A stretch of DNA of 64,000 bases from a virus. Below are positions 1 to 64,000 of this stretch, in pieces. Positions within the stretch are counted from its first letter, which is position 1; the number at the start of each line of letters is the position of its first letter. The position numbers and the translations under genes are program-made. Below the pieces are notes generated by a model. It did not search any database. It saw only the letters and a program-made list of their open reading frames with translations, and was not told the DNA's origin. Location of the stretch: the IMG/VR virus record IMGVR_UViG_3300036985_006248, positions 96,001 to 160,000 of that record. One strand, 5' to 3'.

Positions 1-549
1 ATCTTCATCGGTATGAATGGGACAATCATCTTTTTTACTTTTTGTCTTTGGAGCTTCAACATTGTCCAGACTGTCTAATGTTTCACCAGTATCTGGATCT
101 TTTATAACTTTAATGTCAGCAAGTTTGGCTAATCTCTTAGCCATTGCGCGAGCAGACAAACTAACTGAACCTCTGTCAGACATTATCCCTTCTGGGTAAA
201 ATGCAAACACTGCTCTGGCTAAATATTCGCCAAGCTTACTGCCTTTAAAACTGGGATTAAGACCCGCGTAGTTTCTTTCTGCTGCGCCCATGCACTCACA
301 TCCATGTCTAGCTTGCACTTCGCTATTTGAAATGATTCCAATATAAGATATAGCTATATTATTTTTCATTAAGTCTTCTTTGTCGAAGTCTGGATTGTCC
401 TTTGGGAGCGCACCACAAAATTCTATAAGCTTATTAGGATCAAACAAAACATGCTGTCCGTCAGACTTTAGCATAGCAAGAGAAGATTTATCTATTGATG
501 GTATAGATTGTTCTCTCAAAGACTTCTTTATTTTAACCTTGCATTTCAT
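1..549 (-). CDS. GNAT-fold acetyltransferase-like protein (runs off window edge; absent from ORF track)
   Basis: Manual translation MKCKVKIKKSLREQ...; ATG overlaps upstream TGA (ATGA); NPSFKGSKLGEYL resembles the acetyl-CoA binding motif A. Confidence 0.5.
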   Translation of the reverse strand, partial: MKCKVKIKKSLREQSIPSIDKSSLAMLKSDGQHVLFDPNKLIEFCGALPKDNPDFDKEDLMKNNIAISYIGIISNSEVQARHGCECMGAAERNYAGLNPSFKGSKLGEYLARAVFAFYPEGIMSDRGSVSLSARAMAKRLAKLADIKVIKDPDTGETLDSLDNVEAPKTKSKKDDCPIHTDED

Positions 550-1445
550 TTGTCTTTTTCCTGACCAACCATATGAATATTAAAAGATAACTTATCGGTA
601 AATTCTTCTGTATAATCTTCTGCCTTATCTTCTTGGTCTTCCCACATAATTAATTGCTTGACATTTGGAAGCTTGTCGATTATTCTATAGATTGTTTTTG
701 TTTTGTATTCTACAGTATCGCCACCGAATTCATTGAAATGGGTTTCGGCAAAGAATATATTCTTATCATTCAAAAGAGTATTTATCTTATCTTCAAATAT
801 ATTTCCAATTCTGCCTGTCATCATGACACAATAAATATTTGGATTAGAACATAGCTCTTGTGCTTTATATACCACTTCTAAATTCCAATCTGACTCTTTG
901 GCTTTATCTGGTATCGAATCAGGACTTAGATGAGAGTCAGTTCCAAGTCTTTTTGATGCCTCTGTACTTTTAAACAGTGTATCATCAAAGTCAAATACGG
1001 CAAGAGTCTTAACAATTGCGAGGTTACGTTTTTCTTTATCTTTTTGTTCTTTTACTGTATTGGGCTTTATGCGAGTTAAAAAAGAATTATACCAATCTTT
1101 TCTTAAGACCGGTATTGTTTTGCCTCTCTGTATTTTATCTTCTTCGGAGGGTTCTCTTGCCGCTTCTTCTTCAGGATGAGAGAAATCAAAGAACTGTTCT
1201 TGGCCTTCACCGTATGGAACAAAAAACTTTAACGGTCCTGTGCCCATCTGACTATCTTGAAATACCTCTTTATATCTTTCAAAAGCGAAGTCTAGGACAC
1301 CATGTGATACTATGTTGTTCTTTACACGTTCTGGCAAGCCATCAATAAACTTTTCGGGCAAGAAAGTGCTGTCAATCCATTGCATTTCTTTGAGAACTTT
1401 CTTTTCATTAAGGAAGCCCCTCCACTTTTTGAATATGTCTTGCAA
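546..1445 (-). CDS. HAD-superfamily phosphatase (Swiss-Army-knife RNA-repair-like HAD) with N-terminal extension
   Basis: Motif I FDFDDTLF, motif II MMTGR, motif IV MWEDQ. Confidence 0.65.
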   Translation of the reverse strand: MQDIFKKWRGFLNEKKVLKEMQWIDSTFLPEKFIDGLPERVKNNIVSHGVLDFAFERYKEVFQDSQMGTGPLKFFVPYGEGQEQFFDFSHPEEEAAREPSEEDKIQRGKTIPVLRKDWYNSFLTRIKPNTVKEQKDKEKRNLAIVKTLAVFDFDDTLFKSTEASKRLGTDSHLSPDSIPDKAKESDWNLEVVYKAQELCSNPNIYCVMMTGRIGNIFEDKINTLLNDKNIFFAETHFNEFGGDTVEYKTKTIYRIIDKLPNVKQLIMWEDQEDKAEDYTEEFTDKLSFNIHMVGQEKDK

Positions 1446-1457
1446 GATTAAGTCCTT

Positions 1458-1793
1458 TTATTTTTTACCTGTTACTTTATTATACTTTAAATAATCTGCA
1501 ACACTTCCTATCATTTCTGTTGCTACGGCAATCTTTTCTTCAACCCAAGGTTCAAGGTTTTCATTATCCTCTATAATGTTATGTAACATAGTTGCAGCCT
1601 CGGCCATCTTAAATAAATTACCTTTTGCCATTCTTCCTTCTTCTTCTGGTAGGCTCATAGAGTTACCCATTTGTTGCATAGGAAAAGGTGCATTAGGAGT
1701 GGCATTAGCCATATTGCTAACAGTCTGTTCATAGCTCATGTCATTTATACACTCTAAAACTAGATCACGTAAATATTTTTTAGTCACTTTCAT
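1458..1793 (-). CDS. Hypothetical protein with leader motif (putative head protein)
   Basis: N-terminus MKVTKKYLRDLVLE, shared with other ORFs. Confidence 0.55.
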   Translation of the reverse strand: MKVTKKYLRDLVLECINDMSYEQTVSNMANATPNAPFPMQQMGNSMSLPEEEGRMAKGNLFKMAEAATMLHNIIEDNENLEPWVEEKIAVATEMIGSVADYLKYNKVTGKK

Positions 1794-2341
1794 TTTACCT
1801 TTTCCTTATGTTCTTCCATGAGGGCACCAGCGGAAGGACCAATTGTTTCGCCGGGGGCAGCGGCGGCTCCACCGAGTTTTTTAGCAGCTTTTTTATAATA
1901 TCCACTAACCGTTTCTCCTTTTTTATGAGGAGGGTAGGGCTTAGAAAGAGATTTCTTTTTCTTCATTCTATCTTGCGGTTTCATTAATTTAGCTGCTTCG
2001 CGCTTTAATTTTAATTGTTTTCGTTGAGATTTTATTTTACGCATTACGCCTGCAATATCATCTACCATTTCTTCTGAATCTTCTAATTCTTTTTCAAATA
2101 GTTTTTGTATAGAGCCATTGATTGCTTGACTTTTTTGTTGTTCGCCTAATGCCCAGTTTCTATCCGTCTTGTTAGGCCATGGGCGCTCGGTGTTTTTAGC
2201 TCGGTTTTTAGCTCGGTGCTTCCAATATTTGCTTAATTTGGCTTCAATGAGCAAACCATTTTGTTCTTCAGTAATTTCTTTTTTTGTTTCATGATTCAAA
2301 TTCAACCATTCAATAAACTGTTCGTGATTATAATTATCCAT
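1790..2341 (-). CDS. Hypothetical basic protein
   Basis: ORF translationally coupled to neighbours. Confidence 0.55.
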   Translation of the reverse strand: MDNYNHEQFIEWLNLNHETKKEITEEQNGLLIEAKLSKYWKHRAKNRAKNTERPWPNKTDRNWALGEQQKSQAINGSIQKLFEKELEDSEEMVDDIAGVMRKIKSQRKQLKLKREAAKLMKPQDRMKKKKSLSKPYPPHKKGETVSGYYKKAAKKLGGAAAAPGETIGPSAGALMEEHKEKVK

Positions 2342-3456
2342 TATTTTTTACCGGTTGTTTTCTTCTTTGAAAATGCATTTCTGGAAAGTTGGGCTTTTTT
2401 AGCTTTCTCATAGCCTGCGCGAACATCTAATCCTCTTTCTTGTTGTAGCCGATTAATAATCTGTTGTGTTACACTTATAAGTGCGGTAACATCTGCAATC
2501 GCTGTATGCCAATCCTTATTATTAATGTTAAGTGCATTGGTAAGAGTGCCCATAGTAAATGAAATTTTGCCATATGACGACTTCAATTTACTCAATAGGT
2601 TTTCTTTATCGGCAACAATCAACAATGGATAAAAGAATTCGTAAACTAAGTCCAGTGTGTCAATGGTTTTATTATTTAGTTTCTCCAGACCATATTTTTC
2701 TGAGCGCACTGAAACATGTTTACGATCAAACTGAGCGTTGTGTGCCAACAATACTACTTCACCCTGCTTCTCAAGACCTTTTATATATTCTATAAAACCT
2801 TTTAAAGCCGAGGCTTCGTCAACCTTCTCCCCTTTACTGGTAAAGTATTGGGTCATTTGTAAAATTTCTTTGGGAGATTTGTCGCGGGCATTTTTTGGAG
2901 TATAAGGTTTTTCTAACCCCGCTTTAGTCTCAGGGGTTAGTTCTATTTTTTTATGGTATTGGCTTATTGTTTGTGCATTGCCACCTGAGAAATCAGGCTT
3001 AACGGCCATAGCAGCTATTTCGGTTAGCTGTCTGCTATGAGGGTCGATGCCAGTTGTCTCTGTATCAAAGAAAACCCAAATTTTATGGGAATGTATTTCC
3101 AACTGTTTCATCAATTCGCCCATCATTACAGCAGCCTTTTTTTCTTCTTCATGCAATTGCATATATTCATCTAGACTGGCTGCCTTTAATTTAATATAAT
3201 AATCCGGGTCATTGGTTAAATGGTCTTTCGCAATTTCTTTGCCTATTTGCTTATCAGGCGTGTGTTCGCCCGTTTCATCTTCAATCCCGGTAGCTAGTTG
3301 TTTTTGATCGAATGCAGAATCGGGGCGATTATCACCTGCTCCACCTTTAAGTTTCTCGCGTTCTTCCATAGGCGCTTCCATACGGTCGGGTTGCCCACGA
3401 TCCATTTGTCCACCCATATTTATGTCGCGTTCTTTTAACTTAAACTTAATCTTCAT
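2341..3456 (-). CDS. DUF5661-like domain fused to DEDDh (DnaQ-like) 3'-5' exonuclease
   Basis: GIEDETGEHT...IAKDHL...DYYIKL, then ExoI FFDTETTG, ExoII AHNAQFD, ExoIII WHTAIAD; start reassigned to ATG at 3456. Confidence 0.75.
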   Translation of the reverse strand: MKIKFKLKERDINMGGQMDRGQPDRMEAPMEEREKLKGGAGDNRPDSAFDQKQLATGIEDETGEHTPDKQIGKEIAKDHLTNDPDYYIKLKAASLDEYMQLHEEEKKAAVMMGELMKQLEIHSHKIWVFFDTETTGIDPHSRQLTEIAAMAVKPDFSGGNAQTISQYHKKIELTPETKAGLEKPYTPKNARDKSPKEILQMTQYFTSKGEKVDEASALKGFIEYIKGLEKQGEVVLLAHNAQFDRKHVSVRSEKYGLEKLNNKTIDTLDLVYEFFYPLLIVADKENLLSKLKSSYGKISFTMGTLTNALNINNKDWHTAIADVTALISVTQQIINRLQQERGLDVRAGYEKAKKAQLSRNAFSKKKTTGKK

Positions 3457-3461
3457 AATAC

Positions 3462-3470
3462 ATAAATAGT
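3462..3470 (-). promoter_or_regulatory. Putative late promoter motif ACTATTTAT
   Basis: Motif recurs upstream of structural genes. Confidence 0.55.
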
Positions 3471-3473
3471 ATA

Positions 3474-3510
3474 AAAACAAAAGAGGAGAAGGTATTTCTA
3501 CCTTCTCCTC
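3474..3510 (-). terminator. Rho-independent terminator
   Basis: 12-bp stem GAGGAGAAGGTA/TACCTTCTCCTC followed by T-rich tail on minus strand. Confidence 0.75.
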
Positions 3511-3559
3511 ACTAATCTAGCATACTTTTATTTACAGTTAAAATATATGGCAGACCATT

Positions 3560-3946
3560 TTAATTAAGTATCGTCGAGAAACCATATACCTTGTTTATAT
3601 ATTCTTTTGCATCTTCAAAATTATTAATCAAAGCAGACAAAAGTGCCAATTCTTCTTTAGTCAGCAACAGACCTTCAAGCTTATTTTTCTTTAAATATTC
3701 TGCAACCTTTTCATCAGGTTCGGTAATGAGCTTTTGAAGAAAATCCTTTAAGACTTTTGCATTAAGATATGCGTCCATATAATCTGGAGTTGGGGTATTG
3801 TGCCAAGTATCAGTATCATTTTTTTCTACCAATTCTTTAACAGTGGTAGAAAACATACGCATACTTCTGTCAGCATCAGTCATAAGGCTCCATGACCTTT
3901 TTAATGATAGAATATAATATTGGCCATCTGTTGTTTTTTTAGACAT
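3560..3946 (-). CDS. Hypothetical protein
   Basis: ORF in operon. Confidence 0.55.
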   Translation of the reverse strand: MSKKTTDGQYYILSLKRSWSLMTDADRSMRMFSTTVKELVEKNDTDTWHNTPTPDYMDAYLNAKVLKDFLQKLITEPDEKVAEYLKKNKLEGLLLTKEELALLSALINNFEDAKEYINKVYGFSTILN

Positions 3947-4515
3947 TAGTAATACTTCTCTCCTTCACCCCAGAAATATTCACATTTTCTGTCATCTGTG
4001 GTGAATAAAAATATTGCAACTTCATGGTCAAACTTGTTTATGAACTTCGCTTCTTCTCTAAAAAGCTTAAGTCTGCCATACTTTGGTGTAGCTTCCTTCT
4101 TGGCAAATTTCTTTTTTGGTTCAACGGCGTTTAAGTAATTCAAGCAATTCTGCAAGATTTGCGGATTAGTAAGCCCTAGTAGCCGATGCTTCTCAAAATC
4201 CGCCTTAAGATAAGAAATGATTACCCACCGATCATTTTTAAATTCATCTATCTTATACATAGAAGTAGAATAAATGCCAAGCTTCTTTTCGCCAGCTTGG
4301 TAATTTGTAATTTCATACTTAGGAATAGGCATGAATTCACATTCAATCATCGTGGTGTGGTCTACAACAATCGGTATCGGCAGCGGTTCAGGGGCAGCCT
4401 TTTCGGCAGCTACAGCAGGGGAATCAATACTAAATACGGTTCCCGTTGTATCTGCCTGTGGATTCTTTGGCGGTCTACCTAAACGCTTACCAGTCTTAGA
4501 AAATCTAGGAGCCAT
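3946..4515 (-). CDS. Hypothetical protein with AT-hook-like N-terminus
   Basis: KRLGRPPK near N-terminus. Confidence 0.5.
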   Translation of the reverse strand: MAPRFSKTGKRLGRPPKNPQADTTGTVFSIDSPAVAAEKAAPEPLPIPIVVDHTTMIECEFMPIPKYEITNYQAGEKKLGIYSTSMYKIDEFKNDRWVIISYLKADFEKHRLLGLTNPQILQNCLNYLNAVEPKKKFAKKEATPKYGRLKLFREEAKFINKFDHEVAIFLFTTDDRKCEYFWGEGEKYY

Positions 4516-4521
4516 ATTAGT

Positions 4522-4836
4522 TTATCCCTTCAAAGCCTTTCTTTTACCATCAAGCTCTTGACTAAACAGATTTGAAATATGTTCCAAATCTCCAATCACT
4601 ACAATATCTTGACCAATATTACCACGGGAAATTGAAATGCGGGTGAACTTCTGTTCTTTATTTAAAACTTCAGGCAATCTTCCATCCTTTAGATATGACG
4701 ACATTACTGCATCGTCTCTCATGAAAGCAATGAAATGCTTATTAATCACAACATCACGCATACTATAAAACTTTTGTCCTTCAACCTTGCCGTGGTGCAT
4801 AACCTCTTCATAAACTTCAATAAGTTTAAGAAACAT
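4522..4836 (-). CDS. Hypothetical small beta-rich protein
   Basis: ORF in operon. Confidence 0.55.
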   Translation of the reverse strand: MFLKLIEVYEEVMHHGKVEGQKFYSMRDVVINKHFIAFMRDDAVMSSYLKDGRLPEVLNKEQKFTRISISRGNIGQDIVVIGDLEHISNLFSQELDGKRKALKG

Positions 4837-5060
4837 TATCGCTTTCCTTTCGTGGTGATAAGCGTCATATCTTCTTTTTTAATTAAGTATTCGTTTTGCC
4901 CAATTGAAACAGAATAAAAATCTCCAAGCTGTTTTCTCATTATAAGTCCGACCGCCACATCGCTAACGGCTTTTTCTGGTATTGCATAGTCGGCAGCGGC
5001 TTCGTAGAGCATGACTCCCTTCGGAATATGTACTAAATCCCCTATTGCAAATGGATTATC
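4836..5060 (-). CDS. Hypothetical SH3/KOW-like protein (likely start MDNPF near 5063)
   Basis: FAIGDLVHI motif typical of small phage SH3-fold proteins. Confidence 0.45.
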   Translation of the reverse strand, partial: DNPFAIGDLVHIPKGVMLYEAAADYAIPEKAVSDVAVGLIMRKQLGDFYSVSIGQNEYLIKKEDMTLITTKGKR

Positions 5061-5358
5061 CATTTGACTGTTTATCATTATTTTGCTCCTGTTGTGTGCC
5101 CTGTTGATTCTTCTGGGCTTCGTACTTTGCATATCCGAGAAGTATAGTGTAACAGTCTTCATAGGTGAAGTCAACAGAGCTTAACCTTTTACGAATGTTG
5201 TCAATGACTTGAATCTTTCCAAGAATGTCGTCGCTGCTGGCACACTCTTTTGTCGTGTACAATAAGTCTTCTAATTCCATAGCAACATCATCTAGCAATC
5301 TATTAACTTCTCTAGGAATTTTTTCCATTGGTACGGTTAATGTTATTTTTGCGTTCAT
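5056..5358 (-). CDS. Hypothetical protein
   Basis: GGAG RBS before ATG at 5358. Confidence 0.55.
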   Translation of the reverse strand: MNAKITLTVPMEKIPREVNRLLDDVAMELEDLLYTTKECASSDDILGKIQVIDNIRKRLSSVDFTYEDCYTILLGYAKYEAQKNQQGTQQEQNNDKQSNG

Positions 5359-5371
5359 TGGTTCTTTCTCC

Positions 5372-5400
5372 AAAAAAAAGGAACGGAGTCAATCCGTTCC
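5372..5400 (-). terminator. Terminator hairpin directly downstream of a sigma70-like -10 (TATAGT 5404-5409)
   Basis: GGAACGGA/TCCGTTCC stem plus T8. Confidence 0.65.
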
Positions 5401-5431
5401 TTCACTATACCATGGCTTTGGTGTAGTTAAA

Positions 5432-5776
5432 CTATTTTATTAATAGATCCATTAACATATTTAGAACTACTGTTAAAGTCGCACCACCCAATAGCCACAA
5501 TACCCTTGTAAAGTTTGATTGTGTTTGCTTTATTAAAGCCATATCTTCTATAAGGTTAGCAGGTACAACTTGCTCTAATATAGTTAAACGTTTCTCTTGC
5601 TCTGATTTTGAAACATGTAGGTCTTCCACTCTCGCCTCTAGCTTCTCAATATTAATATTGACTTGTTCTAATTTGGTCACAAGTATTTTTGTGTTTATTC
5701 TTATTTCGTGTATGCTGTCCGACAATTCTCCTATTAACTCTTTTTGTTCCTTAAAATCCACCGGAAGTACCTCCAC
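5432..5776 (-). CDS. Coiled-coil protein with C-terminal TM helix (XhlA/holin-like)
   Basis: Heptad coiled coil then hydrophobic VLWLLGGATLTVVLNMLMDLL; late motif upstream (5809-5817). Confidence 0.45.
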   Translation of the reverse strand: MEVLPVDFKEQKELIGELSDSIHEIRINTKILVTKLEQVNINIEKLEARVEDLHVSKSEQEKRLTILEQVVPANLIEDMALIKQTQSNFTRVLWLLGGATLTVVLNMLMDLLIK

Positions 5777-5818
5777 ATGAAATAGCCAAATAAATTGGCT
5801 GTAATATAATAATTAGTT

Positions 5819-7399
5819 TTATATTTCGATAATAGCATGTGAGGTAGTCAGCAAGGTAGAAGCTGCACTAACTGCATTTTGTAAGGCACACCGCGTTACT
5901 TTGGCAGGGTCTATTATTCCTGCGTCTCCCATGTTAACATATTCTCCTGTTGCGAAGTTCATTCCTTCCCAGAAGCTTTCTGATTTTGTTGACAAATTGT
6001 GTATTATAACATCAGCTTTTAACCCACCATTTTCTGATAGTTTTCTGACTGGTTCTTCGCAAGCCTTCATAACAATTTCAATACCAAACTTCTCATCTTG
6101 GTTGCTTGCTTCCACGTCTTTGTCCAAGTCACGAGATAACTTCAGTAAAGCAGTTCCACCTCCCGGTAAGATACCCTCTATCTGGGCGCTCTTAACGGCT
6201 TCTAGGGCATCTTCAATACGATGCTTACGTTCTACCATATCTACCTCCGTTAATCCACCTACGCGAACTATGGCGATTCCAGAGGCTAATCTGCTGATAC
6301 GTTCCTGTATGCGTTCACACTCTCTTAAATCACTAGTGCTGGCAATCTCGGCTTTTAGGGCTTCAATACGCTTTTCTACTTCATCATAGTTGCCACCACC
6401 GCCGACAATTGTTGTCCACATCTTTAAACTGTCAATTGTTTTTACGGTTCCCAAGTGTTGACGCTTCACTTCACTAATAAGCATGCCACTTTCACGAGAA
6501 ACGAAAGTAGCGCCTGTTGCAAGAGCTAAGTCGTTAAGGATGTTTTTACGTTCCTCACCATATCGTGGAGCTTTTAAAGCAACAATCCGCATACTACCGC
6601 GTGTATTATTGAGTATGAGTGCCGCTAACAACTCTCCTTCAACCGGGTCACCAATTATAATAAACGGCTTATTCTCACGTTGGACTATCTCTAGTAACGG
6701 GAATATCTCTGTGATACTTGATAGGCTGTGGTCCGTAACTAATATAAGGGCGTTTTCATGTCTTACAGAGCCTCGCCGCTCATCATTGATAAACTCTCTT
6801 GAGATAAAACCACTGTCAAATTGAAAACCTTCAACAATATCTAATACAGTCTCAAGCGACTTGCCTTCTTCGATTGTTACAGCACCATCTTTACCAACCT
6901 TATCAACGGCTGTTGCTATAAGTTTGCCAATTTTATTATCACCATTTGCTGATATCGTTGCAATGTTTTCTACATCAGCAAGACTTGTTACCGGCTTGCT
7001 TACTAGTTTTATAGCTTCAACCAACTTTGCTGTGGCTTTTTCCATACCTCTTTTTAAGTCCGTTGGTGAAGCACCAGCAATAATATAACGCTGCGCTTGA
7101 TTGACTATTGCCCTTGCTAAGACAGTTGCCGTGGTGGTTCCGTCTCCAGCTTCAGTGGCTGTAACGGAAGAAGCCTGCTTTAATACTTGGGCTCCTGCAT
7201 TTTCGAACGGGTCATCAAATAATACTGCATTAGCTACCGTGATTCCATCCTTACTGATTACAGGGTTCTTGCCCTTGCTATGAATAATAACATTTCGTCC
7301 CTTGGGACCAAGTGTACAACTCACTGCATCAGCTAGCTTATTTACACCGGCTACAATCTTGGAATTTAGTGATTGTCCGTTATCATATACTTTCTTCAA
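5819..7399 (-). CDS. groEL: Chaperonin GroEL
   Basis: TLGPKGRNV, AGDGTTTATVLA, GIIDPAKVTRCALQNAVSAA. Confidence 0.95.
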   Translation of the reverse strand: MKKVYDNGQSLNSKIVAGVNKLADAVSCTLGPKGRNVIIHSKGKNPVISKDGITVANAVLFDDPFENAGAQVLKQASSVTATEAGDGTTTATVLARAIVNQAQRYIIAGASPTDLKRGMEKATAKLVEAIKLVSKPVTSLADVENIATISANGDNKIGKLIATAVDKVGKDGAVTIEEGKSLETVLDIVEGFQFDSGFISREFINDERRGSVRHENALILVTDHSLSSITEIFPLLEIVQRENKPFIIIGDPVEGELLAALILNNTRGSMRIVALKAPRYGEERKNILNDLALATGATFVSRESGMLISEVKRQHLGTVKTIDSLKMWTTIVGGGGNYDEVEKRIEALKAEIASTSDLRECERIQERISRLASGIAIVRVGGLTEVDMVERKHRIEDALEAVKSAQIEGILPGGGTALLKLSRDLDKDVEASNQDEKFGIEIVMKACEEPVRKLSENGGLKADVIIHNLSTKSESFWEGMNFATGEYVNMGDAGIIDPAKVTRCALQNAVSAASTLLTTSHAIIEI

Positions 7400-7470
7400 T
7401 TCTGTACCACACCTTTCTTATAAGCCTAAAGTTCTTTTAATTTGTTCTTCTAATGTAGACTGCGCGTGAA

Positions 7471-8718
7471 TTACCTAGTCTTTATTTTCAAATTCTGCTT
7501 GTCGCCGCTCAACATATTACTATGAAATTTAACACTGTGTATCGTTAGTGGGTCTAGCCCCGGTATATCTATTACTATATTACTATCTTCTTGTTTTACA
7601 AGATCGGTTTTGTTCATGCCACTGGCTTTAATCTTTTGTATGTCCGGTTTTCCGCCACCTTGAGCTTCTAACTTAACACCATCGCTTGTGCTTGTTAAGA
7701 CAAAGAAGCTATCATATCCTTCACGTTCTTCTTCGCCGCCCAATTGTGCCTCTTGAACCATGCTTACTAATTCTTTTAGTTTAAGTCGTCTTAAGTTGGT
7801 TGTCAAGATATCCCGTACTTTTTCATATACTTCGCTCATCGCTTCTTTATATAAGTCAGGATGGGTTTCTTTAGCTTTTTCCATCCATGCTGGCGGTTCA
7901 TAATCTTCTACGCCGGGATTATATTTGCGTGGTCCAACCTTGCTTGCAAATATTTGTCGGCCAACTATCCACCAAGGTTTACCACTTGGATTTTTTACAA
8001 GATTGTCGTCTGTTTCGTCCCCATAACCAAGATTTTTGTTATATGTAAATCTGACGCCACGACCTTCTTCGGTAACCAGTTTAATAGATAGGCCAACCTT
8101 TTTACCATCTTGAGTAGTTAATATTAAGTCTGCTTTATTGTTTGCGCTGCCAACGCTTTCTGCGTTAACTACCTGACCAATGTGTTTTTCAATTAGTTTC
8201 TTACCCTTTAATGCAACGTCTAAACTATCAGCAAAGTCGCCTTTTAATTTCTGCTTTACTTCTTCTTTGCTTGCCTCTGCTGGTAAATCAAGACGATTCT
8301 TTAGCTCGTCAGTTATCTTTCTGGTTAGCAAAAACTGCATAACGTGTTCTAATGCTAAACCTTCGCGTGAACCAATATCATATTTATAAACGACATAAAC
8401 ACGTCCAGAGCCATCGCTATATTCTGCTATAGTGCATTCAATGCTTGGATCGTATTTGGCAACTAGTTTGTCTTCAAGGGTCATTCCTTCACCCTTGAGT
8501 GCCGCCCTGACGCTTTTTCTAGTGGCATCTATATCTTCTTTGTCGTCTACACGAACAACAAGTGCCATATCACCTTTGTTTGAAGTTGTAACAGAGATAC
8601 CCTTAACGTCTGATAATAAGTCCTTGACGTGAGACATTAACTTTTCTTGATTGGCTAATTCTTCTTCTAGACCATGCTGTATTTGCTCTAGAAGATATTT
8701 AGTAAATTTATTTTTCAC
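7471..8718 (-). CDS. Putative PD-(D/E)XK restriction-endonuclease-like protein
   Basis: NNKADLIL...GLSIKL matches the D...(S/E)xK pattern. Confidence 0.45.
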   Translation of the reverse strand: MKNKFTKYLLEQIQHGLEEELANQEKLMSHVKDLLSDVKGISVTTSNKGDMALVVRVDDKEDIDATRKSVRAALKGEGMTLEDKLVAKYDPSIECTIAEYSDGSGRVYVVYKYDIGSREGLALEHVMQFLLTRKITDELKNRLDLPAEASKEEVKQKLKGDFADSLDVALKGKKLIEKHIGQVVNAESVGSANNKADLILTTQDGKKVGLSIKLVTEEGRGVRFTYNKNLGYGDETDDNLVKNPSGKPWWIVGRQIFASKVGPRKYNPGVEDYEPPAWMEKAKETHPDLYKEAMSEVYEKVRDILTTNLRRLKLKELVSMVQEAQLGGEEEREGYDSFFVLTSTSDGVKLEAQGGGKPDIQKIKASGMNKTDLVKQEDSNIVIDIPGLDPLTIHSVKFHSNMLSGDKQNLKIKTR

Positions 8719-10417
8719 TGAATTCGTATACCTCTACTGTTAATTGCGTCCCACCTTTAAATCTAAAATTGAGTGAAGTTTCATAAAGCTTTGGATTACT
8801 TTTATCATCAACACCCATTTCTGTTACAAACTTAAATTTGAATCCCGAATAGTCATCAAAGTCTTCTATCGTTGCCTTATTGGCTCCCATCTTTAAACGT
8901 TCCTGTCCACTGAATTTTATAATATGTCCTGCTTCGCCTGTCGAAGAACCTTGTACTTTATAAAAGGTTGGGTTGAACCCGTGTATGCTAACGGCATATG
9001 CGGTTAACGCTAATAATGGATTTTTTTCATTCTCCATCGCCTTAGAAAACTTTTTTATTTTCTCAAATTGCTCTAGATAAGTTTGTAAAAATCTATAGCA
9101 TTCATATTTTTTAATTGTTCTATCAGCAGAAGCATTTAATTTATTTTGCAATTCTGGATTTACTTTTTCTTCTAATTTCTTTTCGGCAGTGGTTACATTC
9201 ATTATCTGATATTTCTTAAGTGTATCGAAAGCTTTTTTCTTCTGAACCTTTAGTTTGCCTGACCATTTGCTTAAAGTTTTTTCATTCACTTTGGCAACGC
9301 CACTCTCTAAGTTTTTAATGCTTTTTTTAGACTCATCATCAATCTTGTATTGTTGAATATTTTCGTTTGGGAATATAGAAGAAGCAAACTTAGTAATTCC
9401 TAGAGCCTTTCCGTGTTGTGCATCTTCTTGTTTTAATGATACACCGACAATTGTTTTTTGCATTTCTCCAAACAATTCATTTATTCCCGCGCTCTTAAGC
9501 TTTTCTTCAACATATACAGAGACAACAGCATTATTTTCTTTAGCACTTTTTAAAACACTTTCTATTGTAGAGACAGAATCTTTTTCGTATAGATAGACAT
9601 CTGATGGGTTCCACTTATCTTTTTCACCACCGGTTATTACGCTAGCAGTTTCTCTGACTTTATTAAATAAGCCACCGCGATCAATGACAGTATTTTTGCT
9701 TGGGGGGCGCAATTGGTAAACTGCTCTCGCACAGGAGATCGCATTTAAAAATAATTCTTTTTGTTTTTTATCCAATTGATTATTATTTAAAAACATTATT
9801 GCTAATGGAATATTTTCCCGCGTAGATTGACCATAAAGTTGTGGGCTCTTTTCCATGAGGTGTGCTGGCAGCTTTAAGATATTATTTTGCTTAGTTTCAT
9901 CATTAAACTTTTGTAATACAGTGTCTATCAGTGAATTTCCTGTTTTTTCACGCATTAAACCATAAAAATAACAAACCATTCCTTCTTTAAAATTTTCTGA
10001 GCCGGTGTCCATCAAAGCGCCTTTGGATAGGTCATCACCAACACTCTTATGTATTTTCTTAAAGCTGTCCTTGCTCACCTGTGAAAGACTATATTTTTCT
10101 CCATCAATTGTTTCTATATTTGGTATATATTTGGTACCAACTTTAAATATTTTATCTATTTCTTTAGGATCCTTGCCTGATTGACTTAAGAGCTTTAATA
10201 CATTTGGATGAATTTTTTTTGGACGGCCATCTATTATGAAAGGCTCACCTTTTTTAATTTTCTCAATCCAATCATCATAATACTTTGATAGTTCATTGCT
10301 ATTAAAATCCTTTTCAAGTAATACAGATTCTTTGATTAACTCATTTAGCTCGTCTACTGAAAATGTCTTTTCTTTCTTATGAAAGAAGTTTTCAATTAAC
10401 TTATTATAATCAGCCAT
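8708..10417 (-). CDS. Putative PD-(D/E)XK-like nuclease
   Basis: KWNPSDVY...GVSLK; start reassigned to MADYNK (10417) after GAGG RBS. Confidence 0.45.
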   Translation of the reverse strand: MADYNKLIENFFHKKEKTFSVDELNELIKESVLLEKDFNSNELSKYYDDWIEKIKKGEPFIIDGRPKKIHPNVLKLLSQSGKDPKEIDKIFKVGTKYIPNIETIDGEKYSLSQVSKDSFKKIHKSVGDDLSKGALMDTGSENFKEGMVCYFYGLMREKTGNSLIDTVLQKFNDETKQNNILKLPAHLMEKSPQLYGQSTRENIPLAIMFLNNNQLDKKQKELFLNAISCARAVYQLRPPSKNTVIDRGGLFNKVRETASVITGGEKDKWNPSDVYLYEKDSVSTIESVLKSAKENNAVVSVYVEEKLKSAGINELFGEMQKTIVGVSLKQEDAQHGKALGITKFASSIFPNENIQQYKIDDESKKSIKNLESGVAKVNEKTLSKWSGKLKVQKKKAFDTLKKYQIMNVTTAEKKLEEKVNPELQNKLNASADRTIKKYECYRFLQTYLEQFEKIKKFSKAMENEKNPLLALTAYAVSIHGFNPTFYKVQGSSTGEAGHIIKFSGQERLKMGANKATIEDFDDYSGFKFKFVTEMGVDDKSNPKLYETSLNFRFKGGTQLTVEVYEFSEK

Positions 10418-10418
10418 A

Positions 10419-11144
10419 TTAAAATACCTCGTCGGCAATACCGTATTTAACTGCTTCTTCGGCTGATAAATAAACATTGACGTGCTTCTCAAGCAAATCC
10501 TTCATTGACTTAGCTGTTAAGTTTGTTTCTTTCGTTAACGCCTTTGTATATCTCTCTTGTACAAAACGGATTTCATTCATTTCATTTTCAAGATTGAATA
10601 ACGGTCCTTCGCTACCACCCAAGACTGAATGAATCATCACGCGGGCATTAGCACCAATCTTACGCTTACCCTTTGTACCTGCTGCTAATATTAATACACC
10701 AGCACTCATAATCTTTCCAACGCCTATTGTTTGGACTTCACAGTTCTTTTTTGCAACGCGCATCATATCATAAATCGCAAACATATCACCGGCAGATCCA
10801 CCATGCGTATTAAGATAAAATTCAATAGGAGAATGTGTATATTTGTCTTTACGTTCATTTTTTGGTATTTCTCCTTGTTTACTTAACACTAATAGATTTT
10901 GTATTACCTCTGCACAGGTTTGTTCGTTAACATCACCAAAAAGACCTATAACGCGCATAGCAGCCGCAGGTTCGTGTTCTAGCTGAAACAATGGGCTATC
11001 TAATAGTTTTTCTAGCTCTGAACTCTGTGGCTTTTCTTGTCCTTCGGGAAGCTTCTTTTCTTGCTTGGTCGTCTTGGTTTTAGTGATCATTTTTAGTTCT
11101 CTAAGCGTATGTCCGAATAAAACTGGCTCTTTTACCTTATTCAA
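10419..11144 (-). CDS. clpP: ClpP-like protease subunit
   Basis: YLNTHGGS, GKIMSAG (catalytic Ser), MIHS (His), YLSAEEAVKYGIADEV. Confidence 0.9.
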   Translation of the reverse strand: MNKVKEPVLFGHTLRELKMITKTKTTKQEKKLPEGQEKPQSSELEKLLDSPLFQLEHEPAAAMRVIGLFGDVNEQTCAEVIQNLLVLSKQGEIPKNERKDKYTHSPIEFYLNTHGGSAGDMFAIYDMMRVAKKNCEVQTIGVGKIMSAGVLILAAGTKGKRKIGANARVMIHSVLGGSEGPLFNLENEMNEIRFVQERYTKALTKETNLTAKSMKDLLEKHVNVYLSAEEAVKYGIADEVF

Positions 11145-11514
11145 TGTTATCGCCTTTCTTAATTAGTTGCTCAACATATACTCGTGCAGTTTTCCAGTCA
11201 GTATATTCAGTTTTATATGGTAGCTTATCTATTAAGCTTTCAATCCATGAATCTCCAAAACCATCAAATTTCTCATGAATTTTCGCTACTATCTTTTTAC
11301 ATTCTTCTAATTTGCTAGGATCTTTCTCGGCGGCTTCAGCATATGTTAATTCTAATATCATTATCGCATGATGCTTGTATTGAATTAAACTCATAGCTCC
11401 CAAAAGAAACTTTAATTCCATACTTCTAAAGCTATAAGCGATTGCCACTCTCTGGGTTAGTTTAAACAACATTGAACAGCAGAATGCACCAAACAAAAAA
11501 CTTAACATTTCCAT
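11137..11514 (-). CDS. Hypothetical membrane-anchored protein
   Basis: Hydrophobic N-terminus; GAGG RBS before ATG at 11514. Confidence 0.55.
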   Translation of the reverse strand: MEMLSFLFGAFCCSMLFKLTQRVAIAYSFRSMELKFLLGAMSLIQYKHHAIMILELTYAEAAEKDPSKLEECKKIVAKIHEKFDGFGDSWIESLIDKLPYKTEYTDWKTARVYVEQLIKKGDNIE

Positions 11515-11592
11515 GGGTATCCTCAAATAAAAAACCTGCTGTACCCCATTCTATCAGAAGGTAAGCAGGTTTTCATAAGATTTGTTATCTTT

Positions 11593-11877
11593 TTATTCTT
11601 CGCTGTTATTGTCTACTACTTCTTTCAGAAGCGGAATAGAAATATTTTCTGGGAGGTTATCAACAAATGCTTGGAATGCACTAACTGGAATTTGTGTTTC
11701 TTCTAAAACTTCCAAAAAGTCCATTAGGGCTTCTTTTGAAACTGTTTCATTAGTCACACCATATCCTGCCACATATCCTTCTAGAAGAGTATCTAATTGA
11801 TCTTTTTCTTCAGATACTGTTTCCATTTCTTCGGAAATAATTTGTTTTAATTGCTTTTTAGAGATTTGCATTTTCAT
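11593..11877 (-). CDS. Small acidic protein with leader motif (putative head protein)
   Basis: MQISKKQLKQIISEE. Confidence 0.55.
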   Translation of the reverse strand: MKMQISKKQLKQIISEEMETVSEEKDQLDTLLEGYVAGYGVTNETVSKEALMDFLEVLEETQIPVSAFQAFVDNLPENISIPLLKEVVDNNSEE

Positions 11878-11952
11878 TCCTTATAAACCTAAAACACCGG
11901 CACACCTTTTTACGGGGATGCCGGTGAGCTTAGGAAATAATACTATGATTTG

Positions 11953-12759
11953 TTATACCTTCTTCTTGTTGCCGCCCAACGTTGCTAAATTCTTTCCACC
12001 GTGCGTTACGGAGTGTACTGCCTTGGCCGGAAGGTCTTCCATCTTGTGACCACCACTTCCACCTTTTTCGCCCTTGCCCATCTTCATATCGGCATGACCC
12101 TTAAACGTATCGTGCTTATTCTTGCCTTGTTTCAAGAGAGGACCACCACCTTTTGCATCCGTGGCTTCATCTAACTCTTCTTTTTTTTCTTTCTTCTTTT
12201 TGTCCTTCTTTGCCTTCATCTTTTCCTTAACGGACATTTTCTTTTTTTTTGCTTCAGAGATAAGACGTGCAGTAACGCGGGCTAGAACTGTTTCAACAAG
12301 GTTATCTTCTGATAATTCTTGTGTTTCTTCCATTTCATCTTCTTCGCCTTCTTCTTCGCCTTCTTCTTCGCCTTCTTCTTCGCCTTCTTCTTCGCCTTCT
12401 TCTTCGCCGCCTTCAAGGTCGTGCATTTCTTCACCACCTTCTTCAGCGTTTTCTTCTTGGCTTTCTAATTCAACTTCAATGCCCATTGAGTCGGCTAGAG
12501 CTTGGACAGCAGCTTCAAATGCTGCTTGCTTTTCCGGGTCTGCTTCGCCACCAACTTCAATTGTCTCGCCACCCATTTCATCGCCCATACCCATTTCTTC
12601 GCCTGCTGGTAAGGCTGCGGGAGCGGCTTCTGGACCCATTTCTTCCGGTGGAGCCATCGTGTTCATTTCATCGATGCGTGTTTTACCGAGTGATTCTATG
12701 TTAGCTAACTTCATAAAACGACGGATTTGTGTTTCCGACAGTAATTGTTTCTTGTTCAT
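11953..12759 (-). CDS. Acidic/basic low-complexity putative internal head or core protein
   Basis: EEEG repeats, Lys-rich C-terminal part, late motif upstream at 12799-12807. Confidence 0.6.
   Translation of the reverse strand: MNKKQLLSETQIRRFMKLANIESLGKTRIDEMNTMAPPEEMGPEAAPAALPAGEEMGMGDEMGGETIEVGGEADPEKQAAFEAAVQALADSMGIEVELESQEENAEEGGEEMHDLEGGEEEGEEEGEEEGEEEGEEEGEEDEMEETQELSEDNLVETVLARVTARLISEAKKKKMSVKEKMKAKKDKKKKEKKEELDEATDAKGGGPLLKQGKNKHDTFKGHADMKMGKGEKGGSGGHKMEDLPAKAVHSVTHGGKNLATLGGNKKKV
12338..12410. repeat. 12-nt tandem repeat (TTCTTCGCCTTC)n encoding EEEG
   Basis: About 5-6 tandem copies visible. Confidence 0.85.
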
Positions 12760-12848
12760 GTATTATCTCCTAAAATAATTTGTTGGAACAAATTTAAAAT
12801 AAATAGTCATATTAACTACAAAACGTACATATTTTTACAGATATATTA

Positions 12849-13097
12849 CTACTTTAACTTAGCACCAAGCCGTATATTGAGCTTGTTTAAAGCACCTTCT
12901 TCTAGCTGTTTCACTCTAACAAACGAACAATTTAGTCGCTTTGCTACGTCTCTCAGAGTCAGGTCATCATTTTTGTCTATTGTAATTAGTGAACAGTTTA
13001 GATCTTCTTCATAATTTATCCATTTTCTACAATCTTTGTTTGGACATGAAACATTTAACTTGGTGCAAGCATCTACACAACTCTTATGTACAGTCAT
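12849..13097 (-). CDS. Sigma-70 region 4-like HTH protein with Cys-rich N-terminus
   Basis: LTLRDVAKRLNCSFVRVKQLEEGALNKL; five Cys upstream of the HTH. Confidence 0.7.
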   Translation of the reverse strand: MTVHKSCVDACTKLNVSCPNKDCRKWINYEEDLNCSLITIDKNDDLTLRDVAKRLNCSFVRVKQLEEGALNKLNIRLGAKLK

Positions 13098-13414
13098 AAA
13101 TCAGGATTCTCGCTTTCAATTAGGTCAAATATGTTTTCAATCTCTTCTTCGTTAAGCGCAAAGTTCTTAATAGTTTGTCCTTCTTCTTTTCTATCGCGCT
13201 TTCTAGAATGTTTCTTAGCTTTGCTTAAGTCTTTTGCTAATATTTCATCCATGAAATTTCTTAAATGGACATTGTTTGTAAGGTACGCTGCAATAATATG
13301 CTTAATGAAAGTAGATTGCCCCATACGATCATAAAATAATGCTATCTTAAAACGAGCATGGACGTCATCGTCTATACTGAATATAAGCTGCTTTTCTTTA
13401 CTATTATCTCGCAT
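13094..13414 (-). CDS. Hypothetical (possible ribbon-helix-helix) protein
   Basis: LIFSIDDDVHARFK pattern. Confidence 0.45.
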   Translation of the reverse strand: MRDNSKEKQLIFSIDDDVHARFKIALFYDRMGQSTFIKHIIAAYLTNNVHLRNFMDEILAKDLSKAKKHSRKRDRKEEGQTIKNFALNEEEIENIFDLIESENPDL

Positions 13415-14426
13415 GGTTTAGTATGTGTGGGGAACTTTCTAATTGGCCCGCTGAACTTTGTTTAATAAAAGTTGCTTTGCAACGTAATTCTTTTATATTT
13501 CTGGATCCGCTATAGGAAAATCCACTGCGGACATTTCGCAGAAGGTCGTCCAATACATCTTTTACTTTCCCCTTATTTTGTACTCTATGAGATACACCCT
13601 CGAAAGAAGAATAGCTACCTTTCCAATCAATTTGCGCTTCTTTACTAGCCATTCCTCTATAAGTTTTATGATAACCCATAGAGTCCATATGTAGTTCACC
13701 GGGAGTTTCATCAGTGCCCGCTAAAAGAGAGCCCAACATTACAAAATCTGCTCCAGCGGCCAAAGACTTTACTATATCGCCAGACGTTTTTATTCCCCCA
13801 TCAGCAATGAGAGCCGATTCATTAGCCGCATTGGAACAAAGCATCACGGAACTTAACGTTGGAATCCCATGACCAGTTTGAATTCTGGTCGAGCAGATAC
13901 TTCCCCCGCCTATACCTACACGTACACTGTTTGCCCCCCAGTGACTTACACGCTCAAACCCTTCCAGAGTAGCCACATTCCCGGCCATTATGTGGATAGA
14001 AGAACCTAACTTGTTTCGTAAGTTCTTTAGAGCGTTCTTAACACTTATATGATCTCCATGTGCTACGTCTACACATATAACATTTGCGCCGTCCTGAACG
14101 AGTGCAGCGGCTCTTTCTAGATAATCTCCCGTGACGCCTATAGCAGCCCCGACGTTCTTAGCCCCAAGCAAGATAGCACTAACAACTAAATCTGCCTGCT
14201 CTTCAAGGGTGTTGTAACGATGAATAACTCCTAGACCGCCCGCTGCACTTAGTGCTACTGCCATGGTGGCAGAGGTCACTGTATCCATGGGACTCGATAT
14301 AATTGGGATCTCAAGTTTTATATTTCCAAGATAAGAAGATAAATCTACTTCGCTTCTTGAAGAGATATCGCTATATTTTGGTTCTAGTAGCACGTCGTCG
14401 AAGCAAACAGTTTCTTGGAAAGTCAT
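13404..14426 (-). CDS. guaB: IMP dehydrogenase / GMP reductase family (no CBS domains)
   Basis: SSPMDTV, VDVAHG, GIGGGSICSTR (catalytic Cys), IADGGI, YRGMAS. Confidence 0.88.
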   Translation of the reverse strand: MTFQETVCFDDVLLEPKYSDISSRSEVDLSSYLGNIKLEIPIISSPMDTVTSATMAVALSAAGGLGVIHRYNTLEEQADLVVSAILLGAKNVGAAIGVTGDYLERAAALVQDGANVICVDVAHGDHISVKNALKNLRNKLGSSIHIMAGNVATLEGFERVSHWGANSVRVGIGGGSICSTRIQTGHGIPTLSSVMLCSNAANESALIADGGIKTSGDIVKSLAAGADFVMLGSLLAGTDETPGELHMDSMGYHKTYRGMASKEAQIDWKGSYSSFEGVSHRVQNKGKVKDVLDDLLRNVRSGFSYSGSRNIKELRCKATFIKQSSAGQLESSPHILNHAR

Positions 14427-14471
14427 TTTTTGTCCTGTTCTAAAGTACGTTTGAGATGTCCTGCTATAAAA

Positions 14472-14723
14472 TCAAATACCGGAGTTTCTTGAAATTTCAT
14501 CGGCTCTCCGTCCTTCACTGCACTTAGGACAATATAGGTCTACCCGCTTATCAGCATTAAATACCTCTACATACCACGTCATCACCATCATTTTATTTTT
14601 CTTGTCGAAAGGCTCATTACATTCCTTGCAAGAAGTTGGCATACTGAGAATTAAAGCTGCCGACGTTGCCAACTTCTGTTCTAGCTTTTTCTTTTTGTTA
14701 CCCGTTCTTGATCGGTTACCCAT
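14472..14723 (-). CDS. Small Zn-ribbon protein
   Basis: CKEC...CPKC. Confidence 0.55.
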   Translation of the reverse strand: MGNRSRTGNKKKKLEQKLATSAALILSMPTSCKECNEPFDKKNKMMVMTWYVEVFNADKRVDLYCPKCSEGRRADEISRNSGI

Positions 14724-14770
14724 GTTTTGTCTCGTATTCTTTTGGATTATAGAAGGACTTCCTGTTTAAT

Positions 14771-15580
14771 TCATATTTCATTATTTTTTTCTATTGTAAC
14801 AGTTTCTTTTGGCTCTGGCAAGGGAATAAGACTGAATGTTATAATGGCTTTTGATGCATCAACAACCTTTAGTTTGTTTCCAGAGCTATCATAAATATTA
14901 TAATTTTCATTAACATATTTTTCAAATTCTTTTGCTAGTTGATTTTTTTCTTCTGTCGATAATACTTCAATACCTTTTGATTTTTTATAAGCTTTGACAT
15001 ATTCAACTTCAGCAATGTTGATATGAGCTATGGCTGCTTTATAACCGGGTTCAACCATTTCTTTTTTCGTATAAATACTTGGCGGATATATTTTAGATTT
15101 AAAAACCAATGGCTCTTTGGAAGCCTTTAAATAGTCCTTTGTAGCTTCTTCTTTTTTAGCTATTGGATACTTTTGTGGCTCTTTTTTTACTGATTTATCA
15201 TATTGACCTGATATCGCATATCCACTTTTAATAAATTCACTATAATTAATATTAGAAATTCTAATAATTACAGTATTCGTGGCATTTTCGCCATTCTTTA
15301 TTATATTTGCGAATGCTCTATGTCTACCTTCGTGTGAAGTAACTGTTCCTATTTCATTTATGTTTAGTAAAAGTTCTCCTGCTCGTGCTTCAGAATATTC
15401 CAATGGTCGTGTTTTTTGATCGTGCCTTAGCATATCCATAACATCTTCGTTGGTAGTTAATTCAAGAAAATCTCTAGAAGGCATTCTTACTAAAATTTCA
15501 TCATATCTTTCATTTTCTTTAAGAATGCCTTCTAATTCTTCTTTGATAACTTGTTTCAAATACTTTTTTGAAATTTTCAT
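14771..15580 (-). CDS. ParB/Srx-like domain protein with leader motif
   Basis: MKISKKYLKQVIKEE leader; SHEGRHR motif. Confidence 0.5.
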   Translation of the reverse strand: MKISKKYLKQVIKEELEGILKENERYDEILVRMPSRDFLELTTNEDVMDMLRHDQKTRPLEYSEARAGELLLNINEIGTVTSHEGRHRAFANIIKNGENATNTVIIRISNINYSEFIKSGYAISGQYDKSVKKEPQKYPIAKKEEATKDYLKASKEPLVFKSKIYPPSIYTKKEMVEPGYKAAIAHINIAEVEYVKAYKKSKGIEVLSTEEKNQLAKEFEKYVNENYNIYDSSGNKLKVVDASKAIITFSLIPLPEPKETVTIEKNNEI

Positions 15581-15593
15581 ATTTTATCTTGAA

Positions 15594-16034
15594 TTATTTA
15601 TGTCCTGTACTCCCGAAGCCTCCTGCGCCACGGGCATTATTAGGAATGTCAAAGACCTCAACCAATTCCAATTCGCTTTCATATACACGATTAACTGTGA
15701 ACTGAGCAACTTTATCGTGATGCTTTAAGTCAATATCTCTATCGGTGCCGTTATACAATATTACCCCCCACGGTCCTGTATAAAATGCATCAACTAGTCC
15801 AAGAGCAACAATTTTGCCTTTGCTGCTCATTCCACTACGACCACGAATGTCACACGACCAACCCTCTGGTGGCATAATAGAAACTCCTGTGGGGATAATA
15901 GCAGTTTGACCCTTCAATAATACCATATCACCATTTGGTAAATCAGCAAACAAATCATATGCTGCATCTTGTTGATGAGCCTTTACGGGAGGTTTTGCAG
16001 TGTTACTTAACGGCTTCCATTGTAGTTTTATCAT
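15594..16034 (-). CDS. dut: Trimeric dUTPase
   Basis: AAYDL, GRSGM, GLVDAFYTG, RGAGGFGSTG. Confidence 0.92.
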   Translation of the reverse strand: MIKLQWKPLSNTAKPPVKAHQQDAAYDLFADLPNGDMVLLKGQTAIIPTGVSIMPPEGWSCDIRGRSGMSSKGKIVALGLVDAFYTGPWGVILYNGTDRDIDLKHHDKVAQFTVNRVYESELELVEVFDIPNNARGAGGFGSTGHK

Positions 16035-16043
16035 TATATCCTC

Positions 16044-16229
16044 TTATTTAGTTCTTACAACATCGTAAAGTTGCTGATGAGTGGGTATGCCCCATCTTAA
16101 CGTTTCAAACTGAAAATATCCTGAATGTAATCCTTCATGTCCTTCAGCTTTGGCACAAAGTAATGTATCATACATGGGGTGGACTGTGCAACAGGTTTTA
16201 TTTTGTTTTAGTTTGTCTTTATTTTCCAT
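16044..16229 (-). CDS. Small Cys/His-rich hypothetical protein
   Basis: ORF in operon. Confidence 0.45.
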   Translation of the reverse strand: MENKDKLKQNKTCCTVHPMYDTLLCAKAEGHEGLHSGYFQFETLRWGIPTHQQLYDVVRTK

Positions 16230-16473
16230 ATTTTCTCTCGTATTCTTGAATGGTTATTAACGTCAGATGTTCGAAAGCATATTTATCATAGTCCCCCGTG
16301 TACACATTTCTTTTCGAAAAATATAACTGGACATATCTATCAGCTAAAAGCTCATTATGCTTCCAATCTACAAACCCCATTACTAATACTGGCTCAGGGT
16401 AAGCTGGTTCCGCCACATGCAAAAATAACTCGCCAATTTTGATATCTTCAAAGGATATAGAATTATAACTCAT
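16219..16473 (-). CDS. Hypothetical protein
   Basis: ORF in operon. Confidence 0.5.
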   Translation of the reverse strand: MSYNSISFEDIKIGELFLHVAEPAYPEPVLVMGFVDWKHNELLADRYVQLYFSKRNVYTGDYDKYAFEHLTLITIQEYERKYGK

Positions 16474-16655
16474 TTTGCTCGTCTTTTTCTTTCCATGCCC
16501 CGCGTATATCTTTTCATTGATTCTTGAACAAACTCAAGATTTTTGATTGTGAGAACATCATGCTTCAAATCTTCCTTCAAATCGCTCATATCAAAAAGGA
16601 TGTCTGTTCTTAGAATGTCTAAACGGCGAGGACGATAATTATTTTGGTAACCCAT
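16470..16655 (-). CDS. Hypothetical protein
   Basis: ORF in operon. Confidence 0.45.
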   Translation of the reverse strand: MGYQNNYRPRRLDILRTDILFDMSDLKEDLKHDVLTIKNLEFVQESMKRYTRGMERKRRAK

Positions 16656-16676
16656 TATTTAGCTCCGCTGCTGCCT

Positions 16677-19600
16677 TCAGCCTAACAATTTAAACGTATG
16701 CTTAATACTTCTTGTACTAAATCCCCAAGTATCATCGTATTGTAACTTTCCTAGATATGGTCGGTTAAGCCAAATCTTATCACGCTTTGGGTCAACCCCC
16801 CAGCATTTAATATTGGTAAGTTTATTTGTAATATCTGTAGTTTCTAGAATCCAGAATATCTTGCCGTTTTTTGTTTTCTTCTCAGTAATTTTACGTGGGA
16901 TAAACCATACTACCTCACCCAATGATGGGTCATAATCACCAATCGGTGGAATATATTTATCTTCAATGCTTTTTAAAGTCGCCGGGTCGAGCACAAGATT
17001 AATTGGATAAACTCCCGATAGCGAGACAAGATTTTCAATAGTTTCTTCCGTAGTAAAACTGCCTTCTGGCTTGTACTTGTCTATGTTCTCCAGCAGCTTC
17101 TTTGGTGTCTTTGGACGGTCAACCACTACTGCCGACCAAAAGTGTTTTAACCCAGTGAATCTCTTATCAACCAAAGAAGGCAAAGCGTTGCTTCTTGTTA
17201 AAGCGTCAAGGGCTTTTTTGTTTAACTTACTATAAATTATCTCTTCATTAAACAGCAGTTCCTCGACTGTCTTGAAAGGTCGATATTTCATTATTTCTGT
17301 CATGGCTGTATCTCCAAGTCCCTTAATAGATGACAGAGGTTGAATAAGTGTTTTATCGTCTAGGTTATCGACTTCCCATTTCGTACCTGAATTGTTGATA
17401 TCGAGTGGCTTGATGTTAAACCCATAGTATTTTGCTAGAGAAATAGCAGCTTCCTTTTTTTCCTCCGGTTCTTTATCGAGAAACGCCGCCGCCCATTCTG
17501 CTGGATGATGATGGAACAGGTAAGCACACTGATAAGAAATTATAGAATAACAGATAGCGTGTGATAAATTGAAACCGTACCCTGAAAAGAATTCCATAGT
17601 CTTCCAGAGATCGATACCGTTTTCTTCTGTTAATCCCTTCTCCACACACCCGTCAATAAACTTCTGATAAAGCTTAAGCTTGACTTGTGCTTCCTTGCCA
17701 GTTCCTTTCTTGGTGAGAACCTTCCGTAGTTCATTACCTTCATCTAGGGAAATGTTTTTACCAAGTTTGTGCGCTAACATGCTTAATTGCTCTTGGAAAA
17801 CTATGAATCCATGGGTTTCTTGCGTCACTTCTTTAATTAATGGATGAGCATATTTTATAGACTCAGGATTATTCTTAGCTAAGATATAATTCTCATGTAC
17901 GTTTGCCGATAAAGGACCGGGACGGAAGATAGAAGTAATGGCCGCGATATCTATGATGTTTTTTGGTTTAGCTAACATGCAGAATTTCTGAGCATTTTTG
18001 CTAGTGAACTGGAATGTTCCACAGAAGTTTCCTTCTTGGAAAATGTGTTCATAGACACCTTGGTCGTCTAGATTGATCTTTTCTGGATGGAGATTATCAT
18101 TGTAATACTTCTTGATATCCTCAAAGGTGGGCGTAGCAATGCCGTGGTGTCTTTTAAGAATGTGTTCAATCGCTGTTTCAATCATACGAAGAGAAGCAAG
18201 ACCAAGAATATCAAACTTGATAAACCCAAGTGGCTCTAAATGACGTACTGTTTGTCCTTCAGTCCAAGGGGTTTGTACAGTGCCACCACTATTGATTAGA
18301 GGCATCTTTTCATTGATATTATCTGCAAACAAAACTCCACCAGCATGGCGCGAAATAGAACGTACTTGCTTCTGCAAGTTTTCAACGTGTGTCGCAACAT
18401 GGGGATACTTTTTGATGTAAGCATTGAGTGCGGGACTGTGTTCCTTTAACTCTTCCCAAGTCGGTTCATATACACCAGCTATAATGCCGTGTATTTTCTT
18501 GCAAATAGGAGTAGCTTCGTTGAGCATCTTAGAAGTGACTTCGTTCACGTCTGTAAAAGGGATTTCGTATAACTTGCTAATATCTTTTACTAGAGAACGT
18601 GGCTTTAGAGTATTGTAGTTGGAAATAGGAACTACCGAGTTTTCTCCATACTCTTTGATAAGCAATTCCTTAATTGCCATAGGGTCGGAAACGTCAAAAT
18701 CGATATCGGGCATATCACTAAGATCTGTTTTGCGGATAAAACGTGAAAACTGTAATTTATACTTGATAGGGTCTATTTCTGTAATATTTAGCAAATATGA
18801 TACAAGAGAACCCGCTCCAGAACCACGGCCACCACCGCATAACTGTACTTCTTTGGACTTGTCGCTAATCTTCTTCATAGTCAAGAAGTATTTTGAGAAT
18901 CCACGGTCTTTAATGGTGTGAAGTTCTTCTTTTAATCTCTCAACGTAAGCGTTGTCTTTATAAAGCCCAGTGCTCTTTAACTTATCGACTGCCATTTTGG
19001 CTAATGCGGTATCTGCGGTTTCACCTTCGGGAACAACGAATGAAGGCAACTTAATGCTCGTATCGGGAATATAATTCTCAATACGGTTCTTAAGAATATC
19101 GTCTGTACGAGCAATAGACTCTTCGATAAGCTTATCATCATAGGAAAAGCCAAGGTTTTTTGAGAATAGTTTATAGGAGGCAAACAATTCATCGCCGTTC
19201 TTGGGATAAAGCTGATATTCCATCGCTTCTAGAGTAGAAGGCAGTGCGTCGATTTTAATTTCATTTCCACCCTTACCAGCCCAACCGAGCATCTTATAGA
19301 TTTCGCGGTCCTTCCACATATCCGGTGAAGGAAAGTGTGCATCACACGTACTGATGAGCTTGAAGCCTAGCTGTTTAGAAATATTGATGATATATTGATT
19401 AACAATGTGTTGCTCTTTGTAATTCGCCCACTGTAATTCACCATAAAAGCGATCACCAAAGATATCCATCATAGACTTAACAGTCTTTTCCATGGCAGCG
19501 TAAACAGCCCTTTCTCCCTTGTCGATATTATCCCAATAATCATTGGCTAACACTCCACCCAGACAGGCAGAACTGGCGATGAGTCCTTCGTTGTGCTTCT

Positions 19601-20114
19601 TGAGCATTTCATAATCCATACGTGGGTAGCGATAAAAGTTATCACCACGATATGAATCACTAACCAACTTGAAAAGATTGTTTAAACCAATCTGGTTTTG
19701 GGCTACCAACACCAAGTGCGAACGACGATTTAAGGTTGAACGAATGCCTTTCTTAGTTTCGCTTTCATTTTCGACAACTAGTCCAACATCGTCGTCAACA
19801 TGCTTTGCAAGCTTGGCGTCATCTTTGTGCTTGCTGTGTTCTCCCTTCCATTGAATTATGGATGGGTGGACGTATGCCTCAATACCATACATAACGCGAA
19901 AATCTTTACCTTCTTCTTTCATCTTCTTCGCCTTCATAAAAGCATAGCTAAAGCTATTGCAATTTCCATGCTCTGTAAAAGCAATACCTTGCAGTCCATT
20001 TTGAAAGCCGAAATCGATATGTTCTTCGGGATACCCGAGGCCATCAAAAATAGAATATGTAGTGTGCGTATGCAGGTTCACGAAAGGAATACTGGTCTTC
20101 TTGCGCTCTGACAT
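16677..20114 (-). CDS. dnaE: DNA polymerase III alpha subunit (family C)
   Basis: PHP motif HTHTTYSIFDG, GRGSGAGSLV, PDIDFD, RHAGG, KFDILGL, YGFNLSHA. Confidence 0.95.
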   Translation of the reverse strand: MSERKKTSIPFVNLHTHTTYSIFDGLGYPEEHIDFGFQNGLQGIAFTEHGNCNSFSYAFMKAKKMKEEGKDFRVMYGIEAYVHPSIIQWKGEHSKHKDDAKLAKHVDDDVGLVVENESETKKGIRSTLNRRSHLVLVAQNQIGLNNLFKLVSDSYRGDNFYRYPRMDYEMLKKHNEGLIASSACLGGVLANDYWDNIDKGERAVYAAMEKTVKSMMDIFGDRFYGELQWANYKEQHIVNQYIINISKQLGFKLISTCDAHFPSPDMWKDREIYKMLGWAGKGGNEIKIDALPSTLEAMEYQLYPKNGDELFASYKLFSKNLGFSYDDKLIEESIARTDDILKNRIENYIPDTSIKLPSFVVPEGETADTALAKMAVDKLKSTGLYKDNAYVERLKEELHTIKDRGFSKYFLTMKKISDKSKEVQLCGGGRGSGAGSLVSYLLNITEIDPIKYKLQFSRFIRKTDLSDMPDIDFDVSDPMAIKELLIKEYGENSVVPISNYNTLKPRSLVKDISKLYEIPFTDVNEVTSKMLNEATPICKKIHGIIAGVYEPTWEELKEHSPALNAYIKKYPHVATHVENLQKQVRSISRHAGGVLFADNINEKMPLINSGGTVQTPWTEGQTVRHLEPLGFIKFDILGLASLRMIETAIEHILKRHHGIATPTFEDIKKYYNDNLHPEKINLDDQGVYEHIFQEGNFCGTFQFTSKNAQKFCMLAKPKNIIDIAAITSIFRPGPLSANVHENYILAKNNPESIKYAHPLIKEVTQETHGFIVFQEQLSMLAHKLGKNISLDEGNELRKVLTKKGTGKEAQVKLKLYQKFIDGCVEKGLTEENGIDLWKTMEFFSGYGFNLSHAICYSIISYQCAYLFHHHPAEWAAAFLDKEPEEKKEAAISLAKYYGFNIKPLDINNSGTKWEVDNLDDKTLIQPLSSIKGLGDTAMTEIMKYRPFKTVEELLFNEEIIYSKLNKKALDALTRSNALPSLVDKRFTGLKHFWSAVVVDRPKTPKKLLENIDKYKPEGSFTTEETIENLVSLSGVYPINLVLDPATLKSIEDKYIPPIGDYDPSLGEVVWFIPRKITEKKTKNGKIFWILETTDITNKLTNIKCWGVDPKRDKIWLNRPYLGKLQYDDTWGFSTRSIKHTFKLLG

Positions 20115-20133
20115 TGTTTCTCCTATACAAATA

Positions 20134-20841
20134 CTATACCACGTTAGTTTCTTCTTTCCAAATTTTTTTATTTATCAAAAGATAAATTGTGGTGCAAGAT
20201 ACATCATATTTTTTAGATAAAGATTTTGTTGTATTTCCTGATTCGTGTAATTGTCGTATTTCCCTAGCCTTACCCCAATCTAATTTAGACATAGGATTTA
20301 TTCTTTTTTTGGCTTTTTTTCTCATTAATTCTATAGTTTCGGCAGAGTGTTTTTTTCCATACATTGGATTCTTCTCGTTCTGTCTATTGCCTATAGCTTC
20401 TCTGATTTTTTGTTTGGTTGCATTCGTGAGCTTCTTGCCGTATGCCGGTGCGAGATGTCCCTTTTTTCCATACATCGGATTCCTCTCCCCAGAAACGTCT
20501 GCGTGATTTTCGCTTATTCTTTTTTTGGCATCTTCACTGTATTTAATGCCCAAAGTAGAACTCGCAATTTTACAGATGTTATATTCCGGCGTTAGAATGT
20601 CTAGAAAGTGCTGCTCTCTTAGTAACAAGCTATTGATATCAATTATTTCTTCTAGGACTTCGAATATAAAGTTTTCTTTTCCGTATTTGTCCCAAGCTCT
20701 TTGTAAATGATAATTACTATGGGTTTTGTTTTTTAATTCGCTAACGTGAGTAGAAAATCTATTTTTTATATCCACCGCGCTACCAATATAAAATTTACCA
20801 TTAATACGATTTGTTATTTTATAAATGCCAGATTTTTTCAT
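20134..20841 (-). mobile_element. Free-standing GIY-YIG homing endonuclease with NUMOD3 repeats
   Basis: SGIYKI...FYIGSA; repeated NPMYGKK motifs; C-terminal HTH. Confidence 0.88.
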
Positions 20842-20858
20842 GTTTCCAAGCCGCTAAA

Positions 20859-21185
20859 TTAATCTTCTCCAAACAACTTTTTTAGACGTAAGTATTCCTT
20901 TAATTCTTTCTTCTTTGCCATCTTTTTTTGCTTCTCGGCATCCATTTTTTGTTTTTCTATACGCTTCAAGCGATTTGCATATTCTTCATCGCTCTCTACA
21001 CGTTCCCCAGATAAATTATAGCTATTTACACCTCCAATATAATAATCAGCGTTAACGGTAAGATTAGAAAAATTAGAATATATCTTTTTATATTCTGCGA
21101 GCATAGAGACTACAGTCTCTAAAGAACCCTCAAAATAATCTTCAGGAATCCTACAAAGCCCAACTTTAATTTTTAGTTTACTCAT
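20859..21185 (-). CDS. Hypothetical protein
   Basis: ORF in operon. Confidence 0.55.
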   Translation of the reverse strand: MSKLKIKVGLCRIPEDYFEGSLETVVSMLAEYKKIYSNFSNLTVNADYYIGGVNSYNLSGERVESDEEYANRLKRIEKQKMDAEKQKKMAKKKELKEYLRLKKLFGED

Positions 21186-21370
21186 ACTTTAATCCACTCT
21201 CTTAGATCAATTATTTCATACCATTCGATAAGACGACGGTTCTTGTCCTTAACTGTTTTAATCTTCGCTTCGGCTTCTTCATGGGTTTCAAATGTTCCAA
21301 TCCAATCTCTTGTTCCTCTGTTTGGATAATAATTTTCTCCCGCTATCAAAAGATAATATTTATTTTTCAC
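21182..21370 (-). CDS. Hypothetical protein
   Basis: YLLIAGENYYP...DWIGTF; ATGA coupling. Confidence 0.55.
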   Translation of the reverse strand: MKNKYYLLIAGENYYPNRGTRDWIGTFETHEEAEAKIKTVKDKNRRLIEWYEIIDLREWIKV

Positions 21371-21600
21371 TGTTCAGTCTCCTTGAGAACTGCATCGCGC
21401 AATTCTTCTAATCGTGAAGCATCTTGCAAATCCTCTTTGGTGCATAAATCTCCTGATCCGACGACGCGCAGATCCATTTGCTCTAGAGCATCACGTAATA
21501 GCTTAACATGTCTCTTCAATCTGTCGATTTCCGCCACGGGATTACAATCGCATTCTCCATGTACCCACCAACCACAAGATTCCGAGTGCGAGTAACTCAT
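21367..21600 (-). CDS. Hypothetical protein
   Basis: H...C...C.C N-terminus plus coiled coil. Confidence 0.5.
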   Translation of the reverse strand: MSYSHSESCGWWVHGECDCNPVAEIDRLKRHVKLLRDALEQMDLRVVGSGDLCTKEDLQDASRLEELRDAVLKETEQ

Positions 21601-21974
21601 TATATTTCCTCGTGGGATAATGCGTCAATTACCAGTTTATCACACACTAATGTCTTCTGTCCACATTCTTCATACAAAGTCTCTAAGGCTTTACGGAGCA
21701 TATATGACACGCGCTCCATATGAGCTAGCCTGACACGTAGAACCGAGGTGGCACTATCGACTCCTTTTGGAACATCAAGAGGCGATGCCCTAGGAGGTAC
21801 GCTGCAAGCTCCTATCGCAAACTCATCAAGATAGAAGTCACATTGGCGCAAGGCATTTAAAGCATTATCGCGCTCTGCCGTTAATTCATCCAGAGCGGCA
21901 CATACAGCTTCGTTGAGCACCTTGATACACTTATCATAGGCTGTTTCACCTATGGATTTGTCTTTTTTCTTCAT
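21600..21974 (-). CDS. Hypothetical protein
   Basis: GGAG RBS and upstream promoter. Confidence 0.5.
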   Translation of the reverse strand: MKKKDKSIGETAYDKCIKVLNEAVCAALDELTAERDNALNALRQCDFYLDEFAIGACSVPPRASPLDVPKGVDSATSVLRVRLAHMERVSYMLRKALETLYEECGQKTLVCDKLVIDALSHEEI

Positions 21975-22006
21975 TGTTTGATCTCCATTGACGTTACATA
22001 GAAAAC

Positions 22007-22035
22007 AGTATAACAGATGCTTTTTGAAACATCAA
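22007..22035 (-). promoter_or_regulatory. Sigma70-type promoter
   Basis: TTGATG-17nt-TATACT with extended -10 TG. Confidence 0.7.
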
Positions 22036-22037
22036 TG

Positions 22038-22418
22038 CTAAACTTGGGTCTTTAAAACATCTTTTAAACCATTTACCGCTTTATCAACTACTTTTGAGCA
22101 CAGATCTAATTCCTGAGTATATTTGTACATGCCAGCTTGCATTGCTAGTAATTCCTGATTAGACATATTCTCTCTAGTTAATGAGGTCTTTAAAATGGAA
22201 TCAATCTTCATTGAACCTTTTTCCAAGGATGCAATAATTGAAGAAATGGTGCTTGAAATTTTTGAAGTTGATTCAATCTTGTTTACATGATGATTATCAT
22301 GTTGTTTATTGATTGTCACATCAAATTTACTTGGTGCTGTTTTTTCTAATTGTGGACGTGGATGTTCAACAACTTTTTGTAAGCCCGCTGCTGCTATGTT
22401 AGAAAGTGGACCCGCCAT
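22038..22418 (-). CDS. Type III secretion inner-rod-like protein (SctI/PrgJ/YscI/HrpB2-like)
   Basis: C-terminus SNQELLAMQAGMYKYTQELDLCSKVVDKAVNGLKDVLKTQV matches the SctI helical-hairpin pattern and recalled myxobacterial T3SS proteins. Confidence 0.72.
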   Translation of the reverse strand: MAGPLSNIAAAGLQKVVEHPRPQLEKTAPSKFDVTINKQHDNHHVNKIESTSKISSTISSIIASLEKGSMKIDSILKTSLTRENMSNQELLAMQAGMYKYTQELDLCSKVVDKAVNGLKDVLKTQV

Positions 22419-22419
22419 A

Positions 22420-22899
22420 TTATCTGATATTGCTAATGGAGTTTTTTGCTGTGTCGTGTTTTGTCTTTAAAACATTTGATATTGATGAAAACATTGTATT
22501 TTCACGCTGCATAGCCATTTGAACCTGTAGCATTTGTGAGTTCTGAGCTGACATGCTGGCTATATCAGTATTATACTGACCTATACCGCCTGTAGCTGCC
22601 CCAGCAATTAAGTTTGGACCGCTACCACTGCCAGAGCTACCATTTAATCCTACAACGCCTGTAGCGGCGTATGAAGCACCAGAAGTGCCCCCGACTAGAT
22701 TGTTAATCGATGACACTGCTGCTGAAATAACCGCTCCACCGGGTAATGCGCTTCCCAGCAATGCAGCGCCTTGTGATACGGCAGAAGCTCCAGAATATAA
22801 AGCATCATTGACCTTTTCACCAAAGTTTTTTCCCTGTGTTTGTTTTGGTAACGTTACGTTCATTGAGAGACGATTTGGCATACTGATTACATTACTCAT
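22420..22899 (-). CDS. Type III secretion needle/filament-subunit-like protein (SctF/PrgI-like C-terminus)
   Basis: Gly/Ala/Ser-rich body; C-terminus MLQVQMAMQRENTMFSSISNVLKTKHDTAKNSISNIR resembles PrgI SNTVKVFKDIDAAIIQNFR. Confidence 0.65.
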   Translation of the reverse strand: MSNVISMPNRLSMNVTLPKQTQGKNFGEKVNDALYSGASAVSQGAALLGSALPGGAVISAAVSSINNLVGGTSGASYAATGVVGLNGSSGSGSGPNLIAGAATGGIGQYNTDIASMSAQNSQMLQVQMAMQRENTMFSSISNVLKTKHDTAKNSISNIR

Positions 22900-22965
22900 A
22901 ACTGTTTCCTTTAAAAAAAAAGTACCTATAGTAATTATCGGAGAATCATTGAACTAGTTGCTTAA

Positions 22966-23154
22966 TTACAATATTTTTTTTAATTCTAGTTTCCATCCCA
23001 AGGCTGTATACTCATCAACCCAATTACGTCTATTATCGTTCCAATATATTATCCATCGTCGATCATGATGTCCGGTTTCTTCTACGACGATACCAAATTT
23101 CTTTCTCAAATCGTCCCAAAGCAAATCACCTGTTTTTATACTCAAGATATTACT
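22966..23154 (-). CDS. Hypothetical SH3-like protein (start approximate)
   Basis: IKTGDLL...GIVV pattern. Confidence 0.45.
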   Translation of the reverse strand, partial: SNILSIKTGDLLWDDLRKKFGIVVEETGHHDRRWIIYWNDNRRNWVDEYTALGWKLELKKIL

Positions 23155-23422
23155 TCTTTCTAGTGGAGATATCAATATTTTCTTTTATCTCTTCGCCTAT
23201 AGTAACATCAATTTTATGCAGCGTCCAATATACGGAATCATATTTTTGTTTTATGTACTGAAGCTCAAAAAGATAATCTAGATTCATGTTTTCTGAAAAT
23301 GTCTCTCGTATATCACCATCGCTATCTATAAAAGCATACATCTTTCTCTTGCAAGTGCATTGTTGGTCAGGATATCCCGCGTCACAATACGCACAATTAT
23401 ACCATTTGGTTGCATCGTTCAT
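23150..23422 (-). CDS. Hypothetical protein
   Basis: CAYCDAGYPDQQCTC Cys cluster. Confidence 0.5.
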   Translation of the reverse strand: MNDATKWYNCAYCDAGYPDQQCTCKRKMYAFIDSDGDIRETFSENMNLDYLFELQYIKQKYDSVYWTLHKIDVTIGEEIKENIDISTRKK

Positions 23423-23628
23423 TAAAGAACCTTTACTTGCATATATTCGTATTCTTCTGCCTTAATAAATTCATCAAAAGAGTATGTTCTAACTTCTTCG
23501 GACTCGGTATCTAAATACGTAATATACGCATCCTTAAGAAAAGTCATCAGCTTTTTCTTATTTGAAAAATACCACTCTTCGGTAGATGGATAATGATAAA
23601 GTTTATAGATTTTCATTTGGCTGCTCAC
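23422..23628 (-). CDS. Hypothetical protein
   Basis: ORF coupled to neighbours. Confidence 0.5.
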   Translation of the reverse strand: MSSQMKIYKLYHYPSTEEWYFSNKKKLMTFLKDAYITYLDTESEEVRTYSFDEFIKAEEYEYMQVKVL

Positions 23629-24086
23629 GACGCGACCTCCGTGCGGAAGACCTCATTGTGCGCCCGCTTCCACGTTGAGCGGGAAGGCACCTCCTCCTCG
23701 GACTCACACACGAGGTCACGAAGCGCCTCCCGCGGCCGGTCAATCTCAGCCAGCAGCACCTCGATGGCGGACGCCATCTCCTTCGGAACCGGGTGGACGA
23801 AGCCTCGCACCTGCACCATTGCCTCGGGGTCGCTGTGCTTCTTCGGGAAACAGCCTTTCGTCGGGCAGTAGAAGCCGACAGAGCCACCGTCAACCTGCGC
23901 CGCACCGCACCGCTCGCAGCCACCATCAGCCGCATCAACCTCGGGAATGGCTGCGATTGCGTCGAGGTAGCCGTTCAGCTCGGCGTTCTTGGCCTCCAGT
24001 TCCGCGACGCGGGCTTGTAACGCCGTAACCCACGGTGTGCCGTCCAAGCAGTCTTCACATATGCAATCGCTAAAGTGTTTGCTCAT
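23625..24086 (-). CDS. Hypothetical Cys-rich protein on a high-GC segment
   Basis: CICEDC, CERC, CPTKGC; GC far above background. Confidence 0.6.
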   Translation of the reverse strand: MSKHFSDCICEDCLDGTPWVTALQARVAELEAKNAELNGYLDAIAAIPEVDAADGGCERCGAAQVDGGSVGFYCPTKGCFPKKHSDPEAMVQVRGFVHPVPKEMASAIEVLLAEIDRPREALRDLVCESEEEVPSRSTWKRAHNEVFRTEVAS

Positions 24087-24182
24087 AATTTTTAGTCCTT
24101 AAAGTAAATGTTATTGCGATCCATCCACGACCAGACAAGCAACAAAACTAAAATAGCTGTATCAATTCCAGCAGTATAATAA

Positions 24183-24455
24183 TCAATATCCATATCTTTC
24201 TCTATCTAGGTCGCCTGCCGTTTCTGGCGAAGCGAGTCTAAGTTTATACAATTCAGCACGCGCTTCATCGCGTTCTCTCATAAATCTCTCATCATTTTCT
24301 TCTTTTGCCTTTTTATATGAATCGCGTTCCTTACGCATAGTTTCATAATCATTAAGCAAATCAGATAAGTGTTTCTCGTCTGCAATATTCATAGTGCCGC
24401 GAGCTACCATGTTAATACAATTTTCATAAGCTGAAAGCTTTATCTTAGGAGTCAT
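24183..24455 (-). CDS. Hypothetical coiled-coil protein
   Basis: ERDEARAE repeat-like coiled coil. Confidence 0.5.
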   Translation of the reverse strand: MTPKIKLSAYENCINMVARGTMNIADEKHLSDLLNDYETMRKERDSYKKAKEENDERFMRERDEARAELYKLRLASPETAGDLDRERYGY

Positions 24456-24697
24456 ATCACATCCTCTATAATCAAGGGGGTATCAAGTACAATCTTTCTA
24501 CAAGACTTTGACACGTTGTTCGAACCCTTAAAGCTCAATGAACAAGCCATTCTTTGTTGGTTTGCTACTTGATTAAGTAAATCACTATTTTCCTGCTTGA
24601 GATCATTGATATACATCATAAACTGATCTCGTGAAACAAAAAAATCATTTCCATTACATTCTTCCGCTACAAGGAAATGAATATCTTCATATTTCAT
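24452..24697 (-). CDS. Hypothetical protein
   Basis: ORF with AAGGA RBS. Confidence 0.45.
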   Translation of the reverse strand: MKYEDIHFLVAEECNGNDFFVSRDQFMMYINDLKQENSDLLNQVANQQRMACSLSFKGSNNVSKSCRKIVLDTPLIIEDVI

Positions 24698-24710
24698 GGT
24701 TTTATCCTTT

Positions 24711-24869
24711 TTAGCCTACCAGATGCTTAGTGCTTTTCCACTCAGTAATAATTTTCCAGAAGAGGTGCAGTAAGGTGTCTCCAATATACATGTAGTTTGT
24801 ATGCCATGCAACCCAAATCTTTTTTTCTTTATATATAAGAATACTGCCGATGGTAAAATCAGTTTTCAT
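24711..24869 (-). CDS. Small hypothetical protein (52 aa, below ORF-track cutoff)
   Basis: Manual translation MKTDFTIGSILIY...HLVG; ATGA coupling. Confidence 0.4.
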   Translation of the reverse strand: MKTDFTIGSILIYKEKKIWVAWHTNYMYIGDTLLHLFWKIITEWKSTKHLVG

Positions 24870-25093
24870 AACTTTAACCACTCCTCTAAATATTCTTTAA
24901 ACGCACTGATTTCTAACTCGCTATGTGAGCGTACTCTGTTTTCTTTATTATGAATAAAGTTATCGTGCCAATAGACTTTATATACCCCCGTTTCCGCATC
25001 GACATAGACTATTGTTCCACAGCAGAAATGATCTGTATTCCATCTTGAGTGGTATTTTGCTCTGACAACCATTTCACTCACTTTGTGCGTCAT
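24866..25093 (-). CDS. Hypothetical protein (likely start MTHKV)
   Basis: ORF in operon. Confidence 0.45.
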   Translation of the reverse strand: MTHKVSEMVVRAKYHSRWNTDHFCCGTIVYVDAETGVYKVYWHDNFIHNKENRVRSHSELEISAFKEYLEEWLKL

Positions 25094-25097
25094 TGCC

Positions 25098-25934
25098 TTA
25101 TTCTTCTCCAATCCTTTTTCTATGATTGCCTTTGAATAAAGTTTTCGGCTTGTCATAAAGAGAACTTTGCTCAGATGCTATATATTTTTTGTAGCTTTCC
25201 CAACTACTAATTTCATGATACCAAGGTAAGTCTATCACGGTAGCATCAGTTCTATCAAGACCTTTAAATACAGCAGCCAAATCATAATATCTTGCACTTT
25301 TTTCTGCCCATTCTTCTGCCTGTTTATGCTTAACAATATCGCGACAACGGAAAAAATCTTCAGCACCAAACGTAAATGGTATATGCAGATTATCTTTTAC
25401 AGTTTGTCCGTTATGCGAATATATGACATTCTTCTTTGAAGACAATAAGGCTCTATTTTCTCGGATGGATTCGTCTGGCATAATACCATATGGAAACGAA
25501 CAAAAGAACTTCTCTGGGGCTATCCATTTGCTTATAAAGTTTGATATACGGTAAGCACTATCGGCACCATATAAAACACTCCATCCAAGACAGTCGCGTT
25601 TTATCCTATCTTTTGGATGAATAGGAACATAATATATACTAATTTCTTTAACTTTCTTATAAGCCGTGGGCGTCATAATAAGATAGCATGGATCTAATAT
25701 TACGTCTCCGACTCGCTTTCTTACTATGGGCTGCGTACCCATATGTCCAACTACCCAAATTGTTTCGCACCCAGCCAGCGCACATTGAAATACTGCTCGT
25801 TCAACTGCTAGATAATCTTTTGATATTGGTATCATACTATCATGCCAAGGCATATTGAAGTCTAGTGGCTGTCCACCAATCGGTACAATGCCAGCTAAAT
25901 GCTGAATGTTGTTTTGTTTGTCTATTATTTCCAT
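25098..25934 (-). CDS. Sugar-phosphate nucleotidyltransferase-like (GT-A fold) protein
   Basis: LAGIVPIGG...MIPI...AGCETIWVV pattern; C-terminal WYHEISSWESY. Confidence 0.55.
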   Translation of the reverse strand: MEIIDKQNNIQHLAGIVPIGGQPLDFNMPWHDSMIPISKDYLAVERAVFQCALAGCETIWVVGHMGTQPIVRKRVGDVILDPCYLIMTPTAYKKVKEISIYYVPIHPKDRIKRDCLGWSVLYGADSAYRISNFISKWIAPEKFFCSFPYGIMPDESIRENRALLSSKKNVIYSHNGQTVKDNLHIPFTFGAEDFFRCRDIVKHKQAEEWAEKSARYYDLAAVFKGLDRTDATVIDLPWYHEISSWESYKKYIASEQSSLYDKPKTLFKGNHRKRIGEE

Positions 25935-25937
25935 AAA

Positions 25938-26684
25938 TTAGTATAGCATACTAATGCTGCTGGGCAAGTCTTTATAGATGTTTTTTCCTAAAGGGTATAT
26001 GTCACGTCTTAAAGGTGTTAACTTAGGAGGTAAGAAACATTCATTTGTTTTATCCCATTTACCTTTTATACCAGAAGCTTTCATGCTTTTGATAGTTTTT
26101 AATCTTACGATGCTTTGGTCATAATCACTATTGAGTAAATCAGCATCACTTATCTTCGATACTGCCAATAAATCTTTTTTGGTGATATTCTTATAAAACC
26201 GTGTTGATGGATAAAAATAGATCTTTTTAACAAAGTCTTCTTTTTCGTCAACTATAAAATCAAGCGGGTGTAAAACTCCGCGATTTACATCAAACCAATC
26301 GATTACCCAATTTTTATCATCTGTTTTACCAGTTGGCGGCGGTAGACCTTCGACTCCATAATCATCGCTGATTACTAAATGATTAAATTTTATTTTGCAG
26401 ACTAAGCTATATCTTGTGACAGCTTTTAAAATATTATCTTCTTGTAAGCGCAAAGAGACTATCTTATCACTAAATGGCAGCAACTGAGACATAGATAGAG
26501 CATATGCCATTTCATCCCATATAGCAATACTTCTTTGCCAGTTTTCTCTTTCATTGTACTTATAAGGTCTTAAAACTCTGGAATAAATTGCTGGGCATTG
26601 ATGTTCATAACAATAAGCCAACGCACCCAAATCGCTACCAATAACCAAACGGTCATAAGATAGTTCAAGGGTGCGCTGTATCAT
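25938..26684 (-). CDS. Degenerate Rossmann/FAD-binding-like protein
   Basis: YDRLVIGSDLGALAY resembles GxGxxG fold start. Confidence 0.4.
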   Translation of the reverse strand: MIQRTLELSYDRLVIGSDLGALAYCYEHQCPAIYSRVLRPYKYNERENWQRSIAIWDEMAYALSMSQLLPFSDKIVSLRLQEDNILKAVTRYSLVCKIKFNHLVISDDYGVEGLPPPTGKTDDKNWVIDWFDVNRGVLHPLDFIVDEKEDFVKKIYFYPSTRFYKNITKKDLLAVSKISDADLLNSDYDQSIVRLKTIKSMKASGIKGKWDKTNECFLPPKLTPLRRDIYPLGKNIYKDLPSSISMLY

Positions 26685-26692
26685 GTGTGTTA

Positions 26693-27517
26693 TTATAATT
26701 CTTTCTCAGATCTTTGTTTATACATGTGTAGGGCAAAATCTACTGGCTTGGCCAACGAACCATTTGAGTATTCTTCACCTTCAGGAGCTTCGCTAATAAG
26801 ACCTGCCTTATCATAAAACATTAAAATCATCTCTTTTGGAATAAAGTTTTGTTTTTTTAAGAGTCTTCTTATGATAATATAGTCATTACCAGCTTTGCAC
26901 TTCTCAAGCATCTTATAAAGAAGTTCCGTCTTCGTCTCTTCATTAACAGAGTATTCTTTGGTGAGATATTTTTCTATCCGTCTCAACAAAAAATCTCCAG
27001 AATAATTATCTATACGAATATTCTTTTCTGTTTCTATTTTTTCCCAATCTTCAACCATCCAAACCTTCTTACCATCTGTTGCAATCTTACAATTAGAGAT
27101 ATCAAACCGGTTTAATACAGTTGTTGGACAACCAACGTTCTTGAAAATAAATTGGTGTTTGACACCATAAAGCATACCCTCGTATGCAAACCCACCAAAA
27201 CTGTTTGGCACACAAGGGCGAGGAGCAAGTTTTCCGTATACGTTGTCTAACTGACCTCCTAGCGCGAGAAACTTATCGACTGCTTTTTCACAATCTTTTT
27301 GTGTATAATAGAAGAAGTCAATGTCTCCCTTCTTAAGATTTTGTAAGTCCATAAGAGCAGTCTGTGCCGACGCATTCAAAATTACTTTTCTAAGGAACCC
27401 TCCAGCGATATAACCATTATCAAATAAGTGTTTGTAGCCGCTTCCATTATCAAAAAAATGAGGAAAGTCTGGAACGCTTTTAATCAACCAACTAATGTCT
27501 TTTTCAATGATGTTCAT
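26693..27517 (-). CDS. Pol-beta-superfamily nucleotidyltransferase (CCA/poly(A) polymerase head-like)
   Basis: YIAGGFLR...GDIDFF...RFD; start at ATG 27517 after GGAGG. Confidence 0.6.
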   Translation of the reverse strand: MNIIEKDISWLIKSVPDFPHFFDNGSGYKHLFDNGYIAGGFLRKVILNASAQTALMDLQNLKKGDIDFFYYTQKDCEKAVDKFLALGGQLDNVYGKLAPRPCVPNSFGGFAYEGMLYGVKHQFIFKNVGCPTTVLNRFDISNCKIATDGKKVWMVEDWEKIETEKNIRIDNYSGDFLLRRIEKYLTKEYSVNEETKTELLYKMLEKCKAGNDYIIIRRLLKKQNFIPKEMILMFYDKAGLISEAPEGEEYSNGSLAKPVDFALHMYKQRSEKEL

Positions 27518-27603
27518 GTAACCTCCAAGGAATAGACTATCGTAAAAAAAGAAACCCGTCAAGCTCAAAGACGGGCTTTAAAAAGATAATTGTTGCACAT
27601 TCA

Positions 27604-28314
27604 TTACTTGATTCTTAATTCATTATATGCTTTGATTGTTTCTGGAAAAAGATCTTCAGATATCTTTAAGCATGCATTCGCTACTTGTGTTATTTCCCAT
27701 TGCGCGCCTTCATGAGAACGCAGTTCAATAAACTTGAATAAATTATTTAAGTTGACTGTCCCATAATATTCAGTATATAAGTTCTGCGGCAATACTCCCC
27801 GTGCCTGTTCTCGACAAACACCTGCTTTCATTAAATCTTCATATAGCTCAACTGACTGCCGATTGTGGTAAACCACCAACTCGTTAGCATACATCCCGAG
27901 ATTTTTGTTTCCTTCCAAAATGATTGGGTTAACAAGCTGTTGTGAGTTGCTAGCCTGCCGGTTGTTGGCGTGTTGAGTACGAAAAGACTTTGGTTCATAG
28001 AATTGCAGGTTTTCATCAGTATAACGACGAGAAATTTCGTTATAGCTCCAAGTGCGGTGCCTGTGATGCTGTGAACGAATAAACAACGGAACAACAAACT
28101 TGAAAGTAATCAAGTTGTGCTCAAGAGTTGAAGTGTGTCGATGTTTGATGAGATATCGAATAAGCTTTTTATCTTTTTCATCAAGAGCATTGTCATTATC
28201 TTGACCAAAACTAACTCGCGCACTGTTCACAATTTTTTTATCATTTCCCATATGCTCAACATATTGTACTCTACCGATGTTGTCGCCATATAAATAGATT
28301 GTATCGTTTATCAT
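27604..28314 (-). CDS. thyX: FAD-dependent thymidylate synthase ThyX
   Basis: RHRTWSYNEISRRY, EQARGVLP, ELRSHEGAQWEI. Confidence 0.95.
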   Translation of the reverse strand: MINDTIYLYGDNIGRVQYVEHMGNDKKIVNSARVSFGQDNDNALDEKDKKLIRYLIKHRHTSTLEHNLITFKFVVPLFIRSQHHRHRTWSYNEISRRYTDENLQFYEPKSFRTQHANNRQASNSQQLVNPIILEGNKNLGMYANELVVYHNRQSVELYEDLMKAGVCREQARGVLPQNLYTEYYGTVNLNNLFKFIELRSHEGAQWEITQVANACLKISEDLFPETIKAYNELRIK

Positions 28315-28589
28315 CGATAGAATACTCCATATATTGCCGCTTCTGGCACAAGCAGGTAAACATTACCAAAAGCCTTTATTTCTTCAACCATGTTAGCTGG
28401 AACTAAAACGAGATTATTAACTGAATCGACATAAGGAGATCCGCTTGACGCAGCAAGCAGCCTTACAACTTTGTGAAGTTCTTTAGTCTTGTAGTCGTCT
28501 GGCAGAATGAAGCCAGAGGATTGACCCTCTGGCTTTTTTTCTTCTACCATTTCGACCAAGAGATACTTATTTTTTGGACGAAATTGCAT
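28311..28589 (-). CDS. groES: Co-chaperonin GroES-like
   Basis: FRPKNKYLLVE...SSGFILPD...YLLVPEAAIYG. Confidence 0.75.
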   Translation of the reverse strand: MQFRPKNKYLLVEMVEEKKPEGQSSGFILPDDYKTKELHKVVRLLAASSGSPYVDSVNNLVLVPANMVEEIKAFGNVYLLVPEAAIYGVFYR

Positions 28590-28602
28590 TTTATATCCTT
28601 CT

Positions 28603-28863
28603 TTACTTGACTTTATTAAACATGTCTACAAACTTATCAATGTCGAGGTCACCATGCTTGGCGAAGTTATAAGCCTTGGACACATACTTCATATCTTCCT
28701 TCGACAGCCAATCATTCTCAACATAATTCTTCTTCAAATCAGTCTTCTGCTCCTTAAAAGGTTGCATAGCCTGCTCAACAGCAGCAATAGCACGAACAAA
28801 ATCCTTAATACGTTCTTCCTTGGACTTCGGCTTATCTGTTACATTATCAACGCTGTATGACAT
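28603..28863 (-). CDS. Putative dsDNA-binding protein (T4 DsbA / GapR-like)
   Basis: Size and helical pattern RIKDFVRAI...KEQKTDLK. Confidence 0.45.
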   Translation of the reverse strand: MSYSVDNVTDKPKSKEERIKDFVRAIAAVEQAMQPFKEQKTDLKKNYVENDWLSKEDMKYVSKAYNFAKHGDLDIDKFVDMFNKVK

Positions 28864-28873
28864 AGTGTTTTCC

Positions 28874-29116
28874 TTATGGGGTTATATGCTTCTGAATTTC
28901 TCCAGAAAGTTCGTTGTACTTCTCCTCTAATGTACCATGTGCTTCTGCTTCTTGCAACAGATCTAAATCTATTTTAATTCCCACTTCTTTATTATCCACT
29001 AGGAGCTTACGGAAGAAAACAAAGTCATCGGGCGAATAATAAGTTTCATATGAAAATCTTACAGTGTGTTTAGAACGTTTTGATAATTCATTTTCTAATA
29101 CTTTTTGATTAAACAT
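28874..29116 (-). CDS. Hypothetical protein
   Basis: GGAG RBS before MFNQK. Confidence 0.5.
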   Translation of the reverse strand: MFNQKVLENELSKRSKHTVRFSYETYYSPDDFVFFRKLLVDNKEVGIKIDLDLLQEAEAHGTLEEKYNELSGEIQKHITP

Positions 29117-29224
29117 AGAACTCTCCAAAATAAAACAGCACTACGGTATTGTTGTACCATAGTGCTGCTCACCAGTTAAGGAGAAATAATATTAGCTTTT
29201 CTTTTTGCGATTACTGGTTCAGAC

Positions 29225-29473
29225 TTATTCTTCTTCTTCCGACTCATTCATATCGTCTGCTGCTTCTCTGTCAGCGCGGTAATCGTTATCTTCATGGTCA
29301 GAATCTGGGTTGCTTGGTGTTTTTGTCCCATAAGTTGCCGATACTTTCTTCCCGTAACGCATTTTTACTGGCTTCTTTGAAGGAACGGGCGCTTGTTCTT
29401 TTTCGCTTTCCTCGATGGCTTTTTGCATTTCTTCTTTAATAAGGTTCTTCAAATAGTCTTTTGTAACTTTCAT
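29225..29473 (-). CDS. Small acidic protein with leader motif
   Basis: MKVTKDYLKNLIKEE. Confidence 0.55.
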   Translation of the reverse strand: MKVTKDYLKNLIKEEMQKAIEESEKEQAPVPSKKPVKMRYGKKVSATYGTKTPSNPDSDHEDNDYRADREAADDMNESEEEE

Positions 29474-29497
29474 TTTTTTATTTTCCTTTGTTATTTC

Positions 29498-32341
29498 TTA
29501 ATAACACTTACTCCACCCACAACCGTCCTTACAAGTAGCACATCCATCTTGATATACTAATTTGCTATTGCATTCTGGACAGTTGGAAGTTGAACCTGTA
29601 ACTTCTTCGCCTTCTTTAATATATAGTTTTAACACCCTTGCAACTGCCTTACTAAATGTAGTCATACTTGTTGTTTCGCTCTTTAAAATTTGCTCTACAA
29701 CAAATTTGACATCAGCACCATGACGTAATGAAAGAGATACCAAGCGAGTTAAGTCAGAATATTGTGTATTCTCAAATGCTTCCTTAATATCTACTGCTTC
29801 GACAGCTATATCATCAACCTGCAATAGATAATGACCTGATTTTTTCTTTATGATTTCGCCAATTTTTATATTTGTGGGAATCTCAATCTTATCAGCTAAT
29901 CCACCAAATACTTCGTATGGCTTACCATCGAATAACCCAACAAGGATTAACCACTTTTCACCCTTGACTGATACATGATGTATACCACAATTCAATGATT
30001 GCTTGCGCTTAATAGCCGCGTGTTGCTTAAAAGTATCTTTTTTAGTTTCTGTCGTTATGAGAACACCATCACGGCTGCCATCTACATATACTGTGATTCC
30101 CTTAAGACCCAAACGCCATCCATTCATATACAATTCACCAACAACTTCTGGTGTGGTTCCCTTTGGTAGATTAATGGTAGAAGAAATTGAATGGTCGATA
30201 TATTTTTGTATAGTTGCTTGTATTCTTACTCTGTTTTGCCAATTGATATTGTCGCTCTCTACGAAAAAATCAGGAGTTATATCTGTGTTGGCAAATTTCA
30301 AATATTCTTGAACGTTCTTATGATAAACCTTGAAGTTTATCCATCGATCTCCCATGTCATCAACAAAATCTGGCTTTGTATCTTGCTCAGAATGGTCGAG
30401 TTTTCTGCGACGGGTATAAGAATTCTTAAAAACTGGCTCTATGCCAGAAGACGTTTGCGATTCAATAGACACTGAACCAGTGGGCGCATTTGTCAAAAGA
30501 GCGATGTTTCTACGTCCAGCTTTTGCCATCTTTTCTTTAATTTCTTCTGGAAGGCGCTGAATAAAATCATTATTCTTTTCCAACTCCCAATCAAAGATTG
30601 GAAAGGCTCCCCGCTCTTCAGCTAAATCAACGCTAGTCGAATAGGCAGCGTCACGGAAACAGTTATAGATTTTATCTATTAAGGCAATTCCCTCTTCGGA
30701 ATCATAGCGTATTCCGCATCGTGCAACAGCATCAGCCAAACCATGAGTTCCTAAACCAGTTCGACGGCCATTTCGGCATGCATTCAGTAATTTATTCCAA
30801 AGTTCTTTCTCGCTTTCTGTGTCACATAAATTGATTATATTAACCAGTTTTTCAATTTCTAAATCAATTAAATCATCCGATAGGCGCATTGCCATTTTCG
30901 TTACTCGCTCTAACTTTTCCATATCCATCTGAGCATCTTTAGTAAAAGCATTTGTTACTAAGTGTTTCAGATTTATACTTATCAAGCGACAGCTATCGTA
31001 AGCAGAGAGGGGAATTTCTCCACAGTTTTTTACACAGAAACCCGAAGTAACAACTCCCTTTTCATCACTTACTTTGGTTATAACATGATAATTGTGATTG
31101 TCATCGACTGTTATATTATATACGTCCTCTTGCCCAACATATTCTACAGAAACCACTTTATGGATATTCGATTCAAAAGAATTAAATGGATAAAGGCTGT
31201 CACCGGGCTTTAAATCTTTTAATTGAGTGTAAGACAAATCTCTCTTTAAAATGCGGTGGTCGGGTGTCGCTCTAAATGTGGAACCGTCATCGAGAGTTAA
31301 TTTCCAGATTTCCTTTGCTTGACCTGTCAAACGAGGATTTCTACCCATCTTTATTTCCACTTGTCCTGATACTAAATTAGTAGAATAAACAGGAACATCT
31401 TTTCCCTCTTTAGTGAGTTGTCCGATTGAGACATAATTTCGTCCATCTGCGACGGCAATCAAAGTATCACTTGTTATGCAAGGGTTCGTGGTAAGAGTCT
31501 TAAATGATGGATAGCAGTGTGCAGGAAGATTATTAATGATATTATCCCACATCAACAAACCCGGCTCTGCTGATTTAGTAGCAGAGTTGATTATTACATT
31601 CCATAGGTCTTTAGCCTTAATGGTCTTAGTAAAAGTAGGAGCGGTTGAACCAACGGGATAGTGCAAGACAAAATCTGAATCTGTCTCAACAGCTTTCATA
31701 AAGTCATCAGTTACACGGATAGAGACATTAGCACCAGTAACTTTCTTTAAATCCTGCTTCATAAGCGCAAACTTCTCTACGTCTGGGTGCCGAACATCGA
31801 TGGAAATCATCAATGCTCCACGACGACCGTTTTGTCCTATCATACGGCAGACATAAGAATAGAAATCCGCAAAGGACCATGCACCTGTAGTAGTGCCTGC
31901 ACTATTATTAACCTTGGCGTTTTCTGGGCGTAATGTCGTTATGTCTACACCAACGCCGCAACGACGCTTGAATAAGTTAGCTAAATCTTTCCCAGCATCC
32001 ATAATGGAAGTGACATTATCTGCTGGATTGTCTACAACTACACAGTTACTCAAAGAAGAAAGAGAATAATTATTTCCAATACCATACATTGGTGAGCCTT
32101 GTGGCACCACCCATTTAAAATCTTTAAAAAGATTAAAGATTTCTTCTTCGGAAATAGGGTTAGGATATTTTTTTTCAATACGTGCAAACTCCTTAGCCAA
32201 CCGACGATGCATATCATCAGGAGTTAATTCAAGAAAGCCTTCATCATTCTTTAAGGCATATTTAAAAAATACGTTTGTGGCAAGTTCGTCATCATTAAAA
32301 TATTTCTTCGTGGCTTCCAATACTTGTTCTTTTTTGTACAT
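29498..32341 (-). CDS. nrdJ: Class II (B12-dependent) ribonucleotide reductase, intein-containing
   Basis: SNCVV, GRRGALM, TNP|CGE, APTGS, C-terminal zinc ribbon and CGWSKC-like tail; no NrdB nearby. Confidence 0.9.
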   Translation of the reverse strand: MYKKEQVLEATKKYFNDDELATNVFFKYALKNDEGFLELTPDDMHRRLAKEFARIEKKYPNPISEEEIFNLFKDFKWVVPQGSPMYGIGNNYSLSSLSNCVVVDNPADNVTSIMDAGKDLANLFKRRCGVGVDITTLRPENAKVNNSAGTTTGAWSFADFYSYVCRMIGQNGRRGALMISIDVRHPDVEKFALMKQDLKKVTGANVSIRVTDDFMKAVETDSDFVLHYPVGSTAPTFTKTIKAKDLWNVIINSATKSAEPGLLMWDNIINNLPAHCYPSFKTLTTNPCITSDTLIAVADGRNYVSIGQLTKEGKDVPVYSTNLVSGQVEIKMGRNPRLTGQAKEIWKLTLDDGSTFRATPDHRILKRDLSYTQLKDLKPGDSLYPFNSFESNIHKVVSVEYVGQEDVYNITVDDNHNYHVITKVSDEKGVVTSGFCVKNCGEIPLSAYDSCRLISINLKHLVTNAFTKDAQMDMEKLERVTKMAMRLSDDLIDLEIEKLVNIINLCDTESEKELWNKLLNACRNGRRTGLGTHGLADAVARCGIRYDSEEGIALIDKIYNCFRDAAYSTSVDLAEERGAFPIFDWELEKNNDFIQRLPEEIKEKMAKAGRRNIALLTNAPTGSVSIESQTSSGIEPVFKNSYTRRRKLDHSEQDTKPDFVDDMGDRWINFKVYHKNVQEYLKFANTDITPDFFVESDNINWQNRVRIQATIQKYIDHSISSTINLPKGTTPEVVGELYMNGWRLGLKGITVYVDGSRDGVLITTETKKDTFKQHAAIKRKQSLNCGIHHVSVKGEKWLILVGLFDGKPYEVFGGLADKIEIPTNIKIGEIIKKKSGHYLLQVDDIAVEAVDIKEAFENTQYSDLTRLVSLSLRHGADVKFVVEQILKSETTSMTTFSKAVARVLKLYIKEGEEVTGSTSNCPECNSKLVYQDGCATCKDGCGWSKCY
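31025..31480 (-). mobile_element. Mini-intein (152 aa) in RNR active-site NPC motif
   Basis: Begins CITSDT, block B ATPDHRIL, block F VYNITV, ends VKN followed by C. Confidence 0.9.
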
Positions 32342-32350
32342 AAACTTCCT

Positions 32351-32605
32351 TTATTGATTGATAAATGTCTTAAGCTTTTCTAAAGCTGCGCCACCACTCA
32401 TGCGCGCTACTTCTTTTTCATCCTTTAATAAAACAAAAGTAGGTACAGCACGAACATCAAATTTTTCTGCTAACCATGACTGCTCATCAACATCGACAAG
32501 CTGGTATTCTACATCATTTGTAGATTCCTTTAAGGAATTAAAAGTGGGTTTTGTACGTTGGCATGGACTACACCATTGGGCACTGAACATTATTACTTTT
32601 TTCAT
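32351..32605 (-). CDS. trxA: Thioredoxin
   Basis: WCSPC, AVPTF. Confidence 0.9.
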   Translation of the reverse strand: MKKVIMFSAQWCSPCQRTKPTFNSLKESTNDVEYQLVDVDEQSWLAEKFDVRAVPTFVLLKDEKEVARMSGGAALEKLKTFINQ

Positions 32606-33999
32606 GCTGTTTTTTCCTTTTTATATGAAGCATATTTTTGCTTCAGGTTCTGTTCTTGCTTTTTTGTTGCTTTTTCAATTAGTTCAGTCGCGCTCTCTAA
32701 ACTCTGTGAGAGAACTTTAATCTTTACATTGGCCGTATCCATGAAAATAGGGAAAACAATTCCATCGGGACCATTACGATTTTTAGCTACGAATAAACGT
32801 CCTTCGTTTGTATTCTTATCTTTGATTGTTCTGGAAATGGTAAAGATGAGGTCAGCTACGAAGCACTTATTAAATGCCTCGCTGATACTCTCCATTGTGA
32901 TTACTTCGGCGTTTAAGCCGCTTCTGTTTGTTTGAGAAGCGGTCCACAATGAACAAGCATGTATCTGAGCTATGCCACGTAATTCTTCATAAATACTCTC
33001 CAGTTCATTGCGCTTTTCTTTCTGTAAATTGACAGGTCTAAGTAGGTCGCCGTAGTCTACAATGACCATATCAATTTTAAAATCTTTACGTTTTAATTTC
33101 TCAAGATGCATCTTAATTGTGTTGGTGCTTGCGGACTTAGTGGGATACTCTTTAATAATAAGCTTTCCTTTAACATCTTTGATACCTTCCCAAACAAGTT
33201 GCTTCTGTTCTTTTACATCATTAAGACCAATACCAGTGATGCATGAGTCATAACGCAAGGCTACTACCTTATCCTGTAATTCTAATGTATAATGCACAAC
33301 GTTAAGGCCAGCACTAAGTGCCATAGCTCCTAAATGGACAAGAGCCATACTCTTGCCAGCACCCGTTGGCGCAATAACTACGCCAAGTTCCCCGCGCCCC
33401 AAACCACCCTTGGAAACACCATCGATAAGCTCCCACCCTGTAGAAATAGGGTTGCGTGCCTTTAACTCAAAGCGTTTTTCAAAGTCAACGATAAAATCGT
33501 ATCCGTGGTTATTATCGGTACCAAGTTTAAGGGCATCATTGATAATCTTGGAGATTTCATCATAAGAAGATATCTGAATAAGACCTACGCTCTTAATCAT
33601 TGCTTCCTTAAGCTTCTGCTTTTTACAGAAGTCAAGGGAAATGTCCTTAATGTGTTGCTCACCCTCAAGACTGAATTCGCTGGAGATAACACGCGCAAAA
33701 AATTCACGTACCTGCTTTTGTAAAAGCTCATTCTCCTTATCGATCTCTGTTCTTAAAATGGTCGTGATTGTATCGCGAGACGGATGCGTGCCATACTTCT
33801 TTCGGTATTCAAATATCTTCTCTACGAAAATTCGTAGATACTTTAATTCAAGAAAATTCGTGTCTAATACTTCACTGATTTGGTCGCAGAATACGCGGTC
33901 ATCAAGTATCAGTTGTACAAGATTCTCTTGAAAAGTTTTACCATATCTTTCAAAGGTAGGACTCTCATTAATAAAGTTATTATTTTGGTTTCCGCTCAT
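32602..33999 (-). CDS. Replicative DnaB/gp41-like helicase
   Basis: Walker A APTGAGKS, VDYGD, TASQTNR, KNRNG. Confidence 0.9.
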   Translation of the reverse strand: MSGNQNNNFINESPTFERYGKTFQENLVQLILDDRVFCDQISEVLDTNFLELKYLRIFVEKIFEYRKKYGTHPSRDTITTILRTEIDKENELLQKQVREFFARVISSEFSLEGEQHIKDISLDFCKKQKLKEAMIKSVGLIQISSYDEISKIINDALKLGTDNNHGYDFIVDFEKRFELKARNPISTGWELIDGVSKGGLGRGELGVVIAPTGAGKSMALVHLGAMALSAGLNVVHYTLELQDKVVALRYDSCITGIGLNDVKEQKQLVWEGIKDVKGKLIIKEYPTKSASTNTIKMHLEKLKRKDFKIDMVIVDYGDLLRPVNLQKEKRNELESIYEELRGIAQIHACSLWTASQTNRSGLNAEVITMESISEAFNKCFVADLIFTISRTIKDKNTNEGRLFVAKNRNGPDGIVFPIFMDTANVKIKVLSQSLESATELIEKATKKQEQNLKQKYASYKKEKTA

Positions 34000-34051
34000 T
34001 TTATTCCTCGGTTATCTTATAAAAACGAATCTGTACAGCTTACACTAAAAA

Positions 34052-35026
34052 TTAACAGTTTTCAATGACTATCTTATTCATGTGTGCGTACATTTCTTCG
34101 AAATTCGTTTCTCCAAATCCATCCTTTAACATCATGGTCACTAATTCAGTCTTATTGAATGTACATTCGCTATTTTCAAGCGCATAATTGACCTTCTGCA
34201 TATCTTGAATGGACATGTTTGGAATAGCTAATTGCATAATTTTATAGTTCTCTTTGATTAGCTCTTTATTCGCCTCAATGGTAGAATAGAGCTTAACCTT
34301 TGAATCTATACTTTTACAATAATTAAATATTTCATCAAGCATAAAAGTCTTTTCCTCCTTGAGTTGAGGAAGACGCTTTGCGATAGTGGCTAATCCTGCC
34401 CCACCAACCCCTGATAAGTTATCACTGGCGTCTCCAGCAATAGAACGCGCAAGACAGAAATTTGTAGGATGAATGCCATATTCTTCCACTATACGTTTGG
34501 TGTTTAAAATTTCTTCTTTCACGGGACGATATAAAATAGTATTATCGTTACATAATTGGATAAAGTCTTTATCATTAGACACTATGATTTTGTTATAGTC
34601 CTTTAAACTATTGTGCTGGCAAATGGCCGAAATAATATCATCGGCTTCCACAGCATCCAATAGCAATTGAATAATAGGAAAATTATTCAAGTATTCTACC
34701 ACTCTTGTCATTTGCCAGATTTTGTTTTCTAACTCTTGGTTCTCATTCAAGCTACGAACATTGCGGTTAAGACGAAATGGTTTACGCCCTTCTTTATAGT
34801 TCTTGTTTATTGCACGACGCTTTGAAGATCCACCCTTACCGTCCCATGCAAAAACAATTCGATTAGGTTTAATTTCCCGACAGAGCTTTTGTAGACTCTT
34901 TATGGTGCCAAAGATGCCGCCGATTGGGTCACCTTTATTTGAAATAGCCGGATTCACTACGTAATTGCGTATGTAAAGGTTGTTTCCGTCAATTACCAAT
35001 ACCCGCTTTTTGTCATTACTCATCAT
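34052..35026 (-). CDS. 5'-3' exonuclease / T4 RNase H-like flap endonuclease
   Basis: IDGNN, YKEGR, EADDII, SNDKDF, GDASDN. Confidence 0.9.
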   Translation of the reverse strand: MMSNDKKRVLVIDGNNLYIRNYVVNPAISNKGDPIGGIFGTIKSLQKLCREIKPNRIVFAWDGKGGSSKRRAINKNYKEGRKPFRLNRNVRSLNENQELENKIWQMTRVVEYLNNFPIIQLLLDAVEADDIISAICQHNSLKDYNKIIVSNDKDFIQLCNDNTILYRPVKEEILNTKRIVEEYGIHPTNFCLARSIAGDASDNLSGVGGAGLATIAKRLPQLKEEKTFMLDEIFNYCKSIDSKVKLYSTIEANKELIKENYKIMQLAIPNMSIQDMQKVNYALENSECTFNKTELVTMMLKDGFGETNFEEMYAHMNKIVIENC

Positions 35027-35032
35027 TATTCC

Positions 35033-35431
35033 TCAAAGTTTATAAGTACCAATAACTTCATTGTCAACGGTATAAAATACCTTATCAATGCCATATTCAA
35101 CCATTACGGCATGACACATACTACAGGGTTTGCTCATACGTCCCTCTTTGCCGTCCTTAGAGCAGCGAGCGACATACATGACAGAGCCTTTGGTGACGCG
35201 ATGAGAAATATTCAGTAATGCTCTGATTTCTGCGTGATAGGTTGGCGTGCCCTTCTCTTCCGAACGATAATTTTTGCCAACAGAGCAGTATCTCTCTGAA
35301 TTGACGCCAAGACCAATAATTGCACCACCACGAACAAGAACAGCACCATGTCTAAAGTTACCATAAGTAGAATTCCCAGCCAGCTTTTTAGCTAACTGAA
35401 AGATACCTCCGAGTTTTCTTTGAAGTATCAT
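35033..35431 (-). CDS. Zn-dependent (d)CMP deaminase-like protein
   Basis: HAE and PCSMC motifs. Confidence 0.8.
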   Translation of the reverse strand: MILQRKLGGIFQLAKKLAGNSTYGNFRHGAVLVRGGAIIGLGVNSERYCSVGKNYRSEEKGTPTYHAEIRALLNISHRVTKGSVMYVARCSKDGKEGRMSKPCSMCHAVMVEYGIDKVFYTVDNEVIGTYKL

Positions 35432-35548
35432 AACAAGACATTACGCTATCGCTAATAAAGCTATGCTTCTTCTCGTAAGAGCTAACCGTTTCCATGTGCT
35501 TCTCCTTCTCCTTTGTTTATCTACTCAGGTATAGTAACACGACTATTG

Positions 35549-35746
35549 CTAGTCATCTACATCATTTAATAAAATTAAATTGCGTACCTGTATTGTGATA
35601 ATCCAGTCGTTTTTTAAAAATTCGACTTTCGCAGAATTTCCTACGTTAAGAACTTCTGTTATTATTCCCAAATATTCTTCTGTAGAAGGCTCACCGTGAC
35701 CTCCCATCTTCCAAGATACTAATTGTCCAATTTTAGCTTTAAACAT
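35549..35746 (-). CDS. Hypothetical SH3-like protein
   Basis: KIGQLV...GIITEV. Confidence 0.45.
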   Translation of the reverse strand: MFKAKIGQLVSWKMGGHGEPSTEEYLGIITEVLNVGNSAKVEFLKNDWIITIQVRNLILLNDVDD

Positions 35747-36668
35747 TAATATTGTGTTGCTCTCGCATTTTTATCAATGCGAAATTTTTCATTTTTGCTT
35801 CTATATCGACATCAATGGTATTATCTCGCATATGCTGCAATTGTAATTCGGGAATATACCGAATATATTTCGAATGGCTGCGCCTTTCGGTGAAAGAGCC
35901 ATTTTCCATACCTTCTTCTGTGTTGGAAATATGCTGCAAGGGCTTTATATTACCCCATGACTTCATAGTTTGCAAAAATGCTTCATTAAAAGATATATCA
36001 TTACTATTAAAATTGTAGTGGTGACTGTCAAGAACAACTGGCACACCAGTTTTTTGATAGACCTCCAATAACTGTTTAACATTATAACACCTCTCGTCAT
36101 TTTCAAACGTTAGACGCTTTTTAACGTTATCTGGGAGCTTATTTGTCACCTCAACCAGCATGTCTAGTTTGCCACGTTTTCCACCATGAATATTAATAGC
36201 ATAATATGGTGAATGAGCAAGCCCCATCATATCAAAAACCCATGCATGATATTCTAATTCACGAATGGAATTTTGAATAACGCGGTCAGAATCACTATTA
36301 ATAATGGTGAATTGGCCGGGGTGAGTGGTTATGCGAACATCGTTATCAATAAATAGTTTGCCAAGTTTGGCAAGCTTATCAATAAGTATATTATCATTTT
36401 TTGCTAAATTACCAGCAAAATCAAAAAGTGGAAATATAGAACTAGATATCCGAAAAGATTTAATATTTTTTTCAATCAATTTTGGGAAGAAATCAATATG
36501 GGTTTGAACATTATTTTGGTAAGTATCAATAATACGCTGTTCTGAATATTTTCCTTCCTTGTAGGCACCAAGTTGCAAATTCTTTTCATCAATAACATTT
36601 TCATACACAATGGTGTTGTCGCGCTTTTTACGCGGGTGAAGAAATTGGCAGCAAACAGACAATGACAT
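35739..36668 (-). CDS. uvsE: UV-damage endonuclease UvsE/UVDE
   Basis: FRISS, HPGQF, INIHGG, ENDE, DSHH, EAKMK; start at 36668 after AGGAG. Confidence 0.88.
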   Translation of the reverse strand: MSLSVCCQFLHPRKKRDNTIVYENVIDEKNLQLGAYKEGKYSEQRIIDTYQNNVQTHIDFFPKLIEKNIKSFRISSSIFPLFDFAGNLAKNDNILIDKLAKLGKLFIDNDVRITTHPGQFTIINSDSDRVIQNSIRELEYHAWVFDMMGLAHSPYYAINIHGGKRGKLDMLVEVTNKLPDNVKKRLTFENDERCYNVKQLLEVYQKTGVPVVLDSHHYNFNSNDISFNEAFLQTMKSWGNIKPLQHISNTEEGMENGSFTERRSHSKYIRYIPELQLQHMRDNTIDVDIEAKMKNFALIKMREQHNINV

Positions 36669-36741
36669 GTGTGAGACTCCTAAAAGAAAACCACTATAGC
36701 ATGTTACGCTATAGTGGTTCACTAGGCAAGGAAAGCTTTTA

Positions 36742-37893
36742 TTAATTAGTTTCTGGTGGGGTTTCTTCTTCCCCTTCAATATTATAGAAGTTTTTCGCAT
36801 CGCCTTCACGAGTATCAAATTTAACAATTACTTCTCGATCCATGATGCCATATACTGAATTTTTGAAAGCTTCTTCTTTCATCAAATCATTCCAACCAGA
36901 TTGCTGGAATTTCTTTGTTTGGCCATCGACATCCATTTCGTACCAAGCTCCAGATTGTTTAATGAATGGCTTGATAGCTTCAAAAATACTTTCGTTATCT
37001 AAGACTCCAACACTGCCACCCCACATAATACGAAATAAACATTCTCGACCAGCAGTTCCAAAGCGGGACTTTTCAAGTCTTGCCTTCACTTCACTACCAA
37101 TCTTATAACCGCGTTCATCAAGCACAAAGCTATCTTTGGCCTTGCGTCCTGTCAACCAAATGCGTAAGCTATATGAATAATTTAAGGCTTTGCCACCGGG
37201 AGTTGTGTACTTCTCACTGTCAGTTGCATACTTGGGATTCTGAACACTTAAGTTCGTTTTGAGCTGGTTTAGAATTAGTAATGTTGAGTGGCTATTTGCA
37301 ATAGGTTGAATTAGCTTTGATAATCCCTTTGCAAGAATTCTTGGTTTAACCGCCATGGATGACAAAGGATCAAAATCGCCTTCAATATCGGTCTTGCTGG
37401 GTGTTAATGCCATAGAGTCCCAGATAAACAACATCTTACTTTGATTATTCTTTAGCAAGTCTTCAATGCTTTCAAGTACATATTCTACACTCTCTGCCTG
37501 TACATAGAGAATTCTTGACATATCGCATCCTGCCATTCTCATAAATTCTGGATCTATGGCGCTCTCAGAGTCAAAATATACTACATCGATTCCCATCTTT
37601 TGAGCGTTAGCGGCAACTTGCGCTGCCATATAGCTTTTACCAGAGCCCTCTAGCCCAGCTAATTCCGTCACCTTACCAACAGGAATGCCAGCTAATTTAC
37701 CACGACAAATGATTGAGTCGAGCCACCGTGAGCCCGTTGGAATCCAATCCTTGACTTCAGTGGGATTTTCTTCTTGCAAATCAAATGCAACTTCTCTACC
37801 ACTCTTTTTATTTAATAAATCGCGTAATTGATTAATCGATACTTTTCCTGCTGTAACCGATTCTTTAGTTTTTTTTGTCACTTTTTCAACCAT
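36742..37893 (-). CDS. recA: RecA/UvsX recombinase
   Basis: GLEGSGKS, FDSE, WDS, LNQ, TTPGGKAL. Confidence 0.92.
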   Translation of the reverse strand: MVEKVTKKTKESVTAGKVSINQLRDLLNKKSGREVAFDLQEENPTEVKDWIPTGSRWLDSIICRGKLAGIPVGKVTELAGLEGSGKSYMAAQVAANAQKMGIDVVYFDSESAIDPEFMRMAGCDMSRILYVQAESVEYVLESIEDLLKNNQSKMLFIWDSMALTPSKTDIEGDFDPLSSMAVKPRILAKGLSKLIQPIANSHSTLLILNQLKTNLSVQNPKYATDSEKYTTPGGKALNYSYSLRIWLTGRKAKDSFVLDERGYKIGSEVKARLEKSRFGTAGRECLFRIMWGGSVGVLDNESIFEAIKPFIKQSGAWYEMDVDGQTKKFQQSGWNDLMKEEAFKNSVYGIMDREVIVKFDTREGDAKNFYNIEGEEETPPETN

Positions 37894-37916
37894 GGTATAT
37901 AGCTCCTAAAAAGTAA

Positions 37917-37944
37917 GAAGGGAGCAAGTTTCCTTGCTCCCTTC
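37917..37944 (-). terminator. Terminator-like hairpin
   Basis: 12-bp stem GAAGGGAGCAAG/CTTGCTCCCTTC with T-rich tail. Confidence 0.65.
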
Positions 37945-37969
37945 GTTATACTATACTCTAAGCTTGTTG

Positions 37970-38749
37970 TTAACCGGCAATTAATTCCTCAAAAGCTGAA
38001 TCGACTGCCGACTTACCTTTTGCTGGCGCTGCTGGAGCAGAACCGCTATACTTCTTTGTTTCAGTGGAAGCGGCTTCGGCGTCGGTGTCATTATCCGCGC
38101 TCGCAAGGTATTGGTCGAGGATTACGGAAACTTCCTGTGAAGTCTTGCGAGTGTGCAAGGTATCAAAACTTGGGATTGATTCCAAGAGATTCTTACATTC
38201 TACGGAGGTACCTTGACAAAGCTTGCTTGTTTTACGAGCAGGAGTAATCTTTGTCATAGGGAAAGACTGACCGGGTGCCTTAGCTGATACGATTGACAAA
38301 TCTGTACCAGCTTCTAGGTCGGTAATATCACCATAATCTGGATTAAGAACAAGATTAATAAGATCTTGATAAGCGAGCTTACCATAACCCCAAATCTTGA
38401 TACCTTCAGCTTCTTCGCTGCGAACTAACACAGGTGAGAAGAAACGTTGTCGTGGAAGGAACTTCTTAGCCATCTTAGCTGATTCTTCATCCTTTTCACG
38501 ATAGAGTTTGCTAGCAAAATCACACGCAGCGCAGCTATCTCCAAAATTCTTCTTTGGACACAAGAAACCTCCTTGCGTTCCTAGTTCATAATGGAACCAG
38601 TATTCCTTAAAAGGATCTCCATCCGGTGTAGATACAATCCGTAATGAATAAGTCTGACCTTCCTTCGGACTCCAAAAAGCCGTCTTACCACCACCACGAT
38701 TCTGTAATGCTGACAGCTTCGCCTTCATCTTCTTAACGTCGATACCCAT
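37970..38749 (-). CDS. gp32-like single-stranded DNA-binding protein
   Basis: FW.P...RIV, WFHY, C...C..C zinc site, DITD...G.D, acidic tail AFEEL; next to recA. Confidence 0.8.
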   Translation of the reverse strand: MGIDVKKMKAKLSALQNRGGGKTAFWSPKEGQTYSLRIVSTPDGDPFKEYWFHYELGTQGGFLCPKKNFGDSCAACDFASKLYREKDEESAKMAKKFLPRQRFFSPVLVRSEEAEGIKIWGYGKLAYQDLINLVLNPDYGDITDLEAGTDLSIVSAKAPGQSFPMTKITPARKTSKLCQGTSVECKNLLESIPSFDTLHTRKTSQEVSVILDQYLASADNDTDAEAASTETKKYSGSAPAAPAKGKSAVDSAFEELIAG

Positions 38750-38826
38750 GTTTTTATTCTCCTAGTTGCTCGGTAAATATCCCGGCAACAGTTGTGAACC
38801 ATAACATCTATTGTGTTATGGTTAAA

Positions 38827-39063
38827 TTACAAAGTTGCTTCTTCCTGCTTTACTTCACCTTCTACGGTTTTCCAATTAAATACTCGAAAACCGCCAACTT
38901 GCAAATCCCACACAAGTTCTTTTCCTTCGCCTAAATCATGTTGCTTGCTTGCTCCCTTGACTTTATCAGAAAGAAATTCTTTTGGCAAGTCAGAAAGTTT
39001 AGCAAAATGTATTTCACGTACTTCGCCGCTTTTCTTTTTATATACGGCATGATAACTGTTCAT
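38827..39063 (-). CDS. WYL_2/SH3 beta-barrel-like protein
   Basis: YKKKSGEVR...VWDLQVGGFRVFN; start at 39063. Confidence 0.6.
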   Translation of the reverse strand: MNSYHAVYKKKSGEVREIHFAKLSDLPKEFLSDKVKGASKQHDLGEGKELVWDLQVGGFRVFNWKTVEGEVKQEEATL

Positions 39064-39070
39064 GTTGCTC

Positions 39071-39907
39071 CTATAGTTGGATTGCTTTACTGCAATAAAC
39101 AACAAAGCAAAAATCAGCATCTGCTGATGTACTGTTGATAGTATACGAAACTTTCGTGTTGTCAACAACTTTACTTTTTAGCTTATCTTTTATAGAGCGC
39201 AACACCTTAGAATCACCGTTTAAAGTTTCTTCGGTAAGGAAGAAATGATAAACTTTATCATCTATTGATAGCATATTATACATTGAATTTTCACTATCGT
39301 TAAGCGAATTATAATAGGCAAATGTCATTATCCGAGAAGCGTCTTTTGGTTTATTAGAATTATCAATTATTGGTTCACCAGTTTTTATACTGATGTGTGT
39401 TCTTAATAAAGATTTTACAGTAAGATTGAATTGTACATCGAAGTTTTTGATTGAAGTCTCACCCATAATACTCTCTATCAAGGTACTGTCTAGTAAAATA
39501 ATATTTTCGAATACTCCTGAGCGGGTGTATTCTTGCAATACGTTACGTATTACTCGTTCTTGAATTTTTTGTGTATAAGTTAAGAAATCTAATTGTGGTA
39601 CGAGGTAGACAATACTAATTTTTTTAGTTTTGATCTGTTGTAATATAGCTAAGGCACAATTTGCTACTTCACACTCTCCACTTAAAAAAAACATCACCTC
39701 ATCGCCAATATCAGATAAGAACTTGGCTAAGTCAGGGGTGTTTCTTTCATATTCTTCTGGGGAGTTCTGCGGAGCGATGGAGAAGCAGTTCTCTCCTTCG
39801 ATATCTTTATCGATTAGTTTGATGATATATGGCGCATCACTAGATATTTCGTATGTCTCTCCTATATCACAAGCTTTTGCACCAAGACAAATTATTGTTT
39901 TCATCAA
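39071..39907 (-). CDS. Degenerate tubulin/FtsZ-like protein
   Basis: IICLGAKACDI resembles FtsZ T1 loop; IILLDS resembles IxxxN strand; GGGTGT signature absent. Confidence 0.4.
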   Translation of the reverse strand: MMKTIICLGAKACDIGETYEISSDAPYIIKLIDKDIEGENCFSIAPQNSPEEYERNTPDLAKFLSDIGDEVMFFLSGECEVANCALAILQQIKTKKISIVYLVPQLDFLTYTQKIQERVIRNVLQEYTRSGVFENIILLDSTLIESIMGETSIKNFDVQFNLTVKSLLRTHISIKTGEPIIDNSNKPKDASRIMTFAYYNSLNDSENSMYNMLSIDDKVYHFFLTEETLNGDSKVLRSIKDKLKSKVVDNTKVSYTINSTSADADFCFVVYCSKAIQL

Positions 39908-41118
39908 TCTACCTTTAAATTTAACTTTTTTAAATCGCCGTAGTTTTTACCAGCTTTTACGTTAACAGGAAATTTACCGTATTTTGTATCTTGCAATATT
40001 TTGACTATATCAACTAGATACTTTTTTTCATCGTCTGTTATATCTAGTACGCATTCATCGTGAATCATAAATGATACAAAAGACTTTTTGTTATTTAGAA
40101 AATCATCTACTTTAATTATCTGACGATGAAATAAATCAATAAAAGTAGATTGATTCAAATACGATATTGCGTGATGTCTATCAGCTTCTATCTTACGATT
40201 ATATGGGGTGTGTATATACCCATCAATCCAATACTTTTTTAACAACGCTTCTTTATCGTATAATTCAGATAACTCAGCATCATATTTGACTGATAGTGGA
40301 GAATGTGACTCATATAACCATGCAGTGGCTGTAGACTTCGATTCTGACCGGTCTAGCTGCCCTTTAAAAACGTTTTCAGCACTCCACCCGTGTAAGTCAC
40401 CTTCTATCTGAGCTTTTCCATTTAAAGCCAATGCAGTGCGTAATTCCGCTGCGTTCATATCAAAGACGACAAACCAATCGTTCTTCGGTACAACAACACT
40501 TCGATATTGTTTTGGAAATGTCAACATAGGAAAGCTGTTTTTATTCATTGTCAGGCGTCCTGTAATACTGCCAAACATGTTATAAGAAATATTGTTTGTG
40601 CCGTTTGCAATCTTCTTATAGAACGTCATCGCGCTTTCTTTCCATAACTTGTTTTGGATATTATCAAGTTTGATATTTAAGTCGCGCATTTTGATATCAT
40701 GAAGCAATTCTGTGAACCGTTTATAAAATGCATATTCATCAGGCTTTTTATATTGTTGAAATATGTGCTCACATATCTGATTTCGGATATGACAATACTC
40801 CAATAAGAAACGCTGCGGAGATAAATCAAAAAAGCAATTTTCCTTAAGAGAAACCTTTGATTCTAAGCAAGACGAGATAATGCTTTTAAGTTTCTTGTTT
40901 GCTCTCGCCCAATCCTCTTTTAAATGTTCTGGGCAGCTTTCATCAAGATTCTTACCCTCGCAATATATTTGGGCATAATCAATGTCTTTACCTTTTAAGA
41001 AGCCGGAATATGACCAAGTTTTGCTGAGTGTTTCAGGAAGTGGCTTATGAAATTCTAACGTATCATTTGCGTAGATTCCCACGCATTCATTCTTATCATC
41101 AAGTGTTTGAAATAGCAA
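39904..41118 (-). CDS. Family A DNA polymerase, polymerase domain only (divergent)
   Basis: ITGRL, motif A FDMNAAELR, motif C IHDE, G.NYG. Confidence 0.75.
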   Translation of the reverse strand: MLFQTLDDKNECVGIYANDTLEFHKPLPETLSKTWSYSGFLKGKDIDYAQIYCEGKNLDESCPEHLKEDWARANKKLKSIISSCLESKVSLKENCFFDLSPQRFLLEYCHIRNQICEHIFQQYKKPDEYAFYKRFTELLHDIKMRDLNIKLDNIQNKLWKESAMTFYKKIANGTNNISYNMFGSITGRLTMNKNSFPMLTFPKQYRSVVVPKNDWFVVFDMNAAELRTALALNGKAQIEGDLHGWSAENVFKGQLDRSESKSTATAWLYESHSPLSVKYDAELSELYDKEALLKKYWIDGYIHTPYNRKIEADRHHAISYLNQSTFIDLFHRQIIKVDDFLNNKKSFVSFMIHDECVLDITDDEKKYLVDIVKILQDTKYGKFPVNVKAGKNYGDLKKLNLKVD

Positions 41119-41126
41119 TTTATCCT

Positions 41127-42476
41127 CTAGAACACGATCTCAGGTACAATCATACTTTGAGTATTCTGTTCTACTACCTTACCTATCTGTTGTAAAGAAG
41201 AAAAGTAATATACGTTTTTGAATTGTTTAAAATATTTATTTAAAAAGTCTAAAGCACGGTAGGTACTTCCCGCTGCTAAGAAGTTATTGGCTTCTCTAAC
41301 AACGTTCTCAAACTCTTGTTGTGAGAATCCCCTGTTATCTTCATAGTTTCTCAAGTAAGCACATGTTCTCAACCAATGTTTATCTGAGAAGAACTTTTCA
41401 TATTCTTCAATTGTTAGCGGGATCCTTTTCTTAGTTATGATTTTGTTAAAATCACAAATATCTAATTTTTTGTAATCCGGCTCATAGAAAGGCGATAGCG
41501 CCACTAGTGCAGTATAAGCATTATAGAAGAAATTCTTCATATAGTCCAATTCGCTGTGAGCGGTCTGCACATAACGTTGGTTAAAAAGGTCATCAACGCT
41601 GTTGATGCCGTATCTACGCATATACCCATTATGATTACCAGTTACCCCTTTCATAGCTGGAGAATTTAAATCAGCTATAATTCTCCATGGTACATTTGCA
41701 TCTATTTTGAATCCAAAACGGTTGCAGGCATCTGAAAAACATATAAAGTCCGAATCTAAAAAGTATTTATTGAATTTTATTGTATCGTTATCCGCTTTAT
41801 CGTTGGCTATATCTATGACCAACCCACTGACAAAAACCGAAAAATTACTTGACAGTGCGATATTTGATTTTGTGACAGACACTCTATTCTTTGCTTGCGT
41901 ATATAAGAAATTTAAGAACTTCTTATTAAAACTCTTTGCATCATTTATTTCAGAAGAAATCTTGGTATTATTATTCACATATCCAATAAATTTATCTATC
42001 AAGTTAAGCTGTGTGGCATTAATAGAAACTCTTGCATTCACTTGCGCTTTATGGGCTTTTAAATTATAGAAAACGCTTTTCTTTGATAATTTGCCAAGCG
42101 ATGCCGCTGTTTGCAAATATGCTTTCATTTCTGTAAAAGCATCTACCACGAAATCCATAGCTAACTTCTTTTGCTCATCGGCGGAAGGTAATTCCTTCAT
42201 GAAAGATTCAATAGGCAAAACCACATTCAAGTCTTGGTCTATTAAACCAAATAAAGAATTTCGCTCTATCAAATTAGCAAAAGGAATTTTGTTTGCTAAA
42301 GTTTCATTAAGGTATGGCAGAACAAAACGATAGTAATATTCTCTATCTTGGAATAAGACGCTTAAAGAATTAACTGAGTTTTGTCCTAGGGGCTCCGGGA
42401 AAGGAAAGTATATTTTTTCTTTCTTTTGCAAATTTATAAACAACGGTGATAGTTCATTTTTTGTTTTATTTGCCAT
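41127..42476 (-). CDS. Hypothetical protein
   Basis: Long ORF at the end of the baseplate operon. Confidence 0.6.
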   Translation of the reverse strand: MANKTKNELSPLFINLQKKEKIYFPFPEPLGQNSVNSLSVLFQDREYYYRFVLPYLNETLANKIPFANLIERNSLFGLIDQDLNVVLPIESFMKELPSADEQKKLAMDFVVDAFTEMKAYLQTAASLGKLSKKSVFYNLKAHKAQVNARVSINATQLNLIDKFIGYVNNNTKISSEINDAKSFNKKFLNFLYTQAKNRVSVTKSNIALSSNFSVFVSGLVIDIANDKADNDTIKFNKYFLDSDFICFSDACNRFGFKIDANVPWRIIADLNSPAMKGVTGNHNGYMRRYGINSVDDLFNQRYVQTAHSELDYMKNFFYNAYTALVALSPFYEPDYKKLDICDFNKIITKKRIPLTIEEYEKFFSDKHWLRTCAYLRNYEDNRGFSQQEFENVVREANNFLAAGSTYRALDFLNKYFKQFKNVYYFSSLQQIGKVVEQNTQSMIVPEIVF

Positions 42477-42488
42477 AATATTTTCACA

Positions 42489-45400
42489 TTAACAGTTGTG
42501 ATCTGTTACCACGACTTCATCTTTGCCACCATCTTTTTTACGCATAACGCTTGCGGCGTATGTACACTTCAAATGAGTTGTATAGTTTGTATCAACCATA
42601 TCTGTCTTTACGTTGGTAACTAGATAATAGCCACCTATACCTAGTTTTTCGTTTAAATCAAGCAGTTGTTTTGTGTTGTACATATAGTTTGGACTAATAA
42701 AAATATAATCACCGGGAAAGAATATATTATTTCCAAACATTTCTACGTCTGCGTTATATATTCGCTTTATGTTTGTTCCAAGACCTCTGCCTTCTGCGCG
42801 GGCTGCCATTTCTTGTTGATAAGGCGCATTGACTTTAGTGAATTTTATTTTTTTAATAATTCCCGAATCAGAACCCATTCTGAAATGGAAGACTCCGTTG
42901 TTTATATCGCTGCTTTCACTGCCATCAAGATTTTTTGGAAATCTACTGCTGCAAACTAAAAACATATAGTTAACATGTTCTGTACTAGATCCGGCTATAG
43001 AATGAGAATCGTGTAATTTATCAATTGGAGCTTCCACTAGAAAACCATTATTTTTCTTAATATTTTTTAATTTAGTAATTGTCGCTTCGGCAATGGTCGG
43101 CGGATTCGTTCTGCTGTCTGTCGTTTTTCTATCCATTAAGATGTCCTTACCATCAAATGTAGGAAAAGAAAAATAAGCACTGGAAATTCTTATAGTGGAA
43201 TTAATAGCAGTGGAACGTCCTAGAACAGAAGGGGACGTTGCGGGAACAATGAGAAAAGCAATTATGTCTTTTATAAACTGTATAACGGGATATCTTTCTT
43301 TTCTGGGTTTAACCATGCACTCAATCATAAACTCTTGAAATAAATTAAATGATATCGGTATATGCGCCAAACTAGGATAAATTGCAGGTAACCTTTTTAC
43401 GACGCTTTTATCCTGATTTAAGATATTTTCTTTAGAAGGCAAAATAATAGGTACGTTTCCTATTACGATTCTAGGCGCTTCGCAATTTGGCTCAATCTGG
43501 CTCATACACTCTAAGGCAATATCTAAAATATCCCCAAGAAAAATGAATTTAATACGATATTGTTCATGATCTAGATTTGTTTTTCCCGCTAGTTTATCAA
43601 GCTCCTTTAAAGCCGCGTCGGTGGCGGTGGCGGCGGTAGTTTTCGAGTCTTTTTCACCCGATGCTGGCGGGTCTGTATAACCAACTAATGCTGTATTAAA
43701 TGAGTTTGTATCTAGCGGCTTTACACTGATTAAATTATTGCCGTCTAATAAAGCTGCCTGTCTTACTTTTGCATCGTTTTCCTTTCCTTGATGAGAATTC
43801 ATACCAAGTATTTCCGGCTTAAAGTTTCCAACATATATTTGTGGAGATATTGTTTTTTCTTCACCGGGGCCAGATGGTAACTGTTCTGATCCAATAAGAT
43901 AATTGAAAATACCATTATAGAAAGTTTTAGTTCTCACAAACAGTTTTTCTTCCAATTCCTCTTGCGTCAGTTCGCTATATTTTGGATCTTTTTTAAATTC
44001 TTCTAATTCTTTTTTTATTTGTTCTTCAGATTGGCAAGCATCATTTTCGTTTAAATCGTTTATTTTTTTATTTTTCGAAGCAATAAACATTTCATATTCT
44101 TTTATTAAGATGCGAACGTTACGAACTTCTTTTGTTATAGAAAACAAGTCGGCGTCATCAGAAGCAAGCATAGAATCAATGGTAGCTTGAAAATTAATTT
44201 TTAAGTTTATGGTGCTATCATCATTAAAAGATATATCGTGTTGGTATGGATTCAAATATAAAATTACTTTTGTTTTTGTAATTGCTTCCATTATAGAATT
44301 GTAATCGTCTGCACGTCCACAGTTTGTTAAAATATCTCTGGTAATCTGTGGTGAGGGTGTAGCATATCCACATTCTACTTTTATACGATAATATTGTTGG
44401 TTAAAGACATCTTTATTTGGACCTGTGAATCTCGCCATCTGATTGACTAAATCAGAATATGAGAACTTTAATGGCTTCGATTTAATCTTGGTTGGTATAC
44501 GAAACCTTGAATCCTCAAAATCCATAGCTATTTCCCTGACCAGTTCCATAGGATTTTGAAAAAAGATATCTATTGAAGCGTGTATGTTTGTATTAATTTC
44601 TGCTGGATTGGTGCCCTTGTACTCATAAGAAAAGGATTTAATGCCAACGGAACGTAAGCCGCCATTGCCATTTAAGATTTCATCAACACTTTGCACTGCA
44701 AACCCGCTTGTTTCTCCACCTTGGAATACAACTGCGTCATCAAATGGTATTCTCCAATCGTGCCCTTTTAAATCTTTTGCGGCAGGTAATGGCTTTCCAT
44801 CACTGCCATAGGAAACAGGATAAAACGTTTTATAAAGCTTTACAGAAGGCAGAAGCAAAGATAATATTTGAGGTGGCAAATCTCTAAAAAACTTGGTCAT
44901 GTTTGAATTTTTAGTGAAATTGTTTGTCAAAAAGAAATGTCCACTAGGAGTTTCTTTTTCGCTCTTGTGCTCTATGGTAGCAAAGTTTTTATATATCTTA
45001 TCTTTTATTGATAAGACTGTGCCATCAGCATTGGGCTTGTTTACTTTAGATAATATTTCTTCAATTGTAAGGATTAAGGCAGCTTGCTCACTTAAACGGT
45101 TTTCTTTTGCAGTAGCGGCGGCGGTGGTGGTGGCGGCGGGGGCTTGTTCGCTATCAGTTCCGGTAGATTTTGGCAATACATCTGTTAATTTTTTAACGAC
45201 ACGTCCACTGTGGTTGCCAGAACCCTGTGCATAACCAAATTGTTTATTATAGATTTCATCTGCCAAAGCCTGTGCTTGTGCATCTGACACACTTTCTATG
45301 TTTTTTTTCTTTTGTTTAGATAAAAATCTTTGGAATCTTTCAAGTATTATAACGGTTTGATCCACTGATTGTCTTGCTATTGCGGCGTCATTGAGTTCAG

Positions 45401-45659
45401 CATTGAAGCCGCCAAAAAATGTGCTTTTATCGTCTAGTTTGGGAGCATATTGGTCTTTTGCTCTCTTTAACCAATACTTTTGAATTCTTAGTTCTAAATC
45501 ATGTGTATTTGAAAAATCTTTTGAAACAAAAATTCCATTTTTAGCGGCATACTCTTTGCTCGCTTCGTCGGCGTCGGGCTGCTGCGCCCGGTGGTCGGTA
45601 AGAATTTGACTATGAACTTGATTATTTAAATCTTCTATCTGAGCTTCTGTGAGAGCCAT
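42489..45659 (-). CDS. Putative baseplate hub protein
   Basis: C-terminal ADVEMFGN..F.PGD...GYYLVTNV pattern of gp27/gp44-like hubs; position. Confidence 0.55.
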   Translation of the reverse strand: MALTEAQIEDLNNQVHSQILTDHRAQQPDADEASKEYAAKNGIFVSKDFSNTHDLELRIQKYWLKRAKDQYAPKLDDKSTFFGGFNAELNDAAIARQSVDQTVIILERFQRFLSKQKKKNIESVSDAQAQALADEIYNKQFGYAQGSGNHSGRVVKKLTDVLPKSTGTDSEQAPAATTTAAATAKENRLSEQAALILTIEEILSKVNKPNADGTVLSIKDKIYKNFATIEHKSEKETPSGHFFLTNNFTKNSNMTKFFRDLPPQILSLLLPSVKLYKTFYPVSYGSDGKPLPAAKDLKGHDWRIPFDDAVVFQGGETSGFAVQSVDEILNGNGGLRSVGIKSFSYEYKGTNPAEINTNIHASIDIFFQNPMELVREIAMDFEDSRFRIPTKIKSKPLKFSYSDLVNQMARFTGPNKDVFNQQYYRIKVECGYATPSPQITRDILTNCGRADDYNSIMEAITKTKVILYLNPYQHDISFNDDSTINLKINFQATIDSMLASDDADLFSITKEVRNVRILIKEYEMFIASKNKKINDLNENDACQSEEQIKKELEEFKKDPKYSELTQEELEEKLFVRTKTFYNGIFNYLIGSEQLPSGPGEEKTISPQIYVGNFKPEILGMNSHQGKENDAKVRQAALLDGNNLISVKPLDTNSFNTALVGYTDPPASGEKDSKTTAATATDAALKELDKLAGKTNLDHEQYRIKFIFLGDILDIALECMSQIEPNCEAPRIVIGNVPIILPSKENILNQDKSVVKRLPAIYPSLAHIPISFNLFQEFMIECMVKPRKERYPVIQFIKDIIAFLIVPATSPSVLGRSTAINSTIRISSAYFSFPTFDGKDILMDRKTTDSRTNPPTIAEATITKLKNIKKNNGFLVEAPIDKLHDSHSIAGSSTEHVNYMFLVCSSRFPKNLDGSESSDINNGVFHFRMGSDSGIIKKIKFTKVNAPYQQEMAARAEGRGLGTNIKRIYNADVEMFGNNIFFPGDYIFISPNYMYNTKQLLDLNEKLGIGGYYLVTNVKTDMVDTNYTTHLKCTYAASVMRKKDGGKDEVVVTDHNC

Positions 45660-45662
45660 TTT

Positions 45663-46001
45663 TTATCCTGTCATGTAGTTTAAAACTAAATCTAGCGGCG
45701 TTGGGATGTCTATTATATCACCAACTTGTAAATGTGCTTCAGTTGGTTTTTGATTAAACTTAGCTATAATCCACCAATCTTTCGCATCGCCATAATATTT
45801 TTCTGCAAGCTTGTAATATCTATCGCCCTCTTTCCAGATATGTTTGGTGATAGTTAAATTGCTGTATTGATCAGCATCAGGATAATAAAACTTTGGGCTA
45901 GTATATTGATTTATGAATTTTACATTTCTATTTTTAAAAATGGTTTCATACATTTCAAGATTATTTTTTGCCATACTTCTATTTTTATATCTGTTTATCA
46001 T
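45663..46001 (-). CDS. LysM/gp53-like baseplate wedge protein
   Basis: GDRYYKLAEKYYGD...WWIIAKFN...GDIIDIP. Confidence 0.8.
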   Translation of the reverse strand: MINRYKNRSMAKNNLEMYETIFKNRNVKFINQYTSPKFYYPDADQYSNLTITKHIWKEGDRYYKLAEKYYGDAKDWWIIAKFNQKPTEAHLQVGDIIDIPTPLDLVLNYMTG

Positions 46002-46015
46002 TTTAGTTCATCCCA

Positions 46016-46828
46016 TTATCGTGGTTTCAAAAAGTCGCTAGGATTGGAAAGGTCGGGTAGTATTTGCCGTTTAGCAGGTGCGAGCACGGCATTTTCTCCT
46101 GCCTTAGCTTCTGAGTGTTTTATAGTTGTTTGCGTTTCTGCAGATGGAGTAGCGGGCTTTTTTACTTCGGGACGTGTCTTTTCTTCGCTATAGCCATGTG
46201 GAAACGCACCAAAGTTTATTCTTGGAAATTGCTTGCCTTCGATGGTTTCATTCCCCAAAACATGCTCATGGATAATATTCAAATTTAAAGATACAGATAT
46301 CAGCTTTGGAAGAATTACTTTTTCATCTTTAATAAAAAAGCCACTATCTACTTTTGGTGCAAAATCAAAATTTCCTATATAGCACAAAAGTCCAGTTTTC
46401 AATGTGTCTCCAGCGGTATTAGTGGCCGGGTTAGATATTAAATTTCCGAATTTAACACGAAACATCGGTGGAGAAGCTAGAGTTCTTGTGCCGAGACTTC
46501 CTTGACTATAAATAGGATACAAACCTCTTATTAAAAAATCTATTTGATCCATATTAGATGCTGCTGTCTCAACAGAATCATTGGGCACATCAAATGCAAG
46601 AGAAATTACTCTGCTTGTGTTTTTAAAAGTTGAGATAGGATCCATTTTTCCAAGAACAGTTTCTGTTTTCCAATCGCTCTTGAAGCCATCCGTGAAAGCT
46701 GTTATAAAAGCAGGAAACTTAATTGTTTTTTGTTTCTCGCTAAACGCCCCATTCGAAAATGAGTATATTTCTATGTTGTAGGGAGAGCTTTCTTTTGATG
46801 TTAGTTCTTCTATACCACTCATTGCCAT
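46016..46828 (-). CDS. Baseplate/tail tube initiator-like protein
   Basis: GKMDPI..FKNT.R.ISL.F...PPMFRVKFGN; follows tape measure. Confidence 0.55.
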   Translation of the reverse strand: MAMSGIEELTSKESSPYNIEIYSFSNGAFSEKQKTIKFPAFITAFTDGFKSDWKTETVLGKMDPISTFKNTSRVISLAFDVPNDSVETAASNMDQIDFLIRGLYPIYSQGSLGTRTLASPPMFRVKFGNLISNPATNTAGDTLKTGLLCYIGNFDFAPKVDSGFFIKDEKVILPKLISVSLNLNIIHEHVLGNETIEGKQFPRINFGAFPHGYSEEKTRPEVKKPATPSAETQTTIKHSEAKAGENAVLAPAKRQILPDLSNPSDFLKPR

Positions 46829-46829
46829 A

Positions 46830-49301
46830 TTATTGTCCTATGTTCATGATGCTTGCCAAGCCACCTAAAACGTGACCCTTCAATGTTGTTGAATCATCTA
46901 TCTTTATAATTATTGGTGTGCCTGCTGCGATACCGGATGACCCACCAGAAGCAGCACCGGTCGGCATAATAGCTTTCAATGCTTGGATTAAGGCATCATT
47001 ATCAGTAGTCTTAGAATCCTTTTGCGCTTTGTGATAATCAGTGGCTGCAACAACGAATTGCTTTGCTGGTTCAAGATTTACCGACGACCTTGAAGCGACA
47101 TTTAAAACATCTCCAACCGATTTTAGAGTATTTATTTTTGCTGTGAATTCTACGGTATCTGGTATTTCATTGATGATGTCGCGAATCTCTATTATGATTC
47201 CTTTGATTACATCAAAGCCCGATGTACTCAGTGTTCCGACACCAGAAAACTTTATTAAAGCTGCCGATAACTCAGTAACGCCATCAGCTATATTTTTTAA
47301 ACCAGTTCCTGCATTTGAAATTAAATTTGTGATTGAATCTGTGAGTTTAGACATTCCCCACGCTGCCGCACCAATACCAGCACCCATCCCCAGCAGTGCG
47401 CCTCCAAGTGCTAATAATCCGGGTGCGCTCGCAAGCCCTGCTGCCCCTGCGGCTATTATAGCAGGTACCATGGCAAACAAAGCAGCAGTCATCTGAAACA
47501 TGGCAAATGATAAGATTCCTATCGAAAGAACTGCGCCTATGATTTGTTCTCCACTCAATTTAGCGAAGGAGTCAACTAGCTTTGACATTCCCCACGCCGC
47601 CAAACCAATACCACCACCTAGCATAAGCATCGCGGCTCCAAGTGCTAATATTTGCAATGCGGATAAAGAGGCAACTGTTCCTAATGCCCCGACGCCCACA
47701 CTAGCTTCTGCGCCACCAACGGCGACTTCCGCCCCTGCTGTTGTAAATGCTAGCCCTAGAGCTTTAACTGTAAGGACTACCTTAGCCAATAAACCAAAGC
47801 TTGTTATCATCGCGCCAATAATAAATATGACTGTCTTTGCTGAATCCGAAAGTTCTAAAAACCCCGTAACAACTGTCTTTAAAATGTCTGCAAAGGGTTT
47901 AGCGATAACAAGAAGTTCATTCATAATTAGAGATAATTGTTTCATAGTATCGGCAGAAGCCTTTTGCGCCGTTTCTAATTCTTTTTGTGATGCTGCTTGC
48001 TTTTGCATTTCTATACTGTCTTTAGCGGAGATTGTGCCAAGCATCTTTTGCGCTTCGTTAAGGTCACTTATCCCTAGGGATGCAGCAATTGCTTTTTTCT
48101 CAAACTTGTCCATGGAATCAAAATTTTTGCCAGACATGGAAATAGAATTACGTAGCATTTCCACTCTTTCAGATTCTGTTGCATTGAGCATTTCAACGCT
48201 GTTTAAATAATCGCCACCCAATATAGCATTTAACTTTCCAGCAGCCCCAGCAGCACCTTCAAACGTATCGAACTGTTCTCCCACGATGCCTAAGAGAGAG
48301 GTCATTTCTACTCCCAAAGCTTTTGATTGTTTTTCTAAAGCAATAAAAACATCTATTCCTTGTTTTCCATAAACTGACAACTTTGACATGCTAGCGCCAA
48401 AGTCTGCGGCCATTTTTGCTGGTGCAACCCCGATACCAATGGCGGTTCTGGCTATCAACTCGCTTGTTTTCATAGCATCACCGGAAGACATCTTAAGTGA
48501 CTTAGTTAAATCATTAAAGATTTTTCCAGTGGTTTCTACGCTAACACCTAGATTGTTCATTCTTGCTGCGCTGCCAGCTAAATCTTTTTGAACATCTTTG
48601 TTAAGGGTGGAAAATCCCGACATGCTGGTATATAGGGTGCCCATTGAAGCGGCCATGTCTCCATACCCAAGGCCATACGATTCTAGTCCCCGACCCATAT
48701 CGGCAGTCATTAAATTAATTTGACCAGTTGTAGCGACTAACTTTTCGTTTGCCTTCACTACATCAGACATTAGGCTTGTAATGTTCTTAAATATGTTACT
48801 AATATCAAAAAGCTTTAAAAATTGTTCTCCGTATTCGCCAGTTATACCTTTTAAATCAACAGACATCTTTGCTAGATTTTCAGAAATCTTCTTATGTTTT
48901 TCTTCTTGCTTGGTTACTAAATCTAGATCTTTCTGTTGCAGTTCCAACTGGTCCTTGAGAGATTTTATTTTCTTTTGGTCTTTTGTATCTAGTAGGGATT
49001 CTTGCACTAATTGTGCTTTAAGCAATTCAATACTTTTTTCTTGAAGCTCTTTTTTTAATTTAGCGTTTTTTACTTTATCAACTTCCAAAACCAAGAGATT
49101 TTCTAAACTTTGTTTTTCTACTTCAAGAGAAGCTATGTTCTCTATTCTAGTGGCGTTTAATTCTCTGTGAAATTTAATCTGCTTTTCAAGCAAATCTATT
49201 TGCTCATTTAGTAAATCTAGCTCCTTTTGGGTAGCAGGTGTTTTTTGAGCATATAATTCTGCTAGCTCTTTTTCCAATGCAACTTCTTTTTCGGTAGCCA
49301 T
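46830..49301 (-). CDS. Tape measure protein
   Basis: 823 aa helical, Ala/Gly-rich with hydrophobic repeats; downstream of tubes and chaperone. Confidence 0.8.
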   Translation of the reverse strand: MATEKEVALEKELAELYAQKTPATQKELDLLNEQIDLLEKQIKFHRELNATRIENIASLEVEKQSLENLLVLEVDKVKNAKLKKELQEKSIELLKAQLVQESLLDTKDQKKIKSLKDQLELQQKDLDLVTKQEEKHKKISENLAKMSVDLKGITGEYGEQFLKLFDISNIFKNITSLMSDVVKANEKLVATTGQINLMTADMGRGLESYGLGYGDMAASMGTLYTSMSGFSTLNKDVQKDLAGSAARMNNLGVSVETTGKIFNDLTKSLKMSSGDAMKTSELIARTAIGIGVAPAKMAADFGASMSKLSVYGKQGIDVFIALEKQSKALGVEMTSLLGIVGEQFDTFEGAAGAAGKLNAILGGDYLNSVEMLNATESERVEMLRNSISMSGKNFDSMDKFEKKAIAASLGISDLNEAQKMLGTISAKDSIEMQKQAASQKELETAQKASADTMKQLSLIMNELLVIAKPFADILKTVVTGFLELSDSAKTVIFIIGAMITSFGLLAKVVLTVKALGLAFTTAGAEVAVGGAEASVGVGALGTVASLSALQILALGAAMLMLGGGIGLAAWGMSKLVDSFAKLSGEQIIGAVLSIGILSFAMFQMTAALFAMVPAIIAAGAAGLASAPGLLALGGALLGMGAGIGAAAWGMSKLTDSITNLISNAGTGLKNIADGVTELSAALIKFSGVGTLSTSGFDVIKGIIIEIRDIINEIPDTVEFTAKINTLKSVGDVLNVASRSSVNLEPAKQFVVAATDYHKAQKDSKTTDNDALIQALKAIMPTGAASGGSSGIAAGTPIIIKIDDSTTLKGHVLGGLASIMNIGQ

Positions 49302-49349
49302 AATAGTTTATCTCACAGAATATATCAACATGATAATTAGTATCCAAAT

Positions 49350-49380
49350 AAAAATGGGCGAGAATATGCTTCTCGCCCAC
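49350..49380 (-). terminator. Rho-independent terminator
   Basis: TGGGCGAGAA/TTCTCGCCCA stem with T tail. Confidence 0.7.
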
Positions 49381-49382
49381 AG

Positions 49383-49563
49383 TTATTTCTTCTTCATAGC
49401 GTCTGATTCATTCTTTAGCTGGTCTAATAGCTTCTCTACAAACCACTTTCTTAGACCCACTGGAAGGTTGTAGCTTTCAAATAAACTAAACCCACCATAA
49501 TATTTTAAATAGAAGAATTGCTCATATGTATTTTGTTGGTATTCATCACTTAAACCAAAAAAA
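49383..49563 (-). CDS. Start-less ORF, probable frameshift extension of the upstream tail chaperone (gp51-like)
   Basis: GLSDEYQQNTYEQFFYLKYYGGFSLFESYNLPVGLRKWFVEKLL...; no start codon before the conserved part; overlaps T7 run. Confidence 0.7.
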
Positions 49564-50403
49564 GTCTGCCGTCAGCGGCACTTCCAATTCCCCAACAAAT
49601 TCGCACGACTTACAAGAAAATGAATGGCGCATATCTATACCCTTCATATTTTCTTGGTATACTGTTCGTAAATGTTTAGAGTCACGAGCAGGCATGCTCA
49701 TAATAGCCGCTTCTAGAGCTGCTTTATCAGTAATGCCATTGATTGAAATTATTGTCATCTTTAACTGATCTATCAAAGATGAATCACCGCTTGATAAATT
49801 CTTTTTTGATTCTGATATTCTGAGCATTGCTTTTTCATCAAAGCCGTTTAAAGCACGGCATTTAACTGTCCAAGTGGTCTTTGGGAGTGTAATTGTGAAT
49901 AGGCCATTTTCGTCTACATCAACAGGCTGTACGTTATCAATAGAATCAAGCTTTTCCAATAGGTCAAAGCTATCTTTGTTTTTTTGACCACATGAAGGAC
50001 AAGTAACTGTTGTAGCATAATCAGAACCATAAGCTGATATTCTGGCTGCAAGCAGAATTGCACTTCTATCTTCAACTGTTAAAGTATCGGTATTAATACG
50101 TTGGTCGGTTACAAGAGATTGTATAAGCTTGTCTAATGCCACGCCTTTCTTTAAGAGATTCTTGGAATTGAGAATATCTTCTTCTTTGGCAGTCATTTCT
50201 TTAATTTCTATTGTGTCCTTATTATACAAGGGGTGGTTTGGAGGATAAAACTTACCCTTGGAAGGCAAGGAAACAAAGCTGGTTGGAACGATAAACTCAA
50301 GAGGTCTTTGAGTTGGCACCGATATCGAGGGATTCAATAATTGTGGAGTGTCGCTGTCTTGTTGAGTTTGACTTGAACCAAGACGTTCTAAATTGTTACG
50401 CAT
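49546..50403 (-). CDS. gp26-like baseplate hub assembly protein / tail chaperone
   Basis: LPSKGKFY, MTAKEEDIL, CPSC...CKSC, ends ADFFW. Confidence 0.8.
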   Translation of the reverse strand: MRNNLERLGSSQTQQDSDTPQLLNPSISVPTQRPLEFIVPTSFVSLPSKGKFYPPNHPLYNKDTIEIKEMTAKEEDILNSKNLLKKGVALDKLIQSLVTDQRINTDTLTVEDRSAILLAARISAYGSDYATTVTCPSCGQKNKDSFDLLEKLDSIDNVQPVDVDENGLFTITLPKTTWTVKCRALNGFDEKAMLRISESKKNLSSGDSSLIDQLKMTIISINGITDKAALEAAIMSMPARDSKHLRTVYQENMKGIDMRHSFSCKSCEFVGELEVPLTADFFWFK

Positions 50404-50465
50404 GTGTACCTACGCTTTCTTATGCCAAGTATACAGGAAAGGCGAAAAGTGTTAAATTATTTTCT

Positions 50466-51146
50466 TTAATCGCTGATTCCATTTATTAATACTCCGCTGC
50501 GGGCAGGGCCACTGCCCTGTACTTCACCACCAAAAACTTCTGCTCTAGGCGCTGGCGTTTCATGTTTGGGAGAGTTGAGTAACTCTTTTATTTTAGCTTC
50601 ATCTTCTTTTGTAAGAATTGATAGCGAAGCATAATCATATGTTACTGTAAAACTTATATCTACTAAATCTTCACTTTGATAATTTAAACTTCCATACTTT
50701 ATGTTAGTAATAAAAGGGTTATTCAAAGTCCACGTTTCGATTTTATTTCCATGTTCATCGATCTGGATTATATCAATCGGAAATGTCGCTAGCTTTTTAG
50801 ATATTTGATTTGTTTGGCTGGTGCTTGGATTTCTGTACCCCGCAGCACTCATGATATTATGTAATGCGCTAGTTGTTGACTTACCATTATCAATAGCAGA
50901 AACCATTTTTATATTGATAGGATTCCAAACTAGGTTTTTAGGATAATTAAATGTGTGATTTAATAATACATGCGAGGTAGTCTCGACCTTATATTCCGGT
51001 TTATCACATTCCTTAAGAGTGAAGACAAATTGTTCTAATATATTTTCGTCATATCCAGAAGGTATATTTGTTGGTGCGCCGAAACGAATATACCACCTAT
51101 ATTGGCGTAATGGTTCAACATTAGTGCTATCAGTCCAAAATGACAT
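50466..51146 (-). CDS. Tail tube protein paralog 2
   Basis: MSFW..EP.RQYRW, W.PI.I, ETWTL.NPF, L.Y.S, YDYA. Confidence 0.8.
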   Translation of the reverse strand: MSFWTDSTNVEPLRQYRWYIRFGAPTNIPSGYDENILEQFVFTLKECDKPEYKVETTSHVLLNHTFNYPKNLVWNPINIKMVSAIDNGKSTTSALHNIMSAAGYRNPSTSQTNQISKKLATFPIDIIQIDEHGNKIETWTLNNPFITNIKYGSLNYQSEDLVDISFTVTYDYASLSILTKEDEAKIKELLNSPKHETPAPRAEVFGGEVQGSGPARSGVLINGISD

Positions 51147-51183
51147 AGGTGGTATATGATTTTTTAATAATAAAGATTATTGT

Positions 51184-51768
51184 TTATGTATTAGGAGTGC
51201 CGGGGAATCCGGGGTTAAGAAGAGCAGCTTCATCTGAACTACCAACTCTTAATTGAGCCCAATCATAATCAATATTGCAGTTTATTTCTACGATTTCTTC
51301 GCTTGAATAATCAAGAGCACCGAATGTTATAGAAGTGAAAAACGGATGATAAATATCCCATTCTTCTATCGATAGGCCATCGGCATCTACTTGTATAATG
51401 GTGATGTTGTTGCCCATAGCGTTATTAAATTTTCGCTTTCCAACAGTAGCCAATTGCGCCCCTTGAGCGGGCTTTTCAAGAGTTGGAACACCGTAACCAG
51501 CGCCAAGTATAACATTGTTTACGATGTTAATCGCATCTGGTTGTGCTACGGCAGCAAATGTCATAGCGATCGGTTCCCATTCTACACGACCGGGATATTT
51601 AAACTTGTGATTTAAATAGGAGTGTGCTACAGATGCAATCTTTAATTTAGGTTTATCAACTTTCTTTAATGCAAAAGAAATATCCGATAGACCAGCCGCA
51701 CCGGCAAATCTCACTACCCATCTATAGTTTCTCTTTGGTTCTGGTCCTACTGCGCTCCAAAATGACAT
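51184..51768 (-). CDS. Tail tube protein (gp19-like)
   Basis: EPKRNYRW, YPGRVEWEPI, LDYSS, YDWA; follows sheath. Confidence 0.85.
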   Translation of the reverse strand: MSFWSAVGPEPKRNYRWVVRFAGAAGLSDISFALKKVDKPKLKIASVAHSYLNHKFKYPGRVEWEPIAMTFAAVAQPDAINIVNNVILGAGYGVPTLEKPAQGAQLATVGKRKFNNAMGNNITIIQVDADGLSIEEWDIYHPFFTSITFGALDYSSEEIVEINCNIDYDWAQLRVGSSDEAALLNPGFPGTPNT

Positions 51769-51832
51769 TTATTTTTTCTCCTAAGTTTGGCGACTACCTT
51801 AATGTATATAGTCGCCAAAGCAATATTTATTA

Positions 51833-54544
51833 TTAATCAGCGAAGCTTGCACCAGTATTGCTGATAACGAAGTCTAGTGCGATAAATTCAATTGCACGGG
51901 CTGGCTTCAACATTATCTTTGCATATACAATGTTACGGTCAATTAAGTCTGGGGTCGTTGTTGTGGTATCCAGAATGACTCTGTATTCAGAAAGACCGAA
52001 ACGTGATTGAACGCTTGATAAGAACGGGTTTGCCTTATCTAAGAAACGCTTCCACGTTACTTCTACGTTTGGATCAAATAATACCGTTGAAGCCATGCGG
52101 CTAATTTCTTTCTTTAAGTAAATCATCAAACGACGAACATTGATACGGTCAAGGGCTGAAGGAGTTACTTGTAATGTCTTTTGACCGAATATTACAATTC
52201 CTTCTGCTGGGAAAGTCGCAATTGGATTGATGTTTGATTCATACAAGTCGTCACGATCTTTTGAATTTAAGCGTAATGAGGTTTGGATAACAGGCAATCC
52301 TGCTGCTCCATCTGATAAGCCACCACGATTAAAACCTGCTGGTGCAAACCAGAGTTCTGTCTTCTTTTGTGAAGATGAGAACGTTCCTAGAGCTACAACG
52401 GAAGGTGGAACCCAGACTTTATTATTATTGATTGTATCCTTGACCAATACCCATGGGAAGAATGAACAACCATAACTTGTATTTGCGTAGTTATCCTTTA
52501 CTTCGGTAATTACAGATTGAACGTTTGGTTTAACCGTTTTATCTTCTGGCTCATAGTCACCTTTCAAGTCAACTATTGCCAAGGCATCGCCGCGCAATTC
52601 ACATTTCTCGATTAATAAGTTGTTTAATCCAGCGTTGGAAACACCCGGAACTACTGCGAGATTCATTTCAACTACTTCTGCATCGGCTACGCTTTCGATA
52701 GCGACCTTAACACTGTTGTAGCTGTAATTAATGGTTTCTGAACCGTTGTCTAAGATACTGTTGGCGAATGGGTCACGTTGTGTAATATCCACACCGTCAG
52801 AACCACCAACCATTGGCATTGTGAACTTATTAAACTTCTTTAATAGGACTTCGATGCCACCGCTAACATTTGCTGTGATGGAATTGCCACTAAGTCTATT
52901 ACCTTGTTGCCATGAAGCTCCAGCAGCCTCTACAACCACTCCAGCACTGACAGCACCACTTACGTCATCTAAAGAGAATAGATATTGATTCTTTGTTGCT
53001 GAGAAAGTGGCCGGTTCGGTTCTTACGTAATCTTGATAGTCTTCATTCACTCTCTTGGTATTATCAACCGTTGTTTTTACGCCCCAATAAACAGCCGACA
53101 ATGAAGGTACAGGACTGCCGCTCTTACTAGCTAATAACGGGATTCTTGGCATTGCAAAGCTTGCGGTATAAGCTGCCGCGCCAGTGATATGATTCGTGCT
53201 TAATACAGTAGTTAATGCTTGGCCTACTATACCAGAACCAGTAACTGTTTGGTTTTCATACGCTTTCGCGCCATAATAACCAAATGGCAACAAGCTAGGA
53301 TTTGCCTTGCCGTCATCAACTGTTGTGTCCATTTGTACACTGATGAATTTTGAATTATTATCGTAAGTGCCATATTCTACATATGCTTGCTTTGAATAAT
53401 CCCATGTAGTATATTTATCACCTATTCTCTTAGCGATATAATTTTCAGAAGAAGGATCTAAACTCAACCCAATGAATCTTTCAACATATTGTGGTTGAAC
53501 ATCGTTGTCGCTAACTTTTCTAATGGATACTGTAAAAGTGCCATAGCTGGTGTAGTTGTTAGCTGGTAATTTAATTTCTTCGATGGAAATCTTTAAGTTT
53601 TGGCTGTTCCATTCGCCCTCTGATAAATTGTTAAAGGTGAAAAGAGTTTGTAGTTCTGGATAGGATCCATCAGTCGAGCTTCCAGTGTTGAAGGAACTAG
53701 AAACTCCTAAGTGTTGTGAAACCACCCAGTTAGTTGTTGCGTCTTGCGCTTCTTTTCTAAAGTTGGTATAACCATCGAGCTTTAACAAGATAGCCGCTGC
53801 ACTAGTTGGTGAGCCTTTATCGGCTGATAAACTTATGTTGCTTTCTTTTAGCCAAGTAACAAATGTTTCACCTAAGAAATAACCTTTATCGGAATAGGCA
53901 GTTGGGTTTGTATTCAAAACTTTTCTAATATATTTCTTAGAATCTACGCCAAAGTTAATGCTTGAAGTTACTGAATTAGCTACTAATCTTGTTTCTAAAT
54001 TAGTATTGTCAATGCGTACCCAAGTTTGGTCTTTATTGACAACATCATCTACGCTGCTGGTTAAGCTGCTGCCGACAAGCCCAAGCGTACCACTTGAATA
54101 AAGGATGGCGGCTAATGCGGCTGTACCATTAACGGCTCCCGAAACGAATGGAGCAAAGAACAAACCATAAGCATTATTAACTGACCAGCCTGCTGATGCA
54201 GGGGCAGCAGCAGCAGCGCCTTCAAATTGGAATCCACCTAAGCGAACAAACGTAATAGGAGAAGAATTCTTCAAATACGCTTGTGCGGCATAGGGACCAT
54301 AGGTTGGACTTGTAAAATTACCGTCTCTCCATACATCGCCACCTTGACCACCGGGAACTGGCTCTCCAAATACATCAACAAAGTCTGAAAAGCTTTGAAT
54401 ACGTACTGGGCGCATCATTGGACCACGAAGTGAGCGACCGATAATAACTGGACCCATTTCTGATGGTGATTTTGGCAATTGCGAGTTATCTATTTCGTTT
54501 ACTTGCACACCGGGCGATACAAATCTAAATTTTGAAACTGACAT
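51833..54544 (-). CDS. Tail sheath protein (gp18-like)
   Basis: SPGV, WFAPAGFNRG, GQKTLQ, LDRINVRRL, PARAIEFI. Confidence 0.95.
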   Translation of the reverse strand: MSVSKFRFVSPGVQVNEIDNSQLPKSPSEMGPVIIGRSLRGPMMRPVRIQSFSDFVDVFGEPVPGGQGGDVWRDGNFTSPTYGPYAAQAYLKNSSPITFVRLGGFQFEGAAAAAPASAGWSVNNAYGLFFAPFVSGAVNGTAALAAILYSSGTLGLVGSSLTSSVDDVVNKDQTWVRIDNTNLETRLVANSVTSSINFGVDSKKYIRKVLNTNPTAYSDKGYFLGETFVTWLKESNISLSADKGSPTSAAAILLKLDGYTNFRKEAQDATTNWVVSQHLGVSSSFNTGSSTDGSYPELQTLFTFNNLSEGEWNSQNLKISIEEIKLPANNYTSYGTFTVSIRKVSDNDVQPQYVERFIGLSLDPSSENYIAKRIGDKYTTWDYSKQAYVEYGTYDNNSKFISVQMDTTVDDGKANPSLLPFGYYGAKAYENQTVTGSGIVGQALTTVLSTNHITGAAAYTASFAMPRIPLLASKSGSPVPSLSAVYWGVKTTVDNTKRVNEDYQDYVRTEPATFSATKNQYLFSLDDVSGAVSAGVVVEAAGASWQQGNRLSGNSITANVSGGIEVLLKKFNKFTMPMVGGSDGVDITQRDPFANSILDNGSETINYSYNSVKVAIESVADAEVVEMNLAVVPGVSNAGLNNLLIEKCELRGDALAIVDLKGDYEPEDKTVKPNVQSVITEVKDNYANTSYGCSFFPWVLVKDTINNNKVWVPPSVVALGTFSSSQKKTELWFAPAGFNRGGLSDGAAGLPVIQTSLRLNSKDRDDLYESNINPIATFPAEGIVIFGQKTLQVTPSALDRINVRRLMIYLKKEISRMASTVLFDPNVEVTWKRFLDKANPFLSSVQSRFGLSEYRVILDTTTTTPDLIDRNIVYAKIMLKPARAIEFIALDFVISNTGASFAD

Positions 54545-54642
54545 TATTCAATTCTCCTTTGGGAGTTTAGCATAAAATTTATAGTCGTTTTGACTTAATA
54601 TAAGTAGTAGTTCTATGTTGTAAAATACTATAATAGTTTATT

Positions 54643-55161
54643 TTATTTGGCATTAAACAGGCTTTCACGGGCTTTAATACATTTTGCTACAACTTCAAAC
54701 TTAAAATCAATTTGACCAAATAACAGCTTAGGCTCTGCTATTGTTACTATCTCGTAAAAGGTATCGCCATATAATAAAAAGTCGCCTTCACGAACATATA
54801 GGTCTTGGTCTTCGGTTAAACGCCTACGATGAAATTTAGTTGTTATTGATGTAACACGGTCAATACCAAATGTTTTTGTTTCTGTTTTGCTGCCTTCCCA
54901 ATCAACCAGTGCTTGGACTCTTATAGGAGACAGGAATGTTTTCTGTACTGCCTCACCATAAATAGGATGATAGTTTGTGTGTTCACGACTTATTGGATAA
55001 TAAACCAGCGTTTGTCCAATAACTCTTTCAATAATTTCATCATTTATTTGCTTGACAAGATTGCGCTCCTTCTCTCCAAGAAATAAAGGTGGAGGTGGAG
55101 CGGCGGGTTGGCTAGCAATATTTTCAGCCAAGCTAGATTTTGTTTTCTTTTTACGTGCCAT
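54643..55161 (-). CDS. Neck/head-closure protein (gp14-like)
   Basis: GQ.LVYYP, YGE, EGDFL; position. Confidence 0.65.
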   Translation of the reverse strand: MARKKKTKSSLAENIASQPAAPPPPLFLGEKERNLVKQINDEIIERVIGQTLVYYPISREHTNYHPIYGEAVQKTFLSPIRVQALVDWEGSKTETKTFGIDRVTSITTKFHRRRLTEDQDLYVREGDFLLYGDTFYEIVTIAEPKLLFGQIDFKFEVVAKCIKARESLFNAK

Positions 55162-55168
55162 TTATTTT

Positions 55169-56461
55169 TTAACCCACAAATATAAAGTTAGGAATGAATG
55201 CTTGCGCTTTGGCTGCATCTTCCATAGTCTTTGCACTATCTTCCCCTATCTTCAGGTATGTCATTTCTGCTAATTGTGTTTTTAATTCTTCACGAAGTTT
55301 ATCTTTTTCTTCTTTACCTTCTGCGAGAAGCTTATCACCATTCAATGTTACGCTGTCGCCGGGAATGGGTACTTTATCAAATTTGCTACGAACGTGTCCC
55401 AACATCTCTTTTGCTACTGCCAAGGCGAAACGACGAATCCATTGCTTACCAATACTGTTTATCTTATCATATGGAATATTTTGAAATGGCAAGGTATTCA
55501 TATTGTTGATTCCATCAACGGTGGTGGAAGCAGGAACACTTCCTGATACTTGTGGTGTGTTTGTCCAAGCGTTAGAACCAACTGTGAAATCAAACCAGAA
55601 CTTTATTGGTGAAGATGCATTAGGAACGGGGTAAAGACGTAACATGTTATTACGTAGCTGATATGACCAATCACTAACACGAGTCTTTATAGCGTCTTCA
55701 TATGCCATTGCTTGCAACTTATTTTGCCAAGCGGGAATTACTTCAAATGTGCTATCATCAGCAAATTGTCCATAGGTGCTCAAGTTACCTACTACATTTA
55801 AGCCACCGAAATAACCATAGAAGTTCCATGAAGCGCCGATTGTTTTATAATATACTTTTAATATATTGATTCTATTATTGCCAATATTCCATCCATTTTG
55901 TGTTGCTGAAGAAGAAACAGCGGCTTGCAAATCATAATCTTGTTGGCCTGCGGTAGTTGTTAAAGAGCCGGAATATACTGGTTCATCACCATTTACGCCA
56001 ACAAGATTGTTAACCCCTAGCGCAACATTCTTTGTATATGTGAATTGCATCTTTGGAAATGCAAGAGAAGCATTAGCTAAATCAGCAGCATTGCTACCCG
56101 TTAATTGTCCGTCGCTGTTAAAAGAACCAGTATCTTGTCCAATAACAAATGGTAGTGCATTTTTAGCTTGGTGAAGGTTAATAATATAAGAATATTCTAG
56201 CACTGCCTCTTCATATGCCGTATGAACTTGAGTTTCTACTAATTCAATATCTAATACGTCGCCACCAAGCTTTTTATATGTAAACGCTACTTGCTCTACT
56301 GACCCAATTCTATAGTCGTCTATCTGGGTTGTAGTCCAATATTCTGGTGAGACATAAACAGCAAAAGGCAAAGAGCTGGTTGTTACATTGGCTACATTAC
56401 CGGTTGGCGGTAATATCACTTTGCTCATCTGGGAAATCGGTGAAAAGTTTGGAAGCGCCAT
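55169..56461 (-). CDS. Neck protein (gp13-like)
   Basis: KLGGDVLDIEL, WIRRFALA.AKEMLG.VRSKF, VTLNG. Confidence 0.75.
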   Translation of the reverse strand: MALPNFSPISQMSKVILPPTGNVANVTTSSLPFAVYVSPEYWTTTQIDDYRIGSVEQVAFTYKKLGGDVLDIELVETQVHTAYEEAVLEYSYIINLHQAKNALPFVIGQDTGSFNSDGQLTGSNAADLANASLAFPKMQFTYTKNVALGVNNLVGVNGDEPVYSGSLTTTAGQQDYDLQAAVSSSATQNGWNIGNNRINILKVYYKTIGASWNFYGYFGGLNVVGNLSTYGQFADDSTFEVIPAWQNKLQAMAYEDAIKTRVSDWSYQLRNNMLRLYPVPNASSPIKFWFDFTVGSNAWTNTPQVSGSVPASTTVDGINNMNTLPFQNIPYDKINSIGKQWIRRFALAVAKEMLGHVRSKFDKVPIPGDSVTLNGDKLLAEGKEEKDKLREELKTQLAEMTYLKIGEDSAKTMEDAAKAQAFIPNFIFVG

Positions 56462-56517
56462 TATTTATTCCTCGTAATAGTATACTAAATAGTTTTAATA
56501 TGTTCTTTCTTCACAAA

Positions 56518-56547
56518 TAAAAAACCCCGCTGTTTTTAGCAGCGGGG
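56518..56547 (-). terminator. Rho-independent terminator
   Basis: CCCCGCTG/CAGCGGGG stem plus T6. Confidence 0.75.
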
Positions 56548-56580
56548 CAAAGGTTTTATTCTTTAACTGGATTGTTTGTA

Positions 56581-56757
56581 TTATTGGTCAAAGTATTTAG
56601 CTTCTACAATATGATATCCATCACCATTTCCGTAGATGGAATCCCGTTCCTGTGCAGCAGATTCAGCGGCTTTTCTTGTCTTAAAAACACCAAGAATTTC
56701 TCCACCGACAATTTTAGCCACATACACTTTTTCCCCGCCTTCTATTATGGTTTGCAT
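56581..56757 (-). CDS. Small hypothetical protein in a moron-like cassette
   Basis: ILGVFKTRKAAE motif; own -10 and terminator. Confidence 0.5.
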   Translation of the reverse strand: MQTIIEGGEKVYVAKIVGGEILGVFKTRKAAESAAQERDSIYGNGDGYHIVEAKYFDQ

Positions 56758-56775
56758 GATGCTAGTATAGCACAC

Positions 56776-56807
56776 AAAAGAAAAGGTCGCCACTTTCATG
56801 GCGACCA
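56776..56807 (-). terminator. Terminator after major capsid gene
   Basis: GGTCGCCA/TGGCGACC stem followed by TTTTCTTTT. Confidence 0.75.
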
Positions 56808-56834
56808 GATCTATTTGAAGTTCAGACTAGAAGA

Positions 56835-58595
56835 TTATCCTTCTAAGTCCTCGACCACAACAATTCCGTACATGTCTGGGCGAACCATTGCCTTACCATA
56901 ACGGGTCAACACAGCCTTGCGGGGTGTGAAGGTGTTTGGATCGAAGATTGTTGGGGTGCTTTGTAGCGGAACGTAAGGGGCGTATACATAACCACTTTCG
57001 AGGAAGCTTCCACCCTTGCGACCAACAAGGATTACGTTACGAATGAAGTATGGGTGAACAATGATATCCCATTTCTTATTCATATCACCAACCTTAACTG
57101 CACCGACTGCGCCTTTTTCTGCATCATTTGTTACTGATGCGCGGAAGCCGCTGGTGAATTCAAGGATATTGGCAACTTCTGGTGAGCAAACGAGGAAGTT
57201 TGCGCCGCCGCGAAGCGTCTTGCGGTGAATCAATGCCGATACATCGTTAACGGTTTCAACGAGGGTTTCATACCACATTGATACGTTACCAGTGAAGTCC
57301 GGTGGTGCTGTATAAGCGCCAACACCGATATCTGCGCCAGTTGAACGGTTAACGAACTTACCCGGACGACGTGACCAATACTTGACACCAGCAGTTGCAC
57401 CCTTAACCAAGTCATTCAAGATTTCTTGGTCGATTTCAAGACCAATTTGTTCTGAAAGGATGCTGGTTAATTCAACTTCTGCATCGAGGTTGTGGTATGC
57501 GTTCAAATCTTGACCTAATTCCGGGGTCCATGATGCCTTGAGCTTACGAGTACGAGCAGTGATTGAGAAACTGTCAACCTTTAATTCAACTTCTGGAATT
57601 TCGGCTGTGCCTTCAAGAGTCCAAGGGCTAGCTCCAACAAGTGCGCCGAGGGCATTGGTGCCAACATTTTCAAGATTATCCTTGATTGGGTATGACAATA
57701 ATACGTCCGAACCAGTTACAACGCTAGCCAAAGCTGCTGCTGAACCAGAGGTTGCAAGAACAATTTGGAGGTTCTTAACGCCTGCAACATCGACTATTGA
57801 GGTTAAACGACGGATAACGGTTGCAGGACCGGTTAATGCTGAACCAGTTGCATCGCCTGCTGCGGCTGCCATAGGAGCGGCCAATTGAGCAATTGATGTA
57901 GCAAATACGTCTTTTTCTGCCAACAAACCGCTTTGTGATAATGCGGTGAGCGGTATGCGTAATACTGAGGCTGATGTAAACGTTACGGTGTCCAATAAGT
58001 CAGGATCCCAACGAATTAAAGCCTTTTGAGCATCCGTTGCAGCAGCCAAACCGAATGCTGCGGCAGTTGCAACGCTAGCAGTTGGAACTGATGCATGGTA
58101 GCGTGAGGTATTATAACCATTTGCTAAGTTATAGAAACCCTTTTCTGTTTGTGCGCCATCGAGACGTACACCAGCGGTGATTTCAACACCCAAACGATCG
58201 CCAAAGAATGAATCATTCTTGGTGAATACGCGATCACCAACGTTACCAACGCTTGTGCCACGCTTGAAATCCATGAAGAATACAAGACCTGACGGCAAGC
58301 TCATTGGTTGAACTGAGACTAAATCGTTAGCAATTAAGCCAGCGAATACTCTGCGAACAATTGGGAAAGCTACAGCAGCGAAACCTTGAACATCACCTCC
58401 TGCCATCGTGGTCGCTTCACGTAGTAACTCTTTTGCTTGGTTCTCTAATAACACTGCCATTGTTGACTTTTGGCGTTCTGTCTTCAAACCTTCCAAAAGA
58501 CCTGACTTTTGCCACTTTCCTACTATTGCTTTGGTTTCTGCTAACATGTTGCGTTCAACGACGCCTTCAGTTAACCGTTCTAATACGTTACTCAT
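56835..58595 (-). CDS. Major capsid protein (T4 gp23-like)
   Basis: LLENQ, VQPM..PSGL.F, RKLKA.WT.EL.QDL.A.H..DAE.EL, YAPYVPL, TRYG. Confidence 0.96.
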   Translation of the reverse strand: MSNVLERLTEGVVERNMLAETKAIVGKWQKSGLLEGLKTERQKSTMAVLLENQAKELLREATTMAGGDVQGFAAVAFPIVRRVFAGLIANDLVSVQPMSLPSGLVFFMDFKRGTSVGNVGDRVFTKNDSFFGDRLGVEITAGVRLDGAQTEKGFYNLANGYNTSRYHASVPTASVATAAAFGLAAATDAQKALIRWDPDLLDTVTFTSASVLRIPLTALSQSGLLAEKDVFATSIAQLAAPMAAAAGDATGSALTGPATVIRRLTSIVDVAGVKNLQIVLATSGSAAALASVVTGSDVLLSYPIKDNLENVGTNALGALVGASPWTLEGTAEIPEVELKVDSFSITARTRKLKASWTPELGQDLNAYHNLDAEVELTSILSEQIGLEIDQEILNDLVKGATAGVKYWSRRPGKFVNRSTGADIGVGAYTAPPDFTGNVSMWYETLVETVNDVSALIHRKTLRGGANFLVCSPEVANILEFTSGFRASVTNDAEKGAVGAVKVGDMNKKWDIIVHPYFIRNVILVGRKGGSFLESGYVYAPYVPLQSTPTIFDPNTFTPRKAVLTRYGKAMVRPDMYGIVVVEDLEG

Positions 58596-58621
58596 TTTTT
58601 ATATCTCCTTTAAGATAGTTT

Positions 58622-59971
58622 TTATTTAATGCCCGCGAGGGCTTTTAGTCTTTCTGCCATAAGGTCGCTAATGCTGTTTGTGGCAGTCTTCTTTACTACA
58701 AAGGGCGATGCCGCTCTATTTAACGCTTCGCGGAGAGATTGAGGAGCTTCTTGCTCTTTCGTTGTATGCTCTACCGCATTTTGAACCGTCTCATAAATCG
58801 TTTTCGCCGCTAATACACTATCTGCTTTGGAAATAGATTCGACAATATTTTGTTTTTGTCGCTCATTCAAGGAGATATTACCTAATGCTTTATTAGTGTA
58901 TAAAAGTTTTGCATTTAAAACATTTATTTTTTCAAGTTGGTCTTTTAACATTGCTACTGCACTCAGTGCTTCGTTATTAAGACTTTTGAGATCTAGGTTT
59001 TCTTTTGTTAAATCAACCATTTTTTCTTTTTCGACTTTGCGTTCTTCGGTGGCTTTTTCATCACGGGCGGCGGCTAGCTCAACGTTGCGTTGTTCACGCT
59101 TTTGTGTTTCTGTTGAACCCATCCAACCATCGCTTTGGTTACCGACTTTTAAGTCTACTTTTAATTGTTCTTCTAATTCTTCTAATTCTTGTTCTGTTAA
59201 TTCAATATCTTCTGCAATTGCATCGGCAGAAGGAATTGGTGTAACGGCTTGCGTAGCAGCTTGTGCTTTTTCGTCTTCTTCTGCCGCTTTAGCTTTGGCG
59301 GTGTTAGCTCTTACTTCTCTATCGGCTGCTTGTTTTTTTAAGTCTGCGGCTTGTTTCATGTCTTCTACACCAGCAGAGGCTACATCAGTTTCTTGTAATT
59401 CGATTTCTTCTAATTCTAAGCTTTCTTCGAATTCCATTTCATCGCTGCCGCCCAGACCATCTTCTTCCAACTCCATTTCTTCTTCCACTTCTAGTTCGTC
59501 AACGGCAATTTTAGCGCCTTTGACTTTGACAACCACTGGAGATGCTTTTCCTTGTGCTAGAGCATCTGGGGTTGAATCTTGCCCAACCGCATCATATGAT
59601 TCTTCTGCTACACCAAGCATTTCATTTAGTGTGGCTTTTATTTGATCAAAGTTGATTGTAATTATTTCATCGTCGTCGCCAGAAAAAGCACCGGGAACTT
59701 TAGAAAAAGCCTTATCGGTTTGTGGCATGCCCCCACCTGTATCTGCCATTGGATCTGTCCCAGCGGCACTTAAATCAGGCGTGGTGGGAGGTATAGCGGC
59801 ACCGGCATCAGCAGGAGGCGTGACAACTTCTTCTTGCTCTAATAACTTTTGAACTGTTTGTTTAAATTCTTGTGAATACTTTTCAATCAAGGCATTTTCG
59901 GCATTTTTCATGGCTGCTTCTTTTAAAGCAGCGGCATCAATCATAGCCTGTTGTAACAAATCTGATGACAT
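58622..59971 (-). CDS. Prohead core/scaffold protein
   Basis: Very acidic coiled coil directly upstream of MCP; NAKLLYTN; ends RLKALAGIK. Confidence 0.75.
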   Translation of the reverse strand: MSSDLLQQAMIDAAALKEAAMKNAENALIEKYSQEFKQTVQKLLEQEEVVTPPADAGAAIPPTTPDLSAAGTDPMADTGGGMPQTDKAFSKVPGAFSGDDDEIITINFDQIKATLNEMLGVAEESYDAVGQDSTPDALAQGKASPVVVKVKGAKIAVDELEVEEEMELEEDGLGGSDEMEFEESLELEEIELQETDVASAGVEDMKQAADLKKQAADREVRANTAKAKAAEEDEKAQAATQAVTPIPSADAIAEDIELTEQELEELEEQLKVDLKVGNQSDGWMGSTETQKREQRNVELAAARDEKATEERKVEKEKMVDLTKENLDLKSLNNEALSAVAMLKDQLEKINVLNAKLLYTNKALGNISLNERQKQNIVESISKADSVLAAKTIYETVQNAVEHTTKEQEAPQSLREALNRAASPFVVKKTATNSISDLMAERLKALAGIK

Positions 59972-60018
59972 TAATGATCTCCAGTACGCGAAAACAATAT
60001 AAATACTAATACTTTTAT

Positions 60019-60027
60019 TTAATTAGT
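60019..60027 (-). promoter_or_regulatory. Putative late promoter ACTAATTAA for scaffold-capsid operon
   Basis: Shared motif. Confidence 0.55.
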
Positions 60028-60052
60028 ATTATTCGATTCAAAGCGACAATTA

Positions 60053-60358
60053 TTATGACGTTTGCTTGGGTTTAGCAAACTTTTTGTTCTTCTTCTTGGG
60101 TTTTTGGGCAGGAGCATCAGACAATAATTTCTTTGCTGCCTTTTGTGCATTCCGTTTATATTCCATTTGACGTTGGCGTTCTTGAACGCTCGGCTTATCA
60201 AACCGCTTCGTATAAGAGGAGTTTTCATAAAGATATTCTAATAATGATTCTTTGCTGCAAGCTTTTAGAAACTTATTTATCATTCCTTCGTTTTTCTCTA
60301 ATGCCGGGGATTGCCCTTTTGGTAATTTTACTTCTAGATGAATTTGTGTATTGCTCAT
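60053..60358 (-). CDS. rpsU: Phage-encoded ribosomal protein bS21-like
   Basis: MINKFLKACSKESLL...KRFDKPSVQERQR matches bS21 ALRRFKR...GIL...YEKPS.KR; location next to capsid genes. Confidence 0.7.
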   Translation of the reverse strand: MSNTQIHLEVKLPKGQSPALEKNEGMINKFLKACSKESLLEYLYENSSYTKRFDKPSVQERQRQMEYKRNAQKAAKKLLSDAPAQKPKKKNKKFAKPKQTS

Positions 60359-60427
60359 GGTTTATTTTATTTCTTTCTTGCCTATTAGGCATTTATTATA
60401 ACAACTTTTTTAATTCTAAATATATTT

Positions 60428-60649
60428 TTATGCTTCGGTTGCAAGACGATCTGATTCTGCATAAAATATCAATGCGCCGCAGTAGGTGCATGGGTTTGAT
60501 ATGTAGAGAAGACCATCCGTACCAATAAATGAGGCAAAGTCAGAAGCAACAGAATTACCGTCTGGTTGTTGGCCTCCAGCGATAGGGCGGGGACGGTGGT
60601 TAATGGCATTAGGTGAAGAAGGGCAAATACCAACAGTTATGATTGACAT
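60428..60649 (-). CDS. Small hypothetical protein
   Basis: Likely start MSIITVG; CTYC. Confidence 0.45.
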   Translation of the reverse strand: MSIITVGICPSSPNAINHRPRPIAGGQQPDGNSVASDFASFIGTDGLLYISNPCTYCGALIFYAESDRLATEA

Positions 60650-60653
60650 ATTC

Positions 60654-61538
60654 TTAAATATCCTTTCCATAGATGGCAAAACCACTGCCAGAAGTAAGAT
60701 TTGTACCGTTTATGTCAATCATTCTCATAGAAGAAATTTGTGCAGTTGTATTCTGCCATTGTCCCTGTGCTAATGCTATACGCGGCGCGGCGGTGGCGGC
60801 GTTGGTGCTGGCCTCAGTTGTATCTATCTTAATCAGTTTAGGGATGGCTAAGGAGTTATTTATAAATAAGGCTCCAGTACGCCCACGCTGGATGGCGACA
60901 GGACCAAGTGCAATACCAGTTGCAGAAAGATTTTGTAAGTTGGTCCAAGTAGTACCACCAGAAGCAGAATATAAAAATCGAGTATTATAGTTTGTAGCAG
61001 TATCGCCATTAAATTGAAATCTTGCGATATCATTACCGGAGTAACCGTTTATTACAAACTGTACCATCAAGGTATTACGTGGAGTAAAAGTCACGGTGTT
61101 GGTGTTTGGGGTAGCGGTGGCAACGGCTGTACTTCCAAGAAACTCCCATCCTGCTACTGTGGTCGGAGCGGTCTTTTGTGAGCCATTGGTGGTATAGGTA
61201 TTTATACCACCATTTATATCATATACAAAATATTCACCAGCAGAAAGCAACATATCGCCAGTTAAATAATATTCTGTTCCGCTGACATCTTTTATAATAG
61301 TGATAGTTTGTGAAGCCGCGTCTCTATTACGAACAAAGATAGATTTGATTCTTCTAGTGGTTCCGCTTGCCGGTGCTGTAACCACTGTTGTTGTTGTGGC
61401 AGTGGTGATATTGCCTTGTGTACTTCCTAGGGTGAATATTCCAGCACTAGTGTAGTCGGCGTATTCTATATTATAATCAGTGGAAATGGCATCTGTTGTT
61501 ACTATCTCCAAAATTTCTGTGGTTGCATTAAGAAACAT
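60654..61538 (-). CDS. Thr-rich virion structural / fibre-associated protein
   Basis: Beta-rich; RFQFNGDT..NY and G.F.IYG C-terminus typical of phage fibre-tip domains. Confidence 0.55.
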   Translation of the reverse strand: MFLNATTEILEIVTTDAISTDYNIEYADYTSAGIFTLGSTQGNITTATTTTVVTAPASGTTRRIKSIFVRNRDAASQTITIIKDVSGTEYYLTGDMLLSAGEYFVYDINGGINTYTTNGSQKTAPTTVAGWEFLGSTAVATATPNTNTVTFTPRNTLMVQFVINGYSGNDIARFQFNGDTATNYNTRFLYSASGGTTWTNLQNLSATGIALGPVAIQRGRTGALFINNSLAIPKLIKIDTTEASTNAATAAPRIALAQGQWQNTTAQISSMRMIDINGTNLTSGSGFAIYGKDI

Positions 61539-63572
61539 TTATACTCTCCATAATATTCTTGCCAAGGTTTGTCCAACAGTAATAACACTAGAATCATTTA
61601 TTACAATACCAGAAGCTGTTATATTTGTAAAAATTATATTCGAGCCAGTAATAGTTGAACCTGTAATAGTTGTAAATTGTGCGGTAGTACCGCTAACATT
61701 AGCTTTAAAAGAACTAGTTCCAATTACTTCAAAATGGTCTTGAAATTTGGTTCCTGTACCACCACTAACATAAAGACCGGGAAATATTCTTAACTTGTCT
61801 TCGGCAGCATTAAATCTTACGTGAGCGTCGGATCCTAACTCATCGTGAGTATTGGAACCAGTGGTAGAACTAGAACCCCATAAAATTCCTGAACCATCTA
61901 GTATAGCGTGATCGGAAGACCCAGTTAATATAATTATGTATTTATCGCCAATGTTTAACGAACTTTGACTTAGAGTATTTAAAAAGCCAAAGCTTGCCGT
62001 TCCATTAACCGTTAGATTGTTTGCAAGAAATAACGAAGTTCCCGTGATAGCATTTGTAAAATTATTTACTGCTGTAAAAGTGTTAGAAGCGGTTAACTTT
62101 GCAAAATCAGTCTGGGAATATCCACCCAATAAAGCCGCTGTAGAAGCTGTGCCATTCAGACTGCCATTAAAAGTCGTAGCGGTGATAGAGGAAAAGCTTG
62201 CATTTGTGCCCGTTATATCATTGCTAAAAGTATTTACTGCTGTAAAAGTGTTACTTGATGCAATTTTTGCAAAGTCTGTTGAATGCTGGCCGTCGAGCAA
62301 ATTTGAATTATCAGAAAATGATGCTGTTCCAACTAGATGACCAGTTATTGTAGTGATGTTAGCGGCTGATGCAGTTATATCTGCGGCGTTTAAAGTTGTG
62401 AGGCTTAAATTAGAGAAGCTTAAATTAGAGGATGATAAGACACCATTTATATTTAATGAACCAGTAATATCATAATTTCCACTTAATTGGTTTGTATTAG
62501 TCCATACGCCGGTAGAGCCAGTGACATTATACATCCATAAGTTACCTTGAATATATGCAGAAGCACTGACAGATGATATATCATGAAAATATATTGGTTC
62601 AATTGAATTAACGTATATAGAACCGTTACTTGGATTGGCTCTTGTTACTATACCAATTATGGTTCTATCTAGTGGCGCGATAGGAGGAAATTTTGTATAT
62701 TCTCCAGCGATTTCTGATAACCAGACAGTATCTCCTGCTGTGTAGCCCGATGTATTTAGCCCGTTTACTACGCCTAGAGTGGTGACATAACCATCTGTGC
62801 CATGTTCAATATCATGAATAGCAATACCAAGAATATCGCTTCTTAACGAAGCGGTAACTAATGATTCATCAACAGCCTGTGCTAAGGCAATTGAGGGGCG
62901 ATCACCTACTGCGCCATTTATTACTACTGCTGACCCGTGGGTTATCAAGACGCCGGTTTGGTTACGAACGCGAACCCAGTTTTCTTGACCTACGCGCAAG
63001 GATATGTCTGCCTCTGCATTGTAAACAATCAAAGCTTCTTGGACATTATCCCAAAATATTCTACCATTTTTCCAAGCAGGTGTTGCTGAACCGGTATTAA
63101 AATCAATATAGTTCATATAAGCCGCAGTGCCGCTTATATCATTATCAAAGGTCTTAACACCAGCAAAAGTTTGTGATGATGTAGTCATCGCACCGTTCTG
63201 TGTGGCGCTAGACGCCGATAGAGAAAGAACCTGTGTGCCGTTAATCGATAAACCGTTTGCTACTCCCAAGGTCACTGCGTTATGAGAGCTTATTGCACCA
63301 GTGGGGAGATTAGTTAGATTGCTACCATCACCAAAGAAATATGAAGCGGAGATGTTTGCACTTGAACTGACGGGGGAATTAATAATTATTGTGTCTGCGG
63401 TACTAGAGCCTAATGTGACATTGTTTTTAAATTCAGCATTGGCCCAAACCGTCAAATTATCAACCGTGACATCATTATTTTCAGAGCCAGAAGACCCTAA
63501 AGTTATTGTATCAACGTTGGTTGAAGATACATCTAAACCAACAGAAGCAGATAATGGTGTTAAAACTTTCAT
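61539..63572 (-). CDS. Ser/Thr/Gly-rich virion fibre/decoration protein
   Basis: ITGS/SAS repeats, central cement-like domain (G.V.GLNTS.Y.AGD.VWLS), internal 56-aa repeat. Confidence 0.55.
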   Translation of the reverse strand: MKVLTPLSASVGLDVSSTNVDTITLGSSGSENNDVTVDNLTVWANAEFKNNVTLGSSTADTIIINSPVSSSANISASYFFGDGSNLTNLPTGAISSHNAVTLGVANGLSINGTQVLSLSASSATQNGAMTTSSQTFAGVKTFDNDISGTAAYMNYIDFNTGSATPAWKNGRIFWDNVQEALIVYNAEADISLRVGQENWVRVRNQTGVLITHGSAVVINGAVGDRPSIALAQAVDESLVTASLRSDILGIAIHDIEHGTDGYVTTLGVVNGLNTSGYTAGDTVWLSEIAGEYTKFPPIAPLDRTIIGIVTRANPSNGSIYVNSIEPIYFHDISSVSASAYIQGNLWMYNVTGSTGVWTNTNQLSGNYDITGSLNINGVLSSSNLSFSNLSLTTLNAADITASAANITTITGHLVGTASFSDNSNLLDGQHSTDFAKIASSNTFTAVNTFSNDITGTNASFSSITATTFNGSLNGTASTAALLGGYSQTDFAKLTASNTFTAVNNFTNAITGTSLFLANNLTVNGTASFGFLNTLSQSSLNIGDKYIIILTGSSDHAILDGSGILWGSSSTTGSNTHDELGSDAHVRFNAAEDKLRIFPGLYVSGGTGTKFQDHFEVIGTSSFKANVSGTTAQFTTITGSTITGSNIIFTNITASGIVINDSSVITVGQTLARILWRV
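62063..62253. repeat. Direct repeat, 23 nt identical core 168 nt apart (TDFAK..SNTFTAVN.F)
   Basis: TATTTACTGCTGTAAAAGTGTTA at 62063 and 62231. Confidence 0.8.
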
Positions 63573-63588
63573 TTACATGTTTCCTAAA

Positions 63589-63972
63589 TTATTTGCTTTT
63601 TTTTCCACTCATCGAATCCAGAGTTTGTTTCCAGACTTGTTTATTTCCCAATAAACCGCTAATGTCTACACCGGGATCTGCGCCTTTAACTTCAGCTTGC
63701 TCTCTTAATGGCTGTGTACCAGCAAACGCATCAAAGCCTGCACCACCTATATTATCTAACGCTCTTTTTCTTGCCTCTTGAAGAACCCTTTTTTGTTCAA
63801 CTGGCTCTTGTATTTGTCTTTGGGCTACTTTTGCTTGTTGTGGCATCACAGGGGCTTGTTGTGGCTTAACTGATTCAGCCAACATTTTTGCAAACCCTTC
63901 TTCAATTAAAACTTCTCTAAGACATTCTTTAATTAATGGTTTAATAATTTGTTTTAGTTCTTGTGATTTCAT
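63589..63972 (-). CDS. Hypothetical protein with leader motif
   Basis: MKSQELKQIIKPLIKEC; ATAATTAT motif upstream. Confidence 0.55.
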   Translation of the reverse strand: MKSQELKQIIKPLIKECLREVLIEEGFAKMLAESVKPQQAPVMPQQAKVAQRQIQEPVEQKRVLQEARKRALDNIGGAGFDAFAGTQPLREQAEVKGADPGVDISGLLGNKQVWKQTLDSMSGKKSK

Positions 63973-64000
63973 AATGCCTATAATTATATCAGTTCTCTAA

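Follow-up and report, generated by a model that had tools for sequence, protein, structure and literature searches.

The phage genome described here carries two genes of the needleless, type III-like secretion system of myxobacteria (T3SS*), and no other gene of that machine. Gene A (22420-22899, minus strand, an ORF of 159 aa) encodes the phage version of a protein that myxobacterial T3SS* loci carry in the sctF slot, and gene B (22038-22418, minus strand, an ORF of 126 aa) a divergent protein resembling SctI, the inner rod. Homologues of both genes map to conserved T3SS* loci in Myxococcota, and every cassette-bearing phage locus examined (six of six) keeps the two genes together and adjacent. 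The reading that we prefer, to which we would give about an even chance as a whole, is that the pair was captured from myxobacteria by phages that infect a myxobacterial host, and that the two proteins are exported by the host T3SS* and alter either prey lysis or the exposure of the structure at the distal end of the machine.

The source record is a 174,280-bp virus genome from IMG/VR, 96% complete by CheckV and with a GC content of 38%, and includes the window, the 64,000-nucleotide stretch on which the positions given here are counted. Comparison with INPHARED returned no DNA relative of this phage, and PHROGs has no family for A or B. The pair is placed among replication and small early-type genes, distant from the structural module at 2-57 kb. 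The initial annotation described two ORFs separated by 1 nt among AT-rich accessory genes, and this description holds: the A stop, one nucleotide and the B start form a TAA-t-ATG junction (22416-22422, minus strand), the C-termini are identical to those quoted, the neighbours are small AT-rich ORFs, and the window has 35-43% GC. Five genomes of candidate hosts or prey contained nothing that matches the ORF 3' of B. The 66-nt intergenic leader 5' of A (22900-22965, minus strand) contains a T-run and a weak AGGA Shine-Dalgarno motif approximately 10 nt before the ATG, and probably holds the cassette's own start signals. Gene B has no Shine-Dalgarno motif, which, together with the TAA-t-ATG junction, suggests translational coupling of A and B. 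A site 3' of B (22007-22035, minus strand; TTGATG-17-TATACT with TG) had been taken for a separate sigma70 promoter that bounds the pair downstream. It is a 9/12 consensus match and nothing more. Ten such matches are observed in 3.1 kb, compared with 7.6 ± 3.2 in shuffled sequence, and one of similar chance-level quality lies 5' of A (23010-22983, minus strand). Because promoter-like matches occur here at chance level, the site is no proof that A-B is a bounded unit.

The absence of ATPase, export gate and ring genes, previously remarked for the window, extends to the whole genome. When 13 T3SS* proteins of myxobacteria and 25 Ysc proteins of Yersinia served as tblastn queries against all 174 kb, A and B were the only type III secretion genes recovered; the queries included SctN, R, S, T, U, V, C and J, all of them highly conserved. 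Gene content as unusual as this could, taken alone, point to an assembly artefact or to a functionless, decaying passenger, either of which we regard as extremely improbable. An independent 3.5-kb assembly from another sample (L110) is 96.4% identical and collinear over both cassette junctions, and the assembly is therefore not chimeric. The third-position GC content (GC3) of A (0.33) and of B (0.25) is typical of this phage, the reading frames are intact, and pairwise dN/dS between the A/B copies of diverged phages is low (0.07-0.25, with dS saturated), indicating purifying selection. Full amelioration of composition and purifying selection fit the long retention in phage that had been proposed from base composition.

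Sequence comparisons identify B as a divergent homologue of the SctI inner rod, in agreement with the original proposal; its profile scores are below cut-off, and all tests agree. B matches Pfam PF17001 (E = 7.6e-4, 20.3 bits against a curated cut-off of 32.4) and the NCBIfam SctI model NF038054 (E = 1.8e-3, 18.4 bits against a cut-off of 39), aligning in both cases to the C-terminal end of the profile. Matches to PF17001 were also obtained for 30 of 35 relatives in the B family, the best of which (E = 3.3e-5) is still under the cut-off. As its scores lie below the curated cut-offs, B is labelled here as SctI-like, a divergent homologue and not a curated member of the family. For profile-profile comparison, canonical SctI and SctF alignments of five sequences each were taken from annotated plasmid loci of Yersinia, Aeromonas, Photobacterium, Salmonella and Providencia. 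By hhalign, the B family aligns to canonical SctI with E = 4e-4 (39 columns, extending to the last residue) and to SctF with E = 0.44. An HMM of the B C-terminus scores 11.0 bits with AscI and 13.7 bits with Photobacterium SctI, both above all of 10,000 shuffles, and gave no signal in the shuffle test on YscI and two PrgJ-type sequences. The clusters nearest to B in the protein-language-model Atlas are T3SS_needle_F, SctI and HrpB2.

Several further features are common to B and SctI proteins (YscI/LcrO, AscI, PrgJ, MxiI). The C-terminal helix is shared end to end, with a pattern similar to ..MQ....T.E..L..K.....L..LLKTQ, the N-terminus is disordered, and the size is approximately 110-130 aa. 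In 40 of the 45 Myxococcota loci that include B, those whose contigs extend far enough, sctJ immediately follows the bacterial orthologue of B. B differs from SctI in that it is encoded by a phage without sctJ or any other T3SS gene, and in that its family comes from T3SS*, a deep-branching system of myxobacteria that is devoid of secretin. The AF2 monomer of B is of low confidence (mean pLDDT 64), and a profile search of the PDB with B returned ISY1 noise only.

Protein A is, by locus position, the needle-slot protein of T3SS*, and any kinship with SctF is putative. The earlier assignment of A as an SctF needle subunit is not supported, as every profile test applied fails and the protein is twice the size of a needle subunit, with a Gly/Ala-rich core. 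Against the Pfam needle family PF09392, A gives E = 0.17 (12.5 bits, cut-off 29.4), 18 of 44 relatives give weak matches (best E 0.013), and the M. xanthus copy gives E = 0.0075. The A family compared by hhalign with the five canonical SctF sequences gives E = 0.26, with no signal in the shuffle test; hhalign against single YscF or YscI sequences, and between the A and B families, likewise gave no signal. Only the 43-residue chain of a needle/co-chaperone entry was returned by a PDB profile search with A (E = 0.053), and Foldseek comparison of the A and B models with the PDB found nothing below E = 1. Fold matches from VIA-align were generic long helices with Z scores of 5-6 and are uninformative; a Shigella rod/needle entry among them (8axk_M; Z 5.3, rmsd 1.6, 42 aligned residues, 21% identity) is tied with dozens of unrelated coiled coils.

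The architecture of A comprises a conserved N-terminal segment of approximately 35 residues, a Gly/Ala-rich hydrophobic core and a 53-residue C-terminal helix (residues 106-158). The AF2 model, of low confidence (mean pLDDT 54), places helices at residues 26-51, 56-69 and 106-158. SctF proteins (YscF, PrgI, MxiH; PF09392), which are served by YscE/YscG chaperones, are helix-turn-helix hairpins of approximately 70-90 aa, typically near 80 aa; A, by contrast, has 159 aa in the phage and approximately 170-200 aa in bacteria, possesses the Gly/Ala-rich hydrophobic core and shows no significant profile similarity. Likeness to SctF is found in two places. Bacterial orthologues of A fill the sctF slot in at least 45 loci, where a small gene (p96), A and a TPR gene stand upstream of the sctI-like B, and the last approximately 20 residues of A align by eye, without gaps, to the ends of PrgI-type proteins (SN..K...D....I.N.R). 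The proposal that the C-terminal helices follow needle and inner-rod patterns survives for B as inner rod-like, but for A as needle it amounts to weak C-terminal matches without profile support.

The TPR neighbour of A in the host matches generic TPR families and not YscG. A predicted complex of this protein with the A C-terminus scored 0.50, against 0.08 for the best control, which is in the range of weak support: of 80 solved complexes 58 attain the mark applied, as do 2 of 110 mismatched pairs, and scores that reach it at 0.60 or under account for just 7 of the 80 solved complexes, yet for both mismatches. The partner has a pLDDT of at least 72 in this prediction, and at least 93% of the contacts are common to the runs. 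Taken together, the locus slot, the by-eye C-terminal match and the weakly supported TPR model suggest a needle-like role for A, which is likely a secreted, helix-forming substrate. A role as translocator or holin was considered and set aside, given that the hydropathy of A is borderline (KD19 maximum 1.59, residues 44-62) and that a weak match to SctB2 occurs in just 1 of 44 relatives.

The source of both genes is a conserved locus of myxobacteria. Sequence searches found 777 homologues of A and 130 of B, of which the named ones nearly all belong to Myxococcota MAGs (Archangium or Myxococcaceae). Phage A is 55-67% identical to Myxococcota locus copies over 96-100% of its length, with E values down to 1e-57, and B shares with proteins of 'Archangium sp.'/Myxococcaceae MAGs the N-terminal MAGPL motif and a C-terminus up to approximately 73% identical. 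Homologues of A and B always occupy the same positions in the myxobacterial locus, and one Myxococcaceae MAG has both in one type III locus. The gene order p96-A-TPR-p136-sigma70-B-SctJ-p460(FliG-like)-SctL-SctN-SctO-SctP(FliK-like)-SctQ is present in at least 45 Myxococcota loci, including those of Myxococcus xanthus, Hyalangium and Vitiosangium. Within a survey of 80 loci from species-representative genomes, it holds in every Myxococcota locus of sufficient extent. This order parallels yscE-F-G-H-I-J-K-L and yscN-O-P-Q of Yersinia pCD1. Three genes lie between A and B in bacterial loci, and none in phage cassettes. The initial annotation had likened the two proteins to those of myxobacterial T3SS clusters, and the homologues do map inside type III-like loci.

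T3SS* of myxobacteria has been described as having no secretin, needle or translocon (PMC3459982, PMC10849154, PMC12075869), and in M. xanthus it is required for prey lysis, jointly with the Kil/Tad pilus (PMC12075869). The view that the phage supplies subunits to a 'host injectisome' is partly supported, in that both genes are homologous to those of a type III-like locus, but the term is too strong for a system that the literature calls needleless and secretin-less. The needleless T3SS* of M. xanthus (mxan_2434-2464) represents the source system, and the A/B locus is conserved from M. xanthus to 'Archangium sp.' MAGs. Of the system's more than 20 genes, the phage has only two. No needle component is listed for this system in the literature, whereas A is a conserved candidate.

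The cassette recurs in other phage contigs. L003 (35% GC), which comes from another sample, is a syntenic relative of the present phage, in which ThyX and nearby genes are 68-75% identical and a CHAP-A-B arrangement is found at the equivalent place. In L089/L090 and L091, A-B or CHAP-A-B lies on the strand opposite to its neighbours, and these contigs have SLT and GH19 homologues in common with this phage. In L092, CHAP-A-B abuts a gene for a 1288-aa fibre or adhesin-like protein. The PG_binding_1+CHAP genes directly before A-B in L003, L091 and L092, which encode peptidoglycan hydrolases, are 50-60% identical to one another. Two unrelated viral contigs from IMG/VR (L004/L005; 45% GC, with DNA ligase and FtsH) encode a longer A paralogue followed by A and B, and scans of IMG/VR with the A and B alignments found nothing beyond these.

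In a maximum-likelihood tree, the main phage copies of A are nested in a starred clade (96/89) of 'Archangium sp.' MAGs, and L004 is placed on another Myxococcales branch, with long branches. The nesting of phage A among myxobacterial copies indicates transfer from myxobacteria to phages, which probably happened more than once. Among the loci surveyed, full-length A-B pairs are confined to Myxococcota and phage contigs, consistent with a myxobacterial donor. Nested phylogeny, phage-like GC3, purifying selection and occurrence in six phage loci together mark A and B as phage auxiliary (host-derived) genes. Well-known cargo of this kind includes the T3SS effectors borne by SopE-type converting phages and other host-derived auxiliary or moron genes. 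A and B are similar to these in being host-derived, non-essential-looking phage cargo that bears on a host secretion system, but differ in kind: the known examples are effectors or metabolic enzymes, and A and B are structural, polymerising machine parts (SctI-like in the case of B, candidate in the case of A).

The cell that this phage infects is most likely a T3SS*-bearing myxobacterium. The origin of the two genes in a myxobacterial donor points that way. An orphan ORF 0.7 kb upstream of A (23625-24086), with 63% GC and a GC3 of 76%, suggests recent contact with GC-rich DNA and supports a GC-rich host; a search for its homologues returned none that is informative. Among the 15 tRNAs of the phage, nine carry a U34 anticodon for reading codons that end in A; tRNA-Ile(UAU) is one of these, and a low-GC phage would need such a set inside a GC-rich cell. 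In a crude test, Shine-Dalgarno motifs are enriched in the phage (46%, compared with 18% at control positions) and depleted in Flavobacterium loci (13%, compared with 32%). Base composition speaks against a myxobacterial host, as the cassette-bearing phage contigs are all 35-45% GC and the donor loci mostly 64-70% (one 56%). In favour of such a host, phages of 46-51% GC linked to Myxococcota by CRISPR have been reported (preprint 10.64898/2026.09.14.751636). When 20 kb of the phage was compared with 151 donor-family genomes, the matches were confined to A and B themselves, with neither a spacer-like nor a prophage hit, and DnaE gives no clue to the host, since all of its matches are below 31% identity.

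Segments of A and B also occur in a different setting. Cultured Flavobacterium species, Paludibacter, Thermomonas, Lysobacter and other bacteria encode mosaic proteins of approximately 245-270 aa with a signal peptide. These contain near-identical blocks corresponding to the A N-terminus, the A Gly/Ala core, the last 16 residues of B and the last 17 residues of A, inserted among scaffold segments of beta-like character. In longer versions, the N-terminal part resembles an outer-membrane barrel and KGWDG repeats are present; the KGWDG(S/T)(I/V)KG cassette is absent from the myxobacterial T3SS* loci examined. In the residues that vary between bacterial and phage copies, the mosaics match the bacterial variants and not those of the phage. 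One idea suggested by these proteins is that they could act as a decoy or sensor against myxobacterial attack.

The mosaics would be a chromosomal parallel to an alternative in which the phage infects low-GC prey (for example, Bacteroidota) and predator-derived A and B shield the infected cell from myxobacterial lysis. The phage contigs resemble Flavobacterium and Paludibacter loci (33-40% GC) and not Myxococcota in base composition, two low-GC contigs that bear A (L075 and L084) are binned with Bacteroidales MAGs, and the possible prey genera named above already encode near-identical A/B segments behind a signal peptide. Phage A and B, however, are full-length and have no Sec signal, leaving no evident route to the predator's machine, and the residues of the mosaics (VEKATSGLKDTLKTQV, QGATFGEKV) are of bacterial and not of phage type. 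The confinement of full-length pairs to Myxococcota and phage contigs, and hence the myxobacterial donor, the use of Shine-Dalgarno motifs by the phage, unlike Flavobacterium, and the high-GC insert beside the cassette together with the U34 tRNAs, which point to a GC-rich cell, all count against it as well. We consider such a shield unlikely.

In the reading that we prefer, the A-B pair was captured from the T3SS* predation machine of Archangiaceae/Myxococcaceae, and a lineage of large low-GC phages joined the two genes into a compact, probably translationally coupled cassette that has since been held by purifying selection. Both proteins would be produced during infection of a T3SS*-bearing myxobacterium, where their conserved N-termini, which presumably signal for secretion or chaperone binding, and their C-termini would be recognised by the export apparatus and chaperones of the host. 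Host chaperones would be needed, as neither the TPR nor the p96 neighbour of A is present in the phage, a dependence that weighs against this reading. The proteins could then be exported via the host T3SS*, joining or competing with the host rod and distal structure, and contact-dependent prey lysis, or the exposure of the distal structure, may be altered during infection. We infer the host, the export through T3SS* and the direction of the effect, which may be to boost, to block or to remodel the activity of the machine.

Conserved N-termini and near-consensus C-terminal assembly helices in the phage proteins lead us to expect export by the host T3SS*. The last 50 residues of phage A are the bacterial consensus, and its N-terminus is conserved while linker segments are lost. 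Phage B keeps the MAGPL N-terminus and the C-terminal helix (residues 87-125) and has lost the approximately 45-aa Q/K-rich linker of the bacterial copies. Assembly helices so close to consensus favour compatibility with host subunits, as judged from the alignments.

The same proteins might serve the phage directly, without T3SS*. CHAP hydrolases and helical, self-assembling A and B would then constitute an envelope or lysis module acting in lysis, DNA ejection or the virion. The PG_binding_1+CHAP gene directly before A-B in three of the phage contigs, the fibre or adhesin-like neighbour in L092 and the borderline hydrophobic Gly/Ala stretch of A are in keeping with this, as is the need for the M. 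xanthus T3SS* in prey lysis (PMC12075869). The present phage and L089/L090, however, have no adjacent CHAP gene, and the SLT and GH19 candidates of this phage stand apart from the cassette, at a distance of 50 kb. The cassette sits among replication and early-type genes, far from the structural module, and the strict retention of the N-terminal motifs of the bacterial secreted forms is left unexplained if T3SS export is irrelevant. Peptidoglycan hydrolases, moreover, accompany rods in genuine T3SS loci, with iagB present in one canonical locus examined, and EtgA binds the rod EscI; linkage to CHAP therefore does not discriminate between the readings. We give little credence to a module of this kind.

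Export into a myxobacterial T3SS* could also have a purely obstructive outcome, with A and B acting as dominant-negative caps by which rod or filament would be jammed, so that costly predation is switched off or a surface structure exploited by other phages is removed, which would amount to superinfection exclusion. In other systems, pili of the host are known to be disabled by phage proteins, and sequence divergence in the cassette would accommodate such a role. In the C-terminal helix of B, an E-to-D substitution is common to all main-clade phage copies and a T-to-V/I substitution to four of the five, each where 90% or more of the 45 bacterial copies agree; with the linkers lost in both proteins, these shared changes may leave room for a dominant-negative role. 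The changes in B are nevertheless few and conservative, the assembly helix of A is consensus, and a single poison subunit would be enough, yet all six phage loci keep both genes. Blockade of the machine seems to us improbable as the explanation of the pair.

The retention by phage selection of A and B alone, and always together, argues that the two work as a pair. A wider interpretation takes the keeping of exactly two of more than 20 T3SS* genes to mark A and B as a self-sufficient set, the rod and distal filament of the 'needleless' T3SS*, which would then build a short A/B structure after all. Phages would reprogram this structure during infection, and possible prey (Flavobacterium, Paludibacter, Thermomonas, Lysobacter) would counter it with mosaics as decoys, in what would be a three-way arms race; we consider this rather unlikely.

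Secreted effectors and metabolic genes are familiar phage cargo, but to our knowledge phages have not been found to bring along polymerising, structural parts of the secretion machine of their host. Literature searches returned no report of phage-borne structural T3SS subunits, and the probable tampering of this phage with the predation apparatus of its host has no described precedent among phages in the literature searched. The joint retention of the pair also offers, in A, a specific candidate for the distal part that the 'needleless' T3SS* is missing, and mosaics of A and B peptides in possible prey suggest an unexplored form of anti-predation defence. If A and B do enter the host T3SS*, phages are able to reshape predation among bacteria, itself a trophic link of soils and fresh waters.

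A 153-aa orphan ORF (window positions 23625-24086, minus strand; 63% GC, GC3 76%) lies 0.7 kb upstream of the phage cassette, which pairs A, a protein with homologues in the sctF slot of myxobacterial loci, with the inner rod-like B. It is set within a phage of 38% GC and looks like a recent insert out of GC-rich DNA; apart from the record it comes from, the only relative is a 94-aa fragment. A 235-aa GIY-YIG-like ORF (20134-20841, minus strand) is bordered by the DnaE gene on one side and by a block of small genes on the other. Because the 96%-identical variant contig L110 begins to diverge exactly at this ORF, and carries other genes in its place, the evidence suggests a mobile insertion present in some genomes only. 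Outside the window, the whole phage genome (G000) encodes 15 tRNAs (C1:80251-82814 and 59346-59416), 14 of them in one cluster; in nine, among them tRNA-Ile(UAU) and tRNA-Leu(UAA), the anticodon begins with U34. Two regions, at 73.9-78.7 kb and 84-89 kb, contain stretches of 52-57% GC without long ORFs.

An unrelated viral contig of 45% GC (L004) contains three consecutive genes (9293-11005), the first encoding a 272-aa protein and the next two homologues of A and B, respectively, with DNA ligase and FtsH genes nearby. The 272-aa protein combines a Gly-rich core with an A-like C-terminus (..ISNVLKTMHD..IRNIR).

The 'needleless' T3SS* loci of Myxococcota (L001:9582-20158; also L009-L083) conserve the needle-slot gene (A), a TPR gene, an SctP with a FliK domain and a 460-aa protein with a FliG domain. 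The presence of a length-control protein and a rod suggests that T3SS* builds some distal structure. An 'Archangium sp.' MAG, which has a normal T3SS* locus (L020), also carries a second, orphan copy of A (L024:10001-10507; 61% identity to phage A) on a 400-kb contig, with T3SS genes absent nearby. A complete Myxococcus-type T3SS* locus is found on a 70% GC contig titled Comamonas sp. KCTC 72670 (L072); its A protein is nearly identical to those of Myxococcus spp. and groups with them, so that mislabelling or contamination of this record is probable.

Secreted mosaic proteins with both A and B blocks occur in non-myxobacterial bacteria, possible prey. In Flavobacterium gawalongense the mosaic gene (L047:9869-10597) is solitary among housekeeping genes; further examples are found at L045, L050, L051, L054-L059, L061-L064, L066-L068, L070, L073, L077, L079, L080 and L085-L088, and as proteins P0199-P0240. 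The mosaics bear a signal peptide, and in some the N-terminal part resembles an outer-membrane barrel. β-like scaffold segments flank blocks nearly identical to parts of A (its N-terminus, its Gly/Ala core and its final 17 aa) and of B (its final 16 aa). The mosaic proteins may be decoys or sensors directed against the myxobacterial T3SS*.
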